Assembly (NCBI GenBank): GCA_044349305.1
Contig: JBIKRF010000004.1
Coordinates: forward strand, 2,324-66,323
DNA from: Flavobacteriales bacterium
GTDB taxonomy: Bacteria; Bacteroidota; Bacteroidia; Flavobacteriales_D; Sanyastnellaceae
Reading direction: 5' to 3'
Length of the DNA: 64,000 nucleotides
Shown here: in pieces, positions 1 through 64,000 of the stretch
Layout: each line of letters opens with the position of its first letter
How positions within the stretch are numbered: the stretch's first letter is position 1
The notes under the pieces: model-generated
The model's input: only the letters and a program-made list of their open reading frames with translations
Told to the model about the DNA's origin: nothing
Database searches by the model: none
Position numbers and translations under genes: made by a program

Positions 1-390
1 ACTGCCCTGCTCTTTCATAATAGATAAAACAGCTTTGGCTACATATAAAAATCCTTTGATGTTGGTGTTGATCATCTCTTCCCAATGATCCAACTTAGCA
101 TTGACTAATTCATCTTTTCCGCGCGACAATCCCGCGTTGTTGAATAAGACATCGATCTGCTTGAAATCAGCTGGTAGGGATTGAAAGAAAGAAGAGACTT
201 CTTTTTCATTTTGAACATCGAGTGAATGAATGAGCAATTGATTGTCATTCTGCGCGAATGCTTTCAATTCATTCAAAGGCTCCAATCTTCTTGCAATGGC
301 AATAACCTTCCAGTTATTCTTCAAAAATAATTCAGCGGTGCATTTTCCAAATCCGGAACTTGCTCCAGTAATGCAGACTGTCTTTTGCAT
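1..390 (-). CDS. Short-chain dehydrogenase/reductase (SDR), N-terminal part; 3' end lies outside the window
   Basis: Reverse complement of 361-390 reads MQKTVCITGA, followed by SSGFGKCTAE, giving the TGxxxGxG Rossmann motif. The frame stays open to the window edge. The start lies 3 nt downstream of the DUF47 gene stop. Confidence 0.8.
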   Translation of the reverse strand, partial: MQKTVCITGASSGFGKCTAELFLKNNWKVIAIARRLEPLNELKAFAQNDNQLLIHSLDVQNEKEVSSFFQSLPADFKQIDVLFNNAGLSRGKDELVNAKLDHWEEMINTNIKGFLYVAKAVLSIMKEQGS

Positions 391-393
391 GGC

Positions 394-1044
394 TTAGTTG
401 AATTTCACCAATACGGCTTCAATGATGCTTGCCGCTTCCTCGCAGCGCTTCTCTGAGCGAGCCATTAAACCAAACACTTCTTGTTGTTTGATGAGTTCTA
501 TTGGATCTGCTCCTTCGCTGAAAAGTTTAGCAATAGCCGATTCTTGAAGGCTATCCATTTTTCTTTCTAGTTCGCGAATAGCCGCAATTCTCTTTCTTGC
601 AGATTCTGAATATCTGAATTTCTTCAGGTTTTCCATAAGTTCTTCCAAGACTTTCGTACTGTCCCAAATCACTTGAGCCATTTCACCAAAAACGGTTGGA
701 ATGTTATGGATTTTATACAATTCAATTCGCTTCGAAACTCCGTACATATCGTCAACGATGTCGTCGATAACAATAGCCAACTGATAGACTTCTTCTCTAT
801 CGAATGGCACATTGAAATTCGCTTCAACTTCTAATTTCAACGCATCTGTTAAATCATCTCCAACATGCTCGAGATCGTGGATTTCAGCATGTAATTGCAT
901 GCGCTTTACACTATCAACCTCAAAAGACTCCTTTAACACTTTTGCTGTGCGCACGGCATTTGTCACTGAAGCCTGAAAAAGCGGAAAACACTTTTTATCT
1001 TTTGGAACTAATACTTGGAGAATTGAATTAAGATTGATTGACAT
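394..1044 (-). CDS. DUF47 (PhoU-like, YkaA/TIGR00153-type) family protein
   Basis: 216-aa all-helical ORF. Its N-terminus (LVPKDKKCFPLFQ...) and length are typical of the DUF47 phosphate-transport-regulator-like family. Confidence 0.7.
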   Translation of the reverse strand: MSINLNSILQVLVPKDKKCFPLFQASVTNAVRTAKVLKESFEVDSVKRMQLHAEIHDLEHVGDDLTDALKLEVEANFNVPFDREEVYQLAIVIDDIVDDMYGVSKRIELYKIHNIPTVFGEMAQVIWDSTKVLEELMENLKKFRYSESARKRIAAIRELERKMDSLQESAIAKLFSEGADPIELIKQQEVFGLMARSEKRCEEAASIIEAVLVKFN

Positions 1045-1134
1045 CTTGAGATTTTTTTAGAGCACGAATGTAAGGTCAAAAAGTTATTTTCATGTGACCA
1101 AATTGTTTTGATTCGTAGTTAAAGTTGGATTACC

Positions 1135-1142
1135 TATTTTTG
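1135..1142 (+). promoter_or_regulatory. Candidate Bacteroidota sigma-A -7 element (TAnnTTTG) upstream of accD
   Basis: tatttttg sits 24 nt upstream of the accD ATG. This is a motif match only. Confidence 0.3.
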
Positions 1143-1165
1143 CCGTCTAATCAAATTTCAAAAGA

Positions 1166-2008
1166 ATGAGTTGGTTCAAGAGAAAAAACAAAGGTATTAC
1201 CACGCAGAATCAAGAGAAGAAGGAGATTCCGGAAGGATTGTGGTACCAATGTCCCGAGTGTAAGCACGTTGTTACAAGTGAGCAGCATGCAGAGCACGAC
1301 TGGGTTTGCGAAGCATGCGAGTATCACGAGAAAATTGGATCGTTGCAATATTTTTCAATCTTTTTCGACGAGCACGAATGGATTGAAGTGGCTGAACACA
1401 TGAAAAGTGCCGATCCACTAACGTTTACAGACACGAAGAATTACAAGGATCGTATTAAAACCACTATTGCAAAAACCGGATTGAAAGATGCGTTGCGCGT
1501 GGGATTTGGTAAGATTGAACATGAGAATGCTGTTATTGCCTGTATGGACTTTGCCTTCATTGGTGGTTCGATGGGTTCTGTAGTTGGAGAGAAATTCGCG
1601 CTTGGTGTAGATAAGGCTATCGAAGAACACTGTCCGTTTATCTGTATTTCAAAATCGGGCGGAGCTCGTATGATGGAAGCTGGATTTTCTTTGATGCAAA
1701 TGGCGAAGACCTCTGCGAAGTTGACACAGTTGGCTGAAGCCGGACTTCCTTATATCTCTATTTTAACTGACCCAACTACTGGAGGTGTGACTGCTTCTTT
1801 CGCCATGTTGGGCGACTTAAATATTGCTGAACCGAAAGCGCTTATTGGATTTGCCGGACCTCGTGTGGTGAAGGAAACCATTAAGAAAGACTTACCTGCT
1901 GGATTCCAAAGTTCTGAATTCGTTTTAGAACATGGCTTCCTCGACTACATTGTTAAGCGTACCGAAATGAAGAAGAAATTGGCGCTTACCTTAAGTCACT
2001 TAAAATAA
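1166..2008 (+). CDS. accD: Acetyl-CoA carboxylase carboxyltransferase subunit beta
   Basis: N-terminal Cys4 zinc ribbon (CPECKH...CEACEYH) followed by a carboxyltransferase domain (GGSMGSVVGEKF, GGARMMEA). Confidence 0.95.
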   Translation: MSWFKRKNKGITTQNQEKKEIPEGLWYQCPECKHVVTSEQHAEHDWVCEACEYHEKIGSLQYFSIFFDEHEWIEVAEHMKSADPLTFTDTKNYKDRIKTTIAKTGLKDALRVGFGKIEHENAVIACMDFAFIGGSMGSVVGEKFALGVDKAIEEHCPFICISKSGGARMMEAGFSLMQMAKTSAKLTQLAEAGLPYISILTDPTTGGVTASFAMLGDLNIAEPKALIGFAGPRVVKETIKKDLPAGFQSSEFVLEHGFLDYIVKRTEMKKKLALTLSHLK

Positions 2009-2034
2009 ACTTGGAAACACGAAAAGAAGTTTCG

Positions 2035-2042
2035 TATCTTTG
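2035..2042 (+). promoter_or_regulatory. Candidate -7 element (tatctttg), with a TTG at 2011-2013, upstream of rpsO
   Basis: Fits the Bacteroidota promoter consensus TTG-N(about 20)-TAnnTTTG. It lies 69 nt upstream of the rpsO ATG. Confidence 0.4.
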
Positions 2043-2110
2043 CACCCCACTTTCAAGAAAAGTAATATTTACTTGGAGGCTCACATAATAATCACTAAAA
2101 AAGTATTGGC

Positions 2111-2380
2111 ATGTACCTTACAACAGAAAAAAAACAAGAGATTTTCGCTAAACACGGTAAATCTGCAACAGACACAGGTAGTTCAGAAGGACAAATCGCT
2201 TTGTTCACCTACCGTATTGCTCACTTAACTGAGCACTTGAAGAAGAATAAAAAAGATTACGGCACACAACGTTCGTTGATTGCATTGGTTGGTAAGCGCA
2301 GAAGCTTATTGGATTATTTGCAAAAAGTTGACATCGCTCGTTACCGTGCAATCGTAAAAGAACTTGAGTTACGTAAGTAA
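2111..2380 (+). CDS. rpsO: 30S ribosomal protein S15
   Basis: 89 aa; the sequence TEKKQEIFAKHGKSATDTGSSEGQIALFTYRIAHLTEHLKKNKKD is canonical S15. Confidence 0.97.
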   Translation: MYLTTEKKQEIFAKHGKSATDTGSSEGQIALFTYRIAHLTEHLKKNKKDYGTQRSLIALVGKRRSLLDYLQKVDIARYRAIVKELELRK

Positions 2381-2401
2381 TATACAGGCATAATTCAAAA
2401 G

Positions 2402-2437
2402 AAAAGGCAATTTAACAATTGCCTTTTCGCGTTTTTT
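2402..2437 (+). terminator. Intergenic rpsO-pnp hairpin with a T-run (terminator or attenuator)
   Basis: 11-bp stem aaaaggcaatt/aattgcctttt with loop taac, followed by cgcgtttttt. Confidence 0.7.
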
Positions 2438-2466
2438 CTTAGAACTATATATCCGAAAATAAAAGA

Positions 2467-4605
2467 ATGAAAATCGAAGCAATCACAACGACCATTGACA
2501 TGGGTTCTTCTGCGCCAATTACCATTGAAACTGGTAAATTAGCGAAGCAAGCGCATGGTTCTGTAGTCGTTCGCCAAGGAGATACGATGCTCCTGGCAAC
2601 CGTTGTAGCCAACGAAGAAGCAAAAGAAGGGTTAGACTTCCTTCCTCTAACGGTAGAGTACCGTGAAAAATATGCAGCTGTGGGTCGTTTCCCAGGTGGA
2701 TATTTCAAACGTGAAGCACGTCCATACGACGACGAGATTTTAGTTTCTCGTTTGATTGACCGCGCTTTACGCCCAATGTTCCCAGAAGATTTTCACAGCG
2801 ATACACAAGTTGTTGTATCCTTGATCTCTGCTGACACGGAGCACATGCCTGACAGTTTAGCTGGTCTTGCAGCATCAGCTGCAATTGCAGTTTCAGATAT
2901 TCCTTTCAACGGACCTATTTCAGAAGTTCGTGTTGCACGCATCAACGGTGAGTTCGTTGTGAACCCTACTCGCTCTCAATTGGCACTTGCCGATTTAGAC
3001 ATGATGATTGCAGGAAGTGCAGACAGCATTGTAATGGTTGAAGGTGAAATGAAAGAAGTGTCTGAGGAAGTTATGGTTGAGGCCATTGCTATTGCTCACA
3101 CTGCTATTCAAGCACAAGTAAAAGCTCAATTGGAATTGGCATCGAAGGTTGAAAAAGCGACTGTAAAGCGTTCATACAACCACGAACCAAAAGACGAAGA
3201 GTTGAAGAAGAAAGTATGGGACGAGTGTTATAACAAGTTCTATGTTGCTGTAAAGACTCCATCTGGAAAGAAAGAAAGAAGCGCAGCGTTTCACCAAATT
3301 GAAGAAGAGTTTTTCGCTCAATTCACTGCGGAAGAGAAATCTGCAAATGCTTTCTTGTTGAAGAAATATACCCACGATTGTTTGAAAGACGCTATGCGTC
3401 GCATGATCCTAGACGATGGTATTCGTTTGGATGGCCGCGATACCCGCACCATTCGTCCAATCTGGTGTGAAGTAGATTATTTGCCAGGTGCTCACGGATC
3501 AAGTGTCTTCACTCGTGGAGAAACACAATCTTTGACCACGCTTACTTTGGGAACTAAACTCGACGAGCAATTCGTTGACGGTGTTGTAAATGCACGTAAC
3601 GATAAGTTCTTGTTGCATTACAACTTCCCACCATTCAGCACAGGTGAAGCACGTCCGATTCGTTCAACGGGTCGTCGTGAAATTGGACACGGTAACCTTG
3701 CACTTCGTGCATTGAAGCCTGTTCTTCCTGAAACTGAAAAATGTCCTTACACGATGCGAATTGTGTCTGACATTTTAGAATCGAACGGATCTTCATCTAT
3801 GGCTACCGTTTGCGCAGGTACACTTGCGTTAATGGACGGTGGTGTTCCTATTACTTCTCCAGTATCTGGAATTGCAATGGGATTAATCACAGATGAAAAC
3901 GGGAAATATTCAATCTTATCAGATATCCTAGGAGACGAGGATCACTTGGGCGATATGGACTTTAAAGTAACTGGAACTTCGAAAGGAATTACAGCTTGCC
4001 AAATGGACATAAAGATCAAGGGTCTTTCAATGCAATTGTTAACCGACGCTTTGGATCAAGCCAAGCAAGGTCGTTTGCACATCTTGGGCGAAATGATGAA
4101 AACCATTTCTGAACCACGCGAAGATTACAAACCTCACGCACCACGTATCATTAGCTTCGAAATTCCAACCGAAGAAATCGGAAAAGTAATTGGTCCTGGA
4201 GGAAAAGTAATTCAAGAAATTCAGAAAACAACTGGCGCAACAATCTCTATCGAAGAGCGCGACAACAAAGGATTTGTAGAAATTGCGTCTGCGGACAAGA
4301 CAAGCCTTGATGCTGCTGTGAATCGTGTGAAGTCTATTGTTTGGCCTCCACAAGTTGAAATTGGAGCTACGTATGAAGGTCCAGTTAAAACCATTCAACC
4401 GTTCGGAGCATTCGTTGAAATTATTCCAGGTCAAGATGGCCTTATTCACATAAGTGAATTAGAATGGAGACGTGTAGACGATGTTAACGAGGTATTGAAA
4501 GTTGGTGATTTGGTTAAATTTAAAGTTTTAGGAAAAGATCCTAAGACCGGTAAATTGAAGCTTTCTAGAAAAGCTTTGCTTCCAAAGCCAGAAGAACAAA
4601 ACTAA
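2467..4605 (+). CDS. pnp: Polyribonucleotide nucleotidyltransferase (PNPase)
   Basis: 712 aa with two RNase PH domains, the GDMDFKV motif and C-terminal KH and S1 domains. It follows rpsO, which is conserved synteny. Confidence 0.97.
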
Positions 4606-4660
4606 ATTCCTGTTTTCTGCGTATAATAGAAACAGTGAATTAAACGAACGTTAAGCAAAC

Positions 4661-5530
4661 ATGAGACAGTTAAAAATTACAAAACAGGTAACCAACCGCG
4701 AGACCGCTTCCCTTGACAAGTATTTGCAAGAGATTGGTCGTGTGGATTTGATTACTGCCGAAGAAGAAGTTGAGTTGGCTCGTCGCATTAAACAAGGTGA
4801 TCAGATTGCCTTGGAGAAATTGACTAAAGCGAATTTGCGTTTCGTTGTATCTGTGTCGAAACAGTATCAAAACCAAGGTTTATCTCTTCCCGATTTGATT
4901 AACGAAGGAAACCTTGGCTTGATTAAAGCGGCTCAGCGTTTCGATGAAACCCGTGGATTTAAATTCATTTCTTACGCTGTATGGTGGATTCGTCAATCTA
5001 TTCTTCAAGCGTTGGCTGAGCAATCTCGTATTGTTCGTCTTCCTTTGAATAAGATTGGTTCGATTAACAAGATCAACAAGGCATTCGCTAAGTTGGAACA
5101 AGAATTCGAACGTCCACCTACTCCAGCTGAATTGGCTGAAGTGTTAGAAATGACTTTGGATGAAGTGAAGCAATCGTTGCGCAACAGCGGACGTCACGTA
5201 TCTATGGATGCTCCTTTGAAAGACGGAGATGACAGTAGCTCTACGATGTACGATGTATTGCAAACGAACGACACTCCTTCTCCGGATACAGATCTATTGC
5301 ATGAAAGTTTGCGTCGCGAGATTGAACGCTCACTTCGCACGCTTACAGCGCGCGAGGGCGATGTGGTTCGATTGTATTTCGGTTTGAATGGTGAACATCC
5401 ACTTACGTTGGAAGAAATCGGAGAGCGCTTCGATCTAACGCGTGAACGTGTTCGTCAGATTAAAGAGAAAGCGATTCGACGCTTAAAGCACACAAGCAGA
5501 AGTAAGATCTTAAAATCTTACTTAGGATAA
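4661..5530 (+). CDS. rpoD: RNA polymerase primary sigma factor (compact Bacteroidota type)
   Basis: 289 aa. Region 2 ([13 protein letters not shown]), region 3 and region 4 ([28 protein letters not shown]) are all present. Confidence 0.93.
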
Positions 5531-5536
5531 TATCTG

Positions 5537-5566
5537 AAAGGCTCCGAAAGGAGCCTTTCTTTTTTA
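5537..5566 (+). terminator. Rho-independent terminator after rpoD
   Basis: Stem aaaggctcc/ggagccttt with loop gaaa, followed by a T-run. Confidence 0.8.
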
Positions 5567-5576
5567 CCTTCGTTTT

Positions 5577-5687
5577 ATGAAACAAAAATTCAACCATTGG
5601 CTTAAACGTGTTGGCTGGATTGGCTTTTTGTTTTTTTTGATTAAGGGGTTGTTTTGGCTAGCGCTGTTCGCATGGGCTGCTGTTTAG
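5577..5687 (+). CDS. Possible 36-aa small membrane protein
   Basis: ATG-initiated ORF MKQKFNHWLKRVGWIGFLFFLIKGLFWLALFAWAAV. It has a basic N-terminus and one hydrophobic helix. It is below the ORF-track cutoff and has no recognisable homology. Confidence 0.25.
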   Translation: MKQKFNHWLKRVGWIGFLFFLIKGLFWLALFAWAAV

Positions 5688-5800
5688 CGAATACTTCGCG
5701 AGGGCAACAGGCGTTGCGAGGGTCCTATGGACGATGGTTGCAAGCAACGAGGGTCGATGACGAATGTCCTGAGGACGAGGGCAAGAATGTTGCGAAAATT
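5688..5800. repeat. Short-word repeat tract (cgaggg x4 plus cgaatgtcct)
   Basis: cgaggg occurs at 5699, 5717, 5748 and 5776. gaatgtcct at 5762 recurs at 15376. Confidence 0.6.
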
Positions 5801-5858
5801 CAGATGGTTTGATTAGTATCTTCGTTAAACCATTTCAGTGAAATATCTTCAAACGAAC

Positions 5859-7139
5859 ATGAAATACACTTTACTTCTTCTTTTGATTGTCGCAAATGTT
5901 TTTGCTAAAGGACAAATCTATTTCCCACCTAACACAGGTAACACATGGGCCACTATTACTCCAGCGGAATTGGGGTGGTGTGAAGATCAGATACCAGAGT
6001 TGTTAACCTTTCTGGAAAGTAACAATACGAAAGCATTTATTGTGTTGAAGAATGGCAAGATTGTCATTGAGAATTACTTCGGGACATTCACGCAGGATAG
6101 CCTGTGGTATTGGGCTTCTGCGGGGAAGACACTTACCTCCTATTTGGTTGGAATTGCGCAACAAAACGGACAGCTTTCGATCAATGATTTAAGTTCAAGT
6201 TATTTGGGAAGTGGCTGGACCAGTTGCACTGCCGCTCAGGAAAATAACATTACGGTTCGAAACCAATTAACCATGACATCGGGGTTAGACGATGGTGTTG
6301 CAGATCCGTATTGCACCGATCCGAATTGTTTGATTTATTCTGCAGATGCGGGCACACGCTGGGCGTATCACAATGGTCCCTATACCCTACTCGATGGTGT
6401 GTTGGAAGGAGCGACCGGACAGACGTTGAACGGACTTGTCTTTTCAGCCTTGAAGCAACCGACGGGAATGGATGGATTCTTTTTTCAGAGTGGATATAAC
6501 AACGTGTATTTGAGCACTGCACGAAGCATGGCGCGTTTTGGAATCTTAATGCAGAACGGCGGAAATTGGAATGGCAATCAGTTGATGACCGACGCGAATT
6601 ATTATCAAGAAATGATCACGCCTTCTCAGAATCTGAACAACTCATACGGTTACTTGTGGTGGTTGAATGGTCAAAGTTCATATATGATTCCGCAAACGCA
6701 AATTGTAATACCTGGGATGATGTTTCCAAATGCACCTTCAGATGTTTACGCTGCGCTTGGTAGAGATGGACAGTGCCTGAATGTGAGTCCGAGTGAAGGG
6801 TTGGTGTTCATTCGCATGGGCAATGCGCCCGACAATTCGTTGGTTCCGTTTTTATTGAACGATCAGATTTGGGAGAAGTTGAATTACGTGATGTGCACGC
6901 CGGTTGCTGAAGAATCAGATGAAAATTTCTGGTTGAATCAGACTGCTACTTCGGTTCGGATTAACTGGCCTGGGAAGGGGTTTACTTGTGAAGTTTATGA
7001 TTCGAAAGGAAATAAAATTATTAGTCACCAATCACGAGTTTCTGAGGAAATCAGCACCAATCACCTCGCCTCTGGGTTGTATGTCATTCGTTGTTTGAGT
7101 GGCGATGCTGTGGAGGTAAGGAAGTTTGTTATTAGGTAA
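5859..7139 (+). CDS. Secreted serine hydrolase (beta-lactamase/transpeptidase-like fold) with a T9SS C-terminal sorting domain
   Basis: Signal peptide MKYTLLLLLIVANVFA, an SxxK motif (SAGK), and a C-terminal beta-sandwich ending GLYVIRCLSGDAVEVRKFVIR. The ORF track starts at GTG 5838, but ATG 5859 gives a cleaner signal peptide. Confidence 0.75.
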   Translation: MKYTLLLLLIVANVFAKGQIYFPPNTGNTWATITPAELGWCEDQIPELLTFLESNNTKAFIVLKNGKIVIENYFGTFTQDSLWYWASAGKTLTSYLVGIAQQNGQLSINDLSSSYLGSGWTSCTAAQENNITVRNQLTMTSGLDDGVADPYCTDPNCLIYSADAGTRWAYHNGPYTLLDGVLEGATGQTLNGLVFSALKQPTGMDGFFFQSGYNNVYLSTARSMARFGILMQNGGNWNGNQLMTDANYYQEMITPSQNLNNSYGYLWWLNGQSSYMIPQTQIVIPGMMFPNAPSDVYAALGRDGQCLNVSPSEGLVFIRMGNAPDNSLVPFLLNDQIWEKLNYVMCTPVAEESDENFWLNQTATSVRINWPGKGFTCEVYDSKGNKIISHQSRVSEEISTNHLASGLYVIRCLSGDAVEVRKFVIR

Positions 7140-7170
7140 GAAAAGTTGAGAGAGGGGAAGATTTAAAACG

Positions 7171-7270
7171 AAGTTCCCATTACAGCGTAGGAATTACGAA
7201 GTAGGAATAAAACTTCCAGTTTTCCAATTACGAAGCAGGAATAGCGTAGTTCCAATTACGAAGTTCCCAC
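7171..7270. repeat. Intergenic word-repeat (aattacgaag x3), bounded by aagttccca direct repeats
   Basis: ggaattacgaagtaggaat, ccaattacgaagcaggaat and ccaattacgaagttccca. The same words recur at 11505-11538 and 14725-14751. Confidence 0.8.
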
Positions 7271-7435
7271 AAGACAAGTCTTTTGCACAAGCATTCGCAG
7301 AGGAGTTTTACCGTAGTTTTATAGCGCTAAAAAATAACTTAAACATAACCTACCAGAAAGCTATTTGGAAGAATACAATCTAACTAATAATAAAAAGTAG
7401 TCTTCCTGCTAATTAATTAAACAAAAGATAGAATT

Positions 7436-9130
7436 ATGATTTTGATTTCATCCTTAATTAGTTGCTGTAGATGCTTAAAAAGTGACAGCGTGAAAAAACA
7501 CATTCAACTGAGAATACTCCTTCTTCTTTCCGCATCAATAGTGAGTGGATTTGTTACAGCACAGGAATCCACTGAGTCTTCGGAAGTGCTTTCGCAACGT
7601 TTGATTAACAACAGAAACATACAAAAGTCAGTGAAATCGACAGGTGTCGTTCGTGTTTTTGTGTTGTCCGGCCAATCCAATATGCAGGGTCATGGCAAAA
7701 TCTATGATGGCGCAACCGGTGCCATTGGAGCAGTTATAACATCGTTCACGCCAATTTGTGACGGCACCGAAACCTGTGATTTCACCTTCAATATGGTAGA
7801 TAATTATGGAGACGGATGGAACGGGTGGACCTATGATATTTTGCAAGCCGGAATGGTGGTGGCCACCGAAACATTGCCCGACGGTTCAGCAGGCACTGCC
7901 ACCATAACGCTGCAAAGCGGTGTTCCGTGTGATGTTGTCGTCAACCAAGCCGGTTCATACGGTGGTGAAATCTCATGGACACTCACCGACTTAGGAGCTA
8001 ATGTGGTGGCATTCATGAACGGGCAACAAGAGAACTACCCCTCGCCCAATACGCTGCTTGATGTGATGGAAAATGACACCGATGGCCAGTGGGCTATGTT
8101 GCAGACCGCAGGCGAATGGACTGTTTTGGACGATGTCTACCTCCATTTTGAAAACGATGAAGGTACCATCATCAAAGACAACGTAACCATTGGCCAAGGA
8201 GTGAATCCAAACTACATCGGGCCTGAGCTGATGTTCGCTCATCAAATGGACCAATATTTCGAAGATCCGGTGCTCATTATCAAAGCGGCTTGGGGAGGCG
8301 TGAGCATAGCCGAAGATTTCCGACCGCCATCGGCAGGCGGGACCACCGGTCCATACTATAACCAGATGTTGGACATTGTGGAGAGTGTCACGGAAAATCT
8401 TGCAACGGAATTCCCGGAGATAGATGCTACAGACTTCGAGATATCAGGATTTGCGTGGTTTCAGGGGTGGAATGATGCAGCATCCGAAGCTTTCCTCAAT
8501 GAATATGAGAGCAACCTTTATCATTTGGTAAACGATGTGCGAACCGCCTTTAGTAATCCAGCCCTGCCGGTAGTCATTGCCAGTGCTGGACAAGGAGGAT
8601 ATGAACTTTCAGGGGACTGGTGGATGCAGTCCATCCAGAACATAGTGGCCGTGGCCCAAGAAAATGTGGGTTGCAATGATTCGCTATACGGCGGCACCGT
8701 TGGATTTGTCGACTCCAAAGCATTTTACATGATTGCTGCCGAATCGCCTGATGATGCTGGATACCATTACAACAACAATGCACTTACCATGCTCAATGTA
8801 GGCAGATCGATGGGTGAACAAATGGTACTTGCCATCAACGACATGGCCTATTGCGAGGGATTCATTTCTGTGCAAGAAGAAAGCAGAGAATCGCTCATCA
8901 CTTCCCTGTATCCCAACCCAGCAATAAATACCTTGAATGTAGAGATGTTTGCATGGGACGGTGAGACTACTACAATTAGGCTGTATGACCCAAAAGGTAG
9001 GATTGTATTCGAACGAAATCTATTGAATTCAAAGACTGTCATTGATGTTTCGGCCTTTGCTAAAGGGTTGTATTTAATCGAGTGCATCGGAGAAAAGCAG
9101 ACCGTCAGACAACGAGTGGTCTTGAATTAA
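7436..9130 (+). CDS. Sialate O-acetylesterase-like (SASA/DUF303, SGNH-type) carbohydrate esterase with an inserted Cys-containing module and a T9SS C-terminal domain
   Basis: VFVLSGQSNMQGHG catalytic block and AWFQGWND block. The C-terminus (LYPNPAINTLNVEM...GLYLIECIGEKQTVRQRVVLN) is a Por secretion tail. An alternative in-frame GTG start at 7490 gives MKKHIQLRILLLL. Confidence 0.75.
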   Translation: MILISSLISCCRCLKSDSVKKHIQLRILLLLSASIVSGFVTAQESTESSEVLSQRLINNRNIQKSVKSTGVVRVFVLSGQSNMQGHGKIYDGATGAIGAVITSFTPICDGTETCDFTFNMVDNYGDGWNGWTYDILQAGMVVATETLPDGSAGTATITLQSGVPCDVVVNQAGSYGGEISWTLTDLGANVVAFMNGQQENYPSPNTLLDVMENDTDGQWAMLQTAGEWTVLDDVYLHFENDEGTIIKDNVTIGQGVNPNYIGPELMFAHQMDQYFEDPVLIIKAAWGGVSIAEDFRPPSAGGTTGPYYNQMLDIVESVTENLATEFPEIDATDFEISGFAWFQGWNDAASEAFLNEYESNLYHLVNDVRTAFSNPALPVVIASAGQGGYELSGDWWMQSIQNIVAVAQENVGCNDSLYGGTVGFVDSKAFYMIAAESPDDAGYHYNNNALTMLNVGRSMGEQMVLAINDMAYCEGFISVQEESRESLITSLYPNPAINTLNVEMFAWDGETTTIRLYDPKGRIVFERNLLNSKTVIDVSAFAKGLYLIECIGEKQTVRQRVVLN

Positions 9131-9244
9131 GTTGGTATGAGGATAAAACCTAAATGATATACTCTCTACATACTAATTAAATACGGAGCCCAATACCACC
9201 AAACGAACGAAAAATCAATGCTAACAACGCGACTGATAGTGGCG

Positions 9245-9279
9245 TATTTCGGATGCCGCTCGCCTAGCTAGCTCGAGAC
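9245..9279. repeat. Repeat module A (tatttcggatgccgctcgc...gctcgag)
   Basis: 18 of 19 positions match 11464-11482 (catttcggatgccactcgc). Both copies are followed by a gagct-containing palindromic stretch. Confidence 0.7.
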
Positions 9280-9331
9280 GAAAGATAGATTGTGGCAATT
9301 AATAAAACAGCGTAGCGAAAGTAATAACACA

Positions 9332-9874
9332 ATGAAAAGAAATAGTATTCTACTAATTTTCAGCTTGACTTTGCTAATCTGTTCCTGCTCAACTATTAAA
9401 CTTAAAAGCAGAAAAGGAAAAGACATACACTTAGACAAAAGTTCATTTGATGCACTCAGCGGTTCCTTCAAGAACACAAAAAATGACACTGTTCATTTTC
9501 AAAGAACACTCTTTAGCAATTTCGACTACGATACAGTTTACAATCAGAAAAACCTGATCATCAATTTAACTCCAGTAGATAAGCACCATATAAAATTAAA
9601 GGTGTTGGACAACGAGTTTACTATTGACAGCTTAACTATTAAAGGAAAGTATAGAAGAGGCTATTTCAAAGTTAGAAGACAGTGGGAAGCTAGCTTTATT
9701 GTTGGCCCCTTATTGTGGGTTCTAGGTGACAATTTTAAATATGTGGGCTTGACAAAGGAAAACAAATTGGTAATCATAAACTCAGGAGGCGGTAGAGTCA
9801 TGCTATTGGTTGCCCTCCCTATTTTTGGCGCCGGAAGTGGACAGTTTGAAAATGAATATGAGCGGATTGAATAA
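9332..9874 (+). CDS. Hypothetical lipoprotein
   Basis: MKRNSILLIFSLTLLICSCS has a lipobox-like signal. No recognisable family. The ORF track begins at TTG 9290. Confidence 0.55.
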   Translation: MKRNSILLIFSLTLLICSCSTIKLKSRKGKDIHLDKSSFDALSGSFKNTKNDTVHFQRTLFSNFDYDTVYNQKNLIINLTPVDKHHIKLKVLDNEFTIDSLTIKGKYRRGYFKVRRQWEASFIVGPLLWVLGDNFKYVGLTKENKLVIINSGGGRVMLLVALPIFGAGSGQFENEYERIE

Positions 9875-9877
9875 TCG

Positions 9878-10240
9878 ATGCCTACCTATCAGAAAAATGA
9901 CACCATGAACTATAACCAGAAAAAATTTAGACCAATAAGCAACTCTGAAAACGGAGAAACATCAAATGAAACTCTTTTTCATTACAAGCAAATTGGAAAT
10001 ATATTAACCTCTGAATATTCAGGTGGAAAGATTAAATATGGTCATCTCATTGGTGTGGTTGACGATTTAGGAAATATAGATATGCGTTATCATCAAGTAA
10101 ATGAAAATGACGAATTGATGACAGGCATTTGCATTTCAAAACCAGAAATTCTTGAGAACGGAAAAATTCGCCTTCATGAAAATTGGGAATGGACTTCTGG
10201 TGATAAATCAAAAGGAACATCAATAATAGAAGAACAATAA
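9878..10240 (+). CDS. Hypothetical protein (120 aa)
   Basis: ORF starts 3 nt after the preceding stop. An alternative start is at 9905 (MNYNQKKF). No confident family call. Confidence 0.5.
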   Translation: MPTYQKNDTMNYNQKKFRPISNSENGETSNETLFHYKQIGNILTSEYSGGKIKYGHLIGVVDDLGNIDMRYHQVNENDELMTGICISKPEILENGKIRLHENWEWTSGDKSKGTSIIEEQ

Positions 10241-10366
10241 ACCAAATTGTAATGTTACACGAGCACACTTACAAAATCACTGCGGCATGGACCTGGAACA
10301 AAGGTAAAGGGACTAAAAACGTAAGAACATACGATTGAAGTCATACAGTAACAATTGAAGTAAAGC

Positions 10367-11185
10367 ATGCCCCTTCCCCATCAAATTGAAAAACCGATTA
10401 AGCGTAGTTTTCTTCGAAGTAAATTGGGGAAAGAATATTTCATTTTGAAAAGAAGATTGGTGTGGTTTCTTGAGCGAAAGAAATTTGCAAAAGTTAATGC
10501 TGATGCTGAACTCACTCATTCGCTGATTCAACACAAATCCGTGATGCTTCGTCCTTTGAAAGATGTAGACATGTATCTTCAGCACAACAAGGTTACGAAT
10601 CTGAAAATTGCTACTCAGCGAATGCACAAAGTTGTCATTCTTCCGGGACAAGTCTTTTCGTTATGGAAATTGGTTGGAAGACCGACTGCGAATAAAGGGT
10701 ATTTGGAAGGGCTCGCGCTTCACAATGGCAACATTTCTACCGACATTGGCGGAGGACTTTGTCAGCTTGGAAATCTTCTTTATTGGATGGCGCTTCACAC
10801 ACCTTTGACAATAAAAGAACGTTGGAGACATGGCTACGATGTTTTTCCAGATGTGAATAGAACCATTCCGTTCGCATGCGGGGCAACGCTTTCATACAAC
10901 TACATTGATTTGCAATTGGAAAACAAAACGTCTCATTCCTTTCAAATATTCTTGTGGTTAGACGATAAAAATCTGAACGGCGAAATCCGCTGTAACGAAA
11001 ATTTAAATTTAGATTACCGCATTTATGAAACAGATCATCTGTTCCAGCATCAGTGGTGGGGCGGCTATACACGTCACAATAAAATTTGGAAGTCGATTCA
11101 CGACAAATCAACCGGTCTCACCAATGAAGAATTGGTAAGTGAGAACAATGCGATTATGATGTATAATCCTTTGATTGAAAAATAA
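10367..11185 (+). CDS. VanW family protein
   Basis: VanW-domain core GGGLCQLGNLLYWMALHTPL...RWRHGYDVFP. Confidence 0.8.
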   Translation: MPLPHQIEKPIKRSFLRSKLGKEYFILKRRLVWFLERKKFAKVNADAELTHSLIQHKSVMLRPLKDVDMYLQHNKVTNLKIATQRMHKVVILPGQVFSLWKLVGRPTANKGYLEGLALHNGNISTDIGGGLCQLGNLLYWMALHTPLTIKERWRHGYDVFPDVNRTIPFACGATLSYNYIDLQLENKTSHSFQIFLWLDDKNLNGEIRCNENLNLDYRIYETDHLFQHQWWGGYTRHNKIWKSIHDKSTGLTNEELVSENNAIMMYNPLIEK

Positions 11186-11189
11186 TTTT

Positions 11190-11660
11190 CACTTTGAAAG
11201 AATGTACTTCGTACGAATGCCTTTGGCGAATGCTACGCGAATGTCTTCGACTTTCTAATCTTGAAGATGAGTGAGTATTTGAGACACCAGCCCATCCATT
11301 TTAGAGCCATGTTTCAAGAATGAAGTCGCAAATTGCGACATCATTTTCAGGGTTCCAATTTGTGACCTTGAACCTGAAATAGTCTCTGAAGCACTTGAAT
11401 TTATTGAGGAATTCAAGGTTGCAAATTGTGACCTTGAACGTTATCCCCCAGCTTCACTGGGGGCATTTCGGATGCCACTCGCAGAGCGAGCTCTAGGCAA
11501 CGCAGTTCCAATTATGAAATAGGAATTACGAAGTAGGACCAATCTTCTTCGAAGATCAATTGCAAGCAATCAATCAACTGCGTTGATTAATCCTTCGGAT
11601 TGACGAATAAGCAGCATATAAACTGCATATAAAAATTGGTGTTTATGCCAACTAGCCAAT
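11190..11660. repeat. Mosaic intergenic region built from repeat modules C, A, B, E and D
   Basis: Module C is at 11215-11257 and A at 11464-11500. B is at 11505-11538, E at 11553-11603 and D at 11604-11655. The region also holds the direct repeat (c/g)aa(t/a)ttgtgaccttgaac at about 11365 and 11421, and hairpins gtcgca-aat-tgcgac and ccccag-cttca-ctgggg. Confidence 0.8.
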
Positions 11661-11681
11661 TCAACTTTGTGGCTAAAAAAA

Positions 11682-12485
11682 ATGGCGAAAATAAAAGTTC
11701 AAACAACGGAAATTTCAATTATTCAATTCAACGAAAATGATTTTATTTCACTAACCGATATTTCTTCGGGATTCAAAGAAGGAAGTGGTCTAATTAGCAA
11801 ATGGATAACCAACAAGAACACTCTTGAGTATTTATCGATATGGGAAAGAATTCATAATGTTAATTTCAATTACCCCGAATTCGGTGTAATTGAAAAAGAT
11901 TCCGGCGTTAACAGATTTACAATGTCCGTTGGTCAATGGATAAGTCGAACAGCGGCAAAAGGATTGACTGTAAAATCTGGTCGCTATGGCGGGACATATG
12001 CTCACAAAGACATTGCATTTCATTTCGCAATGTGGTTAAGTCCTGAGTTTCAAATTTATTTGATCCAAGAATTTCAAAGATTAAAACAACAAGAGTATAA
12101 GGATCTTGGCTGGTCGGTAAAAAGAGAATTAGCTAAAGTGAATTATCACATTCAGACACAAGCAATCAAGGATTTCATTGTTCCAAAATTGCTTAGCAAA
12201 GATCAAGTGAATACTATTTATGCCAATGAAGCTGATTTATTGAATGTCGCATTATTTGGATTTACCGCTCGCGAATGGAGAGATCGCAACCCAAGTCTTC
12301 AAGGTAACATTCGCGACTATGCGAGTATGAATGAACTTATTTGTTTGTCGAATTTAGAGAACATTAATTCTTTGCTTATTCAAGAGAAGTTAGAACAAAA
12401 AGAAAGGCTTGTTAAACTCAACCAATTGGCTATTCAGCAAATGACTGTGCTGCAAAATTTGAAATCTCGGGATTTGCTGAGATAA
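11682..12485 (+). CDS. KilA-N domain-containing protein
   Basis: MAKIKVQTTEISIIQFNENDFISLTDI...GRYGGTYAHKDIAFHFAMWLSPEFQIYLIQEFQRLK matches the Bacteroidota KilA-N family. The ATG at 11682 is preferred over the TTG at 11667. Confidence 0.85.
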   Translation: MAKIKVQTTEISIIQFNENDFISLTDISSGFKEGSGLISKWITNKNTLEYLSIWERIHNVNFNYPEFGVIEKDSGVNRFTMSVGQWISRTAAKGLTVKSGRYGGTYAHKDIAFHFAMWLSPEFQIYLIQEFQRLKQQEYKDLGWSVKRELAKVNYHIQTQAIKDFIVPKLLSKDQVNTIYANEADLLNVALFGFTAREWRDRNPSLQGNIRDYASMNELICLSNLENINSLLIQEKLEQKERLVKLNQLAIQQMTVLQNLKSRDLLR

Positions 12486-12539
12486 GGTAACAGCACTGAA
12501 GTTGTAATTAAGCATTCGGAATTTCTAATCCACTTCGTT

Positions 12540-12713
12540 GACCAATCCCGAAGGGAAAAATCCTTACAGGACCAATCCCGAAGGGATGTATCCGCTAGCG
12601 GACTGATCCACAGAGTGGATGTATCCCGAAGGGACAAATCCACACAGGACCAATCCCGAAGGGATGCATCCGCTATGCGGACTGATCCACAGAGTGGATG
12701 TATCCCGAAGGGA
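12540..12713. repeat. Structured tandem repeat (about 78-bp period, 2 full copies; core atcccgaaggga x5)
   Basis: Copies at 12567-12634 and 12645-12713 are nearly identical. Each contains the palindromes ggatgYatcc and tccgctagcgga and the hairpin atccac-agag-gtggat. Confidence 0.9.
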
Positions 12714-12722
12714 ACTTCGCTC

Positions 12723-12746
12723 TTACGTCTTTCGACGTATTTTTCA
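12723..12746 (+). terminator. Terminator-like hairpin downstream of the KilA-N gene and the repeat
   Basis: Stem tacgtc/gacgta with loop tttc, followed by ttttt. Confidence 0.5.
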
Positions 12747-12900
12747 ACCCCACCGCTCCTATTCTATTTCTGGCAAATGCTCCCAATTGCCCTATAAATC
12801 TAGCAAATAGACTTCAACGATTTTTGGGAAGGAGAGAAATGATGAAATCTGGGGTTGAATGAATGAGGAATTTAAGTACTTTTAAATAAACGTAATAAAT

Positions 12901-13581
12901 TTGAAAAAGATACTCTTCATACTTGGAATTTTAGGACTGACACTTTGTGAAGGGCTTTACGGTTATAGCCACTTTTTCAACTCAAATGACAGGCTTGAAA
13001 TCTCAAGAAAAGAAGTAGAAAAACTTACAGAGCAAGGCCAAATACAAAATGGTGATCTCATTTTTCAAACCTCACTCTCTGAGCAGAGCAAAGCCATTCA
13101 ACTTGCGACGAACTCTAAATACTCTCATTGCGGAATTGTATTCAGTAAAAACAATGAGTTCTATGTGTTAGAAGCTATTCAGCCGGTTAAGAAAACTCCG
13201 CTTGACAAATGGATTGCTCGAGGTAAAGACGGACATTATGTAATTAAACGATTGAAAAATGCCGATGAAGTTTTGACAGCCGAGGTACTGCAAAAAATGA
13301 AAAGAGAAGGAGAGAAATTCCAAGGCAAAAAATATGATTTGACATTCGAGTGGTCAGACGAAAAAATGTACTGCTCTGAATTGATTTGGAAAATCTATCA
13401 ACGCGCCGCAGGAATTGAAATTGGAAAACTTCAGCATCTTGAAGAGTTTGACTTGACAAACAATGTGGTTCGAAAAAAGCTGAACGAACGATACGGGGAA
13501 AAGATTCCACTGAATGAGATTGTCATTTCCCCTGCTGCTATTTTTGAAAGCGATCTATTGATAACGGTTAAATCGAATTGA
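12901..13581 (+). CDS. YiiX/YaeF-like permuted papain-fold (NlpC/P60 superfamily) hydrolase
   Basis: TTG start and a signal peptide. It has the YSHCGIV block and the later MYCSELIWKIY block, which holds the catalytic Cys and is typical of the permuted papain-like amidase family. Confidence 0.65.
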   Translation: MKKILFILGILGLTLCEGLYGYSHFFNSNDRLEISRKEVEKLTEQGQIQNGDLIFQTSLSEQSKAIQLATNSKYSHCGIVFSKNNEFYVLEAIQPVKKTPLDKWIARGKDGHYVIKRLKNADEVLTAEVLQKMKREGEKFQGKKYDLTFEWSDEKMYCSELIWKIYQRAAGIEIGKLQHLEEFDLTNNVVRKKLNERYGEKIPLNEIVISPAAIFESDLLITVKSN

Positions 13582-13611
13582 TGACTGACGAGCTAAAAAA
13601 ATTAGACTAAC

Positions 13612-14643
13612 ATGCTTAGAATCTACCTCCCCATTGCGTTTGCAGTACTTTTCATTCTATGGGTTCTATTTCGATTGATCGTGAAGCGTGATTTGAAGAA
13701 GCATCTGAATACCGTTTATCTCGGATTGTTTTTCGGGGTGGTGTGGGCGGTGATTTACTTTTTTATCTTCACTCCTGTACCTGTTGAAGGTGCGGAGAAG
13801 GTGGATCGGACAAATGAATTGAAAAAGCAGATTGAACAAATCTTGGCCGATAAAAAAGCGGCGGTTGGAATTTCTATTTCAGGAGAAAATGGGAACGATA
13901 CGCTTTCGATCAATGGGAATATGCACTGCCCTACTCAGAGCGCTTACAAAATGCACATTGGTCTAGCAATGCTTGATAAAATTGATCGCGGCGAATTTAG
14001 TCTCGATCAGAAAATAAAAATATCCAAAGACGACTTGCCTGTTGATGCGTATTGGAATCCGCTTGGAACAGATTTTCCTGATGGAGGAGATCTTTCCGTT
14101 GCGCAACTGATTCAGTACTGTATTTCGCACAGTGATAATATCGCTTGCGATACTTTAATTGGAATGGTTGGTTCTCCCAAAGATGTGGAATCTTACTTCA
14201 AAAAGAACAACATTCAAGATCTTCAATTTGCATACAACGAACGCACCATGCAGTCGAAATGGGAAAACATGTTTCAGAATTGGATTACTCCGAATGCCGC
14301 TGTTCAAACGTTGCGGTTGTTCTATGAAAATAAAAACGGCTTGCTCTCTCCTTCGAGCTACAACTTCTTCTGGCAAACCATGAAAGAAACCTCCACCGGC
14401 GTGAAGCGTCTGAAAGGACTCTTGCCCGAAGGAACAGTTGTGGCGCACAAAACGGGCTCTTCAGGAACGAACGACGCAGGATTAACTTCAGCCACCAACG
14501 ATTGGGGAGTTGTATTCCTTCCGAATGGACATTATTTCATCATTAGCGTTTTGGTTACCAACTCTTACGAAAGCGAAGAGACGAATGAAAGGATTATAGC
14601 GGAGGTGTGTAAATTGGCGTATGACTTCTTTCTTATAAGTTAA
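13612..14643 (+). CDS. Class A beta-lactamase homologue with an N-terminal two-helix membrane anchor
   Basis: Motifs appear in class A order: SxxK (SAYK), SDN (SHSDNIA) and KTG (HKTGSS). The first 55 or so aa form two hydrophobic helices rather than a cleavable signal peptide. Confidence 0.75.
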   Translation: MLRIYLPIAFAVLFILWVLFRLIVKRDLKKHLNTVYLGLFFGVVWAVIYFFIFTPVPVEGAEKVDRTNELKKQIEQILADKKAAVGISISGENGNDTLSINGNMHCPTQSAYKMHIGLAMLDKIDRGEFSLDQKIKISKDDLPVDAYWNPLGTDFPDGGDLSVAQLIQYCISHSDNIACDTLIGMVGSPKDVESYFKKNNIQDLQFAYNERTMQSKWENMFQNWITPNAAVQTLRLFYENKNGLLSPSSYNFFWQTMKETSTGVKRLKGLLPEGTVVAHKTGSSGTNDAGLTSATNDWGVVFLPNGHYFIISVLVTNSYESEETNERIIAEVCKLAYDFFLIS

Positions 14644-14806
14644 GAGAGGTTAAGAGAGGGGAAGAATGCCGTTGGCGAATGTGCTTTGCACGAATGCTTC
14701 GTGAATGTCTTCGACTTCCTGAAAACGTAGTTCCAACAACGTAGTTCCAACGAATAAACAGCATATAACTAGCACATAAAAATTAGTGTTTATGCACACT
14801 CAGCTA
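14644..14806. repeat. Mosaic intergenic region built from repeat modules C, B and D
   Basis: Module C is at 14664-14720 (gaatgccgttggcgaatg...gaatgtcttcgacttcct). B is at 14725-14751 (acgtagttccaac x2) and D at 14752-14806. Confidence 0.8.
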
Positions 14807-14825
14807 TGTAGGTTTACAAATAAAA

Positions 14826-15134
14826 ATGCCTACAATATTTGAGTATTTCGGAATACGCCTTGTGTTCTTTTCTAATGAACATTTTCCAATTCACATTCAT
14901 GCTTTTTACAGTGAAGAATATGGAATGAGAATTGAGTTCAAGATTGAAAATAGTATTATTACTGAAATCACCTATCGAACGCAAAAGGGGTACAAGACTT
15001 TCCCTCCAAAACAGCGCAGAGATCTGACAAAATTAATTTCAGCTCATCAGTATGAGATTGTAAATGATTGGATTAATTTTGTTGTACTCAACAATCGGGT
15101 TGAACGGAAAATTATCACTCAACGCATTAAATAA
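14826..15134 (+). CDS. DUF4160 domain-containing protein
   Basis: 102 aa; the FFSNEHFPIHIHAFY block is characteristic of DUF4160. Confidence 0.7.
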   Translation: MPTIFEYFGIRLVFFSNEHFPIHIHAFYSEEYGMRIEFKIENSIITEITYRTQKGYKTFPPKQRRDLTKLISAHQYEIVNDWINFVVLNNRVERKIITQRIK

Positions 15135-15373
15135 TGAAACTAACTTCAGCGACATACCTCAATGACTATTCGGTTGAGTTGTTTTTTTCTGACGGAGAGA
15201 GAAGAACCGTGGACTTCAAATCTTTTTTATCAACCGCTTCCAATCCCATGACAAAAGCATTTTTGGATTTATCTAAATTCAAGAATTTCGAAGTCACTCA
15301 AGGATATCTTTCTTGGAACAACGGTGAAATGGATTTTTCCGCTGACTCGCTGTATTCTTGGAGGGATAAATAA
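15134..15373 (+). CDS. DUF2442 domain-containing protein
   Basis: 79 aa with a TAATG overlap with the DUF4160 gene. The typical pattern is present (V..D..L.V.F.DG......L......L...). Confidence 0.65.
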   Translation: MKLTSATYLNDYSVELFFSDGERRTVDFKSFLSTASNPMTKAFLDLSKFKNFEVTQGYLSWNNGEMDFSADSLYSWRDK

Positions 15374-15375
15374 AG

Positions 15376-15636
15376 AATGTCCTTCGGGCGAATGCTTTCA
15401 ATCCTTGAGGATCAATCACTGCGTGATCAATTGCAATGCAATCAATCCTTCGGATTAATCGGAACGATTGATCGCAACGCGATTGATTCGAAGAATTGAT
15501 CACGCAGTGATTGATCTGAAAGATTGATTCAAAGAATTGATCACGCAGTGATTGATCTGAAAGATTGATTCAAAGAATTGATCACGCAGTGATTGATCTG
15601 AAAGATTGATTCAAAGAATTGATCACAAAGTGATTG
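15376..15636. repeat. Repeat modules C and E followed by a 41-bp tandem array (about 3.5 copies)
   Basis: The unit gaattgatcacgcagtgattgatctgaaagattgattcaaa starts at 15493, 15534, 15575 and 15616; the last copy is degenerate. Module E at 15410-15470 matches 11553-11603. Confidence 0.9.
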
Positions 15637-15663
15637 AAATCGGCATATTAGCCGATTTTTTTT
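15637..15663 (+). terminator. Rho-independent terminator at the end of the tandem array
   Basis: Stem aaatcggc/gccgattt with loop atatta, followed by a T-run of 8 or more. Confidence 0.65.
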
Positions 15664-15777
15664 GTATATTCGCGTCCCTTTTTGGGTAGTGATAAGACGC
15701 TGAGTCACTGAACAATAACTAACTCTTTCATTCCGTATGCGTGCGAAGGCGAATGAAATACAAATTAACAATGCCCC

Positions 15778-17736
15778 ATGGCAGAAGAATTAAATCCAGC
15801 TGAAGAAGCTGAAAACACGGTTCCAACCACCGAAGGAACTGAAAACACTGAAGCTACTGCTTCTGCATCTTTAGAAGAAGAAGTTGCTTCTGAAGAACCA
15901 CTAGAGTTGTACAGCACTGCTGACGACGCTGCTTTCATGAATGAAAATGGCGAGTTCAGCTGGGAAGCTTACGAAGCTTCTGGTGGATACAGTGATGATG
16001 AGCGTTCACGCTACGATTCATTGTACGAAAACACATTGTCTACAATTGCTGAAAAAACAGTAATTGAAGGAACTGTTGTTTCTGTAGGAAAGAAAGAAGT
16101 TGTAATAAACATCGGATACAAGTCTGAAGGTGTTGTTGCGGTAACTGAATTCCGTTACAATCCAGATCTTAAAGCTGGTGATCGCGTTCCTGTTTATGTT
16201 GAATTACAAGAAGACAAAAACGGACAATTAATCGTTTCTCACAAGACTGCTCGTTTGTTCAGCGCTTGGGGTAACGTTAATGCAGCTCTTGAGTCTGGCG
16301 AAATCATTAAAGGTGAAGTTAAGTGTCGCACGAAAGGCGGACTTATCGTTGACGTATTCGGTATCGAAGCGTTCTTACCTGGATCTCAAATCGACGTTAA
16401 ACCAATTCGTGATTACGATGTGTACGTTGGAAAAATTATGGAATTGAAAGTTGTTAAGATTAACAACGAATTCAAAAACGTAGTTGTTTCTCACAAAGCG
16501 CTTATCGAAGCTGAATTGGAAGAACAGAAAAAACAAATCATGTCTGGCCTTGAAAAAGGACAAGTATTGGAAGGTGTGGTTAAAAACATCACAAGCTACG
16601 GTGTATTCGTTGACCTTGGCGGCGTAGATGGATTGATTCACATTACTGACCTTTCTTGGGGACGTATTGTTCATCCTGAAGAGATTGTTCAATTGGATTC
16701 TAAAATCAACGTTGTTATTCTTGACTTCGATGATGACAAGAAGCGTATCGCTCTTGGCTTGAAACAATTGTCTGCTCACCCATGGGATGCTATTCAAGAT
16801 ACTTTGGAAGTTGGACAAAAGATTACAGGTAAAGTGGTTGTTCTTGCAGACTACGGTGCATTCGTTGAGATTGCTCCTGGTGTAGAAGGATTGATTCACG
16901 TTTCTGAAATGTCTTGGAGTTCACACTTACGTTCTGCTCAAGATTTCTTGAAAGTAGGACAGGAAGTTGAGGCTGTAATCCTTAGCATGGAAAAAGACGA
17001 GCGTAAATTAAGCCTTGGATTGAAGCAATTGACTTCTGATCCATGGGACGGAATTGAGTCTCGTTTCCCTGTAGGAAGCAAGCACACAGCTAAAGTTCGT
17101 GCATTCACTACATTCGGTATCTTCTGCGAATTAGCAGACGGAATCGACGGTCTTGTTCACATCTCTGACCTTTCTTGGTCTAAGAAGATTAAGCATCCAA
17201 GTGAGTTCTGCGCTATCGGAGATGACTTAGGTGTTGTTGTTTTGGAATTGGATCGTGAAGGACGTAAGATCAGCTTAGGACACAAGCAAGTGGAAGAAAA
17301 TCCATGGGATGTGTTCGAAACTGTATTCGTTGAAGGAACCAAGCATCAAGGAACAATCGTGAAGAAAGAAGGTAACCATTGTGTTGTTGCTCTTCCTTAC
17401 GGTTTAGAAGGATTCTGCTTGAACAAAAACATGAAGAAAGAAGACGGTGCTACTGCGAAAGTGGAAGAAACGCTTGACTTCATCGTTCTTGAATTCAACA
17501 AGAACCAACGTAAGATTGCTGTATCTCACACACAAACTTGGAAGCCAGAAGAAATCACTTCTACTCCATCTTCAGATGCTAAGCCTAAGCGCGCAGGTGC
17601 AGGTGCAGGTGCTAAGAAAGAAGACAACAATTCAGCTGTGAAGCAAGTTAACTCTCAAGTTGAGAAATCAACTCTTGGTGACTTAGGTGCATTGGCTGCA
17701 TTGAAAGAAAAAATGGACGGAGAAGAAGGAGCATAA
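15778..17736 (+). CDS. rpsA: 30S ribosomal protein S1 with an acidic N-terminal extension and a basic/low-complexity C-terminal extension
   Basis: 652 aa with six S1 (OB-fold) repeats, for example GVFVDLGGVDGLIHITDLSW and GAFVEIAPGVEGLIHVSEMSW. Confidence 0.95.
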   Translation: MAEELNPAEEAENTVPTTEGTENTEATASASLEEEVASEEPLELYSTADDAAFMNENGEFSWEAYEASGGYSDDERSRYDSLYENTLSTIAEKTVIEGTVVSVGKKEVVINIGYKSEGVVAVTEFRYNPDLKAGDRVPVYVELQEDKNGQLIVSHKTARLFSAWGNVNAALESGEIIKGEVKCRTKGGLIVDVFGIEAFLPGSQIDVKPIRDYDVYVGKIMELKVVKINNEFKNVVVSHKALIEAELEEQKKQIMSGLEKGQVLEGVVKNITSYGVFVDLGGVDGLIHITDLSWGRIVHPEEIVQLDSKINVVILDFDDDKKRIALGLKQLSAHPWDAIQDTLEVGQKITGKVVVLADYGAFVEIAPGVEGLIHVSEMSWSSHLRSAQDFLKVGQEVEAVILSMEKDERKLSLGLKQLTSDPWDGIESRFPVGSKHTAKVRAFTTFGIFCELADGIDGLVHISDLSWSKKIKHPSEFCAIGDDLGVVVLELDREGRKISLGHKQVEENPWDVFETVFVEGTKHQGTIVKKEGNHCVVALPYGLEGFCLNKNMKKEDGATAKVEETLDFIVLEFNKNQRKIAVSHTQTWKPEEITSTPSSDAKPKRAGAGAGAKKEDNNSAVKQVNSQVEKSTLGDLGALAALKEKMDGEEGA

Positions 17737-17760
17737 TCTAACTTCCCCCTCTTAAATATA

Positions 17761-17788
17761 AAAACCTCCTTCGGGAGGTTTTTTTTTA
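17761..17788 (+). terminator. Rho-independent terminator after rpsA
   Basis: Stem aaaacctcc/ggaggtttt with loop ttcg, followed by a T-run. Confidence 0.8.
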
Positions 17789-17802
17789 CCTTTAACTTTC
17801 CA

Positions 17803-19302
17803 ATGAAACAACTCTTTAGCTCATTCATTCTTGTTCTCCTCGCCTTCATTTCCATGACCGAATGTTCATTCGGTCAGCTTGAAAAACTGAAGGTGCTCTC
17901 GTTCAACATTCGCTACAACAATCCGAATGATGGCGAAAACAGTTGGCCGAACAGAAGCGAACGTGTAAAGAATTTTCTTTGGAGCGAAAGTCCCGATATT
18001 ATTGGATTTCAGGAAGTCTTACACAACGAAGTTCTTGAACTCGATCGCGCGCTTTTCAATTATAATTTTAGTCAGCGTCAATACACCCGCATTGGTGTTG
18101 GAAGAGAAGATGGGAAAACCAAAGGCGAGTACTCCCCTATTTACTTCCGATCGAATCGCTTTCAACTCATCTCTTCCAAAACCGTTTGGCTTTCACAAAC
18201 ACCTGATAAACCAAGCAAAGGTTGGGACGCTGCATGCGAGCGCATAGCCACGTTTGCGTTGTTGTTCGATGAAGAACTAAAAGACACTTTGTTGGTGGTG
18301 AATGCGCATTGGGATCATGTGGGAGTTGTGGCTCGACAAGAAAGCGCGAAACTTATTCTGAAAGAAATTGAAGGCTTCACTTCCGTTCAAAATATAATTT
18401 TCATGGGCGATTTGAATTGCAAGCCGGAAGATCCTGCTTTGAAAAAACTTCGTGCAGAATTTTCCGATGCGGGAATGGGTGCTTCATCAAAGGTTGGAAC
18501 ATTCAACAATTTCGAACGCGCTGCAAATCCAAAGGCTCCGCGTATAGACTACGTTTTCTACAAATTGAAAAACCTCGGTTTTCATTCCTACAAAGTTGGA
18601 AATACCAATGTTAATGAACCGCTACTTTCAGACCACTTCCCTATCATTGTTGAATTCGAACAGATGAATTCAACATTGGAAGGAAGGTTTCAATTCAATC
18701 TAAAAAACACACCTCTTGTATTTGTAGACTCTCTTCTTCATGTTGAAACATTGAAGTGCTATGTTGGGCATATCGAGTTGCTCGATATGAATAAACAAAT
18801 CATTGGGAGAGATTCTTTTTCTTACCGACTGATCGATTTCAAAAATTCTAATTCATTAAATTTTTCTGTAAATACAAATTCGAATTACGCAAGTTACGTG
18901 CGTCTTACTTTGGGAGTCGATTCAATAACAAACGCTACTGGCATTCACTGTTGCGCGTTAGATCCGGCGAACGGCATGTATTGGAGCTGGCAAAGTGGAT
19001 ACATTCAGTTTAAGTTGGAAGGAAAAGAAAAAGACGGTACTGCATTAAACCTTCACCTCGGTGGCTTCTCCAATGCTTATATGAGTTCAATCACTGATGA
19101 CATACCAATTCTTCGAATGGTCACTGGCGGACCGGTTCTGCCGCCTGATAGAAGGTCGCAAGAGGTGACTATTCATTTGAAGCTGGATTCTTTGATGGAG
19201 CTTGTTCACGCAAACAAAGAGTATTCACTCATGAGTCCGAACAATCATGTTCAAGAATACATGCGCGCATTGTGTGCTTCCTTTTCAGCGATAATGAAAT
19301 GA
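17803..19302 (+). CDS. Fusion protein: endonuclease/exonuclease/phosphatase (EEP) domain plus a C-terminal MbnP-like domain
   Basis: Signal peptide. EEP blocks include LKVLSFNIRY, IIGFQEV, NAHWDH and LLSDHFPI. The C-terminal 210 or so aa carry LKCYVGHIELLD and DPANGMYWSWQSGYIQFKLEGK, recalled as MbnP-family-like. An MbnH-like gene follows with an ATGA overlap. Confidence 0.6.
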   Translation: MKQLFSSFILVLLAFISMTECSFGQLEKLKVLSFNIRYNNPNDGENSWPNRSERVKNFLWSESPDIIGFQEVLHNEVLELDRALFNYNFSQRQYTRIGVGREDGKTKGEYSPIYFRSNRFQLISSKTVWLSQTPDKPSKGWDAACERIATFALLFDEELKDTLLVVNAHWDHVGVVARQESAKLILKEIEGFTSVQNIIFMGDLNCKPEDPALKKLRAEFSDAGMGASSKVGTFNNFERAANPKAPRIDYVFYKLKNLGFHSYKVGNTNVNEPLLSDHFPIIVEFEQMNSTLEGRFQFNLKNTPLVFVDSLLHVETLKCYVGHIELLDMNKQIIGRDSFSYRLIDFKNSNSLNFSVNTNSNYASYVRLTLGVDSITNATGIHCCALDPANGMYWSWQSGYIQFKLEGKEKDGTALNLHLGGFSNAYMSSITDDIPILRMVTGGPVLPPDRRSQEVTIHLKLDSLMELVHANKEYSLMSPNNHVQEYMRALCASFSAIMK

Positions 19303-20339
19303 TTCGAAAAAGTTATTCCTTCTTCCTTTTCATTTTGCTCTTTGTCATCGCGCTTGGCTTTACCCTTCCACCTAAACGAAAAATTGTTTGGCCGAAAAAG
19401 GTTTACGACGAAAAGAACAATCCCCCTTCCAACGAAAAAAAAGAATTGGGACGCATGCTTTTTTACGATCCCATTCTCTCTTCCGACGAAACCGTTTCAT
19501 GTTCTTCGTGTCACCTCTCCTACACCGCCTTCGCGCACACCGACCACAATGTGAGTCACGGCGTATTTGATCGTGTTGGAAAACGAAACGCCCCTGCTCT
19601 CTTCAATTTAGCGTGGAAGAAAAATTTCATGTGGGACGGCGCGGTGCATAACCTCGATGCGCAAGCCATGTCTCCGATTGAAAATAAATTGGAGATGAAT
19701 GAAACATTGTTTCATGTTGTTTCGAAATTGAATGAACGGAAATTTTACCGCGAACAATTCTTCAAAGCGTGGGGAGACAGCCTGGTCACGGGTGAGCGTG
19801 TGCTGAAATCGATTTCACAATTCATGCTTTCGTTGGAAAGTAAGAACAGCAAATACGACCAGGTGTTAAAGGGTGAAATGAAATTCACCGAACAGGAAAA
19901 GAATGGCTATGTCTTGTTTCAAAAAAACTGCAACGCTTGTCACACCGAGCCTTTGTTCACGAACGACGAATTCAAATGCAACGGCATTCCGCTCGACGAT
20001 TCGCTGAATGATTTTGGAAGAGGTGCTGTTACAACCTTTAGACAAGACCGACTGACCTTCAAAGTTCCGTCGTTGCGAAATGTTGAAATGAGCTTTCCGT
20101 ATATGCATGATGGAAGGTTCAAGACCTTGCAGCAAGTCTTGAATCATTACACTTCATTAACTGGAAACGAAGAAAATATTTCTCCTCCATTAAACCATTC
20201 CGTTAATCTTTCTTCCAATGAGAAGCAGGACCTTATTGCGTTTCTGCTGACCTTAACTGATCATGAATTTTTAACTCGAAAAGATTATCAATTTCCACAA
20301 ACCCTTCAACATGAAATTACGAAACGTCCTCATCGTTAG
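19299..20339 (+). CDS. Di-haem cytochrome c peroxidase family protein (MbnH-like)
   Basis: Two CxxCH haem motifs (CSSCH, CNACH) in a CCP/MauG-like scaffold. The ATG at 19299 overlaps the upstream stop (ATGA). Confidence 0.8.
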   Translation: MIRKSYSFFLFILLFVIALGFTLPPKRKIVWPKKVYDEKNNPPSNEKKELGRMLFYDPILSSDETVSCSSCHLSYTAFAHTDHNVSHGVFDRVGKRNAPALFNLAWKKNFMWDGAVHNLDAQAMSPIENKLEMNETLFHVVSKLNERKFYREQFFKAWGDSLVTGERVLKSISQFMLSLESKNSKYDQVLKGEMKFTEQEKNGYVLFQKNCNACHTEPLFTNDEFKCNGIPLDDSLNDFGRGAVTTFRQDRLTFKVPSLRNVEMSFPYMHDGRFKTLQQVLNHYTSLTGNEENISPPLNHSVNLSSNEKQDLIAFLLTLTDHEFLTRKDYQFPQTLQHEITKRPHR

Positions 20340-21666
20340 TTTGATTCTTTCTGCAAGCCAGCTGCTTGCACAAGGACCAACGGTTACCTCTTGGCTTCAG
20401 AATACCAACGGTATTACTGGAAGACATTATGTAAGTGGAAATCCAACGCCAATCAATGACAACACCGCTGCGAATGTGCAAAGCGTGCTGTATTCCGCGA
20501 ACTGGGTATATGTTTCAACGAATGGAATTCCGGCATACATAACAGGTCCGTTTTTAGATGGCAATCCGTCACTGGCTACCGCACAAAATGCGATCTTTAA
20601 ATTCCCATTGGTGCCCGCACAAAACACGGGAACTCCTACGCCAACAAATGGCGGGAACATTGGCGTTTTCATTAACGGTGTTGCGCTGTTCGACTACAGA
20701 GACGGCGTTTCTTGGAACAACAACACGCAAGCTGAAGGCGGTGGGCCAATTATGGGTCCTCCGGGACAAGGTGTTTGGAATCGCGATGCAGTTCCTGCAG
20801 AACGCTTAGGTTTCGATTGCGCGAAGGGTCATCCGGCTATGGGGAATTATCACCACCACCAAAATCCGAGTGCTTTCAATTTAGACTTAGTTGTACTCTC
20901 AACGGTTTGCGACATCTATGCAGCAGATGCGTTGTATGTGATTAATTCAACCGAGCACTCTCCGCTTGTTGGTTATGCCTATGATGGATTTCCTATCTAC
21001 GGCGCTTATGGATTTGCTAACGCAGATGGAACCGGCGGAGTGGTAAGAATCAAAAGCGGATATCAACTGAGAAACATTACCACGCGCACGCAATACGCAG
21101 ATGGAACCACGGTCACTGCTGGTCCTGCTGTTAGCACTACTTATCCGCTTGGCAGATACCGCGAAGACTATGAGTTCATTGCTCATCCGGGAATGGACGA
21201 TTATTTAGACGCACATAACGGACGTTTTTGCGTGACACCTGAATATCCGAATGGCACCTACGCCTACTTCTGCACGGTAGATGAGAATCACAATTCGGCT
21301 TATCCTTATGCTGTTGGACCAACGTTCTACGGAACGAAAGTCGCGGCGCGCGTTAACACCATCACGGAAGCCGTTACGACTTACACTCCAAATGCGGTTG
21401 CTGAAGTTCAATTGGAAAATGTAAACGTAAATACGTATCCGAATCCGGTTCAAGATGTGTTGGCGGTTCAAGTGAATACCGTGAACAGATCGAATGTTCA
21501 AGTTGAATTATTGAGCGCCGACGGAAAATTAATTTCGAGTACCGTTCTTTATCAAGGAAGCACGCTAGCTTATTTCGACACTCGCACGTTATACAACGGA
21601 ACGTATTTCGTTCGTGTTGGAAGTGGAAAAAACAGTGTGACGAAGAAAGTGGTGGTTTCGCATTAA
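20311..21666 (+). CDS. YHYH domain-containing secreted protein with a T9SS C-terminal domain
   Basis: Signal peptide and the GHPAMGNYHHHQNP (YHYH) block. The C-terminus TYPNPVQDVLAVQV...GTYFVRVGSGKNSVTKKVVVSH is a sorting domain. It overlaps the previous gene by 29 nt. Confidence 0.75.
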   Translation: MKLRNVLIVSLILSASQLLAQGPTVTSWLQNTNGITGRHYVSGNPTPINDNTAANVQSVLYSANWVYVSTNGIPAYITGPFLDGNPSLATAQNAIFKFPLVPAQNTGTPTPTNGGNIGVFINGVALFDYRDGVSWNNNTQAEGGGPIMGPPGQGVWNRDAVPAERLGFDCAKGHPAMGNYHHHQNPSAFNLDLVVLSTVCDIYAADALYVINSTEHSPLVGYAYDGFPIYGAYGFANADGTGGVVRIKSGYQLRNITTRTQYADGTTVTAGPAVSTTYPLGRYREDYEFIAHPGMDDYLDAHNGRFCVTPEYPNGTYAYFCTVDENHNSAYPYAVGPTFYGTKVAARVNTITEAVTTYTPNAVAEVQLENVNVNTYPNPVQDVLAVQVNTVNRSNVQVELLSADGKLISSTVLYQGSTLAYFDTRTLYNGTYFVRVGSGKNSVTKKVVVSH

Positions 21667-21718
21667 GAAAGAGAATGAAAAACAGAGTGAGAGTGAGAGT
21701 GAGGATGAGATAATAAGA

Positions 21719-21745
21719 AAGGAGCCTTAACGGCTCCTTCTTTGT
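21719..21745. terminator. Bidirectional terminator hairpin between convergent genes
   Basis: Stem aggagcc/ggctcct with loop ttaac, and T-rich flanks on both strands. It overlaps the stop codon of the minus-strand helicase gene. Confidence 0.6.
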
Positions 21746-23019
21746 TTCTTGTCGCGTTCTTGTTTGAACTTCATCTTCGCTTGTAGCGATTTCTTTTCGT
21801 GGAATGCGCCTTTGAATTCAGGATTGTCTAATCGCTTTTGGCGATCGATTTCGCGGGCTTGCTCTTGCTTTTCTTCAGGCTCGGTCTTTTCAATATGAAC
21901 GACTTCGGGGATTTCGAAAACCGGAATGGTTTGACGAATAATTTTCTGAATGTTGGTCAAGTGATATTCTTCCGATTGGTCTACGAAACTAATGGCAACG
22001 CCTGTTTTGAATGCGCGACCTGTTCTTCCGATGCGGTGAACGTAGTCTTCGTAATGGCCGGGTACTTGAAAATTTACTACGTGAGAAACCTCGAACACGT
22101 CTATGCCTCGAGCGGTAACGTCGGTGCTAACGAGAATGCGAACGTTTCCGTCTTTGAAATCTTTAATCGCGTTCATGCGCGAGTTCTGTCCAATGTTACT
22201 GTGCAGGAATCTAATCTCACCCACATTGCTTCGCTCCATGAATTTCCCCATGCTTGTCGCATCGGCTTTCGTGCGAACAAATACCATCACACGCTTCATC
22301 TCATCTCCTTCTAAAAGGTGCATGAGCAAGTTCAATTTCGTCTTGAAGTTTGGAACCATGTAGACTCTCTGTTCCACTGTGGTAGCCGGAGTGGCCTGAG
22401 GCGTTACTTCAACACGTGAAGGGAACAAAAGGAAGTTGTCTGCAATGCGTTCTACACGCTCAGGAAAAGTTGCAGAGAACAACAACTGTTGTTTTTTCTG
22501 CGGAAGCTTTTCTTGTATTTCACGCAGCTGTGGCCAGAATCCCATGTCCATCATGCGGTCACATTCATCGAGCACCACGTGCTTTATTTTCTTCGGAATA
22601 ATTACGCGTTTCGCATAGATCTCTAGAAATCTTCCCGGAGTGGCGACAATAATATCAACTCCTTTCTTAATCGTTTCAATTTGTGTCTTCGGACCAACGC
22701 CGCCGTATAAGGCCACATAGCGAAGCTCTGTGTACTTGCAAAGACTTTGAATTTGTTCTTCCACCTGAACCACCAATTCTTTGGTTGGAACAAGGATAAG
22801 CGCACGTGGCTCATCTCCTTGTGGATACTTCAACAATTGCAGCAACGGGAGCACATAAGCCGCCGTTTTTCCAGTACCGGTTTGTGCAATTCCTATGACG
22901 TCTTGTCCGCCCAAAACTCGAGGAATAACTTTCTCTTGAATCTCGGAAGGAGACTCATACCCCAACTCATTTACAGCGTCTAAAAACTGTCTCGTTAACT
23001 TTAACTCTTCGAACGTCAT
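21727..23019 (-). CDS. DEAD-box ATP-dependent RNA helicase (RhlE-like) with a basic C-terminal tail
   Basis: Q-motif, AQTGTGKT, DECD (a variant of DEAD), SAT and HRIGRTGR motifs. Confidence 0.9.
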   Translation of the reverse strand: MTFEELKLTRQFLDAVNELGYESPSEIQEKVIPRVLGGQDVIGIAQTGTGKTAAYVLPLLQLLKYPQGDEPRALILVPTKELVVQVEEQIQSLCKYTELRYVALYGGVGPKTQIETIKKGVDIIVATPGRFLEIYAKRVIIPKKIKHVVLDECDRMMDMGFWPQLREIQEKLPQKKQQLLFSATFPERVERIADNFLLFPSRVEVTPQATPATTVEQRVYMVPNFKTKLNLLMHLLEGDEMKRVMVFVRTKADATSMGKFMERSNVGEIRFLHSNIGQNSRMNAIKDFKDGNVRILVSTDVTARGIDVFEVSHVVNFQVPGHYEDYVHRIGRTGRAFKTGVAISFVDQSEEYHLTNIQKIIRQTIPVFEIPEVVHIEKTEPEEKQEQAREIDRQKRLDNPEFKGAFHEKKSLQAKMKFKQERDKKQRRSR

Positions 23020-23023
23020 TCCA

Positions 23024-23031
23024 CAAAGGTA
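23024..23031 (-). promoter_or_regulatory. Candidate -7 element (tacctttg on the minus strand), 4 nt from the helicase ATG
   Basis: The plus strand reads caaaggta, which is TAnnTTTG on the minus strand. This implies a leaderless or very short-leader mRNA. Confidence 0.3.
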
Positions 23032-23065
23032 ACCTTCTTATCTTCGTGTCCGAAAATCATTTTCA

Positions 23066-25099
23066 ATGAAAAAAATATTTATCGCATTTATTGCGCTTGG
23101 CCTTACTGCTTGGTGCTATTTCCAATTCAAAGATCAGGTTGCGCAGCTTCCGAAATCTGAAACCGAAAACGGACCGTTCGAATACGAAGTAGATCGCTTT
23201 GCCGACATTCGAATTCTCCGTTACAAACTAGATGGATTCGACAAGTTAACCACGAAACAAAAAGAATTCGTTTATTACTTAACGCAGGCAGGCCTTGCTG
23301 GTCGCGACATTATGTGGGATCAGAACTGCAAATACAATTTGGAAGTTCGTAGCATCTTCGAGAAAATTTATACTTCTTATTCAGGAGATAAAACGGCTGA
23401 AGAGTGGTTGAACCTTGAAACCTATTTGAAGCAATTGTGGATGAGCAACGGTATTCATCACCATTACAGCAACATTAAGCACACGCCGAAATTCAGCAAA
23501 GAGTATTTCGTTTCGCTTTGCGGCGCAACGAATACGCAGGTTTCAGAAGAGATTATGGAAGTTATCTTCAATCCGAATGTTGCCAACATGAAAGTGGAAA
23601 GCGACGCTTCAAAAGGATTGATAGAAAATTCTGCTGTTAACTTCTACGAAGGCGTTACCACAAAAGAAGCCTTTGATTTTTATGCATCGAAGGAAGTTGC
23701 GGGTGATCGCGCGCCTTTGTCTTACGGCATTAACGCCAATCTTCGCAAAGAAAATGGCGTTATTGTGGAAGATGTTTATCGCGTAGGAGGCAAATACAGC
23801 GCGGCTTTGGAGCAAGTGGTATTCTGGTTGAACAAAGCAGAAAAGGTTGCAGAAAACGATAAGCAAGCGGTTGCACTTCGTAAGTTGATTGAATTTTACA
23901 CAACTGGAGATTTGCGCACATGGGACGACTTCAACATTCAATGGGTGAAGGCGACTGAAGGAGACATAGACTTCATTCACGGTTTTGTGGAAGTGTATAA
24001 CGATCCGCTTGGAAAGCGTGGTTCTTACGAAAGTGTTGTTGAGATCAACGATTTCGAAGCGAGTGATCGCATGAAGGTGATGATGCAAAACGCACAATGG
24101 TTCGAAGACAACTCCCCTATTCTTCCTGAACACAAGAAGAAAGAAGTAAAAGGAATTACTTACAAAGTGGTGAACGTTGCTGGTGAATCTGGCGATGCGA
24201 ATCCATCTACTCCAATTGGAGTGAACCTTCCGAATGCACAATGGATTCGCGCCATGCACGGATCGAAGAGTGTGAGTTTAGGAAACATTGAAGACGCTGC
24301 AAACAACGCAGGTGGTTCGGGTATGTTGAAGGAATTCGCGAACGACGAAGAAGAAATTGCTCGTGCTGAAAAGCACGGAGCAACGGCTGGAAAAATGCAC
24401 ACTGCTATGCACGAGGTTATTGGACACGCAAGTGGACAATTGGAGGCGAACGTATCTGCTAGTTCTCAAACATTGAAAGAGTTCGCTTCAACCATTGAAG
24501 AAGGAAGAGCTGACTTGGTTGCCCTTTATTATGTTATGGATCCGAAGTTGGTTGAAATGGGATTGATGGAAAGTTTGGAAGTGGGCAAAGCGGAATACGA
24601 TGGATACATTCGTAACGCGATGTTGGTTCAAATGAGAAGATTGAAAATGGGTGAAGACATTGCTGAAGCGCACATGCGCAATCGCGCTTGGATTAGCAAT
24701 TGGATCATTGAAAAAGGTGCATCTGCAAATGTTATTTCGAGAGAAGTTCGCGATGGCAAAACGTATTTCAACATTAACGATTACGACAAGATGCGCGATC
24801 TAGTGGGTGAATTGTTGCGTGAAGTTCAACGCATCACTTCTCAAGGAGATTACAACGCGGCCAAAGCATTAGCGGACGGATACGGAAAGAAAGTTGATCC
24901 AACCTTGCACGCTGAAGTGCTTGCTAGATCAGAGAAATTAAACATTCCTCCGTACAACGGATTCGTAAATCCGATTCTTACACCAGTGTTGGATTCAAAC
25001 GGAAAAATGATTGACGTAACCGTGAGTTACACCAAGACCTTCGCAGAACAAATGTTAAATTATAGCAAGAACTACGGTTTCCTTGCACCAAAAAAATAA
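23066..25099 (+). CDS. Peptidase family M49 (dipeptidyl-peptidase III-like) protein
   Basis: 677 aa with a HEVIGH zinc motif (HExxGH) and a downstream EEGRAD second motif. Confidence 0.8.
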   Translation: MKKIFIAFIALGLTAWCYFQFKDQVAQLPKSETENGPFEYEVDRFADIRILRYKLDGFDKLTTKQKEFVYYLTQAGLAGRDIMWDQNCKYNLEVRSIFEKIYTSYSGDKTAEEWLNLETYLKQLWMSNGIHHHYSNIKHTPKFSKEYFVSLCGATNTQVSEEIMEVIFNPNVANMKVESDASKGLIENSAVNFYEGVTTKEAFDFYASKEVAGDRAPLSYGINANLRKENGVIVEDVYRVGGKYSAALEQVVFWLNKAEKVAENDKQAVALRKLIEFYTTGDLRTWDDFNIQWVKATEGDIDFIHGFVEVYNDPLGKRGSYESVVEINDFEASDRMKVMMQNAQWFEDNSPILPEHKKKEVKGITYKVVNVAGESGDANPSTPIGVNLPNAQWIRAMHGSKSVSLGNIEDAANNAGGSGMLKEFANDEEEIARAEKHGATAGKMHTAMHEVIGHASGQLEANVSASSQTLKEFASTIEEGRADLVALYYVMDPKLVEMGLMESLEVGKAEYDGYIRNAMLVQMRRLKMGEDIAEAHMRNRAWISNWIIEKGASANVISREVRDGKTYFNINDYDKMRDLVGELLREVQRITSQGDYNAAKALADGYGKKVDPTLHAEVLARSEKLNIPPYNGFVNPILTPVLDSNGKMIDVTVSYTKTFAEQMLNYSKNYGFLAPKK

Positions 25100-25102
25100 G
25101 AT

Positions 25103-26731
25103 ATGTCGAAAGGAGTATTTCAAGTACCACTTCCTGTTAACGAACCCGTAAAAGGTTATGCACCTGGAAGTGCAGAGCGTGCATCGCTTTCAGCCATGTA
25201 CAAAAAAATGTACAATCAAGAACCCATCGATGTTCCCATGTACATAGGTTCTTCGTTGGTAAGAACTGAGGAAAAATTAGCGCTTACTTCTCCGCAAGAA
25301 CATGCGAAAGTATTGGGCTACTTGAATCGCGGTACAAAAGACCACGTTATTGAAGCCATTGATACTGCGTTAGCTGCTCGCGAACGTTGGGCGCAATTGC
25401 CATGGGAACATCGCGCTGCGATTTTCCTTCGTGCAGCCGATTTACTTGCTGGTCCATACAGAGACCGCATGAATGCAGCAACTATGTTGGGGCAAGGAAA
25501 GAATGCGCATCAAGCTGAAATTGATGCGGCATGTGAGTTCATCGATTTCCTTCGTTTCAATGTGTTGTACATGCAACAGATTTACAACGAGCAACCGGGA
25601 TCACAGCCGGGTATGTGGAACCGTTTGGAATACCGTCCGCTTGAAGGATTCGTATTCGCGATTACTCCATTCAACTTTACTGCTATTGCTGGAAACTTAC
25701 CTGCAAGTGCAGCCATGATGGGAAATGTGTGTGTATGGAAACCTGCTGATACACAAGTATACAGCGCACATGTAATTATGGAATTGTTCCGCGATGCTGG
25801 ATTACCAGACGGCGTAATTAACATGATTACCGTTGACGGACCTGTTGCTGGAGACGTTGTGTTCTCTCACAGAGATTTCGCAGGACTTCACTTTACTGGA
25901 TCTACCGCTGTGTTCAAGCACTTGTGGAAAGAGATTGGAAGCAACCTAGACAAATACAGAACTTATCCGCGTATTGTTGGAGAAACGGGTGGAAAAGACT
26001 TCATTGTGGCTCATCCGTCTGCCAATGCAGAAGAAGTTGCTACAGCTATTGTACGTGGCGCTTTCGAGTTCCAAGGACAGAAGTGTTCTGCTGCAAGCCG
26101 AAGCTACATACCTCGTTCGTTATGGCCAGCAGTGAAAGAGAAATTGATTAGCGACTTGAAGGCGATTACCGTTGGAAGTCCTGAAGACTTCACCAACTTC
26201 GTGAATGCTGTTATTGATCGTAGATCTTTCGATAAAATCAAAGGATACATTGAATACATCAAGACGCAAAGCGACGCTGAAATTATTGCAGGTGGGACAT
26301 ACGACGACTCTGTCGGATTCTTTGTTGATCCAACAGTTGTTGTAACCACCAATCCGAAATTCAGAACCATGGAAGAAGAAATCTTTGGTCCAGTTGTAAC
26401 GCTTTATGTGTATGAAGATGAGTTGTGGGCAGACACATTGCATTTGGTGAATGAGACTAGCGATTACGCATTAACAGGAGCTGTTATCTCGAAGGATCGT
26501 TATGCTATTGATCAGGCAATGCGCGTATTGGAAAACGCTGCGGGTAACTTCTATATCAACGACAAACCAACAGGAGCAGTTGTAGGACAGCAGCCGTTTG
26601 GTGGTGCTCGTGGAAGTGGAACCAACGACAAAGCCGGATCATACTTGAACTTGTTGCGTTGGGTTTCTCCGCGCACCATTAAAGAAACTTTTGTAACACC
26701 AGCACATTACACTTACCCTTGGAATGCCTAA
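25103..26731 (+). CDS. pruA: L-glutamate gamma-semialdehyde (1-pyrroline-5-carboxylate) dehydrogenase
   Basis: 542-aa aldehyde dehydrogenase with ETGGKD and FEFQGQKCSA active-site blocks. The length and ends are typical of PruA. Confidence 0.85.
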   Translation: MSKGVFQVPLPVNEPVKGYAPGSAERASLSAMYKKMYNQEPIDVPMYIGSSLVRTEEKLALTSPQEHAKVLGYLNRGTKDHVIEAIDTALAARERWAQLPWEHRAAIFLRAADLLAGPYRDRMNAATMLGQGKNAHQAEIDAACEFIDFLRFNVLYMQQIYNEQPGSQPGMWNRLEYRPLEGFVFAITPFNFTAIAGNLPASAAMMGNVCVWKPADTQVYSAHVIMELFRDAGLPDGVINMITVDGPVAGDVVFSHRDFAGLHFTGSTAVFKHLWKEIGSNLDKYRTYPRIVGETGGKDFIVAHPSANAEEVATAIVRGAFEFQGQKCSAASRSYIPRSLWPAVKEKLISDLKAITVGSPEDFTNFVNAVIDRRSFDKIKGYIEYIKTQSDAEIIAGGTYDDSVGFFVDPTVVVTTNPKFRTMEEEIFGPVVTLYVYEDELWADTLHLVNETSDYALTGAVISKDRYAIDQAMRVLENAAGNFYINDKPTGAVVGQQPFGGARGSGTNDKAGSYLNLLRWVSPRTIKETFVTPAHYTYPWNA

Positions 26732-26743
26732 ACAATAAGGCTT

Positions 26744-27298
26744 GTGGATGCATTTGAAATTATAAAAGAAACCCTTGTCGACAATCCGTCTGTGTTATTT
26801 ACGGTTGGCGATAAGGGCTTCTTTCGTTTTAAGGTGAAGCTTATCGCCAGGCTGCTTCATTCGGAAGCAAGCAAGAACAGCGGTGCATACGTTGATCAAT
26901 CTGGAGAAGGTGTGATTTTGTTTTTCGAAGAGAAGAATAAAAAATCGGCTTCCGTATTTATTCAACTGCTTGTCATTCTTTTTGCCATTGGACCGTTCCG
27001 ATTGCCTCGCGTATGGCGACGGAAGCAAGAAGTTGCAGCCTTCCATTCGTTGTGGCCGAACTACATTTATTGCAGTTATTTAGCGGTCCGCAAATCTGCA
27101 CGTGGACACGGTGCCATTTTCGAATTACGCAATGCCTTGTTTCAATTTCAACAAGAAAAACAATTACCCATCTTGGTTGAAACAACCGTAGAGAAGAACA
27201 AGCGCATCTACGAGCGCATTGGCTTTCGCGTGTATGATGAACGCGTGGTTAGTGGGTTTAAGACGTATTGCATGGTGAAGGAACATTCTATCAATTAA
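26744..27298 (+). CDS. GNAT family N-acetyltransferase
   Basis: GTG start. An acetyl-CoA binding-type block (RKSARGHGAIFEL) sits in a roughly 180-aa protein. Confidence 0.55.
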   Translation: MDAFEIIKETLVDNPSVLFTVGDKGFFRFKVKLIARLLHSEASKNSGAYVDQSGEGVILFFEEKNKKSASVFIQLLVILFAIGPFRLPRVWRRKQEVAAFHSLWPNYIYCSYLAVRKSARGHGAIFELRNALFQFQQEKQLPILVETTVEKNKRIYERIGFRVYDERVVSGFKTYCMVKEHSIN

Positions 27299-27331
27299 TT
27301 TAATTAACTTAGACTATCAAACTTCGAGATT

Positions 27332-27559
27332 ATGACAACAGCAGCATTAAGAACTAAAGTTCATGAATACATAGACGAAGCCGACAGCAAGGTGCTCGAA
27401 GTGGTATTCAAATTACTTGAGGTATACCGCGAGAACAATTCTAGTATGCTTTCTCAAAAGGATCAAGAAGAAATTATCCAACGATCTGTGCAGTATCAAG
27501 CTGGTGCTGAGTCGAGTCTTTCATTAGCTGAAGCAAAGAAAAAACTGGGCGAGATTTAA
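27332..27559 (+). CDS. Hypothetical small helical protein (75 aa)
   Basis: Clean ATG ORF with no recognisable family. Confidence 0.4.
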   Translation: MTTAALRTKVHEYIDEADSKVLEVVFKLLEVYRENNSSMLSQKDQEEIIQRSVQYQAGAESSLSLAEAKKKLGEI

Positions 27560-27560
27560 A

Positions 27561-28346
27561 TTATAAGTAACCCGCCATTTCCTCTTGCATCTTCTTCGCT
27601 TCTGCAGCAGCAGCACTAGCGTAATCTGCGCCAGATGAGGCATACAAAATTGAACGACTCGCATTCACTAACAATCCGACTTCGCTATTCATTCCATACT
27701 TCACGACTTCTTGAAGGCTTCCGCCTTGAGCGCCAACGCCAGGAACAAGTAGGAAGTGGGTTGGAATAATTTGACGAATCTGCGCAAGGCTTTCCGCTTT
27801 GGTTGCTCCTACTACGAACATGGTGTTTTCGTCGGTTCCCCAAGAGGCAACATCGCGCAATACTTTTTCAAAAAGATATTCCTCTCCTATTTTCTGTGTT
27901 TGAAAATCTTTCGATCCTTCGTTTGAAGTAAGGGCTAAAACAATTGCCCACTTATCTTGAAATTGCAAGAATGGCGAAATACTGTCTTTGCCCATATACG
28001 GAGCCACCGTAATGCTATCGAATCCGTATGTTTCGAAAAATGCTTTCGCGTAATAACTTGAAGTATTTCCTATGTCGCCGCGCTTTGCGTCTGCTATGGT
28101 GAAGTGCTCATGACCAATGTATGCCACTGTTTCTTCCAAGATATCCCATCCTTCTCGCCCCATGGCTTCATAAAAAGCCAAATTCGGCTTATAAGCCACT
28201 GCAAATTCTCGAGTGGCATCAATGATTGCTTTATTGAATTCAAGCGCTCCAACGCCTGCTGGAAGCTTTGTAGGGTCTGTATCCAATCCAACGCACAAGA
28301 AACTTTTTCTTGAACGAATGAGCTCTACCAATTTTGCTTTATTCAT
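27561..28346 (-). CDS. pyrF: Orotidine-5'-phosphate decarboxylase
   Basis: 261 aa with FLCVGLDT and IADAKRGDIGNT blocks. Confidence 0.9.
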   Translation of the reverse strand: MNKAKLVELIRSRKSFLCVGLDTDPTKLPAGVGALEFNKAIIDATREFAVAYKPNLAFYEAMGREGWDILEETVAYIGHEHFTIADAKRGDIGNTSSYYAKAFFETYGFDSITVAPYMGKDSISPFLQFQDKWAIVLALTSNEGSKDFQTQKIGEEYLFEKVLRDVASWGTDENTMFVVGATKAESLAQIRQIIPTHFLLVPGVGAQGGSLQEVVKYGMNSEVGLLVNASRSILYASSGADYASAAAAEAKKMQEEMAGYL

Positions 28347-28347
28347 C

Positions 28348-29424
28348 TTATGAATTTCCTTCTTTGAGTTTCTCTGTATTCTCGGCCAACTTCAATGCTT
28401 CAATGACTTCAGCTATTTCACCATTCATGGCAGCATCTAAATTGTACAAGGTTAGATTAATGCGGTGATCGGTCACACGTCCTTGCGGATAATTGTATGT
28501 GCGAATTTTCGCGCTTCTATCTCCAGTACTTACCAACGACTTACGCATACGTGAACGCTCTTCGTGTCTGCGATTCACTTCCGCTTCGAAAATTCTTGAA
28601 CGAAGCATGGTCATGGCCTTGTCCATATTCTCATGCTGACTTCTTCCTTCCTGACAAGCCACAATGACTCCGGTTGGAAGGTGAGTCAAACGAACGGCAG
28701 ATTCTGTTTTGTTTACGTGCTGTCCACCCGCACCACTTGCGCGGTAAGTATCTCGACGAATGTCTGACATATTCACAACAACATCGAACTCTTCGGCCTC
28801 AGGCATAATAGCAACTGTAGCTGCAGATGTGTGCACACGTCCTTGTGTTTCAGTTGCGGGAACACGCTGCACGCGGTGAACGCCACTTTCAAACTTCATT
28901 GTACCATACACCTCTTCTCCTTCCACTTTGAACGAAACCTCTTTGAATCCGCCCATGGTTCCTTCACTCAAATTCAACACCTCCATTCTCCAACCTTTGT
29001 CTTGAATGTAACGCGTGTACATCTTGTAAAGGTCTCCGGCAAAAATAGAAGCTTCGTCACCACCTGTTCCAGCGCGGATTTCGACAATAACGTTTTTGGT
29101 ATCTTCCGGATCTTTTGGAATAAGAAGAAACTTAACGGCCTCTTCCATTTCAACAATCTTCGGAGACAATTCGTTGTATTCTTCTTGCGCCATTTCCTTC
29201 AGGTCGGCGCTTTCGTTGCTGTATAAAATTTCTTTGGCTCCCTTCAAGTCGTCCAGCGCCTTTTTATATTCAAGATAAACGTCGTTGATTTTTTCCAGTT
29301 CGCGGTATTCGCGCATGAGGGCCGGATACTTTTTCATATCAGCAATTACAGTTGGATCTGTAATGCTCTTTCCCACCTCGGTATATCTATCGGAAATTGC
29401 CGACAAACGATCGATTAACTCCAT
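28348..29424 (-). CDS. prfA: Peptide chain release factor 1
   Basis: GGQ motif (SGAGGQHVNKTESAV) and the RF1-type PAT tripeptide (RVPATETQGR). Confidence 0.95.
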   Translation of the reverse strand: MELIDRLSAISDRYTEVGKSITDPTVIADMKKYPALMREYRELEKINDVYLEYKKALDDLKGAKEILYSNESADLKEMAQEEYNELSPKIVEMEEAVKFLLIPKDPEDTKNVIVEIRAGTGGDEASIFAGDLYKMYTRYIQDKGWRMEVLNLSEGTMGGFKEVSFKVEGEEVYGTMKFESGVHRVQRVPATETQGRVHTSAATVAIMPEAEEFDVVVNMSDIRRDTYRASGAGGQHVNKTESAVRLTHLPTGVIVACQEGRSQHENMDKAMTMLRSRIFEAEVNRRHEERSRMRKSLVSTGDRSAKIRTYNYPQGRVTDHRINLTLYNLDAAMNGEIAEVIEALKLAENTEKLKEGNS

Positions 29425-29434
29425 GCCTACTTAA

Positions 29435-30607
29435 TTAATATTGAAAGGTTCCGTGCTCGGAACAAATTTCTAATGTATTCCCCTCACCTGCTTCCACACG
29501 ACCAATGATTTGAGCTGCGCAACCAACCTGATCGGCGTAATTGATAATTTCCAAAGCGGTTTCTTCATCGGTATAAAACTCCATGCGGTGTCCCATGTTG
29601 AAGACTTTGTACATTTCCTGCCATGGTGTTTTCGATTCTTCTTGAATCATTTTAAACAGTGGCGGAATAGCGAACAAGTTGTCTTTCACAATATGCAAAT
29701 TGTTGGTGAAGTGAAGAACTTTCGTTTGTCCACCCCCACTACAATGCACCATTCCCTTGATTTTGCTTCGACGATTAGCAAGAATTCGTTTTACAATTGG
29801 AGCGTATGTTCTTGTTGGTGAAAGAACCAGTTTCCCTGCATTCAATTCTGCATCGTGAACGTAATCTGTTAAAGTATAAGATCCTGAATAAACTAAATCT
29901 TTTGGAATAGCACTATCGAAAGACTCGGGATACTTAGCGATTAAATCGTTGTAGAATACATCATGTCGCGCAGAAGTAAGTCCATTACTTCCCATACCAC
30001 CGTTGTATTCAGTCTCGTAAGATGTTTGTCCGTAAGACGCCAAACCAACAATGACTTGTCCTGGAGCAATGTTCGCATTGTCAATTACCTCGTCTCTGCG
30101 CATGCGGCAAACAACGGTAGAGTCTACAATGATGGTTCGAACCAAATCGCCTACATCGGCTGTTTCTCCGCCTGTGGTGTGAATCTTTACTCCGTGCTTT
30201 TCAAGCTCGTTGCAAAGCTCCTCGGTTCCTGAAATAATTGCTGAAATCACTTCTCCAGGAACTAGATTCTTGTTTCTTCCAATGGTGCTGCTCAGTAGGA
30301 TATTGTCGATGGCACCTACGCAAAGCAAGTCGTCTATATTCATGACAATTGCGTCTTGAGCGATGCCTTTCCATACAGAAAGATCTCCCGTTTCCTTCCA
30401 GTAGATGTATGCCAAAGAAGACTTTGTTCCAGCACCATCGGCATGCATGACAATACAATGCTCTTCGCTTCCTGTTAAGTAATCCGGAACAATTTTACAA
30501 AAGGCCTTTGGAAAAAGACCTTTGTCAATGTTTTTAATTGCAGCGTGAACGTCTTCTTTGGAAGCGCTTACTCCTCTGCTGTTGTATCTGTTTTCGGCTT
30601 GACTCAT
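29435..30607 (-). CDS. purM: Phosphoribosylformylglycinamidine cyclo-ligase (AIR synthetase)
   Basis: 390 aa with HADGAGTKS and the PurM N- and C-domain pattern. Confidence 0.85.
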   Translation of the reverse strand: MSQAENRYNSRGVSASKEDVHAAIKNIDKGLFPKAFCKIVPDYLTGSEEHCIVMHADGAGTKSSLAYIYWKETGDLSVWKGIAQDAIVMNIDDLLCVGAIDNILLSSTIGRNKNLVPGEVISAIISGTEELCNELEKHGVKIHTTGGETADVGDLVRTIIVDSTVVCRMRRDEVIDNANIAPGQVIVGLASYGQTSYETEYNGGMGSNGLTSARHDVFYNDLIAKYPESFDSAIPKDLVYSGSYTLTDYVHDAELNAGKLVLSPTRTYAPIVKRILANRRSKIKGMVHCSGGGQTKVLHFTNNLHIVKDNLFAIPPLFKMIQEESKTPWQEMYKVFNMGHRMEFYTDEETALEIINYADQVGCAAQIIGRVEAGEGNTLEICSEHGTFQY

Positions 30608-30611
30608 ATAT

Positions 30612-30650
30612 AAATAAAAAGGGCTGACAACGAGTGCCAGCCCTTCTTTT
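30612..30650 (-). terminator. Rho-independent terminator after the OmpA-family gene (minus strand)
   Basis: Stem aagggctg/cagccctt, with a T-run on the minus strand. Confidence 0.7.
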
Positions 30651-30659
30651 AGTTTTGTT

Positions 30660-32738
30660 CTATTTACTAGGAACGTAGTCTGTTCTTAAAATTCTAAATG
30701 ACGTGCGACGATTCAATTGATGTGCACGCTCACGAGATTCGTTATCTTTAATTGCATTAATGAAAGCCTCATCTAACAATGTTCCAATCGGGAATTCAGC
30801 AAAAGTAACTGAAGAGAGACGATCGCCTTCTTTGATAGTACGCGGTTCGGTTTCTCCTTTTCCTTTTGCTACTAGGCGATCAGCAGCAATTCCCTTTGAA
30901 GTAAGGTAAATTACACAAGTCTCTGCGCGACCTTGAGAAAGTTTATCGTTACTCGCAACATCGCCGCGAGCATCTGTGTGAGACTCTAACTGAACAACAA
31001 ACGTTGGATTTTCAGTTAAGATGTTCAACAAGTAGCTCAGAGAATCAGCACTGTTCACTTCGTCATTAATCAATAATTCTGTTTTGTTGAATGGATACAA
31101 TACAGTTGGCATTGGGTATTCCTTGCCAATTTCAACTGGAATTAAGAAGTAATCTTGTTGGTAGTTCGTGGACTCTTTTGCTCCTTTGGTAGAGAACTTA
31201 TCTGCCGTACCAATGAAATTTTCTTTTTGAATGTCAACAGTATACTTTGTTTCAGGTCTGACCTTCGACTTGTCAAGGAAGAAACTTCCGTTAGCGTCTG
31301 TTACAACGTTGAAGGTCGCTCCATCTGAACCTACTATAGTTACTTTGCAACCAGAAAGCGTGCTTCCAGTTTTCTTGTTGTAAGCAGTACCTGTCATTGT
31401 GAATTCCAATGGGCGCTCGTATGCATGCCAAATATCGTCTTTTCCTTTTCCCCCTGGACGATTTGAAGAGAAATAACAAGCGAAAACACCTTCTGTTAGA
31501 ACGTTGTCTAACACCGGTTTTTTATCTAGGATAAACGCAAAATCGTCAGAAGCGGAATTGATTGGAGCAGGCAAAGCAGTTACATCTGAAAATACCATTT
31601 CTCCGGTTTTCTTTGCTTTAAAAATATCTAAACCACCTAAACCTGGATATCCGTTTGAAGAGAAATACATTGTTCCGTCTTCAGTCAAGTATGGGTAATA
31701 TTCGTCACCAGCAGTATTCAATGAAGCTAGGTTCGTTAAATTGGACCATTTCTTCGCTTTTTTATCGAATGTCATATACCACAGATCTCTTCCACCTTTC
31801 CCACCGGGCATGTTGGAAGCGAAAAGTAAATATTGCTCATCCGGAGAAAGACATGCTTGACCTACACGAGAAGAATCATCAGATTCTCTGTTAATGATGT
31901 TAATTATTTCTGCAGCACCAAAGTTATCTCCCTGCTTGTTTGCTGTGAAAATATCACATCCCATTCTTCCTTTTTTATCGAAACCACAACGAGTGAAGTA
32001 GAACGTTTTATAATCTTTATCGAAAGACCCTGAAGCTTCGTGACCTTCAGTGTTTACATTATCGCTAGCCAATGAAGGCGCACCTTGGAACTTAAACTTC
32101 TTGTCTAACTTTGCAACAAAAACATCTTTAAAGTCATCGCCATTGATCGGACTAACCTCACTTCCCATAGCTTCTTTGCGCGATGAAGTGAAAACAAATT
32201 CGTCCCACTTTTTAGACGCATATGACAAACCAAAGTCTTCTTCGGTTGAATTCAGAAACTCAACATTTTCTACAACATAACGCGATTTAACATTGGTCTT
32301 TTTAGCTGAGGCAGCATTGGTGCAAGTCTGAATTCTCATTTCAGCCATGGCTGCATTCCCTCCGCGCTCCTTGTACTTGTTGTACTGAACAATCGCATCT
32401 TCAATACGATCCATTTCTTGAAGAGCACTTCCATAGTTTAAATAAACATCAGGTGTTTTCTTATCGTACTTCGCATTAATTGCTTTGTCATAATAATCTA
32501 AACTCATACCATATCTCTTGGTATTTCTGTAACACTCGGCGATGTTGTAAAGGACACGTGCCTTTTCATCGATGTTCTTGATTTTGGTAACTTCTGCGAT
32601 ATACAAGTTAGCAGCTTGGTTATAGCCTTGACCAGCAAATTCTATATCTGCCTGTTGAATCTTTTTGTTTTGAGCATTAACCAAAGAAGCCGTTGCCAAA
32701 CAAACAATCAAAACCACGATAGATTTGAAAAATCTCAT
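30660..32738 (-). CDS. OmpA family protein with N-terminal TPR, central TolB-like (PD40) beta-propeller repeats and a C-terminal OmpA domain
   Basis: Signal peptide, TPR-like helices and repeated ...S.DG..L.FSSNR.GG.GG.D.. blocks. The C-terminus carries ESHTDARGDVASNDKLSQGRAE. Confidence 0.85.
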   Translation of the reverse strand: MRFFKSIVVLIVCLATASLVNAQNKKIQQADIEFAGQGYNQAANLYIAEVTKIKNIDEKARVLYNIAECYRNTKRYGMSLDYYDKAINAKYDKKTPDVYLNYGSALQEMDRIEDAIVQYNKYKERGGNAAMAEMRIQTCTNAASAKKTNVKSRYVVENVEFLNSTEEDFGLSYASKKWDEFVFTSSRKEAMGSEVSPINGDDFKDVFVAKLDKKFKFQGAPSLASDNVNTEGHEASGSFDKDYKTFYFTRCGFDKKGRMGCDIFTANKQGDNFGAAEIINIINRESDDSSRVGQACLSPDEQYLLFASNMPGGKGGRDLWYMTFDKKAKKWSNLTNLASLNTAGDEYYPYLTEDGTMYFSSNGYPGLGGLDIFKAKKTGEMVFSDVTALPAPINSASDDFAFILDKKPVLDNVLTEGVFACYFSSNRPGGKGKDDIWHAYERPLEFTMTGTAYNKKTGSTLSGCKVTIVGSDGATFNVVTDANGSFFLDKSKVRPETKYTVDIQKENFIGTADKFSTKGAKESTNYQQDYFLIPVEIGKEYPMPTVLYPFNKTELLINDEVNSADSLSYLLNILTENPTFVVQLESHTDARGDVASNDKLSQGRAETCVIYLTSKGIAADRLVAKGKGETEPRTIKEGDRLSSVTFAEFPIGTLLDEAFINAIKDNESRERAHQLNRRTSFRILRTDYVPSK

Positions 32739-32833
32739 ATGCGATGTTTTAGTCCAGTTTTAAGTTAGTATTTGCGAAAATAATCAAAATTGTGACTTTT
32801 CCTCATAAAATCGCAATTATCTGTGTCCTCGAA

Positions 32834-35017
32834 TTAGCAGGTGAACAAAAGCTCGCGCATTTTAGGAATTGGCCAAGAATTGTCATCTACTATTTGTTCC
32901 AAAGCATCTGCCGCATCGCGTGCAGCATCCATCAAAGGCTTGATTTTATGGCAATAGATATCAGCCATTTTCTCAGAATTACCATGATTTACCTTGCTCT
33001 GTTCTACAACAATGCCTTCGGCACACGCTTTTAATCCGTTCACGTGCTGAGAAATCTCAGTAATCAACCCTAATTGTGTTCTGGTCAATTCCTTGTATTC
33101 CTTTGCCCCAAGAACGGCTTTCAATCCTTGAACATTGTTGATTAGCTCGCTCTGGTATCTTAACGCAGCCGGAATAATCTGATTCACGGCCATATCTACC
33201 ACAATTTCAGCTTCAATCTCGCGACGACGTGCGTAATTTTCTACCTCGATCTCGTAGCGCGAATTAATTTCTTCATTGGTCAAAACATTCAACTTCTCGA
33301 ACATGGCAATTACCTTCTTGTCTTTCCAAACCTTTAACGCAGAAGGAGTATCCTTAAGATTAGACAAACCTCGTTTAGCAGCTTCCTTCACCCACTCGTC
33401 TCCATATCCATTTCCTTCAAAACGAATAGCCTTACTTTGTTTGATTAATCGCTGAAGTTCTTTGAGAATAGCTTCATCTTTATCGTCACCCTTTGCAATA
33501 CGAGCATCAACATCTTTCTTGAATTGAATTAAACGATTTGCAACAATGGTATTCAAAGTGATCATTGCATTTGCGCAGTTCGCACTAGACCCAACCGCAC
33601 GGAATTCAAATTTATTTCCAGTAAATGCGAAAGGAGAAGTCCTGTTTCTGTCTGTATTGTCGAGAAGCACTTGAGGTAACTTCCCGATATTCAACTTCAA
33701 TTCTGTTTTGTCTTCCGGAGTCATCTTACCTGCTTTGATATTCTTTTCAAGATTATCAAGCATCGCATTCAACTGCTCTCCTAAGAAGCAGCTCATAATT
33801 GCTGGCGGAGCTTCGTTAGCACCCAAGCGATGGTCGTTACCAACGGTTGCAATAGAAGCACGAAGAACATCAGCGTTTTCGTGAATCGCTGCAACCGTAT
33901 TCACCATGAAGGTTAGGAACTGAAGGTTCGACTTTGGATTCTTTCCTGGACGAAGAAGGTTCACGCCTGTATTTGTTGAAAGTGCCCAATTGTTGTGCTT
34001 TCCACTTCCGTTAACGCCTTCGTATGGCTTCTCGTGAAGAAGTACATTGAAGTTGTGCTTTTGAGCAATCTTCTTCAATAAATCCATTAAAAGCTGATTG
34101 TGGTCGTTTGCCAAGTTGGCCTCTTCGAACATCGGAGCAACCTCGTATTGATTCGGAGCAACTTCATTGTGACGAGTGGTTACAGGAATGCCTAACAAAT
34201 GAGCTTCGTATTCAAAGTCTTTCATATAAGCCAAAACTCGTTCTGGAATACTTCCGAAATAGTGATCTTCCAATTGTTGACCTTTAGCTGGCTTGTGTCC
34301 GAACAACGCACGTCCAGTCATAGCAATATCCGGACGAGCTTTGTGAAGGGCCGAGTCTACCAAAAAGAATTCTTGCTCCCACCCTAATGTTGTATTCACC
34401 TTGTTTACGTCCTTATCGAAATACTGACAAACAGCTGTAGCAGCAACATCTACTGCATTTAGAGCCTTTATCAATGGCATCTTGTAATCGAGTGCATGAC
34501 CAGTATATGAAATGAAAATAGTGGGTATACACAAGGTGTTTCCTACTATAAACGCTGGAGAAGATGGGTCCCATAAGGTATATCCGCGTGCTTCAAACGT
34601 GTTTCTAATTCCGCCATTGGGGAAAGAGGAAGCATCTGGTTCCTGCTGCACCAACATGGTTCCTTCAAACTTTTCAATTGCTCTTCCATCGCCTAATGGC
34701 TTGAAGAAGCTGTCATGCTTTTCTGCTGTAGCGCCGGTCAATGGTTGAAACCAATGCGTAAAGTGAGTTGCTCCCTTACTGATTGCCCATTCCTTCATTC
34801 CAGCTGCAATATGATCAGCTACATTTCTATCTATACGCGTACCTTGATTGATACAAGACATTAGGTTTTCATACAAATCTTCAGGAAGATACTCGCGCAT
34901 TTTGTGCGGATTAAAAACGTTATCACCAAAATAGGCGCTAATTCTTTGTCCGTTCGAAGACACCGGCATTGCTACTCGGCTGTTAATTTCTTGCTGCGCA
35001 TTTTTTCTTAAACTCAT
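32834..35017 (-). CDS. glnN: Glutamine synthetase type III
   Basis: 727 aa, with the length and conserved blocks (NGSGKHNNWAL, EVAPNQYE) of GSIII. Confidence 0.92.
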   Translation of the reverse strand: MSLRKNAQQEINSRVAMPVSSNGQRISAYFGDNVFNPHKMREYLPEDLYENLMSCINQGTRIDRNVADHIAAGMKEWAISKGATHFTHWFQPLTGATAEKHDSFFKPLGDGRAIEKFEGTMLVQQEPDASSFPNGGIRNTFEARGYTLWDPSSPAFIVGNTLCIPTIFISYTGHALDYKMPLIKALNAVDVAATAVCQYFDKDVNKVNTTLGWEQEFFLVDSALHKARPDIAMTGRALFGHKPAKGQQLEDHYFGSIPERVLAYMKDFEYEAHLLGIPVTTRHNEVAPNQYEVAPMFEEANLANDHNQLLMDLLKKIAQKHNFNVLLHEKPYEGVNGSGKHNNWALSTNTGVNLLRPGKNPKSNLQFLTFMVNTVAAIHENADVLRASIATVGNDHRLGANEAPPAIMSCFLGEQLNAMLDNLEKNIKAGKMTPEDKTELKLNIGKLPQVLLDNTDRNRTSPFAFTGNKFEFRAVGSSANCANAMITLNTIVANRLIQFKKDVDARIAKGDDKDEAILKELQRLIKQSKAIRFEGNGYGDEWVKEAAKRGLSNLKDTPSALKVWKDKKVIAMFEKLNVLTNEEINSRYEIEVENYARRREIEAEIVVDMAVNQIIPAALRYQSELINNVQGLKAVLGAKEYKELTRTQLGLITEISQHVNGLKACAEGIVVEQSKVNHGNSEKMADIYCHKIKPLMDAARDAADALEQIVDDNSWPIPKMRELLFTC

Positions 35018-35077
35018 ATTTCCAGATGTTAACCCCTGTTTTTAAGGGGGTGTTTTAAAATTTTTATCGATTTTCCG

Positions 35078-35085
35078 CAAATATA
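35078..35085 (-). promoter_or_regulatory. Candidate -7 element (tatatttg on the minus strand) upstream of glnN
   Basis: The plus strand reads caaatata. It lies about 60 nt upstream of the glnN ATG. Confidence 0.35.
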
Positions 35086-35179
35086 CCCCCTCTTTTCACT
35101 TCCAACATGAAAATTTTAAATGAAATTTCAAAGAACGCTCGAATGAATTGTGAATAACTCCATTCTGCTCATCCTTCAC

Positions 35180-35187
35180 TAAATTTG
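35180..35187 (+). promoter_or_regulatory. Candidate -7 element (taaatttg), 4 nt upstream of the ATG at 35192
   Basis: Motif match only. It implies a leaderless or very short-leader mRNA. Confidence 0.3.
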
Positions 35188-35191
35188 AAAA

Positions 35192-37039
35192 ATGAAAAAG
35201 ATATTTTCCATTTTCCTTTATTCAATCGGGATTCTTGCTCCAATTGAAACTTTTGCTCAAGGTCTGCAGGTGAATCCGCCAGCAGCATCTTCGAAAAAAA
35301 CGGTGGTTGTTCCTCACGCTATTTACCCTTCAGCTTTCCTTTTCAGCGAACCGCAAATTCACTCAATCGACCTCAATGAATCCGGAGAAAAAGTAGCAAT
35401 GCTCGAACAGTCGGGTGAAACAATGACTTTGAAAGTTCTTGAAGTCAAAACGGGAAAAAGTTCAGAGATTAAAGCAAATGGAATTGCAAAAACCAAAAAT
35501 GTTTACTTTCTGAACGATCAATTGCTAGCCCTCGAAATGGTGGGTGAGCAAACATCATTCGACATTTTGGATATTGTAACGAATAAAGTTGTGACAAACA
35601 TCAAGTCGAACCAATACATCGGATCAACGGCAACCGTTGCCTATTTTAGTAATCAAAATAGAGTCAATTCTTCAATAGAAAAATTCGACCTAGCCACCAA
35701 GAAAACGACGAACGCTGGCGCTGTTTCCGGAGAAGTATTTGGCTGGTATTTTTCTAAAGCAAAAGGACTTGTTGGAGTGGCTGTTCACAGTAACATGATT
35801 TCAAAAATTTATACCATAGAAAATGAAAAATTAGGAAAAAGCCTTTTTGAATTCTCTTCCAGTTTTTATTTTGAAACCAAAGGGTGCAATGCCACTGGTG
35901 AGGTTTTTTATGGAATTACAAATTTTCAAAGCTTAACAACCTATGCCTGTTCAATTACCAAATCAGGCATTAAGCCAATGAATGATAAAGCCTCAGAGAG
36001 CTGTACAGATATTTTCATTCAAGGAAATGACATTGCCCTTAGCACAAACAATATCAATGCAGCTGAATACCAAGAATCGAAAAACCCAACGATTCAAAAA
36101 GTATTGAACTTTGCACGTGAGAGTTTCAAGGGATCTTCAATTCAAATTTTTGAAATTTCTGAAAAAAGTAATAACATTTTGTTTTGCGTTCAGAGTGAAA
36201 CCCTAAAACCACGTTTCTTCGTTTGGACAAACAACTCTGCGAAACCCATTTCTTCAGACAAATATGAGGGAAAGAATTTGACCTTTATCTCAAGTGAAGT
36301 TGCTCAAATCCAAACTGGAGAAACAACACCTCAATCTGGCAGAATGTTTCTTCCAACCAAAGACGATAAGTCTAGTTACCCCCTAGTGGTTTACATTCCA
36401 AACAACATATTCCTTCCATACCCGAATCAGTTCAATGCTGCAGTTCAACACCTTTGTCAAAATGGTTACGCCGTATTTGTCTGGAATACACGTTTCTCTT
36501 TCCGTCCGAAAATCGGATTAGCCTATTCCGATTTAGTCGCATCCTTTCCAGAAGACATTAATCTAGTTCTTAAATTTTTGAAATCAGAATATTCAATCCT
36601 TCCTGAAAACACATTTATTGTTGGAGAGGGATTAGGTGGATACCTAGCATTAAACGCCAGCGCAAATGACACTGGATCGTTCATTGGTGTTGTCGTAAAT
36701 CGAATGAACTTTCCAGGAAAGGAATACGGTCAAGATTTACTTGCGGCGCGTATGTTTGGAGAAGATGCCCAAGCGAAATGGGCCACTTTAGATCGCACTT
36801 CGTTATCTCCTAAGACATTCTATTTATCTTATTCTTCTGACAAATCAAAAACAGAAGTCGCATTCGAAAACTCAATAAAAGCAGACAATATCAAATGGAC
36901 AGGGCGTTCTGCGGATAATCGCAATAAATCTATTTCTGCCAAAGATCTTGATGAAATAATAACTTGGCTTCAGCATTTGTCGCAAATTGAAACACGCATT
37001 TTCGAAGTCAAACCTAACGTTGAAGTGAAGAAGAAATGA
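35192..37039 (+). CDS. S9 (prolyl oligopeptidase)-like beta-propeller/alpha-beta hydrolase protein, probably non-catalytic
   Basis: Signal peptide, a propeller-like N-terminal part and a C-terminal hydrolase fold. The nucleophile elbow reads GEGLGGY where GxSxGG is expected. Confidence 0.6.
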   Translation: MKKIFSIFLYSIGILAPIETFAQGLQVNPPAASSKKTVVVPHAIYPSAFLFSEPQIHSIDLNESGEKVAMLEQSGETMTLKVLEVKTGKSSEIKANGIAKTKNVYFLNDQLLALEMVGEQTSFDILDIVTNKVVTNIKSNQYIGSTATVAYFSNQNRVNSSIEKFDLATKKTTNAGAVSGEVFGWYFSKAKGLVGVAVHSNMISKIYTIENEKLGKSLFEFSSSFYFETKGCNATGEVFYGITNFQSLTTYACSITKSGIKPMNDKASESCTDIFIQGNDIALSTNNINAAEYQESKNPTIQKVLNFARESFKGSSIQIFEISEKSNNILFCVQSETLKPRFFVWTNNSAKPISSDKYEGKNLTFISSEVAQIQTGETTPQSGRMFLPTKDDKSSYPLVVYIPNNIFLPYPNQFNAAVQHLCQNGYAVFVWNTRFSFRPKIGLAYSDLVASFPEDINLVLKFLKSEYSILPENTFIVGEGLGGYLALNASANDTGSFIGVVVNRMNFPGKEYGQDLLAARMFGEDAQAKWATLDRTSLSPKTFYLSYSSDKSKTEVAFENSIKADNIKWTGRSADNRNKSISAKDLDEIITWLQHLSQIETRIFEVKPNVEVKKK

Positions 37040-38166
37040 AGTATTCAATAGAGGCGAAAGATGTATTATCCAAAGCAAGAGCAGGTGTTTTAGAAACGCC
37101 ACATGGAAAAATACAAACCCCGATTTTTATGCCTGTTGGAACAATTGGTTCCGTGAAGGCCGTATCGCAACAAGATCTGAAGGAAGATGTAAAAGCCCAA
37201 ATTATTTTGGGAAATACCTATCACTTATACTTGCGACCTGGAACCGAAATTTTAGAACAAGCCGGTGGACTTCATAAGTTCATGAATTGGGATCGTCCTA
37301 TATTAACAGATAGTGGCGGGTACCAAGTATATAGCCTTTCGAAAAACAGAAAGATTAATCCCGAAGGAGTTGTTTTCAAATCACACATTGACGGATCGAA
37401 ACATACGTTCACACCTGAAAATGTGATGGACATACAACGCAGTATTGGTGCTGATATCATAATGGCATTTGACGAGTGTCCGCCCTACCCATGCGACAAA
37501 ACCTATGCACGCGAATCGTTGCACATTACAAACCAATGGCTAGATCGCTGCTTCAAAAGACTAGACGAAACCTCGCCCTTATATGGACATGAGCAAGCAT
37601 TATTTCCAATAGTTCAGGGAAGTGTTTTCCCCGATCTTCGAAAAGAAAGCGCTGAATACATTGCGAATAAAGGTGCATTTGGCAATGCAATTGGTGGTTT
37701 AAGTGTTGGAGAACCTCACGAGCTGATGTATGAAATGACAGACCTCGTTTGCTCTATTCTACCCGCCGACAAGCCTCGTTACCTAATGGGTGTTGGAACA
37801 CCGGCAAATATTTTAGAATGCATTGCTCTTGGAGTAGATATGTTTGATTGTGTCATGCCTACGCGTAATGCGCGCAATGGTATGTTGTTCACTTGGAACG
37901 GAACATTAAACATGAAAAACAAAAAATGGGAAAGTGACTTTTCTCCGCTCGATGAATCGGGCGACAGCTATGTCGATTCCTATTTCACGAAGGCCTACGT
38001 GCGACACTTATTCGCCGCGAATGAAATACTTGCTTTACAAATTGCGTCGGTACACAATCTAAATTTCTACTTGCGTTTGGTAGAAAAGGCCCGAGAGAAA
38101 ATAATTGAGGGTACATTCGCAGCGTGGAAAGATGAAACTGTAAAAAGACTATCTGTTCGTTTGTGA
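37036..38166 (+). CDS. tgt: tRNA-guanine transglycosylase (queuine tRNA-ribosyltransferase)
   Basis: LTDSGGYQV and the zinc-site region. 376 aa, with an ATGA overlap with the upstream gene. Confidence 0.95.
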   Translation: MKYSIEAKDVLSKARAGVLETPHGKIQTPIFMPVGTIGSVKAVSQQDLKEDVKAQIILGNTYHLYLRPGTEILEQAGGLHKFMNWDRPILTDSGGYQVYSLSKNRKINPEGVVFKSHIDGSKHTFTPENVMDIQRSIGADIIMAFDECPPYPCDKTYARESLHITNQWLDRCFKRLDETSPLYGHEQALFPIVQGSVFPDLRKESAEYIANKGAFGNAIGGLSVGEPHELMYEMTDLVCSILPADKPRYLMGVGTPANILECIALGVDMFDCVMPTRNARNGMLFTWNGTLNMKNKKWESDFSPLDESGDSYVDSYFTKAYVRHLFAANEILALQIASVHNLNFYLRLVEKAREKIIEGTFAAWKDETVKRLSVRL

Positions 38167-39242
38167 TTAAAAAACTTGACTTCTATATCATAAAAAAATT
38201 CATCGGAACCTTTCTGTTTATGATTGGTGCCTTTGTAATTATTGCCGTCGTTTTTGACATAAGCGAAAACATCGATGACTTGCTTCAATCTGAAGCCTCA
38301 TTGTGGGAAATTATTGTCGACTATTATTTCAACTTCTGCCTGTACTACGGAAATCTATTGAGTTCCTTCATCATATTTCTAACGGTTATATGGTTCACAA
38401 GTAAACTTGCACAGCGGTCTGAAATCATTGCAATGCTCTCTTCAGGCATTAGTTACAACCGTATTCTTCGCCCCTATTTCATTGTTTCACTTTCAATGAT
38501 AATCATTTCGCTCGCTTTTGGTCACTATGTTGTGCCTCTAGCCAATAAGCGGAAATTCGAATTTGAAGTAAAATACCTGAAAGAGCAACTCACTATTCAG
38601 GACAAGAATATACATCGCGAAATTGAACCTGGGCTAATAGCCTATTTCCAACGATACAATCCGGAAAATCTAGGTGGAAGCAATTTCTCATTGGAACATT
38701 GGAATGAAGGTAAACTGACATTCAAGCTTCTCTCTTCTTCTGCGAATTTCAAACCCGAAACTCAATCCTGGAGTATTTCTAACGCGCAAGTTCGCATCTT
38801 CAAAGACAGCACGGAGCAAGTTTGCTTCAAACAGAAATTAGATACTGTGTTGGAAGTGCGTCCTGAAGATTTCGGTCTGCGTTCTGAAATTGTTGCTACC
38901 ATGAATTGGTCTGAATTGAACTCCTTTATTGATGATCAGAAATTAAGCGGTTCAGGAAACGTGGCGAAATTCGAATTGGAAAGAGAAAATCGAACAGCAA
39001 CGCCCTTCTCTATTTTAGTACTTACCGTTATTGGCGTTTCCATAGCGTCAAGAAAATCGCGCGGAGGCATTGGTTTTCACCTAGCATTGGCAATCATCAT
39101 AGGATTCATCTTTATTTTCGTTTCTCGCATTACTGCAGTAAGTGCAATGAATTTAGGTGTCCCAAGTGAAATAGCCGTTTGGATACCAAATTTACTTTTC
39201 GGAATACTCGCATTTATACTTTACAAAAAAGCTCAGAAATAA
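38163..39242 (+). CDS. LptF/LptG (YjgP/YjgQ) family LPS export permease
   Basis: 359 aa with six predicted TM helices flanking a periplasmic beta-jellyroll region. The GTG start overlaps the tgt stop. Confidence 0.8.
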   Translation: MIKKLDFYIIKKFIGTFLFMIGAFVIIAVVFDISENIDDLLQSEASLWEIIVDYYFNFCLYYGNLLSSFIIFLTVIWFTSKLAQRSEIIAMLSSGISYNRILRPYFIVSLSMIIISLAFGHYVVPLANKRKFEFEVKYLKEQLTIQDKNIHREIEPGLIAYFQRYNPENLGGSNFSLEHWNEGKLTFKLLSSSANFKPETQSWSISNAQVRIFKDSTEQVCFKQKLDTVLEVRPEDFGLRSEIVATMNWSELNSFIDDQKLSGSGNVAKFELERENRTATPFSILVLTVIGVSIASRKSRGGIGFHLALAIIIGFIFIFVSRITAVSAMNLGVPSEIAVWIPNLLFGILAFILYKKAQK

Positions 39243-39958
39243 TGATGAAAAAAAGAATTTTAATCACTGGCGCTACCAGTGGAATTGGTGCTGCTACCTA
39301 TGAATTGGCAATTAAAAACGGACATCAAGTTTTTATTGCTGGAAGGAATGAAGCGGTATTATCAGAAATGGCTTCGAAGAATTCAAACACCTTTTTCTTG
39401 AAAACAGATGTTACGAATATCGAAGAGGTAAAGGCTATGACCGAAGCGGCAGTAGCGTCGATGGGAGGCATCGACGTTTTACTGAACAATGCAGGCCTGG
39501 GAATTTTCGATTTGTTGGAAGATGCGAAATTGGAAGATTGGCACACCATGGTGGACGTGAATATTAAAGGCGTATTGAATGTTCTGCACACGTGCCTGCC
39601 CCATTTGGTGGCCTCTACTGGACATATCATTAATCTCGGATCTTTGGCTTCTCATTACGTATTTCCTAACTCAGGAGTGTACTGTGCAACGAAGCACGCT
39701 GTATTTGCGATTAGCGAAAGTATCAGAACTGAACTTGCCAAAAAAGTTCGCGTAACTACAATTAGCCCTGGATCTGTGAACACACCCTTCGTTGAACAGA
39801 CGAAAAACGAAGCGTTACTTGCTCAGTTCCGTCCTAGCTTTGCAGCTGGAATGCCTGTTGAATGGGTTGCTCAGCAAATCATGAACGCTATTGAAGTTCC
39901 AAACGGTGTTAACGTAAGTGAAATTATCATGCGTCCCTTCCATCCGGATGCAAAATAA
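39242..39958 (+). CDS. SDR family oxidoreductase
   Basis: ILITGATSGIG, NNAG and YCATKHA (YxxxK) motifs. The ATG at 39242 overlaps the preceding stop by 1 nt; the ORF-track start at 39179 lies inside the previous gene. Confidence 0.85.
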   Translation: MMKKRILITGATSGIGAATYELAIKNGHQVFIAGRNEAVLSEMASKNSNTFFLKTDVTNIEEVKAMTEAAVASMGGIDVLLNNAGLGIFDLLEDAKLEDWHTMVDVNIKGVLNVLHTCLPHLVASTGHIINLGSLASHYVFPNSGVYCATKHAVFAISESIRTELAKKVRVTTISPGSVNTPFVEQTKNEALLAQFRPSFAAGMPVEWVAQQIMNAIEVPNGVNVSEIIMRPFHPDAK

Positions 39959-40011
39959 AATTTGTGACGAATTCTTAATAAGTTCTTTTTCTCAATAGCC
40001 TTAAATAGTCC

Positions 40012-40019
40012 TATTTTTG
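40012..40019 (+). promoter_or_regulatory. Candidate -7 element (tatttttg) upstream of the SF2 helicase gene
   Basis: Motif match. It overlaps the TTG at 40017, which argues for ATG 40050 as the true start. Confidence 0.35.
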
Positions 40020-40049
40020 CCCGTTGCCCAAAAAAGCAACGCGCCAAGT

Positions 40050-41573
40050 ATGGGTGAAGTGCCACAAGAGAGAAAAAAACTATACGACTATCAGGAAAAA
40101 GCTCTTGAGCGAATCTTCGCGCGTATTCATGAATTTCCAACCAATTACAACTTGTGTTTTCAGCTTCCTACCGGAGGCGGAAAGACAGTAATCTTTTCTG
40201 AAATAGCGCGACGCTACATTCAAGAAACTGGAAAGAAAGTACTAATCCTCACCCACCGAATTGAACTTCTTAGTCAGACCAGCAATGTCCTGAACAATTT
40301 CTCTGTAAAGAATAAAATCATTGTCAGCAAGGTGAAGCAATTGCCCGACGAGTCGGACTATGAATGCTTTGTTGCGATGGTTGAAACGCTTCATAATCGT
40401 CTTCGTGACGAGAAAATGGAATTCGCAAATTTAGGATTGGTTATCATCGATGAAGCACACTACAATTCATTCCGAAAATTATTCGGATGGTTTGAAGAAC
40501 AAGTTATTCTTGGTGTTACAGCCACTCCGCTGAGCAGCAATATAAAGCTTCCGCTAAAAGACAACTACCATGATTTAATCATTGGCGAAAGCATTGGCAA
40601 TCTTGTGGGAAGAGGATATTTAGCGAAAGCCACTACCTACAGCTATGACGTTAGTTTACATTCGTTGAAGGTTGGAATAACGGGAGATTACACCGTAAGC
40701 AGTTCCGAAAAGTTATATGGAAATATGTATATGCAGGAAAAGCTGCTTTATGCCTTTGAACAAAAAGCCAAAGGAACAAAGACGCTAATTTTCAATAACG
40801 GAATTAATACTTCGAAGCAAGTGTTTCATTTGTTTCGCGAGCAAGGATATGAAATTCGACATTTAGACAACACCCACAACGAGCAAGAACGAAGAGAAAT
40901 ACTGGAATGGTTCAAGACAAAACCAGATGCTGTTTTAACATCTGTTTCAATTTTAACTACAGGATTTGACGAACCTTCGGTTGAGACTATTATTATTAAC
41001 CGCGCGACAAAATCATTGACGCTTTACCATCAAATGATTGGACGTGGTTCCAGAATTTTCGGAGAGAAAAAAGAATTTACAGTTATTGATTTAGGAAACA
41101 ATGCGAAGCGATTCGGTCTTTGGGAGCAATTCATCGATTGGTTCGACATCTTTGCGCATCCGCATAACTATCTTGAAAGCATTGTCAGCGACGAGCAGAT
41201 GTCGCGTGAAATGAAATACGAAATGTCACCAGAGATTCGCGATATGTTTGCACTTTCTCCGGTAATCGACTTCGATATAAAGGAAGAGTACTTGCGCATT
41301 ACACGTTTCGGAGGCAAAGGAAAAAGTGTCTTGGATAAAAGCATGCAGCAGCATGCAACCATCATTCAAGAGAATGCTCCAACATTAGATAGAGCATTCG
41401 AACTTTTGAAAATTCTTGATCAAGACATTAAGAGTCGAATGAAACAATACAGTTACTGTATTTCAAAGAGTACCGACAGTTATTTAGATTGGTTGAAGGA
41501 AGAGTATATTCGAAAACTTCGATTAGATTTAGGGAATTATTACAACAGTCTCAACTTTGAAAACACAATTTAA
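40050..41573 (+). CDS. Superfamily 2 DEAD/DEAH-box helicase (type III restriction Res-like core) with an uncharacterised C-terminal domain of about 130 aa
   Basis: Walker A (PTGGGKT), DEAH (IIDEAHY), motif III (TATP) and motif VI (QMIGRGSR). Confidence 0.8.
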   Translation: MGEVPQERKKLYDYQEKALERIFARIHEFPTNYNLCFQLPTGGGKTVIFSEIARRYIQETGKKVLILTHRIELLSQTSNVLNNFSVKNKIIVSKVKQLPDESDYECFVAMVETLHNRLRDEKMEFANLGLVIIDEAHYNSFRKLFGWFEEQVILGVTATPLSSNIKLPLKDNYHDLIIGESIGNLVGRGYLAKATTYSYDVSLHSLKVGITGDYTVSSSEKLYGNMYMQEKLLYAFEQKAKGTKTLIFNNGINTSKQVFHLFREQGYEIRHLDNTHNEQERREILEWFKTKPDAVLTSVSILTTGFDEPSVETIIINRATKSLTLYHQMIGRGSRIFGEKKEFTVIDLGNNAKRFGLWEQFIDWFDIFAHPHNYLESIVSDEQMSREMKYEMSPEIRDMFALSPVIDFDIKEEYLRITRFGGKGKSVLDKSMQQHATIIQENAPTLDRAFELLKILDQDIKSRMKQYSYCISKSTDSYLDWLKEEYIRKLRLDLGNYYNSLNFENTI

Positions 41574-41581
41574 CTAAAGAC

Positions 41582-43132
41582 ATGAAACTAATTCTTCCAC
41601 ATAAAAACGACTTTTCGGCTTCGTTAGTTGTGTTCTTAGTTGCACTTCCGTTGTGTTTAGGAATTGCATTTGCGACAGGCCTTCCAGCAATAACTGGAGT
41701 AATCTCTGGTATCGCCGGAGGATTAATTGTTGGTCTTTTAAGTGGCTCTCAATTGAGCGTTTCTGGTCCAGCAGCTGGACTTATTGTAGTTGTTACCACT
41801 GCAATTTCAAGCCTTAACAATGACTTAAACTTATTTTTCACAAGTGTCTTCCTTGCCGGAATTTTGCAAATTATTTTCGGCGCTTTAAGAGTTGGGTTCT
41901 TCGGCGAATTTGTTCCTACTTCCGTTATTAAAGGAATGATGGCAGCCATTGGATTCATTCTCATCTTCAAGCAGATTCCGCATTTAGTTGGTTACGATGG
42001 AGACTATGAAGGTGATGAAAACTTTATTCAAGCAGATGGAAACAATACTATTACAGAACTCTTTCATGCAACTATTCACAGTGAGGCAGTCGTTATTGGA
42101 TTAACTTGTTTGCTCCTGCTCATTTTCTTCGACTCAAAAAGAATGAAGAACACCCTTCTATTAAAGATTGCGCCTCCATTTCTTATCGTTGTGGTTGTTG
42201 GAATAATACTCAACATCACTTCCAAATATTTTGGAATTACAGAACAGTTGGAAGCCGAACATTTCATACAATTGCCCTCATTAGAAACAGCCTCAAGTTT
42301 ATTCATTTGGAATAAGTTAAATTTCGCCAACTTCCTAAATACAACTGTCTGGATGCAAGCTGCAATTATTGCAATAGTTGCATCACTTGAAACGCTTTTA
42401 AACATTGAAGCGACCGATAAATTCGACGATCAGAAACGTATCACTCCTCCAAATCGCGAGTTGCTTGCACAAGGCATTGGAAATGCAGTAAGTGGATTGT
42501 TGGGCGGATTACCTGTAACGTCTGTAGTTGTTCGAAGTTCATCAAATAGATTGGCAGGTGCCAAAACTAAATGGTCTGCATTCATGCATGGAGTTTGGTT
42601 ATTGATGGCCATATTGTTCCTTGGACCGTACTTAAACATGGTTCCACTTTCGGCCTTGGCTGCAATATTAATTATGGTTGGATTCAAGCTTACAAAACCA
42701 GCCATTTTCAAAGATTTGTGGAAGGAAGGTATTGCTCAATTCCTTCCATTCATTGCTACGTTTTTGGCTATCTATTTCAGCGACATGTTGAAAGGTGTGA
42801 TAGTGGGACTTGCATTCGGATTATTCTTCGTTATTCGCTCAAACTTCAAAAGTGCCATTCGGGTTACAAAAGGCGATAACAACGATGCTATTCTACGTTT
42901 CCGCAAAGAAGTTTCATTCCTAAATAAACCTTCATTGAAAAAAGCCTTATTGAAAATTCCCGAAGGAAGCTTCTTATTAATTGACGCTCGGAAATGTGAG
43001 TTTATGGATCCCGATATTTTGGAAATTCTTCAAGATTTCATCGTAAGTTCAAAGGTTAAAAACGTTCGAATTGAATTAAATAAAAATAACTGGGGCGAAT
43101 TACCCGAGGTACTAAAAAACATAAAACTTTAA
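41582..43132 (+). CDS. SulP family inorganic anion transporter with a C-terminal STAS domain
   Basis: 516 aa, polytopic, with SulP-type blocks (GLLGGLPVTSVVVRSS) and a STAS-like tail. Confidence 0.88.
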   Translation: MKLILPHKNDFSASLVVFLVALPLCLGIAFATGLPAITGVISGIAGGLIVGLLSGSQLSVSGPAAGLIVVVTTAISSLNNDLNLFFTSVFLAGILQIIFGALRVGFFGEFVPTSVIKGMMAAIGFILIFKQIPHLVGYDGDYEGDENFIQADGNNTITELFHATIHSEAVVIGLTCLLLLIFFDSKRMKNTLLLKIAPPFLIVVVVGIILNITSKYFGITEQLEAEHFIQLPSLETASSLFIWNKLNFANFLNTTVWMQAAIIAIVASLETLLNIEATDKFDDQKRITPPNRELLAQGIGNAVSGLLGGLPVTSVVVRSSSNRLAGAKTKWSAFMHGVWLLMAILFLGPYLNMVPLSALAAILIMVGFKLTKPAIFKDLWKEGIAQFLPFIATFLAIYFSDMLKGVIVGLAFGLFFVIRSNFKSAIRVTKGDNNDAILRFRKEVSFLNKPSLKKALLKIPEGSFLLIDARKCEFMDPDILEILQDFIVSSKVKNVRIELNKNNWGELPEVLKNIKL

Positions 43133-43135
43133 GTC

Positions 43136-43768
43136 ATGTCAGTCATTGAAAACCTCTTATTGAATAACAAAGCTTGGGCTGAAGATCGCATCGAAGAAAA
43201 CCCAGATTATTTCAAAAAATTAGCTGCACTGCAAACTCCCGAATATTTGTGGATTGGCTGTTCAGATAGCCGTGTGCCTGCAAATGAGGTTACCGGCACC
43301 GCCCCTGGTGAAATATTTGTGCACAGAAACATTGCGAACATGGTGGTTCACACCGATATAAACTTGCTGAGCGTTTTAACCTATGCTGTTGATGTCTTAG
43401 AAGTAAAGCACATCATTGTTTGTGGTCACTACGGTTGCGGCGGTGTCAAAGCTGCTATGGGCAATGATTATCTTCCCCTAATTAACAATTGGCTACGCAA
43501 CATTAAAGATGTATACAAATCAAACAGAGCCGAACTGCAAGCCATTCAAAACGAAGAACAACAATTCGATCGCTTAGTCGAATTGAACGTTCTAGAACAA
43601 GTTCATCACTTAGCAGAAACCAACATTGTTCAAGGTGCATGGAAAAAAAGAGAGATGCCCTTGGTTCACGGTTGGGTATACGGACTAAACAATGGAATTA
43701 TTAAGCCCTTAATTACCGTGGGGCCTGATAGCGAAATGGATCCACTTTACAAGTACAAGAACTTATAA
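43136..43768 (+). CDS. can: Beta-class carbonic anhydrase
   Basis: CSDSR and VCGHYGCGG zinc-ligand motifs. Confidence 0.92.
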   Translation: MSVIENLLLNNKAWAEDRIEENPDYFKKLAALQTPEYLWIGCSDSRVPANEVTGTAPGEIFVHRNIANMVVHTDINLLSVLTYAVDVLEVKHIIVCGHYGCGGVKAAMGNDYLPLINNWLRNIKDVYKSNRAELQAIQNEEQQFDRLVELNVLEQVHHLAETNIVQGAWKKREMPLVHGWVYGLNNGIIKPLITVGPDSEMDPLYKYKNL

Positions 43769-44776
43769 CGGATATCTGCTTAAAGGAACCATTTTCAAAT
43801 CTGAAACTTGATTTTCTTGTAAAAGGAAATGGGCTGCTACACCTATCATGGCCGCATTATCTGTGCAATACTTGAACGGAGGAATGTACACTTCAACATT
43901 ATTTTTCAATCCGAATTGAACCAATCGTTTTCTTAATTCGCTATTCGCGGAAACACCTCCACAAATAGCCACTTGATTAATTCCTGTTGATTCTACCCCT
44001 CTTTGTATTTGTCGAAGTAAATAAGTTACCACAGTATGTTGAAACGACGCGCATAGATTCATTCTTTCTTCTTCAATAAAATTTTGATTTTCCTTTTGGC
44101 TATCTCGCAAGAAATAAAGCAATGACGTTTTCAATCCTGAAAAACTAAAATTCAAACCTTCAACTTTCGGAATGGGAAAGCTGAATTTCTTCGCATCACC
44201 CGATTGAGCCATTTTATCGAGTAAAGGCCCCCCGGGATAATCCAATCCTAAAACTTTCGCTGCCTTATCAAACGCTTCCCCTGCGGCATCATCAATGGTC
44301 TCGCCTACTACCTCCATTCGAGTTGGGGAATGAACCACCACCAATTGGGTATGTCCGCCACTCACAGTTAAATTCAAAAAAGGAAATACAGGACGCTTTT
44401 CACAATCTTCAGCTAAATGAGCAAGAATGTGTGCTTGCATGTGATTCACTCCTACAAGTGGAATATCCAAAGCCAAACTCAAACTCTTTGCAAATGAAAT
44501 TCCAACCAACAAAGACCCCATAAGGCCTGGACCTTGCGTCACGGCTATGGCCTCTAAATCTTTCAACTCTTTATTTGCCGATTGCAATGCTGCATGCACA
44601 ACGGCTGTAATCATCGTTTGATGAGCACGACTCGCTATCTCAGGAACAACTCCGCCGTATTGCGCATGTTGCAATTGAGTTACAACTTCATTTGATAAAA
44701 CTTTTGTCCCCAACAAAACAGCCGCTGAAGTTTCATCGCAACTGCTTTCAATAGCCAAGATTAATTTGTTTCCCAT
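43763..44776 (-). CDS. tsaD: tRNA N6-adenosine threonylcarbamoyltransferase
   Basis: ESSCDETSAAV, VNHMQAHI and GGVSAN blocks. Confidence 0.95.
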   Translation of the reverse strand: MGNKLILAIESSCDETSAAVLLGTKVLSNEVVTQLQHAQYGGVVPEIASRAHQTMITAVVHAALQSANKELKDLEAIAVTQGPGLMGSLLVGISFAKSLSLALDIPLVGVNHMQAHILAHLAEDCEKRPVFPFLNLTVSGGHTQLVVVHSPTRMEVVGETIDDAAGEAFDKAAKVLGLDYPGGPLLDKMAQSGDAKKFSFPIPKVEGLNFSFSGLKTSLLYFLRDSQKENQNFIEEERMNLCASFQHTVVTYLLRQIQRGVESTGINQVAICGGVSANSELRKRLVQFGLKNNVEVYIPPFKYCTDNAAMIGVAAHFLLQENQVSDLKMVPLSRYPL

Positions 44777-44777
44777 C

Positions 44778-45827
44778 TTATTGGTTCGAAGAGGCCACCA
44801 TCATTTTATTGAAATTCTCCGTAGACGCTGAAGCGCGCTCGGAATCTGACTTCATGAAATAAACCAACGATTGAATATCACTGTCGGCATTGGCTTCATA
44901 AAAAGAACCGATTCCTTCCACACCCATGACCATAAACGCCTCTGCAAAAACATAAGACTCGACAATCGTTTTTGCTGACACATAACTCTGGTACATTTCG
45001 TTTTGCACCGGAGAAAGCGTTTTAGGATCAAGCAAAGACAATTTGTTTCTTGCATCGAATGTTGCGTAAGCGCGATTCACCAGGCGAAGCAAATTTCCTG
45101 TGTTCTGTCCAGATGTGCGCATATCCAACACATTCAAACTATCTACAGCTGCACCGAATCCCGCATGCCAAACATCTGTCTTCACTACCGCTTGTTTGAT
45201 TGTATTGTTTTTCTCTTTCAAGTACTCTACAATTTTATCAAGTACCAAGGCACTGCCAAACTTCAACAAATCAATTTGAACTTTAGCATTGTTCTTTCTA
45301 ATGTGGGTAGACTTGTACATTCCATTTTCTTCAACATCTTCAACATCAACATTCGCAGCATACATGCCCGTAAAAACCTTCAAAGAATCAATGTTCGGAA
45401 CCTTAGGTGTTGGATTCAAAATTTGAGGAAGCCAAGCCACTTGGGCAGGAGAAAGTGTAAAATCCCAACATCCTCCTGAACGATAATTGAATTCTCTTGC
45501 CATCGTTAGCATTACTCCCATGATACGATTGTTATCCGTAAACTCAAAAAATCCCGATTCAGCATTCGAATAGTTGTAAAGCATACACGTGCTGTTCGGG
45601 TTGCTCGCATCGATGTGCATGCGAACAGCACTTTCAATGGAATCAAATGCAAATGAATAATCTGTTGTGTCGCCAACTACACTCACTGTGTATTTCATTC
45701 CCAAAAAATCACGATCGTAATCTCTTCCGATTAGTCCATTATCCGTCGCGCTCTTATTTCCGCATGACTGAAAAAGCAAGCTTCCAAACATTAGCGCTAA
45801 AAACAGGAAAGACACATTTTTTTTCAT
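44778..45827 (-). CDS. Hypothetical lipoprotein (weak ApbE-like resemblance)
   Basis: Lipobox LLFQSCG. The N-terminal FLGMKYTVSVVGD loosely recalls the ApbE LMGT start, but this is not confident. Confidence 0.45.
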   Translation of the reverse strand: MKKNVSFLFLALMFGSLLFQSCGNKSATDNGLIGRDYDRDFLGMKYTVSVVGDTTDYSFAFDSIESAVRMHIDASNPNSTCMLYNYSNAESGFFEFTDNNRIMGVMLTMAREFNYRSGGCWDFTLSPAQVAWLPQILNPTPKVPNIDSLKVFTGMYAANVDVEDVEENGMYKSTHIRKNNAKVQIDLLKFGSALVLDKIVEYLKEKNNTIKQAVVKTDVWHAGFGAAVDSLNVLDMRTSGQNTGNLLRLVNRAYATFDARNKLSLLDPKTLSPVQNEMYQSYVSAKTIVESYVFAEAFMVMGVEGIGSFYEANADSDIQSLVYFMKSDSERASASTENFNKMMVASSNQ

Positions 45828-45858
45828 GTTACAAAAATAATCTGAATAACTTTACTTC

Positions 45859-47148
45859 ATGCGGAATACTTCAACAATCCTTAACTATACATTGCTTGCT
45901 CTTTTGCTTTGGATTGGCAAATCTTCTCTTGCACAAATCCCAACAACAAATAGCAACTACGTTAATCCCGATTACAATTATTTTTCTGTTGAAGCGCATG
46001 CAAAGAATGCCCCTCTATCTGGTCCATTCTTAAATCTTCTGAGCAACGATGCCATTCAATTTGAATTCGATGTTCAGACTTCCCCGGATGAAGATTTGTA
46101 TTACTCTATTTTTCATTGCGATCCTTATTGGAATTTCGATGACAGTAACCCCATGGATGTTATTCAAGGATTCACAAGTCAACGAATTCCTTATCCCGAA
46201 AACTCTATTCATACAGCTGCTGTATTCGATCACTATAGATTTGAATTACCCAACAACATGTCGAGATTCATTCAATCAGGAAACTATTACGTGGCTGTTC
46301 ACGAAGGAAGTGATTTCAATGAAACATCGATACGCTTGGGTTATCGCATAGTCGTTTATGTTGAAGGAGATCATGGATTAAATGGCGTTATGACATTAAA
46401 AAGAGCTTCTTCAATCGCACATCTTCAATCGCACCAAGAAGTAGACTTCTCTATTTCATTGGCAAACACTCCTGTATACGACATGCAAAAAGTGGTTCCT
46501 GTAATTCTGCAAAACGGAAGATGGGAAGATGGCAAAATGAATTTCCAACCCACTTACATTGCTCCCAACAATGTTCTTGTTTACGACTTTTCAAATGGCG
46601 AAAATGAATTTCCTGGTGGAGGGGAATGGGAGGCTTTCGAAACCAAAGATTTACGCGTGAATGGCTTCAATGTTCAAAGCAGCGCCTATGTGGGAACCGA
46701 AAACCACGTTTTTCTTTATCCGAGTCAGAACCAAATGAACCTCGCCTACAACAGCCGTTCAGATCTTAATGGAGCCTGCCTCATTTCAAGCGAATTATAC
46801 GACGATGACGATCTTACCAGTGATTACGTTTATGTGCATTTTGAATTGACCTCTCCCGTGCTTCCAAACAAAGTAGTTATCGAATGTGGAAACGAATGGA
46901 ATCAAAAAATAACTTGCAACTACAGCGAAACCAAAAAAGCTTATGAAGCGACCATGTATTTGAAGCAAGGAGTATATAACTATCGCTTTCGCATTGAACC
47001 TTCAAGCAATCGAGAAGAAATTAATTTTGCAATAGGTAATCACGCTGCAACAGAAAACAATTACCAACTGTTAGTTTATTACTACGACCGAAATGCAGGT
47101 TTTTACAAATGCGGTGGGGTTTTTACTCAAAACACCAAAAGGAATTAG
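45859..47148 (+). CDS. Secreted protein, possibly DUF5103 / T9SS plug-type family
   Basis: Signal peptide and blocks IQFEFDV...LYYSIFHCDPYWN...SGNYYVAV, recalled as DUF5103-like. Not verifiable here. Confidence 0.4.
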   Translation: MRNTSTILNYTLLALLLWIGKSSLAQIPTTNSNYVNPDYNYFSVEAHAKNAPLSGPFLNLLSNDAIQFEFDVQTSPDEDLYYSIFHCDPYWNFDDSNPMDVIQGFTSQRIPYPENSIHTAAVFDHYRFELPNNMSRFIQSGNYYVAVHEGSDFNETSIRLGYRIVVYVEGDHGLNGVMTLKRASSIAHLQSHQEVDFSISLANTPVYDMQKVVPVILQNGRWEDGKMNFQPTYIAPNNVLVYDFSNGENEFPGGGEWEAFETKDLRVNGFNVQSSAYVGTENHVFLYPSQNQMNLAYNSRSDLNGACLISSELYDDDDLTSDYVYVHFELTSPVLPNKVVIECGNEWNQKITCNYSETKKAYEATMYLKQGVYNYRFRIEPSSNREEINFAIGNHAATENNYQLLVYYYDRNAGFYKCGGVFTQNTKRN

Positions 47149-47876
47149 TCTTTATCGTAGTTAAAATCATCTTCCTTCCACTCCCTTTTCCCTCTTCGCC
47201 AAATTTTGTATTGTTGAAATTCTTCTTTAACAAATATTAAAAATTCATACTGCGAACTTTGACGAATGAACTCATCGCTAACATTCATGAAATCGATGAA
47301 TGCATCGAATTCATCGTTTGTTAATTCAATAATATCATAGTCTACATACAAATGAAAAAGTTCCTTTAACAGGGCGCGTTTCCGATCTTCATATTCCAAG
47401 AACGAAACTTCAAGTTTACTTCTTTCACGTTTGCTGAACTGCTCGTACAAGAATGTGATTGGACTGCTGAAGGATGATGTTTTAAACTGGTTTTCATTGA
47501 ATCCCAATCGCATTAAATCTTTTTCAATAGCCTCTAAATCCCGCGGTGAAATTAACTCAACTATTGGAAGCATATAGGTTCGGTCATCGAGGAATATTGT
47601 GGGGTGATACACATCCTTTAAAAGCGAGTCTTTCATGCAAAGTTGACGGGTGTAATAGCTCAAAGCGGTAATGCTTAACGTGTCGTTTTTCTCGCAAACT
47701 ATAGAATAGAAACCATTTGAATTTCCAAAACTACCTGTCTTGGTTCTGTTGTTAACGATAATCGCATTGGGAATCCCCTGTCCATGAGGATCACGCACTC
47801 TTCCTTCAATACGAATGGTTTGAGAAAATCCTACAAGCGAAAGAAAAACGAAGAAAAAAAGACTGACACTCCTCAT
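47145..47876 (-). CDS. Carboxypeptidase-regulatory-like domain protein
   Basis: Signal peptide followed by IRIEGRVRDPHGQGIPNAIIVNNRTKTGSFGNSNGFYSI (CarboxypepD_reg-like). Confidence 0.6.
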   Translation of the reverse strand: MRSVSLFFFVFLSLVGFSQTIRIEGRVRDPHGQGIPNAIIVNNRTKTGSFGNSNGFYSIVCEKNDTLSITALSYYTRQLCMKDSLLKDVYHPTIFLDDRTYMLPIVELISPRDLEAIEKDLMRLGFNENQFKTSSFSSPITFLYEQFSKRERSKLEVSFLEYEDRKRALLKELFHLYVDYDIIELTNDEFDAFIDFMNVSDEFIRQSSQYEFLIFVKEEFQQYKIWRRGKREWKEDDFNYDKD

Positions 47877-47932
47877 ATAGCGAAGGTAACGAAGAATTGA
47901 AAACTATATTGAATCGTCCCTAAATTCGCGTC

Positions 47933-49207
47933 ATGAAAAAGTTTTTGCTCCAACTATTTGTAGCTGTCGCATTTGCGAGCTGCACCGTTCTATCGCACGA
48001 AAAAAAATCAGCTGATTCTGTCCCAAATTTAAAGACAGACGTGGCAGTGTTAGCAAGTGATGCGTTTGAAGGACGTGCTATTGGAACTCCTGGAGCAGAT
48101 AAAGCCGGTGGTTACATTCAAGATCAGTTTTTAAAAATTGGATTACTTCCCAAAGGAACACTCGGATTCTTCCAAGCTTTTTCATTCATTCCGCAAGGAC
48201 ATGGACAAGTTCATCAGGTTGGAGATAGCCTGAAGATGGGCAAATCATTGGTTAAGGAAATCAACGGGAAAAATGTTGTTGGATACATTGACAATGGTGC
48301 TGCGAACACAATCATTATTGGTGCACACTACGACCACTTGGGTTGGGGTGATGAGAACAGTTTATGGACTGGAGAGCGCGCTATTCACAACGGAGCAGAT
48401 GACAACGCAAGTGGTGTTTCTGCCATGCTTGAGTTAGCACGCAAATTAAAAGCAGACCCATCCGCTTCCACCAATAAATACAACTACCTCTTCATTGCCT
48501 TTAGTGGCGAAGAAAAAGGATTGTGGGGAAGTAACTACTTCAGCAAGAACCCGACGATTGATTTGACAACCGTGAATTGCATGATGAACATGGATATGGT
48601 TGGAAGGTTAAACGCAGAGCATGCCCTTTCCATTAGTGGAACAGGTACTTCGCCTGAATTTGAGAACTGGCTTACGAAAAACAACAAGACAAATTTCAAA
48701 TTGATATTCGACAAAAGTGGAATTGGTCCTAGCGATCACAGTTCTTTTTATAATGTGAATGTTCCTGTCTTGCATTTCTTTACAGGACAGCACAGCGACT
48801 ACCACAAGCCAAGCGACGACTTCGATAAAATCAATTACGAAGGATTGAATGAAGTGGTAAATTACATGTTTGCCATGTGTGTTGAAATGAATGGTCATTC
48901 GAAATTGGAATTCACCAAAACAATAGATCCCAAGCCAACCAACTCAGCATTTAAAGTAACGCTCGGCGTTATGCCCGATTACATGTTCAGCGGTGTTGGA
49001 ATGCGCATCGATGGCGTAAAGGAAAATCGTCCAGCCGCATTAGCCGGATTGAAGCAAGGCGACATTGTAGTTCGTCTTGGTGAAAATAAAATTGCAGACA
49101 TGAGTTCATACATGGAAGCGTTAGGCAAATTCAACGAAGGTGATTCAACCGAAGTTGAATTTATTCGAGACGGAAAATCAACAGTTGCTCCAGTGACATT
49201 TAAGTAA
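47933..49207 (+). CDS. M28 family metallopeptidase with a C-terminal PDZ domain
   Basis: HYDHLG, GADDNASGV, EEKGLWGS, DMVGR and SDHSSF zinc-ligand blocks. The PDZ-like region is LAGLKQGDIVVRLG. Confidence 0.85.
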   Translation: MKKFLLQLFVAVAFASCTVLSHEKKSADSVPNLKTDVAVLASDAFEGRAIGTPGADKAGGYIQDQFLKIGLLPKGTLGFFQAFSFIPQGHGQVHQVGDSLKMGKSLVKEINGKNVVGYIDNGAANTIIIGAHYDHLGWGDENSLWTGERAIHNGADDNASGVSAMLELARKLKADPSASTNKYNYLFIAFSGEEKGLWGSNYFSKNPTIDLTTVNCMMNMDMVGRLNAEHALSISGTGTSPEFENWLTKNNKTNFKLIFDKSGIGPSDHSSFYNVNVPVLHFFTGQHSDYHKPSDDFDKINYEGLNEVVNYMFAMCVEMNGHSKLEFTKTIDPKPTNSAFKVTLGVMPDYMFSGVGMRIDGVKENRPAALAGLKQGDIVVRLGENKIADMSSYMEALGKFNEGDSTEVEFIRDGKSTVAPVTFK

Positions 49208-49208
49208 T

Positions 49209-50447
49209 ATGAAGAAACTATTTATGTGCGCGGGTTTGGCGATTTGCGCTAACTTTTTGAATGCACAAACACGTGTTCTATTTGTAGGAAACAGTTACAC
49301 CGCTGTGAACAACCTTCCTCAATTAACGGCAGATTGTGCTTTAAGTATTGGCTTTGCAGGTTTTCCAATGGAGATTGCAAGCAGCACTCCCGGAGGGACT
49401 ACTTTCCAAGTACATACCACGAATGCAACATCACAAAGCTTAATCAATCAAGGCAATTGGGACTATGTTGTGCTTCAAGAGCAAAGTCAACTTCCCTCCT
49501 TTCCTGATTCGCAAGTGGCTGCAGAGTGTTTTCCATTTGCTACTACTTTGAACGAACAAATCCTAGCCGCTGATTCGTGCGCAGAAACAATCTTCTACAT
49601 GACATGGGGAAGACAGAACGGAGATGCCTCGAACTGCGCGTCTTGGCCGCCTGTATGCACTTACGAAGGAATGGATAGCCTGCTTAATTTGCGTTACAGA
49701 CAAATGGCTATTGAGAACCAAGCCATACTCTCTCCAGTTGGAGCACTCTGGAAGTACATTCGAACCAATTACCCTGAAATAAATTTGTATGCTGCCGATG
49801 GCAGTCACCCTTCGCTTGAAGGCACATATGCCGCAGCCTGCAGCATGATCACTGTAATCTTCAGAACCGACCCTACCCTTATTACGTACAGTTCAACATT
49901 AGATCCTGTTGTTGCGGAAAAAATTAGATTAGCTGCACAATCTGTCGTGTACAACAACCTTTTGGAATGGCACGTCGGTGAATATGACCCCGCGATTCTT
50001 GTCAACACCACATCAGATGGCTTAACACTTCAACTGAATAATCAATCTGTTTCAAGTTGGAATTTCACTTGGGATTTTGGAGATGGAAATTACTCGACGG
50101 ACTTCTCACCACAACATACATATGCGAACACCGGAGTTTACTCATTAAGCTATTCAGCCATTGACGCTTGCGGTAGAACTTCGCAAGGATATTGGGAAAT
50201 ACAGATTCTTGACAATGGTATTTCAGAATTCGAAAAAAAATATGTTGTTCGAAATTTAGAAAACGAGTTTGTTATTGACTTCAGTTCTGAAGCATCTGAC
50301 ATTCGCATTTTTGATTTAAACGGAAGATTAGTCCACATATCTTCAAACAATCACTCTTCATTTTGCATAGCAAAATCAAACAGTCCAAGAATTATTCAAT
50401 TCACAATGAACGGAATAAGTCACCGTATTTTACTTGGAATTGAATAA
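49209..50447 (+). CDS. SGNH/DUF4886-like hydrolase with a PKD domain and a T9SS-type C-terminal domain
   Basis: VLFVGNSYT block, PKD signature WDFGDGNYSTDFSPQHTYANTGVY and a C-terminal IRIFDLNGRLV beta-sandwich. Confidence 0.7.
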   Translation: MKKLFMCAGLAICANFLNAQTRVLFVGNSYTAVNNLPQLTADCALSIGFAGFPMEIASSTPGGTTFQVHTTNATSQSLINQGNWDYVVLQEQSQLPSFPDSQVAAECFPFATTLNEQILAADSCAETIFYMTWGRQNGDASNCASWPPVCTYEGMDSLLNLRYRQMAIENQAILSPVGALWKYIRTNYPEINLYAADGSHPSLEGTYAAACSMITVIFRTDPTLITYSSTLDPVVAEKIRLAAQSVVYNNLLEWHVGEYDPAILVNTTSDGLTLQLNNQSVSSWNFTWDFGDGNYSTDFSPQHTYANTGVYSLSYSAIDACGRTSQGYWEIQILDNGISEFEKKYVVRNLENEFVIDFSSEASDIRIFDLNGRLVHISSNNHSSFCIAKSNSPRIIQFTMNGISHRILLGIE

Positions 50448-50568
50448 GCAATTCAATGTTCAAAACTCAACTGAATATTTGTTTGAAAGAACTCAAGTAC
50501 TGACGTACTTTCGCGGCCGTTAAGTCCATTTGCAGCTTCTGCTGTGGGTCTTTTTAGTTAAGGTAAAG

Positions 50569-50604
50569 CAAACCCTCGAAAACGTTCGGGGGTTTGTTTT
50601 TTTT
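50569..50604 (+). terminator. Rho-independent terminator
   Basis: Long stem caaaccc-t-cgaa / ttcg-g-gggtttg followed by T8. Confidence 0.75.
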
Positions 50605-50647
50605 CTATACTTTTTTCACTACCAACATTCAAGTAATTCTTGAGCAT

Positions 50648-50681
50648 AAAAAAAGGCTGCCTTTCGGCAGCCTTTTTTTAA
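50648..50681. terminator. Bidirectional terminator (serves the minus-strand gene ending at 50702)
   Basis: aaaaaaaggctgcc-tttc-ggcagccttttttt. Confidence 0.8.
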
Positions 50682-50701
50682 AGTTAACCTGTTCAAATGA
50701 A

Positions 50702-52426
50702 TTATTGAACTGCGATTTGTACAGCAGTCTTGTCTAATCCGTTTGACAATTCGATAGCATAGATTCCGCTAGCAACACCTTCAAGGTTTACACGAACTTG
50801 GTTGTTTCCAGTTGGAAGGTTACCCAAGAACTGAGTAGAAACTACTTGACCTAAGTTGTTCATTACACGAACAGTGATAGGAGCAGATTTTACTTGACCG
50901 AAAGAAAGAGTTACAAATTCGTTTGCTGGAACTGGGTAAGCATTCAACACTGTTAATGCCATTGCTTCTTGAACACTGATAATACAATCAGCACAAGAAT
51001 CGAAACATACTGTGTTCAACACTTCAGCAAGACCGGTACGTGTATGAATGCGGTTGTAACCTCCAATTCCGTTTGAAATTCCACAATTTACAAGACCTGC
51101 GCTTTCTTCGTTGGTTGAAACAGTAACATCTCCGTTAACGAACTTGTACTGAATATCAGCAACACCAGAAACGTTTACAGTGCACTCATAAACTCCGTCT
51201 AAGTTGTCATCAGTCATTTGAACTGCACCTGCTTGCCATACTGGAGTTGTAAAACCACCAATCATCCAAACGCCTGCAGCACTCGGAGCTGTAGAGAACA
51301 TATTCACTCGGAAAGTGATATCAGCAGCCGCTGGATCAACGACACACTCTGCACCACATTGGTTGTAACAGAAGTGTTCAACAACTGGATCTGCAGCAAC
51401 AACAACCTCACGGTTTCCACCTACATTACAGTCAGCTGGAATCGACTCGCTACCATCTCCCCAAGCAGCACCGTTCACGAATTTGTACTGATAAGTACCT
51501 GGTTGAAGTAAAAGAGTTACTTCATAGATGTTGTCGCCGTCAAGGTCAGTCATCAATGTCGCCGGATCACTTGGTGTCCATCCTTGGAAAGAACCAGCTA
51601 CATGAGGACCATTAGCATTAACTGTTTGTAAAGACATGTCTACTCGGAACAACACTGGGGTTGGAGCTTGACAAGGACCACAAGCACTGAAACAAATAAC
51701 GTCTACAACAGTGTTTGCATCAACTACATCAATTACACGGTTACCTGCAACATTACAATCAGCTGGAATACCTTCAGCGAACGCCCAGTCATTACCGTTG
51801 ATGAATTTGAATTGAGCTGAAGTAGCAGCACCAATAGAGAAGTAACCTTCGAAAGTACCGTTTCCATCTGGATCAATCAATTGCGATCCTGCTGGATTCC
51901 ATCCTTGGAAGTCACCTGCAACGAAGATACCTGCTGGGTTAACACCTGCAGCTTCTTGAGTCATGTCTACACGGAAACGAACGGTGTTCTCTCCGCAAGC
52001 AGCACATGATGCGTAACAAACAGTCATGCTCTCAGACGTGTTCAATCCAGAAATAGACCAGAAACGGTTGTCGTTTCCATTTACTTCAACTTGACAAGCA
52101 GCTGGAACATCTTCGGCAAATGGCCAATCGTTCCCGTTGATGAACTTAAACTCATAACGCTCTGAAACCAAGTTCAAGGTTACAGACCAAATACCATTTC
52201 CTTGATCTGCTAAAGCGATAGATCCAGGTTGGTTTCCAGGATTCCAGTTAACATAGGCTGCGTTCTCAACAGTTCCATCATAGTTAACATCATTGAAATT
52301 TCCAGCCATGTGCACGCCATTTGCGCTTACTGTTTGACCAGTCATGTCCACATTAAACGTTACATCAACGGCTTGAGCCATCATTGCAGTTAACGCGACG
52401 AAACAAAATGTAAAAATTTTTTTCAT
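50702..52426 (-). CDS. Secreted protein with four tandem CBM20/CBM48-like (starch-binding-type) modules and a T9SS C-terminal domain
   Basis: The (V/I)xFxV(D/N)M...G.F..W...(Y/F)KF(I/V)NG..W module occurs four times, each with conserved Cys pairs. Three of the four also carry a ...PADCNV.GNR tail. The C-terminus (LNAYPVPANEFVTLSF...GIYAIELSNG) is a sorting domain. Confidence 0.7.
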   Translation of the reverse strand: MKKIFTFCFVALTAMMAQAVDVTFNVDMTGQTVSANGVHMAGNFNDVNYDGTVENAAYVNWNPGNQPGSIALADQGNGIWSVTLNLVSERYEFKFINGNDWPFAEDVPAACQVEVNGNDNRFWSISGLNTSESMTVCYASCAACGENTVRFRVDMTQEAAGVNPAGIFVAGDFQGWNPAGSQLIDPDGNGTFEGYFSIGAATSAQFKFINGNDWAFAEGIPADCNVAGNRVIDVVDANTVVDVICFSACGPCQAPTPVLFRVDMSLQTVNANGPHVAGSFQGWTPSDPATLMTDLDGDNIYEVTLLLQPGTYQYKFVNGAAWGDGSESIPADCNVGGNREVVVAADPVVEHFCYNQCGAECVVDPAAADITFRVNMFSTAPSAAGVWMIGGFTTPVWQAGAVQMTDDNLDGVYECTVNVSGVADIQYKFVNGDVTVSTNEESAGLVNCGISNGIGGYNRIHTRTGLAEVLNTVCFDSCADCIISVQEAMALTVLNAYPVPANEFVTLSFGQVKSAPITVRVMNNLGQVVSTQFLGNLPTGNNQVRVNLEGVASGIYAIELSNGLDKTAVQIAVQ

Positions 52427-52520
52427 AGGTTTTTAAATTAGATTACTGTAGTTCGTGTACTTTTAACACTTTCCAAAGATATATCGAAAAAGTGTTTCAC
52501 ACTCCTCTTAGACGCAAATC

Positions 52521-54386
52521 ATGAAAAAAAGTTCCCTATACTTTTCCACAATTCTGATGTTCATGTCCTGTTTTGTCTTCGGTCAAAATTCCGAATACAT
52601 CAGTCGTATTGACCCTCCTAACTGGTTCAGCGGCATGGACAATAAAGAAGTTGAGCTCCTATTCTATTCGAATGGTCCGGAAAAATTGAGCATATCGCTT
52701 GACTCAGTAAGCGCGAAATACGCGACTATAAAAAGCGTTGAAAAGTCTAAATTGAACAACTACTATTTTGTTAATCTAACCATTTTAAGTCAGCCAAAAA
52801 GCAACTACCTTTTCTTTGAAATTTCAAAAGCAGGACACACCGCAACCGCCGTTCATCCCTACTCCATTAATCCAAAAGCAACTTTACCTAAAGGCCTTTC
52901 TCAGGAAGACGCTATATACATGGTTTTCCCCGATCGCTTTGCAAATGGCGATGCGAGTAACGATACTGTAACGAATTATTTCCAAGGTGCGCACCGCGAT
53001 GAATTAAAAGGTAGACGTGGTGGCGATTTGAAAGGAATTCAAAACCATCTCGACTATATCGCTGACCTAGGATTCACTGCTCTTTGGATAAACCCGATTG
53101 TTGAGAACAACGAAAAAATAGACTCATACCACGGTTATGCAACAACCGACTCTTATTTAATAGATCCGCGCATTGGAACACTGGAAGAATTGTATTCCCT
53201 GACTACAAGTATGAAGAAAAAGGAAATAAAACATGTTTGGGATGTCGTGTATAACCACTGGGGAGATCAGCACAGACTTTTTCGTGAGATGCCCGACAGC
53301 AATTGGTTTCATTGGTTCCCCACCTACACCAAGACCAACTATCGCGCTGAAACCATGATGGATCCATACGCTAGCGAATACGACAAGAACCTTATGGCGA
53401 ACGGTTGGTTTGACAGGCACATGCCAGACCTTAATCAGCAAGACCCTCACCTTTCCAAATACCTCATTCAAAATTCAATTTGGTGGATTGAAATGGGAAA
53501 CATCGATGCGTTTCGAATTGACACCTATAGCTATCCCGATCAACTATTCATGTCGAATTTGAACGCGGCTGTTAAAAGAGAGTATCCAAATTTCTTTTTA
53601 TTCGGAGAAACTTGGGTGCAAGGTTCAGCCGTTCAAGCTTGGTTTCCGGAAGGAAAAAAAGTTGGACAAAATTTCGATTCGAAATTAGACGGCGTGACCG
53701 ATTTTCAATTGTACTTCTCAGTGACCAAAGGACTTACAGAACCATTTGGTTGGGAAGAAGGCTTAAGACGAATTGAATTAGACTTGGCGCATGATCATCT
53801 TTATTCCAAGCCAGAAAACTTAGTTACGTTCCTCGACAACCATGACTTAGCTCGCATCTACTCTCTATTAAACAAAGATTTCGAAAAATGGAAAATGGCA
53901 CATGCCATGCTGCTAACGCTCAGAGGCATTCCATGTATTTATTACGGGACGGAAATTCTCATGACGGGATTCTGCGATCCCGACGCGCATGTTCGCGAAG
54001 AATTCCCAGGCGGTTGGCCAGACCACAAAGTGAATGCCTTCGAAAGAAAAGGAAGAACGGACATTCAAAATGAAGCATTCGATTTCATTCAATCGCTTTT
54101 GAATTATCGGAAGAAGAACGAATGGCTAGCAACGAGCAGACTTACTCAGTTTGTCCCGAATGACAACACTTATGCATATGCACGAAAATCTGCCGATGGC
54201 AAAAAAGCAATCCTGTGCATCTACAACCTCAATGAAAAGTCTTTTAATTTCCCCATAAATACGATAAAAGAAATAACGCAGTCAAGCGTTCAAGGGAAAA
54301 ATATTATTACCGGTGAAACCATTTCCAGGAACAATACGCTTTCAATTCCGTCAAAAGGTTTTTCATTGATTGAAATTTCATTTTAA
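52521..54386 (+). CDS. GH13 alpha-amylase family enzyme (cyclomaltodextrinase/neopullulanase-like)
   Basis: Conserved regions FTALWINPI, DAFRIDT, LFGETW and FLDNHD. Confidence 0.9.
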   Translation: MKKSSLYFSTILMFMSCFVFGQNSEYISRIDPPNWFSGMDNKEVELLFYSNGPEKLSISLDSVSAKYATIKSVEKSKLNNYYFVNLTILSQPKSNYLFFEISKAGHTATAVHPYSINPKATLPKGLSQEDAIYMVFPDRFANGDASNDTVTNYFQGAHRDELKGRRGGDLKGIQNHLDYIADLGFTALWINPIVENNEKIDSYHGYATTDSYLIDPRIGTLEELYSLTTSMKKKEIKHVWDVVYNHWGDQHRLFREMPDSNWFHWFPTYTKTNYRAETMMDPYASEYDKNLMANGWFDRHMPDLNQQDPHLSKYLIQNSIWWIEMGNIDAFRIDTYSYPDQLFMSNLNAAVKREYPNFFLFGETWVQGSAVQAWFPEGKKVGQNFDSKLDGVTDFQLYFSVTKGLTEPFGWEEGLRRIELDLAHDHLYSKPENLVTFLDNHDLARIYSLLNKDFEKWKMAHAMLLTLRGIPCIYYGTEILMTGFCDPDAHVREEFPGGWPDHKVNAFERKGRTDIQNEAFDFIQSLLNYRKKNEWLATSRLTQFVPNDNTYAYARKSADGKKAILCIYNLNEKSFNFPINTIKEITQSSVQGKNIITGETISRNNTLSIPSKGFSLIEISF

Positions 54387-54412
54387 TTTTGAACTCAAAT
54401 AATACCAACAGC

Positions 54413-55033
54413 ATGAAATCACTTTTTTCACTTTTATCCATTTGCTTCATCAGCGTAATTTCTTTCGCTCAAGTGCAAAAGAAAAATCATGTTACCATTA
54501 TTAAGATAGACACTTCGAGCACAGGGCAGACTGACACCCTCATTTTTAATTTCGAAGGAGATCAAATGGGAAATATGCAGGGAATAATGAAGCAGTTTCC
54601 TGACATTGACTTTTCAATCATGGACACTTCTTTTAATTTCAACTTCGACAACAACTTTCAAATGCCTGAAGGAATGGTTTTCGGGATGCCGAATGAAATG
54701 CCTTTCGGATTTGGGGCCCCAGACAACAGCGCTAAAATTGGCATTTCACCGGCGAGAAGCTTCAAAGGAAAAGGCGTTATGATTGAAACTGTTGTGCCTG
54801 CTAGCCTGGGCGCTGCGCTTGGTTTACAAACAGGCGACATCCTTGTTGAATTGAATAAAAATAAAATCAATGAGTTCGATGAACTTGTCGGAATTTTAAA
54901 TATGTATGCCGTTGGCGACGAAGCAAACATTACGTTTCTCCGCAACGGCAAGAAGAAAAAAGTAACAGGCTATTTCATTCCCGCACAAGGAGGAAACAAC
55001 ATGCAGCGCGAAATCAGAATAACTCGTCCTTAA
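54413..55033 (+). CDS. PDZ domain-containing secreted protein
   Basis: Signal peptide MKSLFSLLSICFISVISFA. PDZ block GVMIETVVPASLGAALGLQTGDILVELN. Confidence 0.65.
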   Translation: MKSLFSLLSICFISVISFAQVQKKNHVTIIKIDTSSTGQTDTLIFNFEGDQMGNMQGIMKQFPDIDFSIMDTSFNFNFDNNFQMPEGMVFGMPNEMPFGFGAPDNSAKIGISPARSFKGKGVMIETVVPASLGAALGLQTGDILVELNKNKINEFDELVGILNMYAVGDEANITFLRNGKKKKVTGYFIPAQGGNNMQREIRITRP

Positions 55034-55034
55034 C

Positions 55035-56039
55035 CTGAACACTTCGAAAAAAATACTTTTCGCAGCACTCGATTGGGGTTACGGACACATGACTCGCGGC
55101 AGCGAGCGCATTTCTCAATTCATTCAAGACGGAAACACTGTTGAAATCGCTTGCTCTGAAAATCAAGAGACTTATTTCAGAAAGAAATTTCCTGCACTTA
55201 TAGTACACGTCACCCTTCCCAACAACCACATTCAAATTGAAAGCGGCAAGGGTTTGTTTTTCAAATTGGGACTGAGAGTATTCGACTTTCGAGCGAACTG
55301 GAAAAAAGAATACACCTGGTTAAGTAGCCATCTCGAAAACAACTTATACGACATAATTTACTCCGACAACCGCTACGGATTTTATCACCCGAACGTTCAT
55401 TCGGTGTTGCTTACACACCAACTGACTTTACCCGGACCTAAATGGCTTCTATTTCTACCTCAATTGGTTTTAAATAAAAACTTGAAAAACTTCAACGCCA
55501 TAGAAATTCCAGATTTCATTCATAAGCCAAAGTTGAGTGGAAATCTGAGTAACACAAAATCAAGCGTTCCCGCTTCATTCATTGGACCACTGAGTCAAAT
55601 TAGACGTATTCAAACTTCAACAAAAAAACAATTGCTTTTAATTCTTTCGGGACCCGAACCTCAACGATCTCGATTTGCAAAGGACATCGTTGAGGAAATC
55701 CTTCAACTTGGATTTCCCATTGTTGTCGCCGGAGAAAGCAAGTCTATTCCCAAATCAGAATTAGTAACAGAATTGGGCTATTGCAGTAGCACTGAATTGG
55801 AAATTCAGATGAACGAATCTTCCCACATCGTCTGTCGATCTGGCTACAGTACGCTTATGGAATTGGCGACCATTGGCAAGAAGGCACTGCTCATTCCTAC
55901 TTCCGGACAATTCGAACAAGAATACTTAGCGAAATATTGGGAGGAACAATTTAACTTCCCCACCGCAAACGAAAATGAAATCTCGACCAAAGATTTCGTG
56001 AATTATTTAAACGATACCACGCATTTTGAACGACGCTAA
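55035..56039 (+). CDS. Glycosyltransferase (MurG-like / TIGR00661-type GT-B); the start codon is uncertain and probably non-canonical
   Basis: The first ATG (55089) lies inside the conserved N-terminal G-x-G-H-x-x-R motif (DWGYGHMTRG). The frame is open back to the stop at 55020-55022. In that stretch there is only a CTG (55035) and an ATA (55053), with no ATG, GTG or TTG. Confidence 0.6.
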   Translation: MNTSKKILFAALDWGYGHMTRGSERISQFIQDGNTVEIACSENQETYFRKKFPALIVHVTLPNNHIQIESGKGLFFKLGLRVFDFRANWKKEYTWLSSHLENNLYDIIYSDNRYGFYHPNVHSVLLTHQLTLPGPKWLLFLPQLVLNKNLKNFNAIEIPDFIHKPKLSGNLSNTKSSVPASFIGPLSQIRRIQTSTKKQLLLILSGPEPQRSRFAKDIVEEILQLGFPIVVAGESKSIPKSELVTELGYCSSTELEIQMNESSHIVCRSGYSTLMELATIGKKALLIPTSGQFEQEYLAKYWEEQFNFPTANENEISTKDFVNYLNDTTHFERR

Positions 56040-56055
56040 CAAAGACGAATTTTAC

Positions 56056-56481
56056 ATGAAAATGGCCATTAAAGAGGCCATTTACGCCGCTGAACAAGAC
56101 GAAGTCCCTGTTGGTTGTGTCATAGTTGCCGACGACCGTATTATTGCCCGTGGACACAACCTGGTTGAACGCCTGCACGACTTCACTGCACATGCTGAAA
56201 TGCAAGCCTTCACAGCCGCTTCTGAGTATCTGAGTGGAAAATCATTGGATAAGTGCACCCTCTATGTAACATTAGAACCTTGCGTCATGTGCGCAGGCGC
56301 GGCCTACAACACAAGAATTGGTCGGATTGTCTTTGGAGCCTTCGATCAAAAAAGAGGCTTTTCCATCTTCCAAACTGAAGATAAAAAACTCCTACACCCT
56401 AAGACTGAATGGATTGGAGGGGTTATGGAAGACGACTGCGCTTCCATTCTGAAACAGTTCTTCGAGAATAAGCGCAAGTAG
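56056..56481 (+). CDS. tadA: tRNA adenosine(34) deaminase
   Basis: HAEMQA and PCVMCAGA zinc motifs. The ATG at 56056 is preferred over the TTG at 56026, which overlaps the previous gene. Confidence 0.9.
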   Translation: MKMAIKEAIYAAEQDEVPVGCVIVADDRIIARGHNLVERLHDFTAHAEMQAFTAASEYLSGKSLDKCTLYVTLEPCVMCAGAAYNTRIGRIVFGAFDQKRGFSIFQTEDKKLLHPKTEWIGGVMEDDCASILKQFFENKRK

Positions 56482-56539
56482 CACAAAGCCTACTTTTCCA
56501 CATTTATTAACATTCCTTTTCGAAGCGACGCAAGCCGTT

Positions 56540-56578
56540 TAGATTTGTGTGTTCGGTGCGAATTTGTCGCACAACACA
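56540..56578 (+). promoter_or_regulatory. Candidate -7 element (tagatttg, 56540-56547) followed immediately by a 12-bp interrupted hairpin or operator (56548-56578)
   Basis: Stems tgtgtt/aacaca and gtgcga/tcgcac with loop atttg. It ends 18 nt upstream of the ATPase ATG. Confidence 0.4.
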
Positions 56579-56596
56579 TGACCTAAACTTTTTCGT

Positions 56597-59260
56597 ATGA
56601 TAACCCGAATTATTGGGATAAACACCAGCACCTATGTGAACGCGGAAATGCGTTTAGACGATTGCGATTCATTGCAATTGGTAGGTCCAAACAACGTTGG
56701 TAAGTCAACCCTTATTTACACCTTGAACTTCTTGTTCATTGTAGATGGATCGAAGATGTCCTTTTCCGGACAGCGCCGTGGAGACAAGGAAACCATTCAC
56801 CACTACTTCCCTACTCACAACCAGAGTTACATTATTTTCGAAATCAAGAAGAACGATTCCAACTATTGCATACTTGTTAAACGAGACAGCGATGGAGAAT
56901 TGGAATACTTCCGTTTTACTGGAGAATACAATTCCGACAACTTCTTTAAAAGTGAAGGCGCACACCAACGCATTCGCAAATGGGATGAAGTTCAAGATGA
57001 ACTGAAAGCGGCTGGCGTTGAGCTTTATTTATTCAAGAGTAAAACAGAAGTCTTCAATACCGTTTACTCGAGAGGAAGAAAGAACGATGCTGCTATTTGG
57101 TTGGAAGACAGCGTTCGCACAGACGGACTTTCAAACAATTTCTCGAAAGTTTATCGCTATCTGATTAACTCGAAGTTAATCACAAACAAAACCCTAAAGG
57201 AAAGCTTGATTGTTGCCGATAATCGTGAGAACGAAGGCTTAAGCTTTTCACAGAAAAATAAAAAAGACATCAACGATTTGCTTCGTATCAACGAAGAAAT
57301 CCGCACGGTGAAAAGCATTCAAAAAGAGTTCGAAGAATTCCGTGAAGTTGTGAATTTGTTCAAAGCGAAAACTCGCATCGTTAGCGATTTGGTTTATGCC
57401 TTCGATAAACAATACAACGGAGTGATCAATGAACTAGACAGTTCTCGTTTAGAAAAAGAAAAGCAATATCAAACAACGCTTCTTAATCTGAATGAAAAAC
57501 TTAAACCGAAGCAAGAAGAGTTAAACCGTGATTTAGGTAAGCGCGAATTGGAAGTTGAGATTCAAGAAAAAACATTCATCAATCTTCAAACACAACTCGA
57601 TGAAATTGCGTCTTTCGAAGGGAAGAAATTCTTGGAAGAATCACTTTTGAATCTCGACGCAAAACGTCGCGAATCTGAGGTTCGTATAACCATGGTCGAG
57701 AATCAAAAATTAGACTCGAAGAACTTGGAAGCGAAGCTTCAAAAGATTGACATGACCTGCGGTAAGCTTGAAGCACAAATTAAAAATTACGACGACCAGT
57801 TAATTCACAAGATCACTGCGAAAGACGACATTCGTAAAATTTTGAACACCGTATTTTCTCAAGAATTCGCGGCACTTCCAAGCAAATTGGTGAAGAAAAA
57901 AATCACCAAAGCTGGAACCACTTTGAGCATCTTCGACGGTGAGATCACCTTGCCAAAAGATTTAGTTCTTGCAGACATTCCTTCAGTAAAATCATTGAAA
58001 GATGAACTTCAAGAATTGAAGAGAGAAAAAGCAGAACTTGAAAAACTTTGGGCTGTTGCCTTGAACTTCGACAAAGCACAGAAAGAATTGAGTACGATTC
58101 TTTCTGACATTGATGAAGTGAAAGAGAAGTTAAACAAGCTTAAGAGCAAACCTAAACTCGAAAAAGAAGCCGAAGCGGTAGGAAAAGAACTACGCACCAT
58201 GAAGGCCGAAAAAGAAAAGTGCGAAGGTGATTTGAGTAAGTTGAAAAAAGAACTTTCCGACAAAACTCTCCTACTCGATTCATTGCGCGAAGAGACGCGT
58301 CGCAGCGAAGAGCGTTTGATTGAATTGAAAAGAAGAAAAGCTGAAATTGAAACCTTCGGAATTATTCCAACAGAATTCGATACAACAGAATCGTTGGATG
58401 AGATTTACGGAAAAATCAAAATCTCGAATACCGATCGCGATACGCTGAAAGGCAACAAAGACCGCATGTTCGATCACTTGCGTTTCAAAACGAATTCAGC
58501 AATGGCCGATGAAGAAGAATTCATCAAATATGTTGAAGATGAAATTGCTTGTATCAACGATAAAGTAAAAAGTATCGATGGTCTATTGGGAAGTATCTCT
58601 ACGCAGTTTGCAAACCCTGCATTCAACCTTCGCAAACGTTACGAAGAATTCAAAACGTTCGTATACAATCGCTTCAACGAGAGCTTGGCAAAAACCAGAA
58701 TCTCGAACATTGAATCGCTTCGTATTGAACTCGTAGATAACAAGCGCGTATTGTTCGATCTTGAAAGAATTGCTTCGATTGAAAATTTGAATTCGCAATT
58801 GGCTTTCGAATTTGAGCAAGGCGAAGATTTAAAAATCTTGAATCAATACCTCGACAGCGGAAAGACCATTGACTTCGAAGACCTATTCGATATTGAATTG
58901 CATCTCGATGTAAAAGGAAAACTGAAGCGAGTTGACTTGAAAGAACAAGTTGAATCGGATGGAACTGACCGTATGATTCGTTTGGTTATCGTTATGGCTA
59001 TTATCAACCGTTTAGCTGTTTCGGCGCCAGAGAATAAGATTGCCTTGTTCATCGATGAGATTGGAACCATTGACGAGCATAACCGTCCGCAATTGGTTCA
59101 GTTCTGTAAAGAGCACAACTTTCTTCCAATCTTCGCTGCACCGCAGCCATATGACGGATTCTCGAAGTATTACTTCATCTTCCGTTCGAAAGGAAAAATT
59201 AATTTGAACGACAAGCAGCACGCTGTGCGTCGTGAAGACCTAAAAATATCTGAAAACTAA
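56597..59260 (+). CDS. SMC/Rad50/MukB-like coiled-coil ABC-type ATPase (887 aa)
   Basis: N-terminal Walker A (LVGPNNVGKSTLI). There is about 400 aa of K/E-rich heptad sequence, with a non-coiled break near residues 405-470. The C-terminal head carries a signature-like SDGTDRM and a Walker B/D-loop (ALFIDEIGTID). Confidence 0.8.
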   Translation: MITRIIGINTSTYVNAEMRLDDCDSLQLVGPNNVGKSTLIYTLNFLFIVDGSKMSFSGQRRGDKETIHHYFPTHNQSYIIFEIKKNDSNYCILVKRDSDGELEYFRFTGEYNSDNFFKSEGAHQRIRKWDEVQDELKAAGVELYLFKSKTEVFNTVYSRGRKNDAAIWLEDSVRTDGLSNNFSKVYRYLINSKLITNKTLKESLIVADNRENEGLSFSQKNKKDINDLLRINEEIRTVKSIQKEFEEFREVVNLFKAKTRIVSDLVYAFDKQYNGVINELDSSRLEKEKQYQTTLLNLNEKLKPKQEELNRDLGKRELEVEIQEKTFINLQTQLDEIASFEGKKFLEESLLNLDAKRRESEVRITMVENQKLDSKNLEAKLQKIDMTCGKLEAQIKNYDDQLIHKITAKDDIRKILNTVFSQEFAALPSKLVKKKITKAGTTLSIFDGEITLPKDLVLADIPSVKSLKDELQELKREKAELEKLWAVALNFDKAQKELSTILSDIDEVKEKLNKLKSKPKLEKEAEAVGKELRTMKAEKEKCEGDLSKLKKELSDKTLLLDSLREETRRSEERLIELKRRKAEIETFGIIPTEFDTTESLDEIYGKIKISNTDRDTLKGNKDRMFDHLRFKTNSAMADEEEFIKYVEDEIACINDKVKSIDGLLGSISTQFANPAFNLRKRYEEFKTFVYNRFNESLAKTRISNIESLRIELVDNKRVLFDLERIASIENLNSQLAFEFEQGEDLKILNQYLDSGKTIDFEDLFDIELHLDVKGKLKRVDLKEQVESDGTDRMIRLVIVMAIINRLAVSAPENKIALFIDEIGTIDEHNRPQLVQFCKEHNFLPIFAAPQPYDGFSKYYFIFRSKGKINLNDKQHAVRREDLKISEN

Positions 59261-59367
59261 TGTCAACATTATTAACTGCCCCAAACTTCGCAAGCCTTTA
59301 CCCTTCAAACATTCAAGACATTGAAGAAGTAAAAGTTTGCTACCATTTAGAATCAGAAGAAAAATGA
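59260..59367 (+). CDS. 35-aa micro-ORF bridging the ATPase gene and the next gene, or a frameshifted N-terminus of the next gene
   Basis: The ATG overlaps the ATPase stop (TAATG). Its TGA overlaps the ATG at 59364 (ATGA). Peptide: MSTLLTAPNFASLYPSNIQDIEEVKVCYHLESEEK. Confidence 0.35.
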   Translation: MSTLLTAPNFASLYPSNIQDIEEVKVCYHLESEEK

Positions 59368-60560
59368 TTAAAGCCGAACCACGGACCATATTAAACTTCC
59401 TGAACACGTACTTCGATGTAGTGCGCGACTTGTTTGAATACCAACAACAAGACGGTATCATTACGAAGGAAGTATTCGATATGATTTGTCATAAGCACGG
59501 TGCGCAAATGAAAAGTCGTTTGCGCGAATACCGCGTTGTTCGTTCAATTGGAAGTGATTACGAAATGCGCGATGTGTATTTCAAGTTAATGGAATTTTTG
59601 TTGTTTGAATTCAAACCACTTCTTCCAGAAACCATTGAAAAATACAAAGGAGCCATTGCTGAATTGTTCATGAAAATTCGCAAAAGCGAACATTCCGACC
59701 GCGATATTCTTCAGGAAAGAATTAAAAATCTTTCCGGACAAGTGCGCGAATTCGTTGATCTAGTTGAACGAAACGCTTTCCGTTTATTGGCAGAAACACG
59801 CGATTTGAAATCGAACATTGACCGCGTGCAGTACCGCGAAAAAGTTCACAAAGCTTCCTTTTGGATTGAATACTACATTCTTCCTTTGAACCGCATTCTC
59901 GATGTTAATCACAGTGAATCGGTAACCAGCAAGTTGGTTGAAGTGTGTGAATACGCGAACAGAAAACGTCTCGACTACTCCGACGAAACCACGCGCAGTG
60001 AATATGAAAAACTATACACGCAACTGATTCAAACCAACCAAGACCTGTTGAAACAATCGAAGATTCTGACTAACGAACTTCTTCCTTTACTCGAACGTAT
60101 TCGCACAGAATCGCTTATCCTAACAGGGTTCATCGAGTTCTTGCGCAATCCTTACAAAGTGGAAACTCCGCCTTTGTTGAAAGGAACACGCACGATGGTT
60201 TACGCGAAAGACATGTACTTCAAAGTGCGCGAATTTTTCGAGCAGTTTCAAATTGAAGCGCCTGTTATTGTGGAAAATTCAGAAGCTGATTTCGACCGTT
60301 GGATTTTCGACAGAACCTTATTCAAGGAAAAACTTTCGGCAAGTATGCCTGTGAATGACTTCTTTGGATGGTGTTTCAAAGCGTTGAAAAAAGACTTCGA
60401 TCAAATTGAAACAGACAAATTCTTTGCTGTAACCGGACTGTTATTCGATGAAGAATTGCAAATCGATTATTCGAAGAAAAGCGAACGTGTTTCCATTGAA
60501 ACCACAACATCGATTCTCGATGTACCTAAATTGAAAATTGAACCCGCTATAAAATTATAA
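59364..60560 (+). CDS. Hypothetical helical protein (398 aa from ATG 59364), candidate kleisin-like (MksF/JetA-like) partner
   Basis: Gene position, size and all-helical composition with a central coiled-coil-like segment. The ORF track starts at TTG 59337. The family assignment is inference only. Confidence 0.6.
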   Translation: MIKAEPRTILNFLNTYFDVVRDLFEYQQQDGIITKEVFDMICHKHGAQMKSRLREYRVVRSIGSDYEMRDVYFKLMEFLLFEFKPLLPETIEKYKGAIAELFMKIRKSEHSDRDILQERIKNLSGQVREFVDLVERNAFRLLAETRDLKSNIDRVQYREKVHKASFWIEYYILPLNRILDVNHSESVTSKLVEVCEYANRKRLDYSDETTRSEYEKLYTQLIQTNQDLLKQSKILTNELLPLLERIRTESLILTGFIEFLRNPYKVETPPLLKGTRTMVYAKDMYFKVREFFEQFQIEAPVIVENSEADFDRWIFDRTLFKEKLSASMPVNDFFGWCFKALKKDFDQIETDKFFAVTGLLFDEELQIDYSKKSERVSIETTTSILDVPKLKIEPAIKL

Positions 60561-60561
60561 C

Positions 60562-61104
60562 ATGGTATATCCAGCGCACCATAGACAAATTGTTGAAGAA
60601 CTCATGAGTGGAAAGTTCTTGTTGAACAACGAAGAACACTTCAACAGTCTGAAAGAAAACGAATCGTTCTACGCCGAATTCTTCAAGATTTCTTTCGACC
60701 TAGAATTAATCATGAAGCCCGAGTTCAGTTACCTGCTCAGCAAAGACACTCAAGAAAATTTCTCGCGCGATGTGAGCATTTTCATTGCCATTCTTAGCTA
60801 TGAGTTGGATCGTGACGGACGCAACTTCATTGAGTCTTTCGACTTCAATGAATTTACTTTCGAAGAAATTGACAACTACTTTTTAAATAGTTCATTCATT
60901 GATCTTATTGAAAGCAACAAGACCTTGCGCGACAATGAGAGCAGAAGAACTTTGTTGAACGGTATGGCACGGAGAAATATTATTTACAAAACTTTCGAAG
61001 ACCGTTTTACCTTTACACAAGCTTACAAAGTATTTGTAGACTTCGCTAAAGAACTTGCATTGAAACGCATCAAAGGCGAACCAGAAACACAAAACGCTGA
61101 ATAA
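60562..61104 (+). CDS. Hypothetical protein (180 aa), candidate MukE/MksE/JetB-like (DUF4194-like) partner
   Basis: Starts 1 nt after the previous stop. The N-terminal pattern (ELMSGKFLLNNEEHFNSLKENESFYAEFFKISFDLELIMKPEFSYLL) resembles the DUF4194 pattern. Inference only. Confidence 0.6.
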   Translation: MVYPAHHRQIVEELMSGKFLLNNEEHFNSLKENESFYAEFFKISFDLELIMKPEFSYLLSKDTQENFSRDVSIFIAILSYELDRDGRNFIESFDFNEFTFEEIDNYFLNSSFIDLIESNKTLRDNESRRTLLNGMARRNIIYKTFEDRFTFTQAYKVFVDFAKELALKRIKGEPETQNAE

Positions 61105-61562
61105 TGAAAAAACTAATCTTTACCCTTGCGCTAGCTATCGCATGCTTAGCTAGTACCAACATCAATGCTCAATCCCTTGAGCGTCGCGCAGCGATAGACA
61201 TTTGTGAATGCTCACACATTATTGAAAACAATGTCAGCCCCGCCTTTCGCGAAATCGTAAGATTCAAATTAATTGCAGAAACACAGGACGAATTCGATAC
61301 CGCATTGCTCACTTACGTTACGAATAACCCTGATCAAGCAGCGAAAGATATGCAGTGGATGCAAAGCATGAGCGACGATAACGGACAGTTCCTACGTTGC
61401 ATTTCGAAAATGGAAATGAAATACGACAACACTGAATTGGACACTCCAGAAATGTACAATTCCATAATGGTTGAATTGTATGAAATTCAATGCGATTTCG
61501 CTGCCGCATTATTTATGTTCGGTGCAGAAGTGCAAGAGGCAGAAGTAACAGAAGGAGAATAA
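61104..61562 (+). CDS. Secreted hypothetical protein (152 aa)
   Basis: Signal peptide MKKLIFTLALAIACLASTNINAQ, four Cys and an acidic C-terminus. The ATG overlaps the previous stop (TAATG). Confidence 0.6.
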   Translation: MKKLIFTLALAIACLASTNINAQSLERRAAIDICECSHIIENNVSPAFREIVRFKLIAETQDEFDTALLTYVTNNPDQAAKDMQWMQSMSDDNGQFLRCISKMEMKYDNTELDTPEMYNSIMVELYEIQCDFAAALFMFGAEVQEAEVTEGE

Positions 61563-61587
61563 TTACGGCAAACAATAAAACAACAAC

Positions 61588-61860
61588 ATGCAATTTAAAT
61601 CTAACCTGTCTTTACTTGCTATAGCAATGCTTCTCATTGCTTCAGGATGTGCAACGGGTAATGAAAAAGAGATTGACACATTAAAGAAAACGCAAGATTC
61701 ACTTGTAGAACAAAATAATGCTCTCAAGGAACAGATTGAAATAGAAAAAGCTCGTGGAGAATACGGCAAAGAAACATATCTGATTCAAACAGAAGTAAAG
61801 CGCAATGAGATTGAAATACTCAAGCTCAAAGAAAAACAAATGACACTTGAGGGTAAATAA
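61588..61860 (+). CDS. Small coiled-coil lipoprotein (90 aa)
   Basis: Lipobox LLIASGC followed by a K/E-rich helix. Confidence 0.55.
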   Translation: MQFKSNLSLLAIAMLLIASGCATGNEKEIDTLKKTQDSLVEQNNALKEQIEIEKARGEYGKETYLIQTEVKRNEIEILKLKEKQMTLEGK

Positions 61861-61932
61861 TCGATTGCGCCTTCGGTTTGGCTAGACTCAAACTTGGATT
61901 AAATGCTCAATAACCATTCTCGCCTCCCCTTT

Positions 61933-61964
61933 AAGCCCTTGATTTTCAAGGGCTTTTTTATTTT
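61933..61964 (+). terminator. Rho-independent terminator closing the 56.6-61.9 kb gene string
   Basis: Stem aagcccttg/caagggctt with loop atttt, followed by a T-run. Confidence 0.8.
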
Positions 61965-61988
61965 ATTCACAATTGTTAATAAAAGTAC

Positions 61989-61996
61989 TATCTTTG
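61989..61996 (+). promoter_or_regulatory. Candidate -7 element (tatctttg) for the DEAD-box helicase, implying a 5' leader of about 115 nt
   Basis: Identical octamer to the rpsO candidate. It is followed by the hairpin ccgcc-tttaagg-ggcgg. Confidence 0.4.
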
Positions 61997-62117
61997 CGCC
62001 GCCTTTAAGGGGCGGGTTTAACTATCACATTTCCTTTTTCTGTTGGCGTAAACAGAATTTAGCTCAGGGAATAAGGTCGTCGAATTCAATCCGACATCGG
62101 GCGACTAAATAAAATAT

Positions 62118-64000
62118 ATGACAACATTTCAAGAACTTGGTCTATCGAAGACCACAGTTTCAGCTATCGCTGAAATGGGTTTTGAGAACCCAACACCAAT
62201 TCAAGAACAAGCTATTCCGCACATGCTTACAGGCACAACAGACGTTGTTGCATTAGCACAAACGGGAACAGGAAAAACCGCAGCGTTCGGACTTCCATTG
62301 TTAGAGCTTCTTGACTTTCAAAACAAAAAAACGCAAGCATTCATTCTTGCACCAACGCGTGAGTTGTGTGTACAAATTGCGAAAGACATTCAACGCTTTT
62401 CAGCACACACAACCGGAGCGAACGTAGTTCCTGTATACGGTGGCGCAAGCATTGAAACACAAATTCGTGAAATCAAACGTGGCGCTCAAATCCTTGTCGG
62501 AACTCCTGGAAGAACCTTAGATTTGATTGAGCGCGGAGTAATTGATCTTAGCGCTGTAGACTTTGTAATTCTCGATGAGGCAGATGAAATGCTTCACATG
62601 GGATTCAAAGAAGATTTAGATGCAATCTTATCTGAAACACCAGAAGAAAAACAAACATGGTTGTTCTCGGCTACAATGCCTGCAGAAGTTTCGCGCATAG
62701 CACGTAACTACATGACCAACCCTGTTGAGATTACAGTTGGAAATAAGAATTCCGGCAACGAAAATATTGAACACGTTTATTATGTTACTCACCAACGCGA
62801 TAAATACTTAGCGTTGAAGAGACTTGCCGATTACAATCCTGATATTTTCGCGATTGTATTTTGCAGAACAAAAGCTGAAACACAATCAGTTTCTGAAGCA
62901 TTAATCAAAGACGGATACAACGCCGATTCAATTCACGGTGACTTGTCGCAAGCGCAACGTGACAACGTAATGAAGCGTTACCGTAACCGCACACTTCAAA
63001 TGCTTGTTGCAACTGACGTTGCTGCCCGTGGTATTGATGTGAATGACGTTACACACGTTATACAGTACAACCTTCCTGATGAAATTGAAAACTATACACA
63101 CAGAAGTGGACGTACAGCTCGTGCTGGAAAGAAAGGAATTAGCATTGTTTTAATTAACATGAAGGAAAACTTCAGAATTAAGCAATTAGAGAAAATTATT
63201 CAAACAACATTTACAAAAGGAACACTTCCCACACCTGCAGATGTTTGTGAGAAGCAATTGCTTCACTTGGTGAATCGTGTAAAAGAAACGGAAGTGAACC
63301 AAGGAAGTATTGGAAAATATTTACCAGCTGTTTACGAAGAATTTGCAGACTTCACGAAAGAGCAGGTGATTCAACATTTCATTTCAACTGAATTCAATCG
63401 CTTCTTAGAGTATTACAAGAATGCACCAGACTTAAATGTCGATGCATCTCGCGGTGATGCTCGCGGTGCAACTCCTGGAGTTGTGAAGATGTACATTAAC
63501 GTTGGAAAGAAAGATCAATTTACTTTCAACACGCTGAAGACATACATTGCTGAAGCAACCGGAGTAAGTGAGCAAGAGATTCCATGGTCTGATTTGAAAG
63601 ACACCTTCTCATTGTTCGAAGTGCGCACGGCGTCTTACGACAAAGTATTGGAAGTATTCAATGCAGGAGTAAAATACCGCGGACGTTCTATTCGTGTTGA
63701 ATCACGCGGCAACCAAGAAGCGGGTATCGGACGTGTTCGCATGCGTGGCAACAAGAGCTACAGCGGCGGATATGAGAACCGTGGTGGTGGAGAAAGAAGC
63801 TCAGGCGGAGGAGATAGAAGTTCAGGTGGCGGATACAACCGTGATCGTGGACCTCGCACTGGTGGATCAGACAGAAGCGCTTCAGAACGCAGCTCTGGTG
63901 GTGGTGAAAGACGCTCTTCAAGCGGAGATAGAGGTTCAGCCGGAAGTTCAGCTGGAAGCTCTAGCGGACGTGCTGGCGGATGGAAATTCAAAGAAGGTGG
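62118..64000 (+). CDS. DEAD-box RNA helicase (DeaD/CsdA-like) with a DbpA-type RNA-binding domain and an RGG/SGG-rich tail; 3' end lies outside the window
   Basis: Read manually, because there is no stop in the window and the ORF is absent from the track. N-terminus MTTFQELGLSK...PTPIQEQAIP, then AQTGTGKT, DEAD and SAT motifs. The tail reads GGYENRGGGERSSGGGDRSSGGGYNRDRG. Confidence 0.9.
   Translation, partial: MTTFQELGLSKTTVSAIAEMGFENPTPIQEQAIPHMLTGTTDVVALAQTGTGKTAAFGLPLLELLDFQNKKTQAFILAPTRELCVQIAKDIQRFSAHTTGANVVPVYGGASIETQIREIKRGAQILVGTPGRTLDLIERGVIDLSAVDFVILDEADEMLHMGFKEDLDAILSETPEEKQTWLFSATMPAEVSRIARNYMTNPVEITVGNKNSGNENIEHVYYVTHQRDKYLALKRLADYNPDIFAIVFCRTKAETQSVSEALIKDGYNADSIHGDLSQAQRDNVMKRYRNRTLQMLVATDVAARGIDVNDVTHVIQYNLPDEIENYTHRSGRTARAGKKGISIVLINMKENFRIKQLEKIIQTTFTKGTLPTPADVCEKQLLHLVNRVKETEVNQGSIGKYLPAVYEEFADFTKEQVIQHFISTEFNRFLEYYKNAPDLNVDASRGDARGATPGVVKMYINVGKKDQFTFNTLKTYIAEATGVSEQEIPWSDLKDTFSLFEVRTASYDKVLEVFNAGVKYRGRSIRVESRGNQEAGIGRVRMRGNKSYSGGYENRGGGERSSGGGDRSSGGGYNRDRGPRTGGSDRSASERSSGGGERRSSSGDRGSAGSSAGSSSGRAGGWKFKEG

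What the first reader, a model, noticed from the sequence alone, without database searches (positions are those of the whole stretch)
56540..61104. Compact SMC-like ATPase operon with two helical partners: a possible MksBEF/Wadjet-like module with permuted order and no nuclease subunit
- **Seen in the sequence.** An 887-aa protein has a Walker A head (GPNNVGKST) and about 400 aa of K/E-rich coiled coil, with a short non-coiled break near residues 405-470 (nt about 57809-58004).
- **C-terminal head.** It carries SDGTDRM plus ALFIDEIGTID.
- **Tight coupling.** Overlapping or abutting stops and starts (TAATG, ATGA, a 1-nt gap) link it to a 35-codon ORF, a roughly 400-aa all-helical protein and a 180-aa protein.
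- **Established knowledge.** MukBEF, MksBEF and Wadjet JetABC combine an SMC-like ATPase with a kleisin-like subunit (MukF/MksF/JetA, DUF3375) and a small winged-helix KITE-like subunit (MukE/MksE/JetB, DUF4194). They are usually ordered F-E-B (A-B-C), and Wadjet adds the JetD Toprim nuclease.
- **Inference.** Sizes, order-independent composition and the N-terminal pattern of the 180-aa protein fit that logic. However, the ATPase comes first, it is unusually short, and no JetD/MksG-like gene is present.
- **Why it matters.** The host would be expected to encode a canonical SMC-ScpAB elsewhere, so this would be an accessory condensin-like or plasmid-restriction-like module of a divergent type. 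No nuclease, methylase or other effector motif is visible.
Basis: partly seen in the sequence, partly recalled or inferred. Interest (0 to 1): 0.8.

Follow-up and report, generated by a model that had tools for sequence, protein, structure and literature searches.

The report
Nuclease-less compact Wadjet/MksBEF-like SMC operon
A freshwater Flavobacteriales genome carries a short SMC-like ATPase, a MukF/JetA-type kleisin, an MksE-type subunit and a conserved 35-residue micro-protein; this is a strongly conserved branch of a previously uncatalogued compact Wadjet-like family whose other members carry a DNA-cutting subunit that this branch has lost.

Summary
The interpretation (MksBEF/Wadjet-like, permuted order, no nuclease) is supported.

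- **ATPase (887 aa):** it passes Pfam DUF3584, the JetC/MukB-type family. Its model matches MukB first, then Rad50 and JetC.
- **398-aa protein:** no sequence family, but its confident model matches JetA and MukF kleisins ahead of everything else.
- **180-aa protein:** it passes Pfam PF21980 (MksE).
- **New finding, relatives:** more distant relatives (kleisin 22-55% identical) insert a 254-280-aa JetD-type Toprim protein between ATPase and kleisin. The family's usual order is therefore C-D-A-B.
- **New finding, nuclease loss:** nuclease-less lineages are nested among nuclease-bearing ones, and loss happened at least three times.
- **New finding, micro-ORF:** It is a real, conserved micro-protein gene.
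- **Selection and location:** the three genes have dN/dS of about 0.02. They sit among housekeeping genes and were not found on plasmids or viral contigs.
- **Prior knowledge:** no B-G-F-E or B-F-E operon appears in the largest published Wadjet census.

Most likely this is a loop-extruding SMC complex retained for a nuclease-independent role, probably chromosome organisation. That function is inferred, not shown.

The parts
56540..56596 (+). Putative 5' leader. TAGATTTG (56540-56547) fits the Bacteroidota -7 promoter consensus TAnnTTTG. A 6-bp hairpin/palindrome GTGCGA-ATTTG-TCGCAC lies at 56556-56572.
   Evidence: Read from the sequence. The consensus is from my own knowledge of Bacteroidetes promoters. 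Function was not tested, and the sigma-70 scan is not informative for this phylum.
56597..59260 (+). MksB/JetC/MukB-class SMC-like ATPase, 887 aa. It has an N-terminal head half (1-215), arm helices 219-396 and 464-698, a small hinge-like region at 397-463, and a C-terminal head half (700-887).
   Evidence: Pfam DUF3584 E 3.5e-15, 55.1 bits, cutoff 31. AF2 model pLDDT 70.9. Foldseek top hits: MukB 9gm9_A 4.9e-18, Rad50 7zr1 9e-12, JetC 9qxx_A 1e-11. K36, D820, E821 and H840 are invariant in 24 homologues.
56684..56710 (+). Walker A motif GPNNVGKST (residues 30-38)
   Evidence: G30, P31, N32, N33, G35, K36, S37 and T38 are invariant in alignment A3.
57785..57985 (+). Hinge-like non-coiled region (residues 397-463). 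It contains the conserved FDGE motif (446-449) and no CxxC zinc hook.
   Evidence: AF2 secondary structure. K438, F446, D447 and G448 are invariant.
58955..59074 (+). C-terminal head motifs: signature-like SDGTDRM (787-793) and Walker B / D-loop ALFIDEIGTID (816-826)
   Evidence: S787 through R795, and D820, E821, T824, I825 and D826, are invariant.
59260..59367 (+). Conserved micro-ORF (35 aa; 33-50 aa in relatives). Its core motif is [EP]EV[KR][VL]K[YF][HNT]L[ILQ]EE. It occupies the slot where relatives carry the JetD-like gene.
   Evidence: A micro-ORF directly upstream of the kleisin gene was found in most loci of the 64-100% identity clade. It stays there even where another gene separates the ATPase. 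Alignment A6. Codon-position entropy is 0.64 / 0.47 / 1.31, and the distance to the kleisin start varies from 5 to 63 nt. The motif occurs once per locus and nowhere else.
59364..60560 (+). MukF/MksF/JetA-type kleisin, 398 aa. It has an N-terminal winged helix (6-68), a helical bundle (88-261), a flexible linker (262-316) and a C-terminal winged helix (317-394).
   Evidence: AF2 model pLDDT 87.7. Foldseek PDB top six hits are 9qe0_E and 8q72_E (Wadjet JetABC(D) chains of JetA size) and MukF 3euh_A/B, 9gm9_D and 3rpu_B. No Pfam family for any of 47 members.
60562..61104 (+). MksE-type KITE subunit, 180 aa
   Evidence: Pfam PF21980 MksE, E 2.4e-17, 64.2 bits (cutoff 27), covering residues 6-161 of the protein and positions 2-161 of the 163-position profile. 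NCBI names close homologues 'condensin complex protein MksE'.
61933..61955 (+). Strong intrinsic terminator (10-bp stem followed by a T-run). It is the first clear terminator downstream, so the transcript may also include two small secreted-protein ORFs (61104-61562 and 61588-61860) that are not conserved with the system.
   Evidence: The 152-aa neighbour is conserved only in the closest relatives.

Best explanation
**Shown**
- The locus encodes an SMC-kleisin-KITE complex of the MukBEF/MksBEF/Wadjet group.
- It belongs to a compact, previously uncatalogued family: ATPase about 890 aa, kleisin about 400 aa, KITE about 178 aa.
- The family's usual gene order is ATPase, short JetD-like Toprim protein, kleisin, MksE (C-D-A-B).
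- The window's Flavobacteriales clade has lost the Toprim gene and carries a conserved 33-50-aa micro-protein gene in that slot.

**Inferred mechanism**
- Two ATPase chains dimerise at the small hinge.
- The kleisin's helical domain binds one ATPase neck, and its C-terminal winged helix binds the other head's cap.
- N-terminal winged helices pair two such rings, as in MukBEF and JetABC.
- MksE dimers sit on the kleisin linker.
- ATP binding and hydrolysis load DNA and extrude loops.

**Inferred role**
- Without a nuclease the complex folds DNA rather than cutting it.
- The selection pattern suggests it now serves chromosome organisation or segregation, as nuclease-less MksBEF and MukBEF do.
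- The micro-protein is probably a small accessory or regulatory subunit. Its alternating V-K-L-K-Y-H-L core suggests a beta strand that could add to a partner's sheet. This is speculation.
For: **Identity of the parts**
- ATPase.
- Kleisin.
- MksE.

**Four-gene relatives**
- Ten fetched lineages carry a 254-280-aa protein between ATPase and kleisin.
- Three of these proteins pass the Pfam JetD_C cutoff: 27.3, 25.1 and 22.8 bits against a cutoff of 22.
- One also hits the PADLOC JetD1 model at E 3e-6.
- The Toprim glutamate (VENL) and the DxD motif are invariant in all nine aligned sequences.

**Nuclease loss is derived**
- NJ trees for the three proteins are broadly congruent. Nuclease-bearing lineages are basal, and nuclease-less ones are nested in at least three places.

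**The window lacks the nuclease**
- tblastn with seven JetD-like proteins finds nothing in the 64 kb; the best E-value is 1.2.
- No other conserved neighbour family exists in the nuclease-less loci.

**Selection**
- dN/dS is 0.016-0.026 for all three genes at dS 0.65-1.3.
- In L011 the trio is 84-89% identical, while five neighbouring genes are 41-72% identical.
- The ATPase catalytic residues are invariant.

**Chromosomal, non-mobile context**
- Flanking genes are housekeeping.
- The ATPase can be separated from the other genes by unrelated genes, or lie more than 6 kb away.
- There are no homologues on 72,556 plasmids or in IMG/VR viral contigs.

**Micro-ORF**
-.

**Precedent**
- Nuclease-less members of the Wadjet group, including MukBEF, are recognised (PMC7617805).
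Against: - No function was measured.
- It could not be tested whether the same genome has Smc-ScpAB or a JetD-like gene elsewhere.
- Similarity of the kleisin and ATPase to MukF/JetA and MukB/JetC is at fold level only. Profile searches of PDB sequences and hhalign against E. coli MukE and MukF found nothing.
- TM-scores are low (0.2-0.35) because the models are multi-domain and flexible.
- The ATPase model is only moderately confident (pLDDT 70.9).
- The trees are neighbour-joining without support values.
- The family is small (104 clusters at 50% identity). It is therefore not a phylum-wide condensin.
- The MksE fold was not modelled.
Confidence: 0.62

Rival explanations
1. The module is still an anti-plasmid or anti-mobile-element system. 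It would act without a dedicated nuclease, for example by compacting or silencing small circular DNA. Alternatively it would recruit a nuclease encoded elsewhere, or use the micro-protein as an adaptor.
For: Its closest relatives carry a JetD-type Toprim protein and look like Wadjet systems. Some of those relatives sit next to an integrase-like gene, an antitoxin-like gene or a peptidase S24 gene. SMC complexes can restrict extrachromosomal DNA without cutting it (Smc5/6, as summarised in PMC7617805).
Against: Very low dN/dS and stable presence across many related species are unlike typical defence islands. No mobile-element genes lie nearby. No plasmid or viral copies were found. The nuclease was lost independently several times while the core was retained.
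Confidence: 0.22
2. The module is a DNA-repair SMC-like complex, functionally closer to RecN or SbcCD/Rad50. It would tether or process damaged DNA rather than organise the chromosome.
For: Rad50 is among the top structural matches to the ATPase (7zr1, 9e-12). DUF3584 genes in Shewanella, together with two co-fit hypothetical genes, are needed for cisplatin resistance (bioRxiv 10.1101/072470).
Against: There is no zinc hook and no Mre11/SbcD partner. The partners are a MukF/JetA-type kleisin and an MksE KITE, which Rad50 and RecN lack. MukB matches the ATPase better than Rad50 does.
Confidence: 0.1
3. The module is a decaying remnant of a Wadjet-like system that lost its nuclease and no longer functions.
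For: The nuclease gene is missing.
Against: dN/dS is about 0.02. All ATPase motifs are invariant. Reading frames are intact in about 70 loci. A newly conserved micro-ORF is present.
Confidence: 0.02

Closest known systems
Wadjet / JetABCD (also MksBEFG, EptABCD), types I-III
   Same: It has an SMC-like ATPase of the DUF3584/MukB-like class, a dimeric MukF-type kleisin and a KITE subunit. In family relatives outside the window there is also a Toprim nuclease with the conserved glutamate and DxD motif.
   Different: The window has no JetD. The order is C-(D)-A-B rather than A-B-C-D. The ATPase is about 890 aa rather than about 1100-1400. The relatives' JetD-like protein is 254-280 aa rather than about 400, so it probably lacks most of the N-terminal domain. 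PADLOC Jet models do not detect the window's proteins. Pfam DUF3375 (JetA) and DUF4194 (JetB) are not hit.
Nuclease-less Wadjet-group condensins: MksBEF (Pseudomonas aeruginosa) and MukBEF (E. coli)
   Same: It is a three-subunit SMC-kleisin-KITE complex without MksG/JetD and is chromosomally encoded. MukB and MukF are the best or near-best structural matches. This is the functional analogy proposed here.
   Different: There is no detectable sequence similarity to E. coli MukE or MukF. The arms are roughly half as long and the hinge is much smaller. The gene order is B-F-E rather than F-E-B. There is an extra micro-protein gene.
BEFG-type Wadjet-group operons of Gammaproteobacteria (for example Acinetobacter indicus pB18-1, and the Shewanella DUF3584 genes)
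   Same: The ATPase gene comes first. Its MksG is short (about 290 aa) and its kleisin is about 415 aa.
   Different: There the order is B-E-F-G. MksB is 1239 aa and matches DUF3584 over its full length (384 bits). Its MksE does not match PF21980. Its MksG is DUF7281/DUF2399. hhalign finds no significant similarity to the window family's kleisin, KITE or Toprim profiles.
Smc-ScpAB
   Same: The general SMC-kleisin-KITE logic is shared.
   Different: There are no hits to SMC hinge, ScpA or ScpB models. TIGR02169 SMC scores 17.6 bits against a cutoff of 729. The kleisin is of the MukF type, not the ScpA type.

Membership tests
MukBEF/MksBEF/Wadjet group (MukBEF-like SMC complexes) | SMC-like ABC ATPase with Walker A, a signature-like motif and Walker B on two head halves, joined by a fold-back coiled coil and a hinge | tested here: met
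   Motifs and their invariance. AF2 topology. Pfam DUF3584 above cutoff. Foldseek MukB 4.9e-18 and JetC 1e-11.
MukBEF/MksBEF/Wadjet group (MukBEF-like SMC complexes) | MukF/MksF/JetA-type kleisin: N-terminal winged helix, helical bundle, flexible linker, C-terminal winged helix | tested here: met
   Met at fold level only. AF2 pLDDT 87.7. The top six Foldseek hits are JetA-size Wadjet chains and MukF. Sequence models do not detect it: no DUF3375 hit.
MukBEF/MksBEF/Wadjet group (MukBEF-like SMC complexes) | KITE subunit of the MukE/MksE/JetB type | tested here: met
   Pfam PF21980 MksE, 64.2 bits against a cutoff of 27, nearly full length. The tandem winged-helix fold itself was not modelled.
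MukBEF/MksBEF/Wadjet group (MukBEF-like SMC complexes) | The three genes co-occur as one conserved gene cluster | tested here: met
   The order is the same in all informative loci. The order B-F-E differs from the published FEB and BEF orders.
MukBEF/MksBEF/Wadjet group (MukBEF-like SMC complexes) | Assembly into a dimer-of-rings holocomplex with ATP-dependent DNA entrapment and loop extrusion | not testable with these tools
   This needs multimer modelling or biochemistry.
Wadjet defence system (JetABCD) in the strict sense | JetD/MksG Toprim nuclease encoded with the complex | tested here: not met
   It is absent from the 64-kb window (tblastn best E 1.2) and from all loci of the clade. It is present in more distant family members.
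Wadjet defence system (JetABCD) in the strict sense | Detection by curated defence-system models (PADLOC JetA/B/C) | tested here: not met
   The window proteins give no Jet hits. Relatives give only weak JetC, JetB and JetD hits.
Wadjet defence system (JetABCD) in the strict sense | Restriction of small circular plasmids | not testable with these tools
   An experiment is required.
Smc-ScpAB | SMC hinge domain plus ScpA kleisin and ScpB | tested here: not met
   Pfam and NCBIfam give no SMC_hinge, ScpA or ScpB hits. The SMC equivalog scores 17.6 bits against a cutoff of 729.
Rad50/SbcC | CxxC zinc hook at the coiled-coil apex and an Mre11/SbcD nuclease partner | tested here: not met
   The cysteines lie at positions 23, 91, 388, 542, 652 and 837 and do not form a CxxC motif. 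No SbcD-like neighbour exists. The Rad50 equivalog scores 8.7 bits against a cutoff of 700.
PARIS AriA / AAA_15-AAA_21 abortive-infection ATPases, Lamassu LmuB | Full-length match to the family model and the cognate partner (AriB, or LmuA and LmuC) | tested here: not met
   There are only weak matches: AriA on the N-terminal part (25 bits for residues 28-168; 17 bits for residues 17-345), LmuB on residues 452-744 (7 bits), and AAA_21 at 25.2 bits, below its cutoff of 27. The partners are a kleisin and a KITE instead.

The most novel reading that the evidence does not exclude
This would be a natural series in which a compact Wadjet-like plasmid-restriction machine was repeatedly stripped of its nuclease and domesticated as a chromosomal condensin. 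In the Flavobacteriales branch a new 35-residue micro-protein would have taken the nuclease's place as a fourth subunit. The complex could then be a main chromosome-folding motor of these Bacteroidota. A Hi-C study reported that it could find no recognisable condensin in two other Bacteroidetes, although one of them, Bacteroides caecimuris, showed arm alignment (PMC10197239). That study did not examine this family, and I did not show the family to be present in those species.
Probability: 0.25. Interest if true: 0.8.

Novelty: new variant of a known kind. Interest (0 to 1): 0.62.

Why it matters
- **Origin of condensins from defence systems.** SMC complexes of the Wadjet group either cut plasmids or fold chromosomes, and how one role evolves into the other is an open question. 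This family offers closely related pairs with and without the nuclease, including sister lineages. That makes the transition directly testable.
- **Minimal SMC machine.** The arms are roughly half the usual length, the hinge is tiny and the Toprim subunit of relatives is short. These features are useful for testing how arm length relates to loop extrusion and to sensing of DNA size.
- **Gap in current tools.** The family escapes current defence-system models and the largest published Wadjet census.
- **Micro-protein.** The conserved micro-protein is an unexplained extra component.

Tried and rejected
- **PDB sequence searches.** Single sequences and family profiles of all three proteins and of the JetD-like protein gave only coiled-coil noise.
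- **hhalign against known subunits.** Family profiles against E. coli MukE and MukF, and against the MksE, MksF and MksG of an Acinetobacter BEFG operon, gave nothing significant.
- **Micro-ORF as a relic.** I tested whether the micro-ORF is a relic of the JetD-like C-terminus, or of the kleisin or ATPase. hhalign gave no support, so its origin is unexplained.
- **Micro-ORF as noise.** I first dismissed the 35-codon ORF because tblastn lost it at 89% identity. Direct inspection of the spacers reversed that conclusion.
- **PADLOC on the window proteins.** No Jet hits.
- **Plasmids and viruses.** Searches for family members found none.
- **Rfam.** No hits over the whole window.
- **Failed look-ups.** The first genome contigs attempt failed because the 47-sequence alignment was too divergent. 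The Petrushenko 2011 MksBEF paper is not held.
- **Literature.** Searches for this family, for PF21980, and for condensins of Bacteroidota or Flavobacteria found no description.
- **Rejected families.** Rad50/SbcC, RecN, AriA, LmuB and Smc-ScpAB were considered and rejected; see the membership tests.


Full report
**1. The observation**

The ORF list shows four tightly packed genes on the + strand:
- an 887-aa protein (56597-59260);
- a 35-codon ORF (59260-59367);
- a protein of 398 aa from its ATG (59364-60560);
- a 180-aa protein (60562-61104).

The junctions are TAATG, ATGA and a 1-nt gap, as described. The motifs GPNNVGKST (residues 30-38), SDGTDRM (787-793) and ALFIDEIGTID (816-826) are present. 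The two long helical stretches are 27-29% K+E and are separated by a non-coiled stretch at residues 397-463.

**2. What the three large proteins are**

*ATPase.*
- It passes Pfam DUF3584 (55.1 bits, cutoff 31). PADLOC's own JetC models are described as 'DUF3584 domain; MukB-like'.
- An AlphaFold2 model (pLDDT 70.9) gives a split ABC head, two antiparallel arm helices of about 180-235 residues and a hinge-like region of about 65 residues.
- Foldseek against the PDB ranks MukB first (4.9e-18 to 6.8e-13). Rad50 follows at 9e-12, JetC at 1e-11 to 1e-8, and then Smc5/6 and condensin.
- There is no CxxC hook.

*The 398-aa protein.*
- It has no Pfam, NCBIfam or PADLOC family. None of 47 diverse relatives has one either.
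- Its model is confident (pLDDT 87.7). It shows an N-terminal winged helix, a long helical bundle, a low-confidence linker and a C-terminal winged helix.
- Its six best PDB matches are two Wadjet chains of JetA size (9qe0_E, 8q72_E) and MukF (3euh_A/B, 9gm9_D, 3rpu_B), all with probability 0.92-1.0. That chain E is JetA is my inference from chain length.

*The 180-aa protein.*
- It passes Pfam PF21980 'MksE' over nearly its whole length (64.2 bits, cutoff 27).
- NCBI already names close homologues 'condensin complex protein MksE'.

The locus therefore encodes an SMC-kleisin-KITE set of the MukBEF/MksBEF/Wadjet group. The similarity of the ATPase and kleisin to solved members is at fold level only. 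Profile searches of PDB sequences and hhalign against E. coli MukE and MukF found nothing.

**3. Relatives and the missing nuclease**

*Size and spread of the family.*
- The kleisin family is small: 104 clusters at 50% identity among 1.84 billion representatives, nearly all about 400 aa.
- A scan of one genome per GTDB species found 233 hits. The best 80 are all Bacteroidota MAGs. The window is essentially identical to a Flavobacteriales MAG contig, JANQWV010000047.1.
- In every locus with enough sequence the order ATPase, kleisin, MksE is kept.

*A fourth gene in relatives outside the window's nuclease-less clades.*
- Ten fetched lineages have a fourth gene between ATPase and kleisin, with overlapping starts and stops. 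Their kleisins are 22-55% identical to the window's. The gene encodes a 254-280-aa protein.
- Three of these proteins pass the Pfam JetD_C gathering score (27.3, 25.1 and 22.8 bits against 22). Others score 15-20 bits. One hits the PADLOC JetD1 model at 3e-6.
- The Toprim glutamate (C-x-V-E-N-L) and DxD (D-Y/F-D-x-x-G-L) are invariant in all nine aligned sequences.
- The family's usual form is therefore a compact Wadjet-like operon in the order C-D-A-B.

*Loss of the fourth gene.*
- Neighbour-joining trees of kleisin, MksE and ATPase are broadly congruent. Nuclease-bearing lineages are basal.
- Nuclease-less lineages are nested in at least three places: the window's Flavobacteriales clade, several lineages at 52-57% identity (one of them sister to nuclease-bearing L075/L067/L070), and L094, whose ATPase is closest to nuclease-bearing L088.
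- These trees carry no support values.
- The 64-kb window has no JetD-like sequence (best tblastn E 1.2).
- No other gene family is conserved next to the nuclease-less trios.

**4. The 35-codon ORF**

tblastn lost this ORF at 89% identity, which first suggested noise. Reading the spacers directly changed that conclusion.
- Most loci of the 64-100% identity clade have a 33-50-codon ORF ending at or just before the kleisin start. Its N-terminus is variable, its core is [EP]EV[KR][VL]K[YF][HNT]L[ILQ]EE, and its tail is acidic.
- It stays with the kleisin gene even where an unrelated gene separates the ATPase (L013-L015, L018, L024).
- In the core codons, variation is concentrated at third positions (entropy 0.64 / 0.47 / 1.31). 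Lys and Arg interchange through unrelated codons. The distance to the kleisin start varies from 5 to 63 nt. This argues for protein-level selection rather than a ribosome-binding or RNA element.
- A strict motif pattern occurs once per locus in 44 of the first 60 loci and in L066. It occurs nowhere else, including the nuclease-bearing loci and the second nuclease-less clade.
- Profile comparison with the JetD-like protein, the kleisin and the ATPase gave nothing. Its origin and role are unexplained.

**5. Housekeeping or defence?**

- Between the window and two relatives with unsaturated synonymous divergence, dN/dS is 0.016-0.026 for all three genes.
- In L011 the trio is 84-89% identical, while five neighbouring genes are 41-72% identical.
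- Walker A lysine, Walker B aspartate and glutamate, the signature-like motif and the H-loop histidine are invariant.
- Flanking genes in the window are ordinary chromosomal genes: tadA-like deaminase, glycosyltransferase, cyclomaltodextrinase, TsaD, Tgt, LptF/G, type III glutamine synthetase and a DEAD-box helicase. There are no mobile-element markers.
- Flanks differ between genera. In four loci no ATPase lies within 6 kb. That is tolerable for a housekeeping complex but unusual for a horizontally moving defence cassette.
- No family member was found on 72,556 plasmids or in IMG/VR viral contigs.
- I therefore favour a retained, nuclease-independent role, most plausibly chromosome organisation or segregation by loop extrusion, by analogy with MksBEF and MukBEF.
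- This is inference. A nuclease-free or trans-nuclease defence role, or a repair role, is not excluded. For the repair reading, compare the cisplatin phenotype of DUF3584 genes in Shewanella (bioRxiv 10.1101/072470).

**6. Comparison with what is known**

- Bürmann et al. (Cell 2025, PMC7617805) treat MukBEF, MksBEF and Wadjet as one 'Wadjet group' and note that several members lack MksG/JetD.
- Their census of operons from about 257,000 genomes lists the structures FEB, FEBG, GFEB, BEF and BEFG. The tokens BGFE, BFE and related permutations do not occur. The Bacteroidota passages retrieved from that table are FEB or FEBG operons with MksB genes of about 3.3-3.4 kb.
- A BEFG example, Acinetobacter pB18-1, has a 1239-aa MksB matching DUF3584 over its full length and an MksG of the DUF7281/DUF2399 type. 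Its MksE does not match PF21980. None of its subunits aligns significantly with the window family's profiles.
- The window family is therefore a separate, compact branch. Only its KITE subunit is captured by a named database family.
- A Hi-C study found no recognisable condensin in two other Bacteroidetes, although one of them, Bacteroides caecimuris, showed arm alignment (PMC10197239). I did not show that those species carry this family.

**7. Verdict**

- It is a new variant of a known kind: a nuclease-less, micro-protein-bearing branch of a compact Wadjet/Mks family with C-D-A-B order.
- Main uncertainties are its cellular role, whether Smc-ScpAB or an unlinked nuclease coexists in the genome, and what the micro-protein does.

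Noticed in passing
window 61104-61562 and 61588-61860; terminator 61933-61955: Two small ORFs follow MksE with no terminator before 61933. One is 152 aa with a signal peptide, and its start overlaps the MksE stop (TAATG). The other is 90 aa with a lipoprotein-type signal (LIASGC). They may be co-transcribed. The 152-aa protein is conserved only in the closest relatives, and the 90-aa ORF gave only one weak tblastn match.
   Followed up: partly
window 56556-56572: A perfect 6-bp inverted repeat, GTGCGA-ATTTG-TCGCAC, lies in the 115-bp gap between the tadA-like gene and the ATPase start. It is just downstream of a TAnnTTTG promoter-like motif (56540-56547). It could be an operator or a leader hairpin.
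   Followed up: no
L013, L014, L015, L018, L024 (gap between ATPase and micro-ORF): A gap of about 1.2 kb separates the ATPase from the micro-ORF, kleisin and MksE unit in these relatives. In L013 the gap holds an opposite-strand 302-aa gene that looked to me like an extradiol dioxygenase; no family search was run. The downstream genes must therefore have their own promoter there.
   Followed up: partly
L044, L046, L059, L066: No ATPase gene lies within 6 kb upstream of the kleisin and MksE genes in these Flavobacteriales MAG loci. The system can be split across the genome, or the ATPase has been lost there.
   Followed up: no
P0188 and L085:2308-5013: Precomputed annotations list a weak hit of a Pfam family 'PF28007: MksF' on two ATPase homologues, not on the kleisin. 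The hmmscan copy used here did not reproduce it. It may be a newer Pfam model or a coiled-coil artefact.
   Followed up: partly
window 57157-58819, minus strand; also L-series loci: Several antisense ORFs of 50-190 aa inside the ATPase coiled-coil region recur across loci. They are most likely a by-product of the K/E-rich codon usage on the sense strand, not genes.
   Followed up: partly
window 35192-37039: A 615-aa ORF upstream of tgt has no Pfam match at E <= 1e-5.
   Followed up: no
window 4519-4605, minus strand: ARAGORN calls a tRNA-Pyl (anticodon CTA) inside the 3' end of a 712-aa + strand ORF (2467-4605). Rfam finds no tRNA there, so it is probably a false positive.
   Followed up: partly
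window 62118-64000 (runs off the end): A DEAD-box RNA helicase has a long Gly/Arg/Ser-rich C-terminal tail. Its family recurs in 18 fetched loci, at a median of about 2.9 kb downstream of the kleisin start but at variable positions.
   Followed up: no
L003, L004, L008, L019, L045, L062, L076 (record titles): Public MAG records are labelled Chryseobacterium gleum, Comamonadaceae, Competibacteraceae or Bifidobacterium. They carry loci 53-99% identical to the window's kleisin, which comes from a Flavobacteriales MAG. These taxonomic labels look wrong.
   Followed up: no
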